Notes under the pieces: generated by a model
Database searches by the model: none
Told to the model about the DNA's origin: nothing
The model's input: only the letters and a program-made list of their open reading frames with translations
Translations under genes and position numbers: made by a program
Part shown: positions 1-32,000 of the stretch, piece after piece
Position numbering within the stretch: the first letter of the stretch is position 1
How the letters are laid out: each line of letters starts with the position of its first letter
DNA from: an uncultured Erysipelotrichaceae bacterium
Lineage (GTDB): Bacteria > Bacillota_I > Bacilli_A > Erysipelotrichales > Erysipelotrichaceae
Assembly (NCBI GenBank): GCA_942493105.1
Contig: OW818668.1
Location: 660,001 to 692,000 of the forward strand
Reading direction: 5' to 3'
Length of the DNA: 32,000 nt

Positions 1-1
1 T

Positions 2-91
2 GCCCATGGGATTCCGATGGGCGGACATGTAGATTATGCAGATGATATGACCTTGATTAAAGCCATGGAAGGCAGAAAGAGATTAAAATGA
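2..91 (+). CDS. recR: Recombination protein RecR, 3' end only (5' part lies outside the window)
   Basis: Frame 2 reads AHGIPMGGHVDYADDMTLIKAMEGRKRLK-stop. This matches the conserved RecR C-terminus pattern (G-x-P-x-GG-x3-YAD-x2-TL-x2-A-x-EGR). The TGA at 89-91 overlaps the fhs ATG at 88 (ATGA). Confidence 0.55.
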   Translation, partial: AHGIPMGGHVDYADDMTLIKAMEGRKRLK

Positions 92-1752
92 AAACAGATA
101 TTGAAATTGCACAGTCTATCCCGATGGAACCGATTGAAGTCATTGCCAGTAAAGCTAAGATTGATACTAAATATATTGAATTATATGGTAAATACAAGGC
201 CAAGGTTAGTTTATCCATCAATAACCAATTAGAATCCTTAACAAACGGACATCTGATTTTAGTTACAGCCATGACCCCAACCAAAGCGGGCGAAGGTAAA
301 TCAACAACGACGGTTGGTTTAGTGGATGGTTTATCGCGTCTCAACAAAAAAACAATTGGTTGTATGCGTGAACCGTCTTTAGGACCAGTATTTGGCGTTA
401 AAGGTGGTGCAACAGGGGGCGGAATGGCTCAGGTCGTTCCCATGGAAGATATCAATCTGCATTTTACTGGAGATTTACATGCGGTAACCACTGCCAACAA
501 TTTGGTAAGTGCCATTATCGATAATGTGCTTTATCAAGGCAATCCTTTAAACATAGATCCTGAACGGATTTTATGGAAACGGGCTATGGATATGAATGAT
601 CGAGCTTTAAGAAGCATTCGTGTGTCCATGAATGAGCCTAAAGCCATCGAAAGACAAGACGGTTTCAACATTACAGTGGCTTCCGAAATCATGGCTGTCT
701 TATGTTTATCTAAAGATTTAGAGGATCTTAAACAGCGTATTGGAAGAATTATCGTTGCGTTCAATCTTGATGGAAATCCTGTGACCATCAGTGATCTTAG
801 AATTGCCGGATCAATCGTTGCCTTACTTAAAGAAGCCATCAAACCCAATTTGGTTCAAACTTTAGAAAAAAATCCTATGTTTGTCCATGGGGGACCTTTT
901 GCGAACATTGCGCATGGATCAAACTCGATCATTGCGACAAGAATGGCACTTAAGTTAGCTGATTTTGTGGTGACTGAAGCAGGTTTTGGGAGTGATTTAG
1001 GTGCACAAAAGTTTATGGATATCACTTCCATCAACGGACAATTCAAACCATCAGCTGTTGTCTTGGTTGCAACTGTGCGTGCATTAAAGTTACATGGCAA
1101 TGAGTTATATGAGAACTTAAAAACTGAGAACTTAGAAGCTTTACACAAAGGCTTACCAAATCTAAAGAAACATACCCAGATCTTATCGACCTATGGGGTA
1201 CCTTTTGTGGTCGCGTTAAATCGTTTCTCTTCAGACACCAAAGCAGAGATAGAGATTGTTCAGAAATGGTGTGAAAACAATGCTATTCCGTTTGCTCTTA
1301 ATGAATCCTGGGAATATGGTTCAGCAGGAGCTGAAGCTTTAGCCCAAAAAGTCTTGGATTTGGTTAAGTTACCTAATAACTATCACACCATACTTGATCC
1401 AAAATCTTTGGTTTCTGAAAAAATCGAAACGATTGCTAAAACAATTTATGGGGCGTCTAATGTTGAATATAGTGAAGTCGCATTAAAACAACTTGAGGAT
1501 ATTGATCGCTTAAATCTCAATGAACTCAACGTCTGTATTGCTAAAACTCAGGCATCGATCAGCGATGATCCAAAACGTTTGGGTGATCCAACCGGATTTG
1601 TCCTAAAAATTAGAGAAATTCGCTTGTCTGTAGGTGCTGGATTTGCGGTTGCGATTGCCGGACCCATCATGACGATGCCTGGTCTATCTAAAGATCCAGC
1701 TGCTTATCATATCGATGTCGATCAACAAGGAAAGATCACCGGACTCTTTTAG
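88..1752 (+). CDS. fhs: Formate--tetrahydrofolate ligase
   Basis: 554 aa, the typical length. It has the characteristic N-terminus (DIEIAQ...) and the TPTKAGEGKSTTTVGL P-loop region, and it ends ...ITGLF as in the FTHFS family. Confidence 0.95.
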   Translation: MKTDIEIAQSIPMEPIEVIASKAKIDTKYIELYGKYKAKVSLSINNQLESLTNGHLILVTAMTPTKAGEGKSTTTVGLVDGLSRLNKKTIGCMREPSLGPVFGVKGGATGGGMAQVVPMEDINLHFTGDLHAVTTANNLVSAIIDNVLYQGNPLNIDPERILWKRAMDMNDRALRSIRVSMNEPKAIERQDGFNITVASEIMAVLCLSKDLEDLKQRIGRIIVAFNLDGNPVTISDLRIAGSIVALLKEAIKPNLVQTLEKNPMFVHGGPFANIAHGSNSIIATRMALKLADFVVTEAGFGSDLGAQKFMDITSINGQFKPSAVVLVATVRALKLHGNELYENLKTENLEALHKGLPNLKKHTQILSTYGVPFVVALNRFSSDTKAEIEIVQKWCENNAIPFALNESWEYGSAGAEALAQKVLDLVKLPNNYHTILDPKSLVSEKIETIAKTIYGASNVEYSEVALKQLEDIDRLNLNELNVCIAKTQASISDDPKRLGDPTGFVLKIREIRLSVGAGFAVAIAGPIMTMPGLSKDPAAYHIDVDQQGKITGLF

Positions 1753-1766
1753 GTCTAAAAACAACC

Positions 1767-2735
1767 ATGTCTTCAATCGCCTACATCACGGATAAAAAAA
1801 TGATCGAATTTCATCGTTTGAACGGGAACTCTTCAATTAATTTTTGGAGACCATCCAGTTCAAAGCGTTTTACTGACTTTCATCCCGGTGATTTATTGTT
1901 TTTCTTAGCTAAGGGCACCGAAAGAGGGCCTCAGAAAGAAAAAGGCTTGATTGGATATGGACGTTATTCGCAAGCTGTAAAATTATCTTTTAAACAGATG
2001 TGGAATCAATATGGTCTGCTCAATGGATATCCAACTGAAGCAGCCTTAAAAGAAGCCATATTAAAGGTATCAAAAGAAAAAAACTTGGCTCATCAATTCA
2101 GTTGTGTTAAGCTTACCAACATCGTTTTCTTTCAAAGTCCGGTGTATTTAAGTGAGCTAGGTGTACATATTTCCTCAAATCTGGAAAGTTATCTGTATTT
2201 AGACAAAGAATTTCCGCAAACGACAGCCAGTATCTTAAATAAAGCAAAAGAAGTAGGGATCGATTCTTGGACCTCGATCGTTTCTAAAAATGCACCATCT
2301 GAGCGAGTATTTGAGGAAGACTTAATCCGCCACGTTTTGACAACCAAAATCAATGATTTACCTGATCATAATCATAAACCTGAAGATCAACGCAAAGCGC
2401 TACGGCTTTTGACGACACATCAAAAAAACAACCCTGAAATGCATTGGTTGAATGATCGAAAACTAGAATTGTTCTGTTTTGAGGGAGATCGCTTATGGAT
2501 CACCTGCGCTTTAGTTTCGAATAAGTCAGATTTTACCCAAAGACTTTTGTTTATGTTGGGTAAATTCCAGGTCATATCTAAACAAGCGTATGATATTGAA
2601 AGTTTTAATGGGAAAAGCATATCTTTTAAAATCTTGACAGATGTTGAAGCCTCCAAAGCATGGGAAGATATCCTCAAAGCATACAATATAGAAATTCTTA
2701 CCCAAGCTTTATCTGTGTCGACAGACATCGTTTGA
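1767..2735 (+). CDS. Hypothetical protein; N-terminal module resembles the PUA-like domain usually fused to HNH_2-type nucleases; C-terminal half unrecognised
   Basis: 322-aa ORF that abuts fhs. The N-terminus (IEFHRLNGNSSINFWRPSSSKRFTDFHPGDLLFFLAKG ... IGYGRY ... MWNQYGLLNG) follows the pattern vNFWxP..(x)F..l.pGd.lfF...G.g.f...W..fG..NG. No HNH or other nuclease motif is seen in the C-terminal 170 aa. Confidence 0.6.
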   Translation: MSSIAYITDKKMIEFHRLNGNSSINFWRPSSSKRFTDFHPGDLLFFLAKGTERGPQKEKGLIGYGRYSQAVKLSFKQMWNQYGLLNGYPTEAALKEAILKVSKEKNLAHQFSCVKLTNIVFFQSPVYLSELGVHISSNLESYLYLDKEFPQTTASILNKAKEVGIDSWTSIVSKNAPSERVFEEDLIRHVLTTKINDLPDHNHKPEDQRKALRLLTTHQKNNPEMHWLNDRKLELFCFEGDRLWITCALVSNKSDFTQRLLFMLGKFQVISKQAYDIESFNGKSISFKILTDVEASKAWEDILKAYNIEILTQALSVSTDIV

Positions 2736-3252
2736 TTTTAGAATCACAATTTGCAGTATAAACAAGGTGAATCTTAGATAAAAGGGTATTGAATTCCGCA
2801 AGCCCTTTTTTTTCGTCGTCATCTACTTCATACTCAAGCTCATAATCTGTTTGTCCATTATATATATTCTCATCCAGACACAAAAGGCCATATCTCAAAT
2901 GGATGCTTGTACGCAATGTTTGTAGGGTTCCTTGATGAATTAAAGGAGAATGTACACCAAGTTGATGTATAAAAGCCAAAACATCTGTGTTTGTGAAAAT
3001 AGTTTTTGGATCAATGTGTTCAAAAGTGAATTCATTCTTGCCCACAGGTCCAGGTGTTTTAAATGTCAGCTCTGATTGATCGTTGATGGTTCTTATTCGA
3101 CATGATATGTGTTTCTGACGTAATGAAAAATCGTGAGTATCATAATAAAAATTGGTTTGTAACACTTTTTCACCATCAAACTGTAAAGAAAGTTGGGTGT
3201 ATTGGTCTTTTGAAATCAGAATCTTATATTCAATTTCGAGGTTTTGCTTCAT
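2698..3252 (-). CDS. CYTH-domain protein (triphosphate tunnel metalloenzyme, YjbK-like)
   Basis: 184 aa. The N-terminal EIEYKIL matches the CYTH ExExK motif. The size and the position next to nadK mirror the Bacillus yjbK-ppnK neighbourhood. Confidence 0.75.
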   Translation of the reverse strand: MKQNLEIEYKILISKDQYTQLSLQFDGEKVLQTNFYYDTHDFSLRQKHISCRIRTINDQSELTFKTPGPVGKNEFTFEHIDPKTIFTNTDVLAFIHQLGVHSPLIHQGTLQTLRTSIHLRYGLLCLDENIYNGQTDYELEYEVDDDEKKGLAEFNTLLSKIHLVYTANCDSKIKRCLSTQIKLG

Positions 3253-3307
3253 ATGACTTCCTTATGCTCCTATGATACAATAAGAAAGAGCCTAAAAGGA
3301 AGATACA

Positions 3308-4090
3308 ATGCGTAAATTTACCTTGATATGTAAAGATGATCCAACGACCTACAGTCTAGTTGGAAACATTAAAAATTCGCTTATTGATAAAGGCTGGGAG
3401 ACCAGTGATGATGAACCGGAAGTTGTTATTTCTGTGGGTGGTGATGGAACTTTTTTAAGAGCGATCCACACACATCAAGATCATCTTCAAAACTGTTTCT
3501 TTGTTGGGATCCATACTGGAACACTGGGTTTTTTAACCAACTACGCCAGTGATGAATGTGAAGCACTCATTGAAGATATTGATAAAGCATCCGTAAATTT
3601 GGTTGAATTGCCTTTGCTTGAGATTTGTGTAGAAACTGAAGGAACCTGTCGAACTGTTTATGCAGTCAATGAGATGCGAATAGAGAATGTAATTCGAACT
3701 CAGTTGTTGGATGTATCCATTGATGGTAAGCGTTTAGAAACATTCAGAGGCAACGGCTTATGTGTGTCTACTCAAGCTGGATCAACCGCATATAATCGTT
3801 CCTTAGGTGGCGCCATCATCCATGAAGGCATCAATGCGATGCAGCTGACTGAAATCACAGGGATCCATCATCATGCCTACAGATCTCTAGGATCGCCTTT
3901 GATCTTAAGTGAAAAAAGCATCATCACCTTAGAAAGTGACAACTTCAATCAAGCCATCCTGTGTTATGATTATTTATCTTTACCGCTCAATCAAAAAACA
4001 CGATTAACAGTATCCTATTCTCAAAGAAAAGCAAAACTGATGATTCGCGATAAAAAATCGTATATAGATCGACTAAAGAGCCTATTTTAA
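3308..4090 (+). CDS. nadK: NAD(+) kinase
   Basis: 260 aa with the VVISVGGDGTFLRA (GGDGT) motif, NEMRIEN, and the STQAGSTAYNRSLGG region typical of PpnK/NadK. Confidence 0.92.
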   Translation: MRKFTLICKDDPTTYSLVGNIKNSLIDKGWETSDDEPEVVISVGGDGTFLRAIHTHQDHLQNCFFVGIHTGTLGFLTNYASDECEALIEDIDKASVNLVELPLLEICVETEGTCRTVYAVNEMRIENVIRTQLLDVSIDGKRLETFRGNGLCVSTQAGSTAYNRSLGGAIIHEGINAMQLTEITGIHHHAYRSLGSPLILSEKSIITLESDNFNQAILCYDYLSLPLNQKTRLTVSYSQRKAKLMIRDKKSYIDRLKSLF

Positions 4091-5307
4091 TAGGTTCTTT
4101 TTCTTTTATTGTTTGAACTCATCACAAATAAGATCGCTAAAGCAGGAACATAAGATAACAATGAAGATCCTCCGGCAGAGATGAAAGGCAAGGTTATACC
4201 AGTAATGGGCATCAATCCAATGATCATGCCCATATTTTGAAATTGTTGAAACAACAGCATACCAATAACCCCGGCAACCAAATATTTTTCACGTCGGCCT
4301 TTAAATTTCATGGCAATGGAAATAATTTTAAGATCCAGCATCAATTGAATAAGAATCAAGAAACTAGCCCCTATAAATCCGAAATCCTGGGCAAATACCG
4401 CAAAAATAAAGTCATTCTGTGGTTCGATCATATTGATCACGACAGACTGCAAACCATGTCCAAAAAGTCCTGAAGACCCAACAGCCAATAATGATTGATA
4501 AAGCTGAAGTCCGTATGAAGAAATATATTGTTCGGTACGTAACCACCCATAAAAACGATTGAGTCGATAAGAAGCTCCTACGATATTGATCAAAACCTCT
4601 TCAAAATTAAAGAACAGAAACAAAAATAAACTGACCACGCCAATCAAGAGCAATCCACTATAAAAGATCCATTCTTTGCGTATCCCGCTGATGGCCAACA
4701 TCACTAAGATACCAACCACGATGACGATTGGAATACCTGTATCAGGCTGAACAACGATCAATAACAAGGCAGGAACGACATAAAGGGCAATTTTAAAGAA
4801 AAGTTTGATATCATCGGTAAAGGTTGCAGAAACCTTGTTTTGATTGTGTTCATGAATGATATTGGCACATAAAATAAGCAACGCAATTTTCATAAATTCA
4901 CTGGGTTGAAGGGTACCTAAACCAGGCAAAGTAATCCAAGCAGTTGTTCCATTAACTGGTGAAATCAAAGGCAAGTCAATCATATATTTATCGACCAATA
5001 AAACAACCAACAAAGCAAATAGTACCCAATAGATCACCTTGATCGACGTAAATAGTCGATCCACACCTAAAATAATCAAAACAACCAACAAAATAATCGC
5101 GATGATGATCCAAAGCACTTGTTTAATGATCAAATCAAAACCACTACGTCCAGTTGCCAACAAAGGTAAGGCACCATATATTGCCAAAAGACTAAGCGCA
5201 CTTAAAACACTTAGCAATAGGATAAGCAGATAGTCGGGATGGAAAGCTATTTTACTGGGTCGCTGCAGTTTATTGGGCATGTTTGTCTTTCGTTGAACAG
5301 TTGACAC
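4087..5307 (-). CDS. SEDS-family peptidoglycan polymerase (FtsW/RodA/SpoVE)
   Basis: Polytopic membrane protein of about 400 aa with the conserved LQPSEFMKIALLI, PDTGIPIV and ITGITLPFISAGGSS motifs. The ORF as listed begins at a GTG (5307). The ATG at 5280 (MPNKLQ...) is an alternative start. Confidence 0.9.
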   Translation of the reverse strand: MSTVQRKTNMPNKLQRPSKIAFHPDYLLILLLSVLSALSLLAIYGALPLLATGRSGFDLIIKQVLWIIIAIILLVVLIILGVDRLFTSIKVIYWVLFALLVVLLVDKYMIDLPLISPVNGTTAWITLPGLGTLQPSEFMKIALLILCANIIHEHNQNKVSATFTDDIKLFFKIALYVVPALLLIVVQPDTGIPIVIVVGILVMLAISGIRKEWIFYSGLLLIGVVSLFLFLFFNFEEVLINIVGASYRLNRFYGWLRTEQYISSYGLQLYQSLLAVGSSGLFGHGLQSVVINMIEPQNDFIFAVFAQDFGFIGASFLILIQLMLDLKIISIAMKFKGRREKYLVAGVIGMLLFQQFQNMGMIIGLMPITGITLPFISAGGSSLLSYVPALAILFVMSSNNKRKRTY

Positions 5308-5338
5308 TATAATGTTATCATAGAAAGGAGGTATTCCT

Positions 5339-6889
5339 ATGAGAAGATGGCGTAGTTACATTGAGATCACCAGCTTTCCCATCAAGGTTGTTTTTATCGC
5401 CACCATCATGCTTGGCTTAAGCACGATGATTCTTAATCCGAATTTTGTGACCTTAGTTGGATCCATTGATGCCATAAGTATTGGTGCTCGGATCTCTAAA
5501 TATATCGCATCTTCAATTATCGGAGCTTTCCCGCTGATATTTTTGATGAAAATCGTACATCGAAGAGATGATGACCCCATGATCACAGCAGCAGCTTTGG
5601 TTGGGTTCTTGACTTTACATATCATGACGATGTTTATCAATTCTACAGAACTGAACTCACAAGTATTTCGCTCTACATTGGGTCTTATTTTAGACACAAC
5701 AGCCTTAGGTAATAATGTATTGGGTGCTGTCAACCCTATTTATACAGGCATAATAGGTTCACTCATCGTATTTTTTACGACGCGTGGTGCCAATAAGATG
5801 ATCAGCAGAAGATCTGAGTATAGTGTATGGAATTTTATCGATAAACAAAGTGCCTTGATGGTCTGGACTGTGATTTTTTCGGCCATAGGTGGGGTATTGG
5901 TTGCTCTTACATGGCCATTTGTGGTCCAGTTCGTCATGTCGATTTTCTATTTTATCGCAAGTGATTTAAATAACCCTATTCATATTTTTATTTATGGAAT
6001 TGTCGATCGAGTCAGTGATGTTTTAGGACTCCATTTATGGATCCGTAAGCTGTTTTGGTTTGGAGAATTGGGTGGTTCATGGTCAGATGCCTTTGGAGTC
6101 TACCATTTGGGTGATGTTGCCATGTGGACAGGCCAAATTAAGAGTAGCTTGTTTAATTTAGGAAGCGGAAGATTGATCACGCCTTACTATATACTCAATA
6201 TATTTGTGGTACCTGCCTATTTGATCAGCATCTACCAAGTGTATACCGATAAAATCGAGAAAGTTAAGATGAGAATATTCATCGTCATCGCAGCTTTAGC
6301 TTCCATCTTGTTTGGAACTTTGTTGCCGATCGAATTGTTCTTGTTGTTTTCGGCTCCATTGCTGTATGTCTTCCATTTGGGGATGACTGGCATCCTATTT
6401 GGTTTATTAACGTCACTTAAAGTTCAAATTGGATATGCGTATACAGGAAGCGTCATTGGGGCAACCCCTGGCAGTTTGTTTGATTTGATGATCTATGTTC
6501 GTAATCCTGCTTTGCAGAAATCTCTTTTGATCTTATTGCTGGTAGGCATCGTTACTTTCTTAGCTTACTTAGCGATGAGCACTTACTATTATCGTAGAAT
6601 TGCGGTTAATTTTATAACCGTAAGTGAAAAGGACAGTATGATTGAAGAATTGCTAGATTGTTTAGGTGGTTTAGAGAACATAAAACTCTTCAACTCAAGT
6701 CTTTTTAATCTAACAATACAGGTCTATGATCGCAATATGGTTGATTTCTTAAAAATCAATCATCATTATATAACGCGTATCGTTGAATCAAAAGCTGGGT
6801 ATTCGTTGACTTATGGGGCTTGCAGTCATATCTTATGGATGGAAATCCAGCACAGACTCAAAGAATTGTCCTATCAACAAAGTGCCTGA
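5339..6889 (+). CDS. PTS EIICB-like membrane protein (glucose family) with degenerate catalytic motifs
   Basis: AGGAGG lies 7 nt upstream of the start. The segment LFGTLLPIELFLLFSAPLLYVFHLGMTGILFG aligns with PtsG [31 protein letters not shown]. The C-terminus LLDCLGGLENIKLFNSSLFNLTIQVYD aligns with the EIIB segment [23 protein letters not shown], with the Cys and both Arg residues replaced. Confidence 0.65.
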   Translation: MRRWRSYIEITSFPIKVVFIATIMLGLSTMILNPNFVTLVGSIDAISIGARISKYIASSIIGAFPLIFLMKIVHRRDDDPMITAAALVGFLTLHIMTMFINSTELNSQVFRSTLGLILDTTALGNNVLGAVNPIYTGIIGSLIVFFTTRGANKMISRRSEYSVWNFIDKQSALMVWTVIFSAIGGVLVALTWPFVVQFVMSIFYFIASDLNNPIHIFIYGIVDRVSDVLGLHLWIRKLFWFGELGGSWSDAFGVYHLGDVAMWTGQIKSSLFNLGSGRLITPYYILNIFVVPAYLISIYQVYTDKIEKVKMRIFIVIAALASILFGTLLPIELFLLFSAPLLYVFHLGMTGILFGLLTSLKVQIGYAYTGSVIGATPGSLFDLMIYVRNPALQKSLLILLLVGIVTFLAYLAMSTYYYRRIAVNFITVSEKDSMIEELLDCLGGLENIKLFNSSLFNLTIQVYDRNMVDFLKINHHYITRIVESKAGYSLTYGACSHILWMEIQHRLKELSYQQSA

Positions 6890-6907
6890 GCACTTTGTTT
6901 TGTTAAG
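6878..6907 (+). terminator. Rho-independent terminator candidate overlapping the stop codon of the EIICB-like gene
   Basis: The 8-bp stem caaagtgc (6878-6885) pairs with gcactttg (6890-6897) around the loop ctga, followed by ttttgtt. Confidence 0.55.
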
Positions 6908-6923
6908 TCTAAAGAGGTAACCT

Positions 6924-9452
6924 ATGGAAAAGCTTACGCCCATGCTCAAACAATACATGGATGTTAAAAAAGAATACCAAGATGCTTTGGTCATGTTTCG
7001 CTTGGGAGATTTTTATGAGTTGTTTTTCGATGATGCTAAGATTGCTTCCTATGAACTTGATTTGGTATTGACAGGACGAGCTGCAGGCGAATTGGGCAGA
7101 GCTCCGATGTGTGGAGTCCCCTATCATGCAGTCAGTTCTTATATTCAAAGATTGGTCAATAATGGTCATAAAGTTGCGATCGTTGAACAGATGGAAGATC
7201 CGGCCACAGCACAAGGTTTAGTTAAGCGAGATGTCGTCAAAGTGGTGACACCGGGAACTGTCATGGATGAGATCTATGACGATAAGACCACTGTATCGAT
7301 CGCATCGGTTACTGAATTTGCGTCTAAATACTTTGTGGTCAGTGCAGAATTGGCCTCTGGTGAACTGAAGTCTGTGACTTGTTTAAAAGATGAAGCTCAC
7401 TTAAAAGAAATCTTATATAAACATCAAGTCAAAGAAGTGGTTGTTTCATCAAAACTATCTCAAACCTGTCTTAAAATCCTGCGTGAAGCCAGACAAACCA
7501 TCTCGATCTGTGATGAGATTGAAATCGATAAGAGTTATATTTCGCTTTCTAGAGCCATCAATGATCCTGTGAGTCTGGAAACGTTTGGGCGCTTATTAAA
7601 TTACTTACTTTTGACTCAAAAAAGAAGTTTAAGACATCTTCAACCGATCATTGATGAAGATCAAGATCAATGTTTAAACATGGATATGGCGACCATACTT
7701 AACCTGGAGTTGGTTGAAAGTTTACGTGCTAAGACAAAAAAAGAAAGTCTGTTTGGTTTTCTGGATGAATGTCAAAGTGCAGCAGGCTCACGTCAACTTA
7801 AAAAGTGGATCATACGTCCTTTGCTTGATAAAACTCAAATCCAAACCCGTCAAAACCAAATTGCTTATTATGTGAATGCCTTTTTAAAGCGAGATGAACT
7901 TAGAGTGGCCTTAAGACAAACCTATGATATTGAACGCATTATCGGTAAGATCGCATATGGTTCTGCAGGTCCTGTCGATCTTTTACGCTTATCTAAAACA
8001 CTCAATCAAGTTCAACCCATTATGGCAACCTGTGATCCTAAGATCTATGAAACCTATGTCTCACTTGACCCCATGGATGAGCTCAGAGACCTCTTAAATA
8101 AAGCCATAGATGAAACTGCCCCAGCACTCTTAAAAGACGGTAATGTCTTTAAGAAAGGCTACAATGAGGAATTGGATGCATTACGTGAACTACAAGAAAA
8201 CAGTGCCCTCTGGTTGATTGATTTTGAGAACTCTGAGAAAGAAAGAACTCAAATCAAGAACTTAAAAGTAGGCTATAATCGAGTTTTTGGTTACTATATC
8301 GAGATTTCTAAAGGCAATGTTCATCTTGTAAAACCTGAATTTGAATATCATCGCAAGCAGACCTTAAGTACTGGAGAGCGCTATATCAATCCTATCTTGA
8401 AGCAAAAAGAAGAAGATATACTGGGTGCTAACGATAAAGCACTGCGTCTTCAGCAACGTCTATTTTTAGAACTGATTGAAATCATAAGATCTAAACTTGA
8501 TGCTTTGCAAGTTTTATCCAAAGCATTATCTGAACTTGATGTATTCCAAGCTTTGGCAACCATTAGTCATCAAGGTAACTACATCAAACCTGAGTTTCAT
8601 GATGGTTTTGAGTTAAACATCACAGAGGGACGTCATCCGATTCTAGAAACAAGAACCAAATATGTCCCCAACTCGACCCATTTTACTCAAAATCATCCCA
8701 TACATCTGTTGACAGGTCCCAATATGGGAGGTAAAAGCACCTATATGAGACAAGTTGCATTGTTGGTTATCATGGCTCAAATGGGTATGTATATTCCCGC
8801 AAAAAAAGCGGATTTATCGCTCATTGATGCGATTTATACTCGAATGGGGGCCAGTGATGACATCCTTGAGGGTCAATCAACTTTCATGGTAGAAATGATC
8901 GAAGCCAATAATGCCCTACAAAAAGCCAGTTCTAATGCGTTGATCTTATTTGATGAGATCGGAAGAGGCACCTCGACTTATGATGGGATGGCTTTGGCTC
9001 AAGCTATGGTGGAATATATTGCGACCGTCATTCAGTGTAAAGCAATCTTCTCAACGCATTATCATGAGCTCACCAATTTAGAAGGTCCTTTACCCAAACT
9101 TATTAATATGCATGTGGAAGTCATCGAAGACAAACATGAAGTTCATTTCTTATATCGTGTCAAACATGGTAAAGCAGATAAATCCTATGGGGTCAATGTG
9201 GCTCGTTTAGCCCATCTTCCTGAATCTGTTTTAGAACGTGCCAGTATCTTGCTCAAAGAACTGGAATCTAAGAAACGTATCGTTCAACAAACCCTAGACA
9301 TCGTAGAAATCGTAAGAACCCCTAAAGAAGTCCAAGCCATCATCGATCAACTCACTACCCTAGACATCAATGAAACGACCCCCATCGAAGCTTTACGCTA
9401 CCTCAATGACTTCAAAGAAACACTGAAGGATAAAAAACATGGGAAAAATTAG
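6924..9452 (+). CDS. mutS: DNA mismatch repair protein MutS
   Basis: 842 aa. N-terminus TPMLKQYMDVKKEY..FRLGDFYELFFDDA, Walker A GPNMGGKST, and the STFMVEM and DEIGRGTSTYDG motifs. Confidence 0.97.
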   Translation: MEKLTPMLKQYMDVKKEYQDALVMFRLGDFYELFFDDAKIASYELDLVLTGRAAGELGRAPMCGVPYHAVSSYIQRLVNNGHKVAIVEQMEDPATAQGLVKRDVVKVVTPGTVMDEIYDDKTTVSIASVTEFASKYFVVSAELASGELKSVTCLKDEAHLKEILYKHQVKEVVVSSKLSQTCLKILREARQTISICDEIEIDKSYISLSRAINDPVSLETFGRLLNYLLLTQKRSLRHLQPIIDEDQDQCLNMDMATILNLELVESLRAKTKKESLFGFLDECQSAAGSRQLKKWIIRPLLDKTQIQTRQNQIAYYVNAFLKRDELRVALRQTYDIERIIGKIAYGSAGPVDLLRLSKTLNQVQPIMATCDPKIYETYVSLDPMDELRDLLNKAIDETAPALLKDGNVFKKGYNEELDALRELQENSALWLIDFENSEKERTQIKNLKVGYNRVFGYYIEISKGNVHLVKPEFEYHRKQTLSTGERYINPILKQKEEDILGANDKALRLQQRLFLELIEIIRSKLDALQVLSKALSELDVFQALATISHQGNYIKPEFHDGFELNITEGRHPILETRTKYVPNSTHFTQNHPIHLLTGPNMGGKSTYMRQVALLVIMAQMGMYIPAKKADLSLIDAIYTRMGASDDILEGQSTFMVEMIEANNALQKASSNALILFDEIGRGTSTYDGMALAQAMVEYIATVIQCKAIFSTHYHELTNLEGPLPKLINMHVEVIEDKHEVHFLYRVKHGKADKSYGVNVARLAHLPESVLERASILLKELESKKRIVQQTLDIVEIVRTPKEVQAIIDQLTTLDINETTPIEALRYLNDFKETLKDKKHGKN

Positions 9453-11166
9453 ACGTCTTGATGATCATTTAACCAATATGATCGCAGCCGGAGAGGTCGT
9501 TGAAAGACCCATGGGCGTCATCAAAGAACTGATTGAGAATGCACTGGATGCCCATGCAAGTGCTATTGAAATCCGTATCGTACAAGGCGGTATCGAATCC
9601 ATAGAAGTCAATGATGATGGAGAAGGTATGGATGAAAGCGATCTCTCCATGGCCTTTGAACGTCATGCGACCAGTAAGATATCAACAGCCAAAGAATTAT
9701 TTGCCCCTAAAACCTTAGGGTTTCGTGGTGAAGCTTTACCATCCATCGCATCGGTTGCGAAAGTTACTGCCACAAGTTCTAATGGGCTAAGTTCCAATCA
9801 AATCATCATCGAATATGGAACCATTCTTCAAAAAAGAACGTATGATCGACCTCAAGGAACAAGCATACTTGTTGAAGGCTTGTTTAGAAGGACTCCTGCT
9901 CGTTTAAAACATCTTAAAACAGTGAGTTATGAAAGTGCTTTGATTACAGATCTTGTAGAAAAAATGGCCTTATGTCGAAAAGATGTGGCTTTTAAGCTCA
10001 TAGCAGATGAACAAGTAGTTCTACGAACGACAGGACGCAATGATTGGCTAGAAACATTAGCGATGACTTATGGGAATCGTTTGGCTCGTTTAGCTCATCC
10101 TTTTATGTGTGCTGATCACGACTTCAAAGTAGAAGGTTTATGGTTGGATCCTCAAGAAAATAAGTCCAATAATAAAGCCATATTGATTTTTTTGAATCAA
10201 CGCGTCATACGTTTTTATCCCATTCAAAAAGCGGTGACCGAAGCTTATCAAAACGTGATCCCACCTCATCGTTACCCCATGGTCATTTTAAACATCACAG
10301 CCGATGCTTCATTGGCCGATGTGAATGTTCATCCTTCGAAATGGGAAGTTAAACTCTCTAAGGAACAACAACTTTATTACTTGATCGTCGATGAATTATC
10401 TAAAGCCATTCACGATTCAATGAATGTGAAGAATTTTGAACCTAAAAATTTAGGACCCATCGTATCTCAGGAACAACTCTTTGAACCCTCTCATTATCCA
10501 CAAGCACAAATCCAAGTTTATCCTGAAGTTAACTCAAATCCCCGATGGGATATCCAAGAAACACCGTTAGAACCACCCATAAAACATCCAACCTTCCCTG
10601 TATTAGATCTAATTGGACAAATCCATGGCCGTTATATCATCGCCAGTGATCCTTTAACGGTCTATTTCATTGACCAACATGCGGCTAAAGAACGCATCAA
10701 TTATGAAAAGTTACTAAAACAGATCGATAAAAAAATCTCTTCTCAGCAAACCCTTCTGATCCCTTTGGTCGTTGCCTTAAAACCCAGCCTAAAGATTCGC
10801 TTTGATGCGTTAAAAAGCGAACTTCAAAAGATAGGAATCACGATCGAACTCTTTTCAGAAAGCGATGTGATCATCAGAAGCATCCCTTTATGGTTAAAAG
10901 AAGGCACCCAAGAAGCTTTCTTAAGTGATCTTCTTGAGCGTTATGAAGATGAACGAAATATCAGTACTGAAAGCTTAAGAAAAGCAGCTTTAGCGACCAC
11001 GGCCTGTCATAAATCTGTCCGTTTCAATCAACAATTAACGCTTGAAGATATGAAACAGATCTTAGATGAATTGAGTCACTGTGATCAACCTTATCACTGT
11101 CCCCATGGCCGTCCAACTTTGATCAAAATCGCCACCAAAGACCTATGGCGTGACTTTGAGCGATGA
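9439..11166 (+). CDS. mutL: DNA mismatch repair endonuclease MutL
   Basis: IRRLDDHLTNMIAAGEVVERP and the GHKL ATPase motifs (ENALDA, DDGEGM, GFRGEAL). C-terminal DQHAAKERINYE endonuclease motif and CPHGRP. Overlaps mutS by 14 nt. Confidence 0.97.
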   Translation: MGKIRRLDDHLTNMIAAGEVVERPMGVIKELIENALDAHASAIEIRIVQGGIESIEVNDDGEGMDESDLSMAFERHATSKISTAKELFAPKTLGFRGEALPSIASVAKVTATSSNGLSSNQIIIEYGTILQKRTYDRPQGTSILVEGLFRRTPARLKHLKTVSYESALITDLVEKMALCRKDVAFKLIADEQVVLRTTGRNDWLETLAMTYGNRLARLAHPFMCADHDFKVEGLWLDPQENKSNNKAILIFLNQRVIRFYPIQKAVTEAYQNVIPPHRYPMVILNITADASLADVNVHPSKWEVKLSKEQQLYYLIVDELSKAIHDSMNVKNFEPKNLGPIVSQEQLFEPSHYPQAQIQVYPEVNSNPRWDIQETPLEPPIKHPTFPVLDLIGQIHGRYIIASDPLTVYFIDQHAAKERINYEKLLKQIDKKISSQQTLLIPLVVALKPSLKIRFDALKSELQKIGITIELFSESDVIIRSIPLWLKEGTQEAFLSDLLERYEDERNISTESLRKAALATTACHKSVRFNQQLTLEDMKQILDELSHCDQPYHCPHGRPTLIKIATKDLWRDFER

Positions 11167-12071
11167 AAAAAGTACTGGTCATCGCAGGTCCTACTGCGAG
11201 CGGAAAGAGTGCCTTTGCGATAGAATGTGCCTTAGCATTTAATGGGGAAGTCATCAATGGTGATTCTCAGCAAATCTATACCCAACTCAATATCGGGACC
11301 GCAAAGATCACAGATGAAGACAAAAAAGGAGTCGCTCATCATCTGTTAAGCATCTTAGATTATAGCCAGTCTTATAGTGTTGCGGATTTTCAAAAAGATT
11401 GTCGAAAAAGCATTCAAGAAATCTCTGACCAGCATAAGTTACCTATCTTATGCGGTGGGTCAGGCCACTATTTAAAGTCAGTCCTCTATGATTATGATTT
11501 CCCAAAAGAAACTTTTCCTAGTGAAACCTATGACTTAATCAGTGATGAAGAACTCTATGAACGATTACTTAAAATTGATCCTATTGCGGCACAAAAGATC
11601 CATCCCAACAATCGAAAAAGGGTCATAAGAGCACTCAATATGGGATTAAGCGGTACATTAAAATCAGATCGTGAAGCAGCTCAAAACCATCAGCCGATCT
11701 ATGATGTGTATATGGTCGTACTAGATCTTGAACGAGCTCATTTAGTTGAACGTATCGAAAAAAGAGTCGAAGAGATGTTTAAACAAGGCTTAGAAACGGA
11801 AGTCAGGACTTATTTTAGTTCTCAAGATGCACAATGCTTTCAAAGCTTCCAAGGAATAGGGTATAAAGAATTCAGGGAAGTGCTCAATGAGAATAAATCA
11901 ATAGAATTGGCTAAGTCTGCCATCATCACACATACCCGTCAATATGCGAAAAGACAGTTGACATGGTTCAGACATCAATTCAAAGCTCAATGGGCAAATC
12001 CAACACATCAAGAATCCATGAAACAAGTCATGGAAGACATAAGCCATTGGCTTCACAAGGAGAACATATGA
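11163..12071 (+). CDS. miaA: tRNA dimethylallyltransferase
   Basis: 302 aa with the GPTASGKS P-loop, GDSQQIY and GGSGHYLKS. ATGA overlap with mutL. Confidence 0.95.
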   Translation: MKKVLVIAGPTASGKSAFAIECALAFNGEVINGDSQQIYTQLNIGTAKITDEDKKGVAHHLLSILDYSQSYSVADFQKDCRKSIQEISDQHKLPILCGGSGHYLKSVLYDYDFPKETFPSETYDLISDEELYERLLKIDPIAAQKIHPNNRKRVIRALNMGLSGTLKSDREAAQNHQPIYDVYMVVLDLERAHLVERIEKRVEEMFKQGLETEVRTYFSSQDAQCFQSFQGIGYKEFREVLNENKSIELAKSAIITHTRQYAKRQLTWFRHQFKAQWANPTHQESMKQVMEDISHWLHKENI

Positions 12072-12574
12072 AAAAAATAGTAATCGGCGGTGGTTGTTTC
12101 TGGGGCGTTGAAGAATATTATCGACGTTTAAAAGGCATAGAAGCCACCAGAGTGGGTTACGCTCAAGGCATTACTGAAAACCCAAGTTATCAAGATGTTT
12201 GTTCAGGCAAAACCAAACATGCGGAAGTCGTAGAGTTGGTTTATGATGAAAATATCATCACGCTCAAGAAGATCCTTGAACATTTATTCAGATTCATCGA
12301 TCCTACGACACTTAATCGTCAAGGTCACGACATCGGAACGCAGTATCGCGTTGGTGTTTATTATGAAGATGAAGCAGATGCTCAAATTGCCCGTGACTAC
12401 ATCCAAGAAAAGCAAGCCAGTTATAAAAAACCAATCGTACTTGAAGTTGAAAAGACTGGGATATTTTATGATGCGGAGACCTATCATCAGAAATATCTGA
12501 TCAAGAATCCAGGTGGGTATTGTCATGTGAATATGAACTTGATCAAACCCGAAGAAATGAAAGTCAAAATCTAA
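12068..12574 (+). CDS. msrA: Peptide-methionine (S)-S-oxide reductase
   Basis: MKKIVIGGGCFWGVEEYY (GCFWG active site), then HAEVVELVYD and TYHQKYL. I chose the start at 12068 (ATGA overlap with miaA) rather than the ORF-track start at 11963, which lies inside miaA. Confidence 0.93.
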   Translation: MKKIVIGGGCFWGVEEYYRRLKGIEATRVGYAQGITENPSYQDVCSGKTKHAEVVELVYDENIITLKKILEHLFRFIDPTTLNRQGHDIGTQYRVGVYYEDEADAQIARDYIQEKQASYKKPIVLEVEKTGIFYDAETYHQKYLIKNPGGYCHVNMNLIKPEEMKVKI

Positions 12575-12595
12575 ACCCGAAAGGGTTTTTATTTA
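12573..12595 (+). terminator. Rho-independent terminator candidate after msrA
   Basis: aaaccc (12573-12578), loop gaaa, gggttt (12583-12588), followed by ttatttagg. The stem is short (6 bp). Confidence 0.5.
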
Positions 12596-12638
12596 GGAGT
12601 CAACAAGATTTCAACATACAGTGTAGTGAGGATCAAGT

Positions 12639-13493
12639 ATGTTGAACGTAAAAGCAGTCTCAAAAAGTTATCATCGCAGAAAAGTATTGGATGAATGTAG
12701 TTTTACATGTGAACCCTATCAGATCATGGGTGTTTTTGGGCATAATGGTTGTGGTAAGAGTACTTTATTTCGAATCATTTGCGGTATTATTAAGCCCGAT
12801 CATGGTGAAGTCGTTGTTGATAAAGATATAGTTGGATATATGCCTGAACAAAGATCTTTATTGATCGATCTTACATTGACTCAGCAAGCAAAAATGTTGG
12901 GTAAACTAAGAAATCTCAATGAGATTCAAACCGAACGATCTTTACATGAACTATTAGACACATTTAAATTTAATGAAATGGCATACAAACCCATGAAGAC
13001 CCTTTCTAAAGGTAATCAACAGAAGGCACAATTGATTCTGTCGATGATTCATCAACCCAAAGTGCTCATTCTAGATGAGCCTTTTAATGGCTTGGACTAC
13101 TTAAGTCAAATTGAATTATCACGATGGCTCAGAAACTATGCTCAAAAAGGAAATGCGGTGTTGATATCATCGCATCAACTGGAACATATGGATGGATTAT
13201 GCGATGAGATATTGATTTTAGATCACGGAAAGACCATCAAACAAGGTCATCTACATGCATTGCGAGAACAACATCAACAATACTCTGTAAAAGTCAATGC
13301 CGACAGTAATTGGAAGGATTTTAACTTTGCCTATGCGTCACTGACAGCTGTTGATTCATGGATCGAAGTTAGATTTACTACTTTGAATCAAGCAAAAAAA
13401 GCAGTTGGTGTCTTTCTAAAGGATAAAAGTGTTCAGTCGCTTCACTTAGAAATGGTCGCATTAAGCGAATTGATCCAAGTATGCGATCTTTGA
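12639..13493 (+). CDS. ABC transporter ATP-binding protein (ABC-2 / NatA-like exporter type)
   Basis: Walker A GHNGCGKST, signature LSKGNQQK, Walker B LILDEP, H-loop SSHQ, plus an extra C-terminal domain of about 80 aa. Confidence 0.9.
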   Translation: MLNVKAVSKSYHRRKVLDECSFTCEPYQIMGVFGHNGCGKSTLFRIICGIIKPDHGEVVVDKDIVGYMPEQRSLLIDLTLTQQAKMLGKLRNLNEIQTERSLHELLDTFKFNEMAYKPMKTLSKGNQQKAQLILSMIHQPKVLILDEPFNGLDYLSQIELSRWLRNYAQKGNAVLISSHQLEHMDGLCDEILILDHGKTIKQGHLHALREQHQQYSVKVNADSNWKDFNFAYASLTAVDSWIEVRFTTLNQAKKAVGVFLKDKSVQSLHLEMVALSELIQVCDL

Positions 13494-14653
13494 TTCTGTT
13501 TTCGCTTAAAAGAAGGTTTTTAAATCCGCTCGCAATATCTTTGCAGATCCTTTTTACGATCGTATTGATCGTTTTGTTTAATCTGGATCATCTCAGTGAC
13601 ACTTATCATCTGAATTTCAGCACACCTTATCTAATACAAGTGGCTAGCGAAACGATGGATGAGTTGTTGCCTATTGAATATTGGGAAAAGCAAGGCTTTA
13701 TTTTGGTTGAAGACAAAGCCCAACTTTCAATTGATTATCGAAATGGGATTTATGAAGTAAAAGGAGCCGCTTCTTTGACTTTACAAGCTAAAATCTATGC
13801 CTTATTACTTCAATCCCATCAACAAAAAATACTCAACACCAGCCATCCGTCAGTTTCTGAATTCATCATGAACTACAACTCTGTTCCCCTGGTTTTTGAT
13901 TCTCCGATCGATCCGCTTGAAGCCATTCAAAGCAACTTGGTTTTTGCGATATTGACATCAGTCTATTTTATGATTTTGAATTTTATCTCTGTTAACTCTA
14001 ATGAGATCATTCAAGAAAAAACATCTAACGTCCTAGAGTTCATATTGACCAGCATTACCCCTTTCCAACATTTTTGCGCCAAGATTCTGTCTGGATTGAT
14101 TACGGTTTTGGTACAAATTGGACTAAGCATAGGTATTTTTAGTGGTTTATTGATACAAAGACTCAATATGGATCAAGGTAAGGGCTTGTTTATGCTTGCG
14201 AATAAGTACTTTAACCTTGAAGGCAGCGGAATCAATTTTGACATGATTTCTAATGTTCTAAAATTTTCACCCGATATACTTGTAAAAATGATTTTTGCTT
14301 TCCTATTTCTAATACTTGGTCTATTGATTCTTCAAGTCATGATTTTGATACTTTCTTCTAGAGTCAAGACAATTGAAGAGGCGGCATCAATTCAAGGACC
14401 TTTCTATTTAGGGCTACTTGCGATCTACTATGTGTGTTTGATTTTGAACACACCACAGCAGCTTTCGACAGGTGTAGGACGCATTTTATCACTTGTTCCG
14501 ATAAGCTCAATGCTGATGATGGGGATGAGAATATTAAGTGCGAAAGTTGCATACGATGAGTTGAGTCTATCACTTTTGATTTCATTTTTATCACTGTTTG
14601 GGATAATGGTGTGTGGTTTTCACTGGTATAGAAAAGGGCTAGTAAATGAATAA
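13481..14653 (+). CDS. ABC-2 type transporter permease
   Basis: 390 aa. It overlaps the ATPase gene by 13 nt. One N-terminal TM helix and a large extracytoplasmic loop are followed by about 5 C-terminal TM helices, the typical ABC-2/NatB-like topology. Confidence 0.7.
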   Translation: MRSLILFSLKRRFLNPLAISLQILFTIVLIVLFNLDHLSDTYHLNFSTPYLIQVASETMDELLPIEYWEKQGFILVEDKAQLSIDYRNGIYEVKGAASLTLQAKIYALLLQSHQQKILNTSHPSVSEFIMNYNSVPLVFDSPIDPLEAIQSNLVFAILTSVYFMILNFISVNSNEIIQEKTSNVLEFILTSITPFQHFCAKILSGLITVLVQIGLSIGIFSGLLIQRLNMDQGKGLFMLANKYFNLEGSGINFDMISNVLKFSPDILVKMIFAFLFLILGLLILQVMILILSSRVKTIEEAASIQGPFYLGLLAIYYVCLILNTPQQLSTGVGRILSLVPISSMLMMGMRILSAKVAYDELSLSLLISFLSLFGIMVCGFHWYRKGLVNE

Positions 14654-14759
14654 ACAAGATCACTTGTGAAAATACTAATTTATTGACACATAGTTTGGTG
14701 AAATGTGTTAGACGTGTGAAAATTAAGTCGTTAAAAGTGAAAGAAGTGCGATGTTTAAC

Positions 14760-14788
14760 TTGATTGTTACTTGTGAATTTTTTATAAT
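14760..14788 (+). promoter_or_regulatory. Sigma-A type promoter candidate for the lipoprotein gene
   Basis: TTGATT (14760-14765), a 17-nt spacer, then TATAAT (14783-14788), about 25 nt upstream of the ATG at 14814. Confidence 0.55.
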
Positions 14789-14813
14789 AAGTATGTTTCA
14801 AGGAGGAAATGAA

Positions 14814-15872
14814 ATGAAAAAAGTATTAGTTGGTTTACTCGCAATCGCGATGCTAGCCATTACTCTGACTGGCTGCACTACAGAGAAGACTTACAAGTAT
14901 GGAACAGGGATCAGTATCAAAGTTACTGGAGCTGCTGCAGTTCCTGCTGCCGGCGAAGTTGCTGCTAAAGATGGCAATTATGCTGTAAACACCGACATCG
15001 TTACCGTTGTTTTAGACAAAAATAACAAGATTGTCAGCGCTACATGGGATGTTGCTCAATCCAGCAATTTGAAATTTGATGTTACTGGCTTATTAAAAGT
15101 TGACTTGGCTACATACTCCATGAAGACAAAACTTCAAAAGGGTACAGAATACGGCATGTCAGCAAATTGCGTAACAGGCCAAATTTGTAAAGAATGGAAT
15201 GTTCAATCAAAATTCTTCACTGACTATTTAGTTGGTAAGACTGTTGATCAAGTTAAGGCTATTGAAATGGTTGATGGCTATGCAAAAGATGCAGCAATCA
15301 AAGCTGGAACAACTGTCCACATCAATGGATTCTTCCCAGCATTCGAAAAAGCTGTTGCTAATGCAGTAGAAGCTAAAAAAGTTGCTAAATTCGGTGTTGG
15401 TATCAGTATCAAAGTTACTGGTGCTGCTGCTGTTGCTGCTGCTGGTGAAGTTGCTGCAAAAGATGGTAACTATGCAGTCAATACAGACGTTGTTTCAGTC
15501 TTGCTAGACAAGAATGACAAAGTCATCAGTGCTGTTTGGGATGTTGCTCAATCCAGCAATTTGAAATTTGATGTTACTGGCTTATTAAAAGTTGACTTGG
15601 CTACATACTCCATGAAGACAAAACTTCAAAAGGGTACAGAATACGGCATGTCAGCAAATTGCGTAACAGGCCAAATTTGTAAAGAATGGAATGTTCAATC
15701 GAAATCCTTCACTGACTATTTAGTTGGTAAGACAGTAGCAGAAGTTAAGGCTATTGAAATGGTTGATGGCTACGCAAAAGATGCAACAATCAAAGCTGGA
15801 ACAACTGTCCACATCAATGGATTCTTCCCAGCATTCGAAAAAGCTGTTGCTAATACTGTCGTTATCAAATAA
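14814..15872 (+). CDS. Lipoprotein of unknown function made of two tandem ~164-aa repeats
   Basis: AGGAGG lies 7 nt upstream. The signal peptide MKKVLVGLLAIAMLAITLTGC carries an L-T-G-C lipobox. The mature protein is two copies of the same domain (GISIKVTGAAAV...KDGNYAVNTD...WDVAQSSNLKFDVTGLLKVDLATYSMKTKLQKGTEYGM...KEWNVQSK...GTTVHINGFFPAFEKAVAN). The ORF-track start at 14751 runs through the promoter and was rejected. Confidence 0.8.
   Translation: MKKVLVGLLAIAMLAITLTGCTTEKTYKYGTGISIKVTGAAAVPAAGEVAAKDGNYAVNTDIVTVVLDKNNKIVSATWDVAQSSNLKFDVTGLLKVDLATYSMKTKLQKGTEYGMSANCVTGQICKEWNVQSKFFTDYLVGKTVDQVKAIEMVDGYAKDAAIKAGTTVHINGFFPAFEKAVANAVEAKKVAKFGVGISIKVTGAAAVAAAGEVAAKDGNYAVNTDVVSVLLDKNDKVISAVWDVAQSSNLKFDVTGLLKVDLATYSMKTKLQKGTEYGMSANCVTGQICKEWNVQSKSFTDYLVGKTVAEVKAIEMVDGYAKDATIKAGTTVHINGFFPAFEKAVANTVVIK
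14896..15857 (+). repeat. Intragenic tandem duplication, period 492 nt (2 copies)
   Basis: Positions 14910 and 15402 align, as do 15045 and 15537. Positions 15045-15208 are identical base for base to 15537-15700 (164 nt). The preceding ~135 nt differ at many, mostly synonymous, positions. Confidence 0.95.
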
Positions 15873-15896
15873 TTCATAAAAGTTAAATTAAGAAAA

Positions 15897-15930
15897 AGAC
15901 CGATTCATCATGAATCGGTCTTTTATTTAT
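15897..15930. terminator. Bidirectional rho-independent terminator between the lipoprotein gene and the DeoR gene
   Basis: The 11-bp perfect stem aagaccgattc (15897-15907) pairs with gaatcggtctt (15913-15923) around the loop atcat. It is flanked by an A-run upstream and ttttattt downstream, so a U-tract exists on both strands. Confidence 0.8.
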
Positions 15931-15952
15931 ATAACTGTAATTTATGTTTTGG

Positions 15953-16732
15953 TTAAATTGCTTCTACATCAACTTGGATGATTTTAACGTTTTTATCTCT
16001 TAGTTGTGTTAGGTGTTCTTCTGATGCAGAACTATCTGTGATCAAATAGTCGATTTTATTGATTGAGCTGCTGACAAAGCTATGATTATGACCTACTTTG
16101 GTGCTGTCTGCCAACACAAATCGTGGTCCGGTACATTGTCTCAACATGACCTCATTGATTGCGACCTCAGCTAATACAGCGGTTGTCATACCGACTTGTG
16201 CACTGATTCCGCTGCACCCAATAAAGGCTTTATTGGCGCTGACTCTTGAAAGGTTGTTATAAGCAAATTCCCCAACCATTGATTCTTTTGGCTCTCTGAG
16301 TTCTCCGCCTGTCAACAGAACACTGATCAAGTTATCCTTTTGAATGAAGATCGCATTCGCATTATTGGTTATCACGTTGACTCGTTTATGTTTGATGTAT
16401 TTAAGGATAAGCAAAGCCGTGGAAGATGTGTTGACGAAGATGGTGTCCCCATCGTCTACGAATTCCGCTGCTTTTTTAGCGATGGCATTTTTCCTAAGTT
16501 CCTTTATATCATTCACGTTACAGGATTGTTGAAAGGATTCAATCAGTGTAGCGCCTCCATAATGACGTGAGATCCGCTCCTTATCTTCCCAGAACTGAAG
16601 ATCTCTGCGGATGGTCAAAGGGCTGACTTTGAGTCGATCTGCCAACTCATCCACTTTGATGTTTGGACTGATGGATAACTCAAACAGGAGTTGGTTACGT
16701 CGTTCATCGACGATTTTTTTGTGTCTTTTCAT
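15953..16732 (-). CDS. DeoR/GlpR-family transcriptional regulator (candidate UlaR-type repressor of the adjacent ula operon)
   Basis: N-terminal wHTH (ERRNQLLFELS...IKVDELADRLKVSPLTIRRDL) and a C-terminal DeoR sugar-phosphate sensor domain (ITNNANA, FIGCSGIS, VLADSTK). GAGGA lies 8 nt upstream of the ATG. Confidence 0.85.
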   Translation of the reverse strand: MKRHKKIVDERRNQLLFELSISPNIKVDELADRLKVSPLTIRRDLQFWEDKERISRHYGGATLIESFQQSCNVNDIKELRKNAIAKKAAEFVDDGDTIFVNTSSTALLILKYIKHKRVNVITNNANAIFIQKDNLISVLLTGGELREPKESMVGEFAYNNLSRVSANKAFIGCSGISAQVGMTTAVLAEVAINEVMLRQCTGPRFVLADSTKVGHNHSFVSSSINKIDYLITDSSASEEHLTQLRDKNVKIIQVDVEAI

Positions 16733-17531
16733 GTTTTAATTCCTCGTATTTTTGTTGTGCTTTATCTTTAATGACCATTTTATTAGCAATTTTAATAACT
16801 GTTTCATAATGACTCAATGCATCCGATACATTACCTCTTTCAGTTTCCACATTCGCCACTAAATATAGATGGTGAGCCTGTTCGCGAGGGTTAAGAGCAG
16901 TCGTATTGGCTTTTGAAAGGATACTGTTGGCTTCTTTTGAATCGTTGGTCAGTAAGGCGTATTCGGCTTCTATGTCAAACCATGCATATAAAGGACTTAG
17001 CTTTTTACCTTTACCCATGAAATCTTTTAACTTAATCAGATCAGCATAAGCTTTTTTTATTTGAGTCTTATTGTTTAAGATCACATAAGCTTTATAGAGT
17101 GAATAATTCTTGATCAAGATCATATCTTTGCCAGACTTGGTTAATTTATTATCCTCGGCAAACAGATCTAGTAATGCCTGTGCATTTTCGGTATCAATAT
17201 AAACCAGTGAATTAAAGGCAACATAGGGTACATTGTATCCTCTAAATATGTCCCATTTCTTTAAGGTTTTCATGGTCTGTTCACCTTTAAACGGATCACA
17301 TTCAACTGTCAATTGATAAATGGCTTTCTGGAAAAAGAAATTCAAAGTTTCTTTTAGAACCAAAGAACCCGCGAAGAAGACGGTGATGATAAGTATGAAC
17401 ATAACGCCCATCCATTCAGACTGCTGAAGCATTAACGAAATAGAATAACCAACAAATATCGCTAAAACAACGATATTCATATAGAAATTTGTTTTTTCTC
17501 GTTTTGTATAATAGCGTTTAATGGCATTCAT
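16704..17531 (-). CDS. Membrane protein with two N-terminal TM helices and a cytoplasmic helical-repeat (TPR-like) domain, function unknown
   Basis: I chose the start at 17531 (MNAIKRYY...) because AAGGAGA precedes it. The ORF-track start at 17567 has no RBS. The TM helices are YMNIVVLAIFVGYSISLML and WMGVMFILIITVFFAGSLVL. The C-terminal part is predicted all-helical with repeat-like segments. Its 3' end overlaps the DeoR start by 29 nt. Confidence 0.6.
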   Translation of the reverse strand: MNAIKRYYTKREKTNFYMNIVVLAIFVGYSISLMLQQSEWMGVMFILIITVFFAGSLVLKETLNFFFQKAIYQLTVECDPFKGEQTMKTLKKWDIFRGYNVPYVAFNSLVYIDTENAQALLDLFAEDNKLTKSGKDMILIKNYSLYKAYVILNNKTQIKKAYADLIKLKDFMGKGKKLSPLYAWFDIEAEYALLTNDSKEANSILSKANTTALNPREQAHHLYLVANVETERGNVSDALSHYETVIKIANKMVIKDKAQQKYEELKHEKTQKNRR

Positions 17532-17558
17532 AAAGGTATCTCCTTGAAATATATGATT

Positions 17559-17587
17559 AATATACAATTAAAAGTTCATATAATCAA
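17559..17587 (-). promoter_or_regulatory. Promoter candidate for the membrane-protein/DeoR operon
   Basis: On the minus strand: TTGATT (17587-17582), a 17-nt spacer, then TATATT (17564-17559). The spacer contains one copy of the GTTCATATAA repeat. Confidence 0.45.
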
Positions 17588-17648
17588 ATGAAAACGCTGA
17601 CAAAAATTTAAGTGTTCATATAAACGCCATAAAATTCATAAAATGACC

Positions 17649-17677
17649 TTGTTTAAATGAAAACTTTAGAATATTAT
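17649..17677 (+). promoter_or_regulatory. Promoter candidate for the ula operon
   Basis: TTGTTT (17649-17654), a 17-nt spacer, then TATTAT (17672-17677). The spacer begins with the repeated AAATGAAAAC motif. Confidence 0.45.
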
Positions 17678-17708
17678 GGGTGCATAAACGAAAGAATAGA
17701 GGTTAACT

Positions 17709-18767
17709 ATGGCAAAAATAGATGAAGTCACCCGCGAATCTTGGATCCTGAGTTCATTTCCTGAATGGGGAACTTGGCTTAATGAAGAGATCGACCAAGA
17801 AGTCGTTGAAAAAGGCAAACTCGCCATGTGGTGGTTGGGTTGTGTCGGCATTTGGTTTAAAACTGAAAACAACACCAACATCGTTATCGACGCATGGTTC
17901 GGTAATGGTAAACGTACAAGAAAAGTCCAAGAGATGGCACCTTTCCATCAAATGAGAAACATGACAGGCGGAAAACTGCTTCAGCCTAACTTGAGAGGCG
18001 TTCAGATCGTTTATGACCCCTTCTCTGTTACAACTGTCGATGCGGTTCTCTCTACGCATTATCATGCAGATCATATCGATATGAATATGGCTGCAGCCGT
18101 CTTACAAAATGTTAAAGCAAAAGTTCCGTTCATCGGACCTAAGAAGAGTGTTGAGATTTGGCGTAAATGGGGCGTACCTGAAGATCAATTGGTCACGGTT
18201 AGACCAGGCGACGTCATTAAAATCAAAGATACAGAAATCGTTGTCTTGGATTCCTTCGACAGAACCTGTTTGGTTACAGCTGATGAAGACATCCGAGGTG
18301 TATGTCCTACCGATATGGATGATAAAGCGGTCAATTTCTTGATCAAAACACCAGGTGGTAATGTTTATCATTCTGGAGATTCCCATTATTCAATTTATTA
18401 TGCAAAACATGGTAAAGATCATAAGATCGATGTGGCTTTTGGTTCTTACGGTGAAAATCCTGTCGGTAATCAAGACAAGATGACTTCCATCGATATCCTA
18501 AGAATGGCTGAAGCTCTGCAAACCAAAGTCGTTATTCCTTTGCATTATGATGTTTGGACCAACTTTAAAGCAGATCCTGCTGAAATACTGATGTTGTATG
18601 ATTTCAAGAAATACACCTTGCAGTATCAATTCAAACCGTTTGTTTGGGATGTCGGCGGCAAATTTATTTATCCAGATGATGCCGATAAACGTCAATTCCA
18701 CTTCCGCAGAGGCTTCGAAGATGCCTTCTCAGAAGAACCGAACGTACCGTTCAGATCGATCTTGTAA
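17709..18767 (+). CDS. ulaG: L-ascorbate-6-phosphate lactonase (metallo-beta-lactamase fold)
   Basis: The N-terminus [25 protein letters not shown]...[16 protein letters not shown] is nearly colinear with E. coli UlaG ([25 protein letters not shown]...FAMWWLGCTGIWLKSE). The HYHADH metal motif is present. Confidence 0.92.
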
Positions 18768-18768
18768 T

Positions 18769-19221
18769 ATGCTTAAAACTTTCGTTGAAAAGAAGCATAC
18801 CTGTTATCATCAAAGTTTTCCGGATTGGGAAACGGCCATTCAAGCCAGTTGTGTTCCATTACTAAACGACAACACCATTACTCAAAAGTATGTGGATCTT
18901 GTCATCAAATGTGTTAAAGATTATGGGCCGTATATCGTTATTGCCCCAAACATTGCGATGCCTCATTCAACCGAAGGGGCTGAAGGGGTCAATGATACAG
19001 CGATCAGTTTTATGAAAGTTGAAGAACCTGTGCATTTCGATCTCAACGATCCTGAAAAAGATGCCCGCTTGTTCTTTGTATTAGCTTCAGTCAATCATGA
19101 TAAGCACTTAGAAAACATGATGGCTTTGGCTGAAATGTTGATGAATGATGATGTAGTCAGTGCATTACTTGATGCCAAGAATGATGAAGATCTCTTGCGT
19201 ATCCAAAAACAGTATTTATAA
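18769..19221 (+). CDS. ulaC: PTS ascorbate-family EIIA component
   Basis: GPYIVIAPNIAMPHSTEGAEGV matches UlaC [21 protein letters not shown], including the phosphorylatable His. The start at 18769 lies 2 nt after the ulaG stop. The ORF-track start at 18598 lies inside ulaG. Confidence 0.85.
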   Translation: MLKTFVEKKHTCYHQSFPDWETAIQASCVPLLNDNTITQKYVDLVIKCVKDYGPYIVIAPNIAMPHSTEGAEGVNDTAISFMKVEEPVHFDLNDPEKDARLFFVLASVNHDKHLENMMALAEMLMNDDVVSALLDAKNDEDLLRIQKQYL

Positions 19222-19267
19222 GAACATGAGTTCTTTATAAATAAGAAAAAAGGAAAGGAGAATATTT

Positions 19268-20740
19268 ATGGATATTATCATTAAAGGTTGGACGTTCTTT
19301 GCAACGAACATCCTGACTGTTCCGGCTTACTTTATCGGGTTGATCGTTGTAGTGGGCTATGTTCTACTGAGAAAACCTTGGTACGAAGTATTGGCTGGAT
19401 TCATCAAAGCCACAGTTGGTTATTTGATTTTGGGGGTTGGTTCAGGGGGCTTGGTCAACAACTTCCGTCCAATCTTGGTTGGATTGAAAGACCGTTTCAA
19501 TCTTACTGCAACTGTTATTGACCCATATTTCGGTCAAGCAGCTGTAACTGCTGGGTTACAAGCGATGGGGAAATCGTTCTCAGCTGTTATGGTTCTCTTG
19601 CTTATTGCTTTCATTTTAAACATCGTATTAGTCGCTTTGAAGAAATGGACCAAACTGCGCTCCATCTTCACCACAGGACATGTACAGCTTCAACAAGCTT
19701 CTACAGCGTTCTGGTTGATTTTGTTTGTTTTCCCAGCATTGCAGGAAACACAATACTTAATCATCATGGGCTTAGTATTGGGCGTTTATTGGGCCGTTGG
19801 TTCAAACTTGACCGTAGAATATACACAAGATTTAACTGAAGGCGCTGGCTTCTGTGTTGCCCACCAACAGATGTTTGGTATCGCATTATTCTCAGAATTA
19901 TCAAAGAAGATGTTTGGTAAAAACAAGAAGAGACTTGAAGATCTTGAATTGCCAGGTTTCTTATCGATCTTTAATGAAAACATGGTCGCTACTGCTATCT
20001 TGATGACCTTATTCTTCGGAGTCATCTTGTTGGTTTTAGGTCAACCATACTTGGTAGAAAAGAAATTCTTAGCAGCTACTGCTTCATTCCCATTCTATAT
20101 CTTGACCACATCCTTGAATTTCGCTGTTTACTTGGCGATCTTACAATTGGGCGTTCGTACATTCGTTACCGAATTGACCAATTCTTTCCAAGGAATCTCG
20201 ACACGTTTATTGCCAGGAGCTGTTGCTGGTATTGACGTAGCTGCAACTTATGGATTTGGTTCTCCAAATGCCGTTACCATTGGATTCTTGTTTGGTGCCA
20301 TTGGACAATTCTTGGCGATCGTGAGTTTGATTTGGTTGAAGAGCCCAGTCTTGATCGTTGCCGGTTTCGTTCCTGTCTTCTTCGATAATGCCACCATCGC
20401 TGTATTCGCCAACAATAAAGGCGGAGTTAAAGCAGCTATGCTGATGCCGTTTATCGCTGGCTTATGCCAAGTTTACGGATCTGCAATCATTGCATCATTC
20501 GTTGGATTGACTGCTTACGGCGGTTACCTTGGTATGTGGGACTGGGCAGTTATTTGGCCAGCCTTCACCTTCTTCTTACATTTCATGGCTCAATACGGAG
20601 ACATCGTCGGTTTCGTCGGTGTTGGTATCATCGTTATTGGGATGTTGGCTATTCCTCAGATCCAGTATGCTCGTCATAAAGACACATACTTCTTGGTCAC
20701 AGAAGATTATCCAGCTTACTTAGCAAAAGTTAACAAATAG
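19268..20740 (+). CDS. ulaA: PTS ascorbate-family EIIC permease
   Basis: 490-aa polytopic protein preceded by GGAAAGGAG. It has the UlaA/SgaT-like N-terminus (IL..PAYFIGLIVVVGYVLL...) and sits between the EIIA and EIIB genes. Confidence 0.9.
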   Translation: MDIIIKGWTFFATNILTVPAYFIGLIVVVGYVLLRKPWYEVLAGFIKATVGYLILGVGSGGLVNNFRPILVGLKDRFNLTATVIDPYFGQAAVTAGLQAMGKSFSAVMVLLLIAFILNIVLVALKKWTKLRSIFTTGHVQLQQASTAFWLILFVFPALQETQYLIIMGLVLGVYWAVGSNLTVEYTQDLTEGAGFCVAHQQMFGIALFSELSKKMFGKNKKRLEDLELPGFLSIFNENMVATAILMTLFFGVILLVLGQPYLVEKKFLAATASFPFYILTTSLNFAVYLAILQLGVRTFVTELTNSFQGISTRLLPGAVAGIDVAATYGFGSPNAVTIGFLFGAIGQFLAIVSLIWLKSPVLIVAGFVPVFFDNATIAVFANNKGGVKAAMLMPFIAGLCQVYGSAIIASFVGLTAYGGYLGMWDWAVIWPAFTFFLHFMAQYGDIVGFVGVGIIVIGMLAIPQIQYARHKDTYFLVTEDYPAYLAKVNK

Positions 20741-20773
20741 TCTTATAATAATGACAACAAAGGAGGATTAATT

Positions 20774-21076
20774 ATGAAAGTGTTAGTATCCTGTGCCAAC
20801 GGTGCCGGAACAAGTCTAATGATGAAGATGAGAGTTGAGAAGGCTTTTAAGGATTTAAACGTCCCGCTTACAAAACTCCATCACTGTTCCATTTCGGAAG
20901 GCAAGAGTTCTGCCACTACCTACGATGCTGTCTTCTGTCCGTTAAATTTCGTTTCGATGTTTAAAGACGCTGAAGCTAAAGGGGTTATCATCATTGGTTT
21001 GAAGAATGTTCTTTCCGATGCGGAAGCCAAAGAGAAGATCTTAGCCAGCGGACTTCTAGAAAAGTTTAAAAAGTAA
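20774..21076 (+). CDS. ulaB: PTS ascorbate-family EIIB component
   Basis: 100 aa. MKVLVSCANGAGTSLMMKMRVE corresponds to UlaB [20 protein letters not shown], including the active-site Cys. Confidence 0.85.
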   Translation: MKVLVSCANGAGTSLMMKMRVEKAFKDLNVPLTKLHHCSISEGKSSATTYDAVFCPLNFVSMFKDAEAKGVIIIGLKNVLSDAEAKEKILASGLLEKFKK

Positions 21077-21110
21077 CAAATACCGGGCTAATACCCCGGT
21101 ATTTGTTTAT
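21077..21110 (+). terminator. Intra-operon rho-independent terminator-like hairpin after ulaB
   Basis: The 11-bp perfect stem caaataccggg (21077-21087) pairs with cccggtatttg (21095-21105) around a 7-nt loop, followed by tttat. The U-tract is short and interrupted. Confidence 0.5.
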
Positions 21111-21131
21111 CTTATCCATAAGGAGAAAACT

Positions 21132-22157
21132 ATGAAAGTACAAAAAATTCACTTAGATGAGATGTTTCGTTGTTATGCGACATCAGCCATTACGTTAGAT
21201 GATCAACTTCATCTCTTTTATGCCAGCGAAGAAAAAGATTATCCTTGCTTTGCTTATAGCGGTAAGGATTTTAAAGATAAAAAAGTTGTTTGGGAAAAAG
21301 GCGGAGGAACCATGTCGATGATTCCGATTCCCGGACGCAAGAATCAGTTTTTGGCTGTCAATGGGTTCTATTTAAAAGAAACACCCAGTGGTGCACATTT
21401 GACATGGGTCACTTATGATAAACAAAAAGGGTTTATTTTAAAAGATATTCTGCATTTGCCTTATCTGCATCGTTTTGACCTTTATGAATCACAAGGGAAA
21501 GTTTACTTTGTTGGGGCAACCATTGCAGAAAGCAAAGAGCATAAAGAAGACTGGAGTAAAGCAGGCAAGATCTATGTAGCTGAGTTGCCAAAAGATCTCA
21601 ATGAAACACTAAATCTTAAAATCATCGCAGAAGGAATGTTCCGTAATCATGGTTATACCCGTTCACACCAAAATGATGGTGGTTATTTTACATCTGACCA
21701 AGGTATTTTTAAAGTAACTATTCCAGATCATTTAGGAAACTGGAAAGTAGAAAAGATCCTTAATAAACCAGTTGGAGAAATAGCGGTCATCGACATCGAC
21801 AATGATGGCCAAGAAGAATTGATGACGATTGAACCTTTCCACGGAAATGTGATCAAGATCTATAAGAAAATCAATGACACCTATAAAGATGTTTACAGTT
21901 ATCCTTACGTGATCGATTTTGCGCATACTTTGGTTGGCGCTAGAATCAGAGGTGTCAATAGTTTTATTGGTGGAGTACGCCGGGAAGCATCTGATCTATT
22001 CATGGTTCAATTCATCAATGGTAAGTTTGAAACAACATTGATTGATAAAGGTGTAGGTCCTGCTAATCTTAATGTGGTCAATTTAGAGGATTGTGATTTG
22101 ATTCATTCCAGTAATCATACTCAAAATGAAGCTGCGGTCTACGTGATCACAGACTAG
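21132..22157 (+). CDS. Uncharacterised protein, beta-propeller / FG-GAP-like signature (gene X of the ula operon)
   Basis: AAGGAGA RBS. 341 aa, with no TM helix or signal peptide. It has repeated beta-strand-rich segments and a calcium-loop-like [21 protein letters not shown] motif of FG-GAP/VCBS type. It shows no similarity to the OMP-decarboxylase-fold UlaD. Confidence 0.65.
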
Positions 22158-22165
22158 GAGCCACT

Positions 22166-22861
22166 ATGCTAGAAAAACTTAAACAAGATGTCTTAGAAGC
22201 AAACTTACTTTTACCTAAATCAGGATTGGTTGTCTTTACTTGGGGTAATGTATCAGCCATCGATCGAGAAGCAGGCATCATCGCCATTAAGCCATCAGGA
22301 GTCGAATATGATGTCTTAAAGGTTGAGGATATCGTACTGGTCGATCTATCTGGAAAAGTCGTAGAAGGGCACTACAAGCCCAGCAGTGACACAGATACCC
22401 ATCTTGAACTCTATCGAAATTTCCCGGATATCAAAGGAGTCGTGCATACACACTCTCGTTGGGCAACTATTTATGCTCAGGCCAAATGTGGCATCCCTGC
22501 CTATGGAACCACTCATGGCGATTATTTCTATGGAGAGATCCCTTGCACAAGACTCATGAGTACTCAAGAAATTGAAGGGGATTATGAACTCAATACAGGG
22601 AAAGTTATTGTAGAAACATTTAAAGCTAAAAAAATAGATCCGAATTATGTACCCGGTGTTGTCGTTGCCAGTCATGGTCCTTTCACTTGGGGGAAAAGTG
22701 CAATAGATGCCGTCCATCAAGCTGTTGTCATGGAAGAAGTTGCAATGATGGCATGGCATGTTCAAACAATGAATCCAGAAATCACGCCTATGCAACAAGT
22801 CCTACTCGATAAACACTTTCTAAGAAAACATGGAAAGAATGCTTATTATGGACAAAAATAA
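22166..22861 (+). CDS. ulaF: L-ribulose-5-phosphate 4-epimerase (class II aldolase fold)
   Basis: 231 aa. [31 protein letters not shown]...IKPSGVEYD...[13 protein letters not shown]...GVVHTHS is the AraD/UlaF/SgbE signature. Confidence 0.92.
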
Positions 22862-23693
22862 GTCGTATCAGCTGGGTCTTTATGAGAAAGCATTGCCTTC
22901 AAACTTAACTTGGGAAGAAAAATTAAGTGCTGCTAAAGTTAGTGGTTTTGATTATCTTGAAATCAGTGTTGATGAATCAGCCGAAAAACTATCAAGACTA
23001 GATGATGAAAAGATTGTTGAAGAAATTCAAGCAGCCATCAAGAATACAGGGATTCCTATACTGTCTCTATGTTTAAGTGGTCATCGTAAGTATCCTTTAG
23101 GATCTCACGATGAAAACATCAGAGCCAAATCATTAGAAATCATGGAGAAGGCGTGTATCTTAGCTGTAAAGTTAGGGGTCCGTTATATCCAGTTGGCAGG
23201 CTATGATGTGTACTATGAAGATCATGATGAATCGACTCAACTCGAATTTGAAAAGAATCTGAAGAAATGTGTCAAATTGGCTTCAAAATATGGCGTTATC
23301 TTAGCCTTTGAAACTATGGAAACACTGTTTATGGATACCGTTAAAAAAGCCATGAGATATGTTGATCAAAACAACTCACCTTATCTTCAAGTCTATCCAG
23401 ATGTTGGGAATTTGACCAACGCATCACGCATCTCCAAGATCAGTGTTGAGGATGATTTATATAGCGGTAGAGGGCATATCGTTGCGGCACACCTAAAAGA
23501 AATCATTGAAGGTCATTATCGCGATATTCCATTTTCAACCGGTGACACTCATTATAAAGAAGCTGTGCGTGAACTAAAAAAACAAGGGGTTGCCTTGTTT
23601 GTAGGAGAGTTTTGGTTTATTGGTAGTCCAACTTGGAAAGAAGATCTCGTATTTGCGAACAATTATCTTAGAAATATCATCGAGACAAATTAG
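22848..23693 (+). CDS. ulaE: L-ribulose-5-phosphate 3-epimerase (L-xylulose-5-P 3-epimerase)
   Basis: LGLYEKALP...[18 protein letters not shown]...[13 protein letters not shown]...[11 protein letters not shown]...YPDVGNL is colinear with E. coli UlaE ([59 protein letters not shown]). The start at 22848 gives the same N-terminal length as UlaE. The in-frame ATG at 22830 is an alternative. Confidence 0.9.
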
Positions 23694-24084
23694 ATTTAAC
23701 CTGATCAAAATAAGAAGATTCAAGCAAATAGGCGACTTGATATTGAAGTGCCAAGTCATATAAAAACTGTTTGATTTCTAAAAGTTCAGTCTCTTCATTT
23801 AACCAAAGACGAAGTTCATTATCAAACTTCGTTTTTTCTTGTGTCGTACAGATTTTTTTAAAGTAACCCCAGACATGCTCAAGGGCTGTTTGTTGATGGC
23901 CTTTATGATCGGGCTGATGTTTCGCGATTTGAATGAGTTCTATATAGGCATGTTCATCTGGCGATGTTTTGTTTTTTAATAAAGACCGTATCTTTTGATA
24001 GGTTGCAGGATCTTTCTCAAGTATTTCATATTTTAAGATCGCCCATTGTTTTTCTAAACGAGCAATAGGTTTTTCATTCATCAT
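23677..24084 (-). CDS. DUF1722 (YbgA-like) domain protein
   Basis: 135 aa. The HVWGYFKK...EK motif and the terminal YLLESSYF resemble the YbgA/DUF1722 pattern (H..GYFKK..s..EK ... YL..Q.Y). The start at 24084 forms an ATGA overlap with the upstream gene's stop. Confidence 0.65.
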   Translation of the reverse strand: MMNEKPIARLEKQWAILKYEILEKDPATYQKIRSLLKNKTSPDEHAYIELIQIAKHQPDHKGHQQTALEHVWGYFKKICTTQEKTKFDNELRLWLNEETELLEIKQFLYDLALQYQVAYLLESSYFDQVKSNLSR

Positions 24085-24893
24085 ATATATCCAACCATCA
24101 TCCATACAAGGAAACCAAATACAGAAACAACGATCACATTGCTTAACAGATTGACCATATTATTATCTAACCATGCAAAGCCATGGATCAGTTTAGCTTG
24201 TTTGTAGTGAGGTGTTTCGATAACGACTAAATGCTCATCAAGATACTTTGCTTGAAACAGTTCTCCTAAAACGCTATCCACGATAGAACCCATAAATCCT
24301 CCAAACCAACACATAAGCGACATTATCAGTAAGTTTATATGATATCCACTAATTAATGACATCATGACTAAATAAGGTAGTGAAATCAAAGCACTGCCCC
24401 ACAATGAAGCCCATAATCCTAGCTTCGTAACCCCTCCAGATAATCCTTTGGTGATATTTTTACGGCTGATCAATCCATATGGAAGATCAGAACTTATTGA
24501 ACCAATTTCAGAGGCCCACGTATCTGAGGTTGAGGCGGCCATAGATAATGCAGCCATAAAGATAAGAAGCTGTGAAGGCGTAAAAAAGTAGATTAGACTA
24601 ATGATTCCTAATAACCCACCATTGGCGAAAACTTGGATCCAGTTTCGTGGTCCATGTTTTACAATCAGTACTTTTCCCGGTATCACAACACCACTTATTT
24701 TCTGAATCATCAGCGATGACATAAAGAAAATCATCAACCATATAAAGAAGATCCAAGATCCAAAGCCATAAATGATCGTTCCTAAAAGTAAGGCACTATA
24801 AAAACCACTTAAGGTCAGTTTCGATTTTCTATAGGCAATAAATGCCACCCCAAAACTTAAAATGAACCCAATGAATAATTGTGTTGTATTCAT
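24081..24893 (-). CDS. DUF92 / TMEM19-family integral membrane protein (the family of plant VTE6 phytyl-phosphate kinase)
   Basis: 270 aa and polytopic, with the family signature SDTWASEIG and a downstream GLSGGVTKLG. ATGA overlaps occur at both ends (24890-24893 and 24081-24084). Confidence 0.72.
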   Translation of the reverse strand: MNTTQLFIGFILSFGVAFIAYRKSKLTLSGFYSALLLGTIIYGFGSWIFFIWLMIFFMSSLMIQKISGVVIPGKVLIVKHGPRNWIQVFANGGLLGIISLIYFFTPSQLLIFMAALSMAASTSDTWASEIGSISSDLPYGLISRKNITKGLSGGVTKLGLWASLWGSALISLPYLVMMSLISGYHINLLIMSLMCWFGGFMGSIVDSVLGELFQAKYLDEHLVVIETPHYKQAKLIHGFAWLDNNMVNLLSNVIVVSVFGFLVWMMVGYI

Positions 24894-25540
24894 AGTATGG
24901 ACAAGATAAAGCTGATTAAGCTTACCAATAAAGGAAGGCTGAGATTATCAATTCCATTTGGTGAAAAAAGCTCAACGACCATGGCTACAACCCCAACAAT
25001 CAAACTTTTTATAAACCAGAAATTTGGTGAATAGATATAAAAGAAAATCCCTGAAATAAAAATACCAAAACCCAATACAACACTGGCACCTTCTATACTT
25101 TTCCCAAACCACAAGCGATGTTTTCCATACTTTCTTCCAATTAATGCCGCAAAACCATCCCCATAACCCATAATCAAGATCCCGATGCCTCCGATATATG
25201 CTAAATCAGCCGCAAATGTTACATAAGTCAAAATCAACAAGGAGATCGCATAATAGACAGTCCCCCATTCTTGTCTACCTGACTTGCGTTCCATGGCTGT
25301 AAAAATTTGTTTCTTCATCGAAAGCGTGTTAATGAAAACAAACATCAATGGGACAAAACTGGCCCATAACGGATCATCAAAAGTCAGCATTGCTAAGATC
25401 CACCAATTGCTGACAGCGATATGAATGAATTTGCGACTGCCTTCATCACTAAGGATCTTTTTCTTATTTAAAATGGTAGAGATCCCAATCGTCATGAAGA
25501 CAAACACAAAGGATAAAACGATACCAATCAGGTTGTTCAT
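24890..25540 (-). CDS. CTP-dependent polyprenol/phytol/dolichol kinase-like membrane protein (VTE5-like, CdsA superfamily)
   Basis: 216 aa. SRKFIHIAV, GYGDGFAALIGRKYGKH..FGKSIEGA and a C-terminal ELFSPNGIDNLSLP match the phytol/dolichol kinase pattern (RK.vH., GDG.A..iG...G, KS.EGS, E....DN..vP). The start at 25540 is preceded by AAGGAGA. The ORF-track start at 25558 has no RBS. Confidence 0.7.
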   Translation of the reverse strand: MNNLIGIVLSFVFVFMTIGISTILNKKKILSDEGSRKFIHIAVSNWWILAMLTFDDPLWASFVPLMFVFINTLSMKKQIFTAMERKSGRQEWGTVYYAISLLILTYVTFAADLAYIGGIGILIMGYGDGFAALIGRKYGKHRLWFGKSIEGASVVLGFGIFISGIFFYIYSPNFWFIKSLIVGVVAMVVELFSPNGIDNLSLPLLVSLISFILSIL

Positions 25541-25591
25541 GAGATCTCCTTTCCACACTCAACTAATGACTTCGACATATATTTCTTACAA

Positions 25592-26542
25592 TCAAAGATA
25601 GCCTTCTATTTCAATGCCGCAATGATCAGAACTGAGATTAAGATCAGACTGACCCTTTTGAGTCAAAATGAGCTCAATGCTTCCCCCAAGACCTTCCTTG
25701 ATGGTTTTGATCATACTGCCTAAGTGAGGCGATCTGAGTTCTCCGCTGACTGGAATATGGGCAAGCACTTTTAGAATTGTTGAACCTTTTTTGAGTGCAA
25801 ATTCAAAACCATCTTCTGTCTTCTTTAAAGAAGTCATCTTAGAAAAGGTATAGGTCGCAAAACGATATCGTTTATGAGGCAAATCCAGTTGGCAAATCAA
25901 ACCTTCAAAAGAAAGTCCTAAAAAAGGAATATGGGCGATACTGGCCATAAAACTTGTTTTTGGGTCTTTAAAATGATTGCCTTGAATCCAGATGTATTTC
26001 TTTGGAAATGATCTTCCCCAGTCTTTTTCAATATAACCTCGTTCTTGTTTAAAGGTATAAAGATGATGATTGATGTTTAAGGTCCCGTTAACGTGATGGT
26101 TCATACTGATGACCCCATGATTACATTCCATATTGGGAATATAGGCAAAAGGACCCATGATGTTGGGCATTAAGGGTTTATGTTCAAGGGTTTGATGATT
26201 TGTATAATATAAGATCCCATCGATGATCAAGCCTTCTTGGTGTAAATGAAGTTCTAATTCATGTAGACTAAAACGATTTTTATCTAAAGTGAATCCTTCC
26301 CCATCAACTTTAAAGGCGTCTAGAGGAAATTTATAATAGGCTGTAGATAAAGGATTTGACTGTATGACTTGTACAAAACTATGCGGATCTTGTTTACCAG
26401 TACTGATCCCAAAAATAAAACTGATGGTTTTGTCTTGTTCGAGATGAACCTGTTTAAAATACCAGCCTTCGAAATAATTGGGTTTGGTCAATGATCCTTG
26501 AAGTTGAAACGGATGTTTGATCTTAGAAAGTGTGCTCTTCAT
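25592..26542 (-). CDS. Tocopherol cyclase (VTE1) family protein
   Basis: 316 aa. The N-terminal NYFEGWYFKQV and the internal ERGYIEKDWGRSFPKKYIWIQGNHF line up with my recollection of Arabidopsis VTE1 ([32 protein letters not shown]). No signal peptide or TM helix. Confidence 0.75.
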   Translation of the reverse strand: MKSTLSKIKHPFQLQGSLTKPNYFEGWYFKQVHLEQDKTISFIFGISTGKQDPHSFVQVIQSNPLSTAYYKFPLDAFKVDGEGFTLDKNRFSLHELELHLHQEGLIIDGILYYTNHQTLEHKPLMPNIMGPFAYIPNMECNHGVISMNHHVNGTLNINHHLYTFKQERGYIEKDWGRSFPKKYIWIQGNHFKDPKTSFMASIAHIPFLGLSFEGLICQLDLPHKRYRFATYTFSKMTSLKKTEDGFEFALKKGSTILKVLAHIPVSGELRSPHLGSMIKTIKEGLGGSIELILTQKGQSDLNLSSDHCGIEIEGYL

Positions 26543-26608
26543 GAGAATATTATACCTAAAAAGCGTTCGTTTTGATTTTAGAATGCATATAAGGTATAAA
26601 TAAGATAC

Positions 26609-27550
26609 ATGATTAAAAAAATACTCAAAGCTTTTTTATTTTTATTGATTTTCTTGATGATACTTCCGTATTTCATCCCAACGGACTATTCTAAGAAAGC
26701 ACCTGATAAACCTTATGAGAATTCGGTGTTTTTTACGACCGAAAGTGGACTTAGACTACACACTCAAGTATCTTATGCGGTAGGGGAAGAAAAAGGAAAG
26801 ATATTGTTGATCCATGGATTGATGGCATCCACCTTTTCATATCGTAAAAACATACAATTCTTGAGCGATCAAGGATATACCGTTATTGCAGTTGATTTGC
26901 CTGGTTTTGGATATAGTGATAAACCGTCTGATTTTAAATATACTCAAGTTAATTTTGCGTCGTTTTTGTGGGAAATGTTGGATGATTTTGATGCTCAGAA
27001 TAACAGCCAAAGTGCTTGGCATTTGGTGGGTCACTCCATGGGAGCTTCTACGACCTTAGCGATGGCTCTACAGAATCAATCGAAGATCATAGACATCACG
27101 ATGATCGCAGGTGCAGCAAACCAAGGATCGAATTCAGCTGGATACTTAATGGATACGCCTATAGGGGCATGGCTTAAAGTAGCGTTAAGATATTTTTTGC
27201 TCAATGAAAAGAATTTTAGTAATTTACTTAAAGATGTCTATCAGAAAGAAGTTCCTCAAGAAGCGGTAGATGGATATCTAGAACCTGTTTTAATTAAAGG
27301 AACGATCAATGGTTTGCTTCAATTTGTGAAGACTTCTAGGAATGTGACGATCGATGAAGTAAAGGGACTTAATCTAAAAATCAATTTGATATGGGGTGGA
27401 AAAGATACGTGGGTTCCTGTAGAAAACATGCAGATCATACAAGAAACAGTGACTGTAGCACAAACCTATATATTTGATGATGCTGGACATACTCCGCATG
27501 AAACAGAATCAGGATTCAATGAAGTTTTGTTGAATATGATTCAGAATTGA
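26609..27550 (+). CDS. Membrane-anchored alpha/beta-fold hydrolase
   Basis: N-terminal TM anchor (AFLFLLIFLMILPYFI), HG oxyanion motif (LLIHGLMAS), nucleophile elbow GHSMG, and a C-terminal catalytic His context DDAGHTPHETE. Confidence 0.85.
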   Translation: MIKKILKAFLFLLIFLMILPYFIPTDYSKKAPDKPYENSVFFTTESGLRLHTQVSYAVGEEKGKILLIHGLMASTFSYRKNIQFLSDQGYTVIAVDLPGFGYSDKPSDFKYTQVNFASFLWEMLDDFDAQNNSQSAWHLVGHSMGASTTLAMALQNQSKIIDITMIAGAANQGSNSAGYLMDTPIGAWLKVALRYFLLNEKNFSNLLKDVYQKEVPQEAVDGYLEPVLIKGTINGLLQFVKTSRNVTIDEVKGLNLKINLIWGGKDTWVPVENMQIIQETVTVAQTYIFDDAGHTPHETESGFNEVLLNMIQN

Positions 27551-27568
27551 TATGAACAGTTATCATAT

Positions 27569-27597
27569 TTGACAAAATAACGTTCTAACGCTAAAAT
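27569..27597 (+). promoter_or_regulatory. Promoter candidate upstream of the riboswitch-like leader
   Basis: TTGACA (27569-27574), a 17-nt spacer, then TAAAAT (27592-27597). This places the transcription start a few nt before the predicted P1 helix. Confidence 0.55.
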
Positions 27598-27602
27598 AGT
27601 CG

Positions 27603-27690
27603 CATACTGAGCAGGCGATGAACCGATAAGGTTTGTGGGGCTGGGCCATTAAGGCAGTGGAATTCAAGTGATCCACGGGACAGAATGTGT
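27603..27690 (+). promoter_or_regulatory. Candidate NiCo (czcD-motif) riboswitch aptamer
   Basis: It lies in the 5' leader of a CDF exporter gene. It contains ACUGAGCAGGC...GGGCC...GGCAGUGGAA...CCACGGGACAG, which matches my recollection of the conserved junction nucleotides of the czcD motif. The closing helix is CAUACUG (27603-27609) with CAGAAUG (27681-27687). Internal hairpins are AACC/GGUU and GUGGA/UCCAC. Confidence 0.6.
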
Positions 27691-27704
27691 TTCGTGGGTT
27701 TTTT
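27672..27704 (+). terminator. Riboswitch expression-platform terminator
   Basis: The 11-bp stem (3 G-U pairs) uccacgggaca (27672-27682) pairs with uguuucguggg (27688-27698) around a 5-nt loop, followed by six U (27699-27704). The left arm is built from the 3' strands of the aptamer helices, so the two folds are mutually exclusive. Confidence 0.7.
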
Positions 27705-27725
27705 ATACCCAATAGGAGAAAATGT

Positions 27726-28625
27726 ATGTCTATTTCTGTTAAATCAATCAAACGTATTCTTTGGGTCATCCTATTTGCGAACGTCGCGGTAGCATTGGCT
27801 AAAATCGGATTGGGAACACTAAGCAATTCTGCTTCTATTTTGGCAGATGGATTTCATTCCTTGACCGATGGGTCCAGTAATGTCATAGGACTGGTTGGGA
27901 TGTCTTTGGCGAGCCGTCCTGTCGATGATGATCATCCTTACGGTCATGGTAAATATGAGACCCTAAGTTCCTTACTGATTGTCGGGATGCTTTTCTTCTT
28001 GAGCTTTCAAATCATCAGTGAAGCCATTTCCAAGTTTTATAATCCTGTTATGCCTACTATTGATATCATTACCTTTGTGGTCATGGTTTCAACCTTGATC
28101 ATCAACTTGTTTGTGACAACGTATGAATATAAACAAGGCAAGAAACTTCATTCAACGCTACTCATGAGTGATGCGATGCATACACGAAGTGATGTGTTTG
28201 TTACATTAGGGGTTATTTTATCTCTTATCTTGATCAAACTTGGTTTACCGATTTGGATCGATCCTTTGGTTTCTTTAATCGTTGCAGGCGTTATCTTGTT
28301 TGCTGCCTATGAGATTTTTAAGATGGCCAGTGCTATTTTACTGGACTCCAAAGTAGTCGACGAAGACATCATCAAAGAAGTCGTCATGCGTTTACCTGAA
28401 GTCAAAGGGGTTCATCATATACGTTCAAGAGGTACATTATCCAATTTGTTTATTGACTTGCATGTATTAACGGATGCCCAAGTGACTTTGATCGATGCCC
28501 ATTATTTATCACACACGATTGAAAGGGTACTTCAAGATCATTTTGAAGATTCAATGGTGCAAGTCATTACACACCTAGAACCTTTTAATCCCAAATATCA
28601 ATCAGATTCACCCCAACAGCCATAA
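27726..28625 (+). CDS. czcD: Cation diffusion facilitator (CDF) family divalent-metal efflux protein
   Basis: AGGAG lies 7 nt upstream of the ATG at 27726. ILADGFHSLTDGSSN (TM2 HxxxD site), HPYGHGKYE, MSDAMHTRSD (TM5 HxxxD) and a C-terminal cytoplasmic domain are present. The ORF-track start at 27687 lies inside the terminator. Confidence 0.88.
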   Translation: MSISVKSIKRILWVILFANVAVALAKIGLGTLSNSASILADGFHSLTDGSSNVIGLVGMSLASRPVDDDHPYGHGKYETLSSLLIVGMLFFLSFQIISEAISKFYNPVMPTIDIITFVVMVSTLIINLFVTTYEYKQGKKLHSTLLMSDAMHTRSDVFVTLGVILSLILIKLGLPIWIDPLVSLIVAGVILFAAYEIFKMASAILLDSKVVDEDIIKEVVMRLPEVKGVHHIRSRGTLSNLFIDLHVLTDAQVTLIDAHYLSHTIERVLQDHFEDSMVQVITHLEPFNPKYQSDSPQQP

Positions 28626-28635
28626 GGCTGTTTTT
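28616..28635 (+). terminator. Weak terminator candidate after the CDF gene
   Basis: acagcc (28616-28621), loop ataa, ggctgt (28626-28631), followed by tttt. The stem is only 6 bp. Confidence 0.35.
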
Positions 28636-28662
28636 AATATAAATAAATTTATACAATATATG

Positions 28663-28691
28663 TTGCAATACTACATACATAGTGATATATT
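28663..28691 (+). promoter_or_regulatory. Promoter candidate for the PadR operon with an overlapping inverted repeat
   Basis: TTGCAA (28663-28668), a 17-nt spacer, then TATATT (28686-28691). An imperfect palindrome TATGT-N9-ACATA overlaps the -35. It is reminiscent of PadR ATGT/ACAT half-sites, but the spacing differs from the N8 I recall. Confidence 0.4.
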
Positions 28692-28713
28692 GGACATATA
28701 AGGAGAGAAAACC

Positions 28714-29019
28714 ATGAATGCACAATTTAAAAAAGGCGTGTTGGAACTCTGTGTGTTAGCACAATTAGCTAAGAGTGAACAATATGGCTACGAGCTGACA
28801 GAAACTATTTCTCAAGAAATGAGTGTCGCCAGCGGGACTTTATACTTACTACTGAGACGTCTAAAAGATGAGCAGTATGTAGAAACCTACTTGGTTGAAA
28901 CTGCTGAAGGACCTGCTCGCAAGTACTATAAACTCACACCAAAAGGTCTTGAATATACCGAATTATTGAAGCATGGCTGGATGGATTTCATTCAGCAAGT
29001 CGATCGGTTGATCCAATAG
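28714..29019 (+). CDS. PadR-family transcriptional regulator
   Basis: 101 aa. GVLELCVLAQLAKSEQYGYEL...SGTLYLLLRRLKDEQYVE...ARKYYKLTPKG is the PadR wHTH signature. Confidence 0.9.
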   Translation: MNAQFKKGVLELCVLAQLAKSEQYGYELTETISQEMSVASGTLYLLLRRLKDEQYVETYLVETAEGPARKYYKLTPKGLEYTELLKHGWMDFIQQVDRLIQ

Positions 29020-29032
29020 AAAGGGGACCATC

Positions 29033-30064
29033 ATGACACAGAAAGAATACTTAAATCAATTAGCAGAAGCATTGGATGCTTTAAATCCACAAGATAAAGA
29101 TGAACTGATGGCTGATTTTAAAGAACATTTTGATATCGGACTCAGTGAAGGAAAATCAGAAAAAGAAATCATTGATTCATTGGGACCTGTAGGTGAGTTG
29201 GTTCAGTCACTAGATCTCAAACGATTGGAAAATCATAAACAAGAGTCGCATGATTCTAGAAAAGTATTCGGCTCAACGATCCAACGTGTCGTTATCGATG
29301 GTGTGCATGCGGATGTTACCATCAACGCTTCTCAAGATGATCAAACTCACATCGATTATGAAATATCAAAACGAGTTTTAGGCAAACTATCTACACAAGT
29401 AACGACCAAACAAGAAGGCAATACACTTTTTGTAACAGTCACCAATGAAAATCGACTCTTTAAACATAGTGTTGATCCTGTCGATCTTAGCTTTGAACTT
29501 CCCAAGACATTGGTAGAATTAATATGTAAAACAGCCAGTGGAGATATAAGAATCGATGATTGTGTTATAGAACACCTAGATCTTCATAGTTTGAGCGGAG
29601 ACATCGGTGTCGATGATTTGAAAGCAAAAAACATCAAAGTGATCGGAGTTTCTAGTGACATTGATCTCACTGCGATCAGCGGTGACCTTCAAATCAAAAC
29701 AGTCAGCGGAGATGTCAATATCTTTGAACATGATGGCGATGCTTGCACGATTGAAACGGTAAGCGGAGATATTGAATATGATGGAAGTGCTCATCAAATG
29801 CGAATCAATTCAACTTCTGGTGACGGTAGTCTAAAAGCTCCTGATGTTTATACCTTAAGCATCAATACAGTGAGTGGTGACTATGAACTAGAGTTGGATA
29901 TTGAAAAGAAAGGATGCTCGATTGCCTTCATTTCCAATAGTGGATCCCTAAGTATTGGAGATGCCGAATATGATACGCCCAGACATAATCAAACCATCAC
30001 GATTGGTGATGGATCAACCAAAGTCAATCTAAAAAGTGTCAGCGGAGATTTCGAAATAGAATAA
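29033..30064 (+). CDS. DUF1700 (HAAS-like) N-terminal domain fused to a DUF4097-type beta-helical repeat domain
   Basis: The N-terminus (KEYLNQLAEALDALNPQDKDELMADFKEHFDIGLSEGKSEKEIIDSLGP) is typical of DUF1700. The C-terminal half has about 10 repeats of an (S/T)-G-D-h motif every 17-20 aa (ASGDIRI, LSGDIGV, SSDIDL, ISGDLQI, VSGDVNI, VSGDIEY, TSGDGSL, VSGDYEL, NSGSLSI, VSGDFEI). I see no hydrophobic TM segment. Confidence 0.75.
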   Translation: MTQKEYLNQLAEALDALNPQDKDELMADFKEHFDIGLSEGKSEKEIIDSLGPVGELVQSLDLKRLENHKQESHDSRKVFGSTIQRVVIDGVHADVTINASQDDQTHIDYEISKRVLGKLSTQVTTKQEGNTLFVTVTNENRLFKHSVDPVDLSFELPKTLVELICKTASGDIRIDDCVIEHLDLHSLSGDIGVDDLKAKNIKVIGVSSDIDLTAISGDLQIKTVSGDVNIFEHDGDACTIETVSGDIEYDGSAHQMRINSTSGDGSLKAPDVYTLSINTVSGDYELELDIEKKGCSIAFISNSGSLSIGDAEYDTPRHNQTITIGDGSTKVNLKSVSGDFEIE

Positions 30065-30067
30065 GTA

Positions 30068-30089
30068 AAAGGTCCAATTTTGGACCTTT
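30068..30089. terminator. Bidirectional terminator hairpin between convergent genes
   Basis: The 9-bp stem aaaggtcca (30068-30076) pairs with tggaccttt (30081-30089) around the loop attt. The A/T runs are part of the stem, so flanking U-tracts are poor. Confidence 0.5.
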
Positions 30090-30091
30090 AG

Positions 30092-30577
30092 TTATCTTAG
30101 GGTAATCGTAGGATAAGTTTTCTGCTTTCTTGTAAGACCCTCATAATATATTTTAAGATTTTTAGGCAATTGATAAGGCGATTCATCAATCGTATTCACA
30201 TCATCCATATGTTTAAGAATTGCTTCTTTGATCATGGCTTGAGGCGGTTCATTGGTGATCTTACCTTCATAAGACCAGGCTCTACAATTAACTTGATCGC
30301 CACACAGATCTCCGCAATCGACACATAAGGTTTCATGGCCGCTGAGGTCGATGTCATGGTGATTGACACGAATGGTTGGTGAGCTGATAAAACGATATTT
30401 TTGGGCCAGTTGAATGGAAGACATTTTGATTTTGTTGAGTTTGATTTGATAACCATCTTTTGATAATTGCTGGGTTACTTCTTCAAGGACATGCTCAAGA
30501 ATATTTCCTGTCTCAATACAACGCTGACATGAATGTAAGTCAAGATATAAAAAATCGACAATGATTGCTTTGGACAT
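30092..30577 (-). CDS. Cys-rich DUF2703-like (thioredoxin-fold-like) protein, last gene of the ars operon
   Basis: 161 aa. An N-terminal CQRC follows a beta-strand (IIVDFLYLDL), then SPTIRVNHHDI, then CVDCGDLCGDQVNCRAW. This matches what I recall of DUF2703 (C.RC ... SP.i.vnG.di ... C..C ... CR.W). Confidence 0.55.
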   Translation of the reverse strand: MSKAIIVDFLYLDLHSCQRCIETGNILEHVLEEVTQQLSKDGYQIKLNKIKMSSIQLAQKYRFISSPTIRVNHHDIDLSGHETLCVDCGDLCGDQVNCRAWSYEGKITNEPPQAMIKEAILKHMDDVNTIDESPYQLPKNLKIYYEGLTRKQKTYPTITLR

Positions 30578-30601
30578 CGTTAGTCCTCTCTTTACGCAAA
30601 T

Positions 30602-31039
30602 TTATTTCTGTTCGCTACTGCTAGGATCCACTAAGAATTGATGGACTTTTTCTAAGACAAGATCACGAATCAAACGCGTTCTGGCCATTCTTTCCTCATG
30701 CGTTCCACTTAATGAGGATGGATCCTCAAGATTCCAGTTTAGGGTCAGTTTTGCGCCCGGAAAAATTGGGCATTGTTGACCGCTCATTGCATCACATACT
30801 TTAACTACGTAGTCATATTTTTTACCAGCTTGATGAAAATCAAAGACAGATTTAGTTAGGTTTTGACTGATGTCGTAGCCGATTTCTTTCATGGCTTCAA
30901 CGACGAAAGGATTCAATTTGCCAGGTTCTAAACCAGCGCTTTCAGCCACATATTTTCCTTCACCCAAATGATTCAAGAAAGCTTCTGCCATTTGGCTTCG
31001 AGCTGAATTGTGAATACAGATGAATAAAACTTTTTTCAT
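30602..31039 (-). CDS. arsC: Arsenate reductase, thioredoxin-coupled LMW-PTPase type
   Basis: MKKVLFICIHNSARSQMAEAF (CX5R-S P-loop), plus downstream Cys residues (VCDAMSGQQCP) as in the S. aureus/B. subtilis ArsC family. Confidence 0.9.
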   Translation of the reverse strand: MKKVLFICIHNSARSQMAEAFLNHLGEGKYVAESAGLEPGKLNPFVVEAMKEIGYDISQNLTKSVFDFHQAGKKYDYVVKVCDAMSGQQCPIFPGAKLTLNWNLEDPSSLSGTHEERMARTRLIRDLVLEKVHQFLVDPSSSEQK

Positions 31040-31067
31040 GTTTTCTCCTTGGATCTATCGATCTTAT

Positions 31068-32000
31068 TTAAGTGCTAAACCAATGCTTTGTATTGTTGGC
31101 GATCTTGACCAGTATCAACATAACAGGGACTTCTGTCAATACCCCGACGACTGTCGCCAAGACTGCCGGAGAGGTAGTCCCAAACAATGCAATCGCAACC
31201 GCAACAGACAATTCAAAGAAATTAGAGGCGCCGATCATCCCAGCAGGTGCTGCAATATCATGAGGTAATTTTAATCCTTTACTTGAGAAATAAGCGATAA
31301 AGAAGATGAGAAAGGTCTGAATCGTTAAAGGAATTGCAATCAGTAAAATATGGAAGGGATTTTGTAAGATGACTTCACCTTGAAACGAGAATAGTAAGAT
31401 CAAAGTCAATAAGAGCCCACTAACAGTCACATTATCAAATTTAGGCAAGAAATTCTGATTAAAAGACGCTAAGCCGATTCGTTTGATCATAAAGACTCTA
31501 GTAAATATTCCAGCCGTCAAAGGAATAACCACAAACAAGACAACGGATAAAATCAAAGTATCCCAAGGCACCGCGATTTGACTGACTCCCAGTAAGAATT
31601 TAACAATAGGGACAAAGGCAATCAGGATGATCAAATCGTTGGTAGCTACTTGAATAATGGTATAAGCAGGATTTCCTTTGGTTAAAGTACTCCAAACAAA
31701 CACCATGGCTGTACAAGGCGCAGCCCCTAATAGAATGGCTCCTGCGAGATATTGTTGAGCCAACTCAGGACTGATCCATTGACGAAACACGATGGTAAAG
31801 AAGAAAGCTGCAATCGCAAACATCGTAAAAGGTTTGATGATCCAATTAACGACCCAAGTCACATATAAACCTTTAGGATTTTTACCCACATCTTTGATGC
31901 TTTGAAAATCAACTTTCATCATCATGGGATAAATCATGACCCAAATCAAGATGGCAATCGGAATAGAAATATTCGCAAACTCAAACTGATTGAAGAAGGA
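31068..32000 (-). CDS. acr3: Arsenite efflux transporter, ACR3 family (5' end outside the window)
   Basis: The reading frame stays open to the window edge (..FANISIPIAILIWVMIYPMMMKVDF..). Conserved ACR3 segments include GAAPCTAMVFVWS (the essential Cys context) and a C-terminal EVPVML. Confidence 0.88.
   Translation of the reverse strand, partial: SFFNQFEFANISIPIAILIWVMIYPMMMKVDFQSIKDVGKNPKGLYVTWVVNWIIKPFTMFAIAAFFFTIVFRQWISPELAQQYLAGAILLGAAPCTAMVFVWSTLTKGNPAYTIIQVATNDLIILIAFVPIVKFLLGVSQIAVPWDTLILSVVLFVVIPLTAGIFTRVFMIKRIGLASFNQNFLPKFDNVTVSGLLLTLILLFSFQGEVILQNPFHILLIAIPLTIQTFLIFFIAYFSSKGLKLPHDIAAPAGMIGASNFFELSVAVAIALFGTTSPAVLATVVGVLTEVPVMLILVKIANNTKHWFST

Follow-up and report, generated by a model that had tools for sequence, protein, structure and literature searches.

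A tocopherol-cyclase-family gene beside a prenol-kinase-like pair in the Erysipelotrichaceae: a possible trimmed form of a light-associated isoprenoid island

Do five neighboring genes of an Erysipelotrichaceae bacterium, three of which recall the plant and cyanobacterial VTE5-VTE6-VTE1 route, serve a single pathway, and were they originally assembled as one? The locus lies in a 32-kb stretch of DNA (the window), whose closest named relatives are Erysipelotrichaceae metagenome-assembled genomes. Four minus-strand genes, i.e., cyc, kin, DUF92, and DUF1722, and the divergent gene abh across 66 bp were found where the first-pass annotation had placed them.

Gene calls and family membership

The cyc gene (25592..26542, minus strand; 316 aa) is followed by a 51-nt spacer (25541..25591, minus strand) that carries the ribosome-binding site of kin (24890..25540, minus strand; 216 aa). 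The kin start is the ATG after this site, GGAAAGGAG; the mechanical open reading frame begins at a GTG at 25558. The kin stop and the start of DUF92 (24081..24893, minus strand; 270 aa) overlap as ATGA. The reported second ATGA, at the DUF92/DUF1722 boundary, exists only if DUF1722 (23677..24084, minus strand; 135 aa) starts at its eighth codon (24084) rather than at the alternative start (24105); the eighth-codon start is the public-record call (P0241) and fits orthologues of 130–134 aa. With it, both co-transcription signals stand. The 3' end of DUF1722 overlaps a convergent ula-type gene. Between cyc and abh (26609..27550, plus strand; 313 aa), the 66-bp region (26543..26608) presumably holds promoters for both genes; a weak plus-strand promoter-like match lies at 26524-26553, and neither a minus-strand promoter match nor an Rfam element was found in this region.

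Profile searches placed cyc, DUF92, DUF1722, and abh in the expected Pfam families, but kin had no direct match and was placed through homologues, names, and motifs. All motifs quoted in the first-pass annotation occur in the translations (NYFEGWYFK, EKDWGRSFPKKYIWIQGNHF, RKFIHI, GDGFAALIGRKYG, KSIEGA, SDTWASEIG, and GHSMG). The cyc protein matches PF14249 (Tocopherol_cycl; E 1e-18, 67.8 bits, cut-off 26.6) along residues 129-314 only, and its GYIEKDWG and FPKKYIWIQGNHF segments correspond to the motifs YxEKNWG and FP+xWxW+QxNxF described in PMC4963081, where bacterial tocopherol-cyclase-like proteins were already noted. Its predicted model (pLDDT 85) is an AttH-like double beta-barrel with Foldseek matches to AttH (2ich), kievitone hydratase (7a0t), Diels-Alderases, and 25-phosphosteroid lyase (E 1e-8 to 1e-6). 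As modeled, cyc thus has the AttH fold, which is also the fold of kievitone hydratase and other isoprene hydratases, and AttH-family enzymes are reported to hydrate isoprene double bonds (bioRxiv 10.1101/2025.10.20.683597). The AttH-like enzymes CrtC, kievitone hydratase, hydroxy-GDGT synthase (Hgs), and 25-phosphosteroid lyase share this double beta-barrel, and their targets are double bonds or tertiary carbons of isoprenoids; however, their identity to cyc is only 8-15%, and cyc belongs to the Pfam family of VTE1, not CrtC.

DUF92 is an integral membrane protein matching PF01940 (E 6e-57), the family of VTE6 (phytyl-phosphate kinase). DUF1722 matches PF08349 (E 3e-17; YbgA-type) and showed no significant pairwise similarity to E. 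coli YbgA. The abh protein matches Abhydrolase_1 (E 3e-25), with a weak partial Chlorophyllase match (32 bits). It begins with a hydrophobic anchor or signal, MIKKILKAFLFLLIFLMILPYFIP, and its nucleophile elbow reads GHSMG.

No Pfam or NCBIfam model matched kin, even at E<=10. Several of its 1028 homologues bear source names such as phytol kinase, dolichol kinase, or diacylglycerol/polyprenol kinase family; P0025, P0045, and P0106 carry PF01148, which is reached by homologues 51-55% identical to kin. Residues R36-K37-x-x-H40, D128-G129, G151, E190, and D198-N199 are invariant, and the R-K-x-x-H spacing is that of the PfPolK CTP clamp (PMC10849223). The predicted model is all-helical (pLDDT 89) with no significant structural match, CdsA (4q2g) appearing only at E 2.7. 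The assignment of kin as a polytopic, CTP-type polyprenol-kinase-like protein of the COG0170/PF01148 superfamily is therefore supported only indirectly, by homologues, source names, and motifs.

A deletion scar between cyc and kin

Close relatives show how cyc and kin came to be adjacent. One genome (L091) has the same five genes as the window. In two others (L094 and L095), the gap between cyc and kin is occupied by a 496-aa crtI-family gene (TIGR02734, 466 bits; cut-off 238) and a 279-aa SQS_PSY gene (psy); the order is abh, cyc -> <- crtI, then psy-kin-DUF92-DUF1722, with overlapping starts. In four more (L093, L097, L099, and L100), the gap holds stubs of the psy C-terminus (E 2e-23) and the crtI C-terminus, one psy copy having an in-frame stop. 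Intact genes in some relatives and pseudogene stubs in others identify the window junction as the scar of a crtI-psy deletion and the adjacency as secondary. The window spacer aligns with that of L091, and the junction left by the deletion is common to the two genomes; the deletion is thus older than their divergence. The cyc-kin adjacency that gave the locus its look of a single VTE-type operon arose from this deletion.

Losses in the clade began with crtI and psy and proceeded to kin-DUF92, which L085 also lacks while keeping cyc; cyc, abh, and DUF1722 were always kept, and abh orthologues adjoin cyc in every syntenic relative. All five window genes were retained under purifying selection after crtI and psy were lost, with dN/dS against L091 of 0.056-0.215 (cyc 0.056, abh 0.084, kin 0.13, DUF1722 0.15, DUF92 0.215) beside 0.05-0.075 for flanking genes. 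Because cyc and abh outlasted crtI and psy, their function cannot require a carotenoid made by the island itself.

Both the scar and L085 would suit an absence of any joint pathway: kin-DUF92 would serve general polyprenol or lipid-carrier recycling, cyc and abh would have unrelated lipid functions, and their adjacency would be a by-product of deletion in an eroding island. The archaeal linkage of DUF92 to UppS, the 18 kinase loci that carry kin-DUF92 and no other island gene, and the solitary state of most cyc genes point the same way. We nevertheless consider this account unlikely, since linkage of cyc with kin-DUF92 arises independently in three arrangements (the window, L157, and Acholeplasmataceae types), the cyc genes so linked lie within one half of the family in a neighbor-joining tree, and abh-cyc adjacency recurs in unrelated lineages at 22-30% identity.

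Recurrent partners in other lineages

Two sets of loci were compared: 80 kin-anchored metagenome loci, dereplicated to 54 groups (47 with room for DUF92, 40 with room for psy), and 80 cyclase-anchored loci in species genomes. Among the former, DUF92 was present in 67 (+3 fragments), psy in 36 (+9), crtI in 29 (+3), cyc in 21, heliorhodopsin in 14, and abh in 8. DUF92 immediately follows kin in 43 of the 47 groups with room, and at one locus (L170) the two are fused as one protein; kin-DUF92 is an almost obligate pair. Such pairs and fusions were published earlier, with COG1836 associated with the metabolism of phytol phosphate and occurring as a fusion with COG0170 (PMC3223725, PMC5898192), and VTE5, VTE6, and PolK make up a salvage route of two CTP-dependent steps (PMC10849223). 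In archaea, the pair was described in the context of UppS and glycosylation, whereas here its context is mainly a phytoene-synthase-type operon, psy being located ahead of kin in 25 of the 40 groups that have room for it.

Most cyclase loci (66/80) have no partner gene within 8 kb, and cyc genes occur also in diderm phyla. In 8 of the 80, a heliorhodopsin gene (PF18761, E 8e-99) lies 56-87 bp upstream of cyc on the same strand, and this pair is often divergent beside crt genes; two Acholeplasmataceae loci (L023 and L033) have DUF92 <- kin <- psy <- crtI divergent from HeR -> cyc. Anchored hydrolases related to abh lie 6-12 bp downstream of cyc in three heliorhodopsin loci (L011, L021, and L031). 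Literature accounts of heliorhodopsin neighbors include tocopherol cyclase (bioRxiv 10.1101/2021.02.16.431466), photolyase, and carotenoid genes. In a separate lineage (L157), abh, kin, DUF92, and cyc form, in this order, a tight operon that lacks crt genes. This operon, the near-obligate kinase pair, and the abh-cyc adjacency show that the genes belong together and make prenol salvage, as first proposed, a reasonable core for the module. Many host lineages look anaerobic; photoprotection is less obvious there, which counts against a light-related reading of the island.

The plant-like tocochromanol logic of the first-pass annotation found no support. It had suggested, for example, a menaquinol-type substrate, but no aromatic prenyltransferase or methyltransferase is among the neighbor families that recur across about 160 related loci; the partners that do recur are crtI, psy, heliorhodopsin, and photolyase. 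A tocochromanol-type route would have abh free a prenol, kin and DUF92 convert it to the diphosphate, an unlinked UbiA-type enzyme prenylate a quinol such as menaquinol, and cyc close the chromanol ring to yield a membrane antioxidant. The PF14249 membership and VTE1 motifs of cyc, the VTE5 and VTE6 families of kin and DUF92, and the fit of the L157 operon and of gene retention after crtI/psy loss with a carotenoid-free pathway speak for this route, and an antioxidant would suit a light-stress neighborhood. Set against the missing partner enzymes, the alignment of the VTE1 model to only the C-terminal half of cyc, and nearest solved folds whose isoprene double-bond chemistry involves no phenol, it appears distinctly improbable. 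Moreover, many hosts, e.g., Acholeplasmataceae and Erysipelotrichaceae, are not known quinone producers.

The island might also supply a chromophore for heliorhodopsin: kin-DUF92 would deliver geranylgeranyl diphosphate, crtI-psy lycopene, cyc would be a non-canonical lycopene cyclase, and a further enzyme, possibly abh, would yield retinal or a bound carotenoid, the window holding remnants. The tight same-strand heliorhodopsin-cyc pair adjoins crtI-psy-kin-DUF92, neither a known lycopene cyclase nor blh is among the recurrent neighbors, heliorhodopsin genomes are reported usually to lack blh and to require a retinal route of another kind, and cyclase chemistry agrees with the cyc fold. We regard this reading as very unlikely all the same, as most cyc genes lie away from heliorhodopsin, including those of diderms (heliorhodopsin itself reportedly occurs in monoderms only), abh accompanies the pair in three loci only, the window's clade retains cyc without heliorhodopsin or crt genes, and the island psy product may be C30 or C40.

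DUF1722, proposed as a fourth component, is no general one, being confined to the window's own clade (3/54 kinase groups, 0/80 cyclase loci). The slot directly after DUF92 is held by photolyase in 13 other kin-anchored loci. In E. coli, ybgA and phr overlap by 4 nt; RudS genes (TudS-DUF1722 fusions) occur in light-responsive operons with photolyase and carotenoid genes, and no activity was detected for stand-alone YbgA (PMC11417400). Like these, the window DUF1722 is translationally coupled to candidate light-stress genes; unlike them, it stands alone without a TudS domain and follows DUF92 instead of preceding photolyase.

A trimmed island and its possible chemistry

The full island comprises heliorhodopsin -> cyc (-> abh), divergent from crtI -> psy -> kin -> DUF92 (-> photolyase, or DUF1722 in the window's clade). 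We favor, at about an even chance, the interpretation that the window locus is a lineage-specific, trimmed form of this widespread light-associated isoprenoid island of monoderm bacteria, combining prenol salvage with protonation chemistry. The assembly as a whole is apparently undescribed, no account of it having been found; its parts, i.e., the kinase pair, the cyclase-like proteins, and the heliorhodopsin neighbor, had been published.

Rhodopsin 'photosystem' clusters combine crtE-crtI-crtB-crtY-blh with proteorhodopsin. Full islands likewise set a rhodopsin gene beside crtI and crtB-type genes with about one gene per needed step, but the rhodopsin is a heliorhodopsin, and kin-DUF92, cyc, and sometimes abh, all of putative function, occupy the places of the absent crtE, crtY, and blh. 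The crtM-crtN type carotenoid operons of Bacillota share the two-gene synthase and desaturase core in low-GC monoderms; the islands add kin-DUF92 to the same operon, and the window has lost the core. With the VTE5-VTE6-VTE1 route, the island has in common three families, a putative two-step CTP-type conversion of prenol to prenyl phosphate and prenyl diphosphate, and a protonation-type cyclase. It differs in its shorter cyclase, in clustering its genes in operons of non-photosynthetic monoderms, and in having crtI, psy, heliorhodopsin, and photolyase as partners in place of linked homogentisate prenyltransferase and methyltransferases.

We infer the enzymatic steps, substrates, and light connection of the window organism as follows. 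The abh protein would act as a serine hydrolase anchored in the membrane, with a catalytic domain that probably faces outward, and would release (or re-esterify) an isoprenoid alcohol; kin, as a CTP-dependent prenol kinase, would form the monophosphate, and DUF92, as a VTE6-type prenyl-phosphate kinase, the diphosphate. The cyc enzyme may protonate a C=C bond in a polyprenyl or carotenoid chain, leading to ring closure or water addition, chemistry common to VTE1, kievitone hydratase, CrtC, and Hgs hydratases. DUF1722 might have an accessory part in the response to light or UV stress. Once crtI and psy had been deleted, kin-DUF92-DUF1722 came to follow cyc directly and, presumably, to be driven by the cyc promoter. 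The prenyl diphosphate pool, which in full islands would supply a phytoene/squalene-synthase-type enzyme, would here supply whatever prenyl-diphosphate users the cell retains. Recurrent crt, heliorhodopsin, and photolyase partners link the module to light-associated isoprenoid lipids rather than to vitamin-E-type chemistry; since the window holds no crtI, psy, heliorhodopsin, or photolyase, its own link to light and carotenoids would be one of descent, not of present content.

Family assignments at the locus

All four co-directional minus-strand open reading frames, and the divergent plus-strand one that they face, are present as the first-pass annotation described. The former encode a tocopherol-cyclase-family protein (cyc, 25592–26542), a polyprenol-kinase-like protein (kin, 24890–25540), a VTE6-family protein (DUF92, 24081–24893), and a YbgA-type protein (DUF1722, 23677–24084). 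The latter, an anchored alpha/beta hydrolase (abh, 26609–27550), is separated from cyc by a gap that indeed measures 66 bp. Both ATGA junctions were also recovered: the kin stop overlaps the DUF92 start, and the DUF92 stop overlaps the eighth codon of DUF1722. Starting DUF1722 at this codon gives 135 aa, the same as the public record and in agreement with 130–134-aa orthologues. The kin start is the ATG at 25540, seven bases past GGAAAGGAG and 51 nt past the cyc stop. No convincing minus-strand promoter was found in the 66-bp region and no Rfam elements in the locus. The nearest named relatives are Erysipelotrichaceae metagenome-assembled genomes, and the placement in this family is based on relatives 86–91% identical.

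Four of the five proteins were placed in their families. The cyc protein matched Pfam PF14249 (Tocopherol_cycl) at 67.8 bits (cut-off 26.6; E 1e-18), with the alignment covering only residues 129–314 (model positions 146–335). The two motifs conserved in the tocopherol cyclase family, YxEKNWG and FP+xWxW+QxNxF (PMC4963081), have counterparts in GYIEKDWG, with D in place of N, and FPKKYIWIQGNHF, with Y for the first W, and residues E172, K173, D174, W175, and G176 are invariant among 14 homologues. The score above the curated cut-off and the presence of both motifs uphold the proposed VTE1-family membership. Structure prediction, also suggested at first pass, gave a confident model of an all-beta double barrel (pLDDT 85, pTM 0.85), for which Foldseek returned matches to AttH (2ich), kievitone hydratase, the Diels-Alderases Fsa2, Phm7, and CghA, and 25-phosphosteroid lyase, all with E values between 1e-8 and 1e-6. 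Enzymes of the AttH-like family add water to isoprene double bonds, yielding tertiary alcohols (bioRxiv 10.1101/2025.10.20.683597). The cyc family is large (5043 matches) and spans Bacillota, Mycoplasmatota, Bacteroidota, Spirochaetota, and archaea; tocopherol-cyclase-like proteins of heterotrophic bacteria were flagged in 2016, with function unknown (PMC4963081).

The kin protein matched no Pfam or NCBIfam model, even at E ≤ 10, and searches of the PDB with its sequence and with a 20-sequence profile were both empty. Some of its 1028 homologues are named phytol, dolichol, or polyprenol kinase, and three of 20 (51–55% identity) reach PF01148, with a best E of 9e-8. VTE5/FOLK/PolK-type kinases are characterized by an R-K-x-x-H phosphate clamp and a polytopic helical architecture (PMC10849223). 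Both features are found in kin: R36, K37, and H40 are invariant across 20 homologues and spaced as in the CTP clamp reported for the Plasmodium prenol kinase, and the confident model comprises nine helical segments (pLDDT 89). The claim of a VTE5-like kinase is backed by the clamp and, indirectly via homologues, by PF01148, but not by a direct profile match; membership in the COG0170/PF01148 superfamily is putative and would hold by transitivity only. Foldseek searches with the kin model returned nothing at E ≤ 0.001 (CdsA, 4q2g, ranked 28th at E 2.7 and TM 0.31), and the published homology between kin and DUF92 was not reproduced by hhalign (probability 1%, from shallow alignments).

The remaining three assignments agreed with the first-pass annotation. 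DUF92 matched PF01940 at 193 bits (cut-off 27.5; E 6e-57); its TIGR00297 score of 79.6 against 205.85 is far under the cut-off, which rules out assignment to that equivalog. DUF1722 matched PF08349 at 63.4 bits (cut-off 22.5; E 3e-17). We rejected an identity as RudS, the TudS-DUF1722 tRNA s4U desulfidase, since the 135-aa protein is a stand-alone DUF1722 with a single Pfam domain and no TudS [4Fe-4S] domain. BLASTP against E. coli YbgA was not significant. The E. coli ybgA gene overlaps phr by 4 nt, and RudS genes (TudS-DUF1722 fusions) are found in light-responsive operons (PMC11417400). Two 130-aa homologues of DUF1722 (P0243 and P0246) are called ‘UV DNA damage endonuclease’ by NCBI and JGI, a name ill-suited to a single DUF1722 domain and perhaps inherited from other database entries. 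The abh protein matched Abhydrolase_1 at E 3e-25; beneath this far stronger match lies one to Chlorophyllase (PF07224; 32.2 bits, cut-off 26) that covers model positions 45–146 of 301 only. Its N-terminus is positively charged and followed by one hydrophobic segment, suggesting that its domain faces outward.

Recurrent linkage in other genomes

We used a cyc profile to collect 80 species genomes from many phyla and a kin profile to collect 80 metagenome loci. None of the partner genes lay within 8 kb of cyc in 66 of the 80 species genomes. Two adjacencies recurred: a heliorhodopsin gene (PF18761, E 8e-99) lies 56–87 bp upstream of cyc on the same strand in eight loci, and abh lies 6–12 bp behind cyc in three. 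In a neighbor-joining tree, the linked cyc genes are all confined to one half of the family, to which the clade of the window also belongs. Genes for DUF2177, previously reported as a characteristic heliorhodopsin neighbor, and DUF1295 recur with the heliorhodopsin, cyc, and abh genes; in four loci (L011 at 2681–3905, L021, L031, and L035), DUF2177 and DUF1295, the latter a steroid-reductase/ICMT-like membrane protein, lie upstream of heliorhodopsin-cyc-abh. Among heliorhodopsin loci lacking cyc, L104 (4046–4861 and 12161–13727) carries a photolyase/cryptochrome-type FAD_binding_7 gene near a phytoene-desaturase-family gene (crtI) and a DUF429 gene directly upstream of heliorhodopsin.

The kinase-anchored loci revealed a near-obligate pairing of kin with DUF92, often behind a phytoene/squalene-synthase-type gene (psy). 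In the raw census of 80 loci, DUF92 was directly downstream of kin in 67 (plus three fragments) and psy directly upstream in 36 (plus nine), with crtI in 29 (plus three), cyc in 21, heliorhodopsin in 14, abh in eight, and DUF1722 in four. Dereplication at 90% kinase identity left 54 groups; among those with room for the neighbor, DUF92 followed kin in 43 of 47 and psy preceded it in 25 of 40. The pairing extends to fusion: a single 544-aa open reading frame (L170, 5737–7371) combines an N-terminal half resembling kin with a DUF92 domain at residues 288–535. Common architectures were crtI-psy-kin-DUF92 (12 loci) and a heliorhodopsin-cyc pair divergent from crtI-psy-kin-DUF92 (seven loci), and a 460-aa photolyase gene (PF00875 and PF03441) directly follows DUF92 in 13 loci. 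All psy genes scored below every NCBIfam equivalog cut-off, with the HpnD and CrtB models (C30 versus C40 product) scoring about equally. No LitR/MerR-type regulator was found among the recurrent neighbors of related loci.

Chance juxtaposition of cyc with kin-DUF92 was rejected as a full explanation, as they are linked in three distinct arrangements. That the genes share no joint pathway at all is likewise weakened by the linkage of the same genes in three independent arrangements. A third reading, in which cyc closes a chromanol ring as VTE1 does, keeps some weight because one locus (L157) holds a tight, stand-alone abh-kin-DUF92-cyc operon without crt genes; it is opposed by the lack of a linked aromatic prenyltransferase. 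No homogentisate prenyltransferase or quinol methyltransferases were recognized by eye in the translated open reading frames of the window, where profile searches covered the five locus proteins, or among recurrent neighbors in the local context of 166 related loci. In this respect cyc differs from VTE1 of the tocopherol route, whose pathway partners were not found in the local context, and chromanol closure by cyc is putative. In another abh-kin-DUF92-cyc operon (L159, 9607–11906), cyc is broken by PD-(D/E)XK-type transposase genes, beyond which lies a 112-aa cyc-like open reading frame (12046–12384); in L157 (9474–10475), cyc is intact, a single transposase gene from that family is present, and the 112-aa frame again lies downstream.

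A deletion scar between cyc and kin

No crtI or psy gene is present in the window; the cyc-kin junction is the scar left by deletion of crtI-psy. Syntenic relatives share its flanks: ula-type sugar genes lie at one end, and CDF transporter, PadR, and DUF4097 genes at the other. One relative (L091) has the same five genes, with proteins 70–91% identical. Two others (L094 and L095; cyc 71% identical) carry, convergent with cyc, a 496-aa gene of the phytoene desaturase family (TIGR02734, 466 bits against a cut-off of 238) and a 279-aa psy gene heading an overlapping psy-kin-DUF92-DUF1722 operon. Remnants persist elsewhere: the cyc-kin gap of L099 and L100 retains psy residues 203–279 (E 2e-23), that of L093 and L097 retains psy residues 211–270 with an in-frame stop and, on the opposite strand, the last 14 residues of crtI, and in L085, which lacks kin-DUF92 as well, psy has left a faint trace. 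L095, which bears crt genes, branches among relatives without them in the cyc tree, so the losses occurred repeatedly. The cyc-kin spacers of the window and L091 can be aligned, which dates the deletion in both to before they diverged. Across the clade, crtI and psy were lost first and kin-DUF92 next, while cyc and abh were never lost, so the substrate of the latter two must be independent of the island's own pigment.

The remaining genes of the window are not decaying. Compared with L091, dN/dS was 0.056 for cyc, 0.13 for kin, 0.215 for DUF92, 0.15 for DUF1722, and 0.084 for abh, against 0.05–0.075 for four flanking genes; dS was 0.6–1.5 over all nine genes and there were no internal stops. 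Pseudogene decay is ruled out by these ratios (0.06–0.22) and the intact reading frames. Purifying selection thus acts on cyc, abh, kin, and DUF92 without crtI and psy.

Several flanking features merit record. A NiCo (nickel/cobalt) riboswitch (27596–27685, plus strand; 52 bits, gathering score 37) directly precedes the cation-efflux (CDF) gene (about 27687–28625) and explains the strong promoter-like and terminator-like matches at 27569–27700. The PadR and DUF4097 (HAAS-type) genes that follow (28714–30064, plus strand) are kept in all syntenic relatives. In Geotoga petraea (L001, 10264–11298), DUF4097 and arsenic-resistance-type genes (SBF, LMWPc, and ArsR) occur together with crtI-psy-kin-DUF92 (kin 53% identical), a hint that a larger block may have moved between Thermotogota and Erysipelotrichaceae. 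Within the ascorbate-type PTS/ula operon, a 341-aa protein (21132–22157, plus strand) is conserved in position; its relatives in L085 (11217–12242) and L093 (12819–13859) carry no recorded Pfam family. A 300-nt direct repeat (14907–15206 and 15399–15698, plus strand; 90% identical, 492 nt apart) is internal to a 373-aa lipoprotein-like open reading frame (14751–15872), giving its product two near-identical modules.

A candidate pathway and its significance

By analogy with VTE5/FOLK/PolK and VTE6, which turn prenol into diphosphate (PMC10849223), kin and DUF92 would together convert a free prenol to its diphosphate, which in full islands may supply psy. The cyc protein would protonate a polyprenyl or carotenoid chain at one of its double bonds, leading to cyclization or hydration, abh may release or esterify the isoprenoid alcohol, and DUF1722 is a candidate accessory protein for light stress. 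A bolder proposal is that heliorhodopsin-cyc(-abh) and crtI-psy-kin-DUF92 form a self-contained chromophore or antenna supply for heliorhodopsin: kin-DUF92 would stand in for CrtE via geranylgeraniol salvage, cyc would be a new class of carotenoid cyclase/hydratase filling the missing step to retinal or a bound carotenoid in monoderms without crtY and blh, and the window would retain the enzyme core after loss of the pigment genes. This agrees with the full islands and with published reports that heliorhodopsin genomes lack blh. We consider it improbable; it leaves unexplained why many cyc genes have no heliorhodopsin nearby.

Parts of this system have been described. COG1836 has been tied to phytol-phosphate metabolism and COG0170-COG1836 fusions are published (PMC3223725, PMC5898192). 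Tocopherol cyclase is among the published neighbors of heliorhodopsin (bioRxiv 10.1101/2021.02.16.431466), as are DUF2177, photolyase, and carotenoid genes, and an interaction between heliorhodopsin and photolyase has been published. Full-text searches of the literature returned no account of crtI-psy-kin-DUF92(-photolyase) operons associated with heliorhodopsin-cyc pairs, or of the DUF1722-bearing version in Erysipelotrichaceae.

The locus in the window is a reduced derivative whose value lies in pointing to the larger system. It is also a natural experiment, since cyc, abh, kin, and DUF92 are under selection without crtI and psy. Prenol salvage, and its second kinase above all, is poorly defined outside plants, and an operon or fusion coupling both predicted kinases to a prenyl-diphosphate consumer offers a clean test system. 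The function and chromophore supply of heliorhodopsin are not settled, and a gene that many genomes place 56–87 bp behind it is an obvious candidate for a partner. For bacterial tocopherol-cyclase-like proteins, these linkages name both candidate substrates, i.e., carotenoid or polyprenyl chains, and candidate partners.
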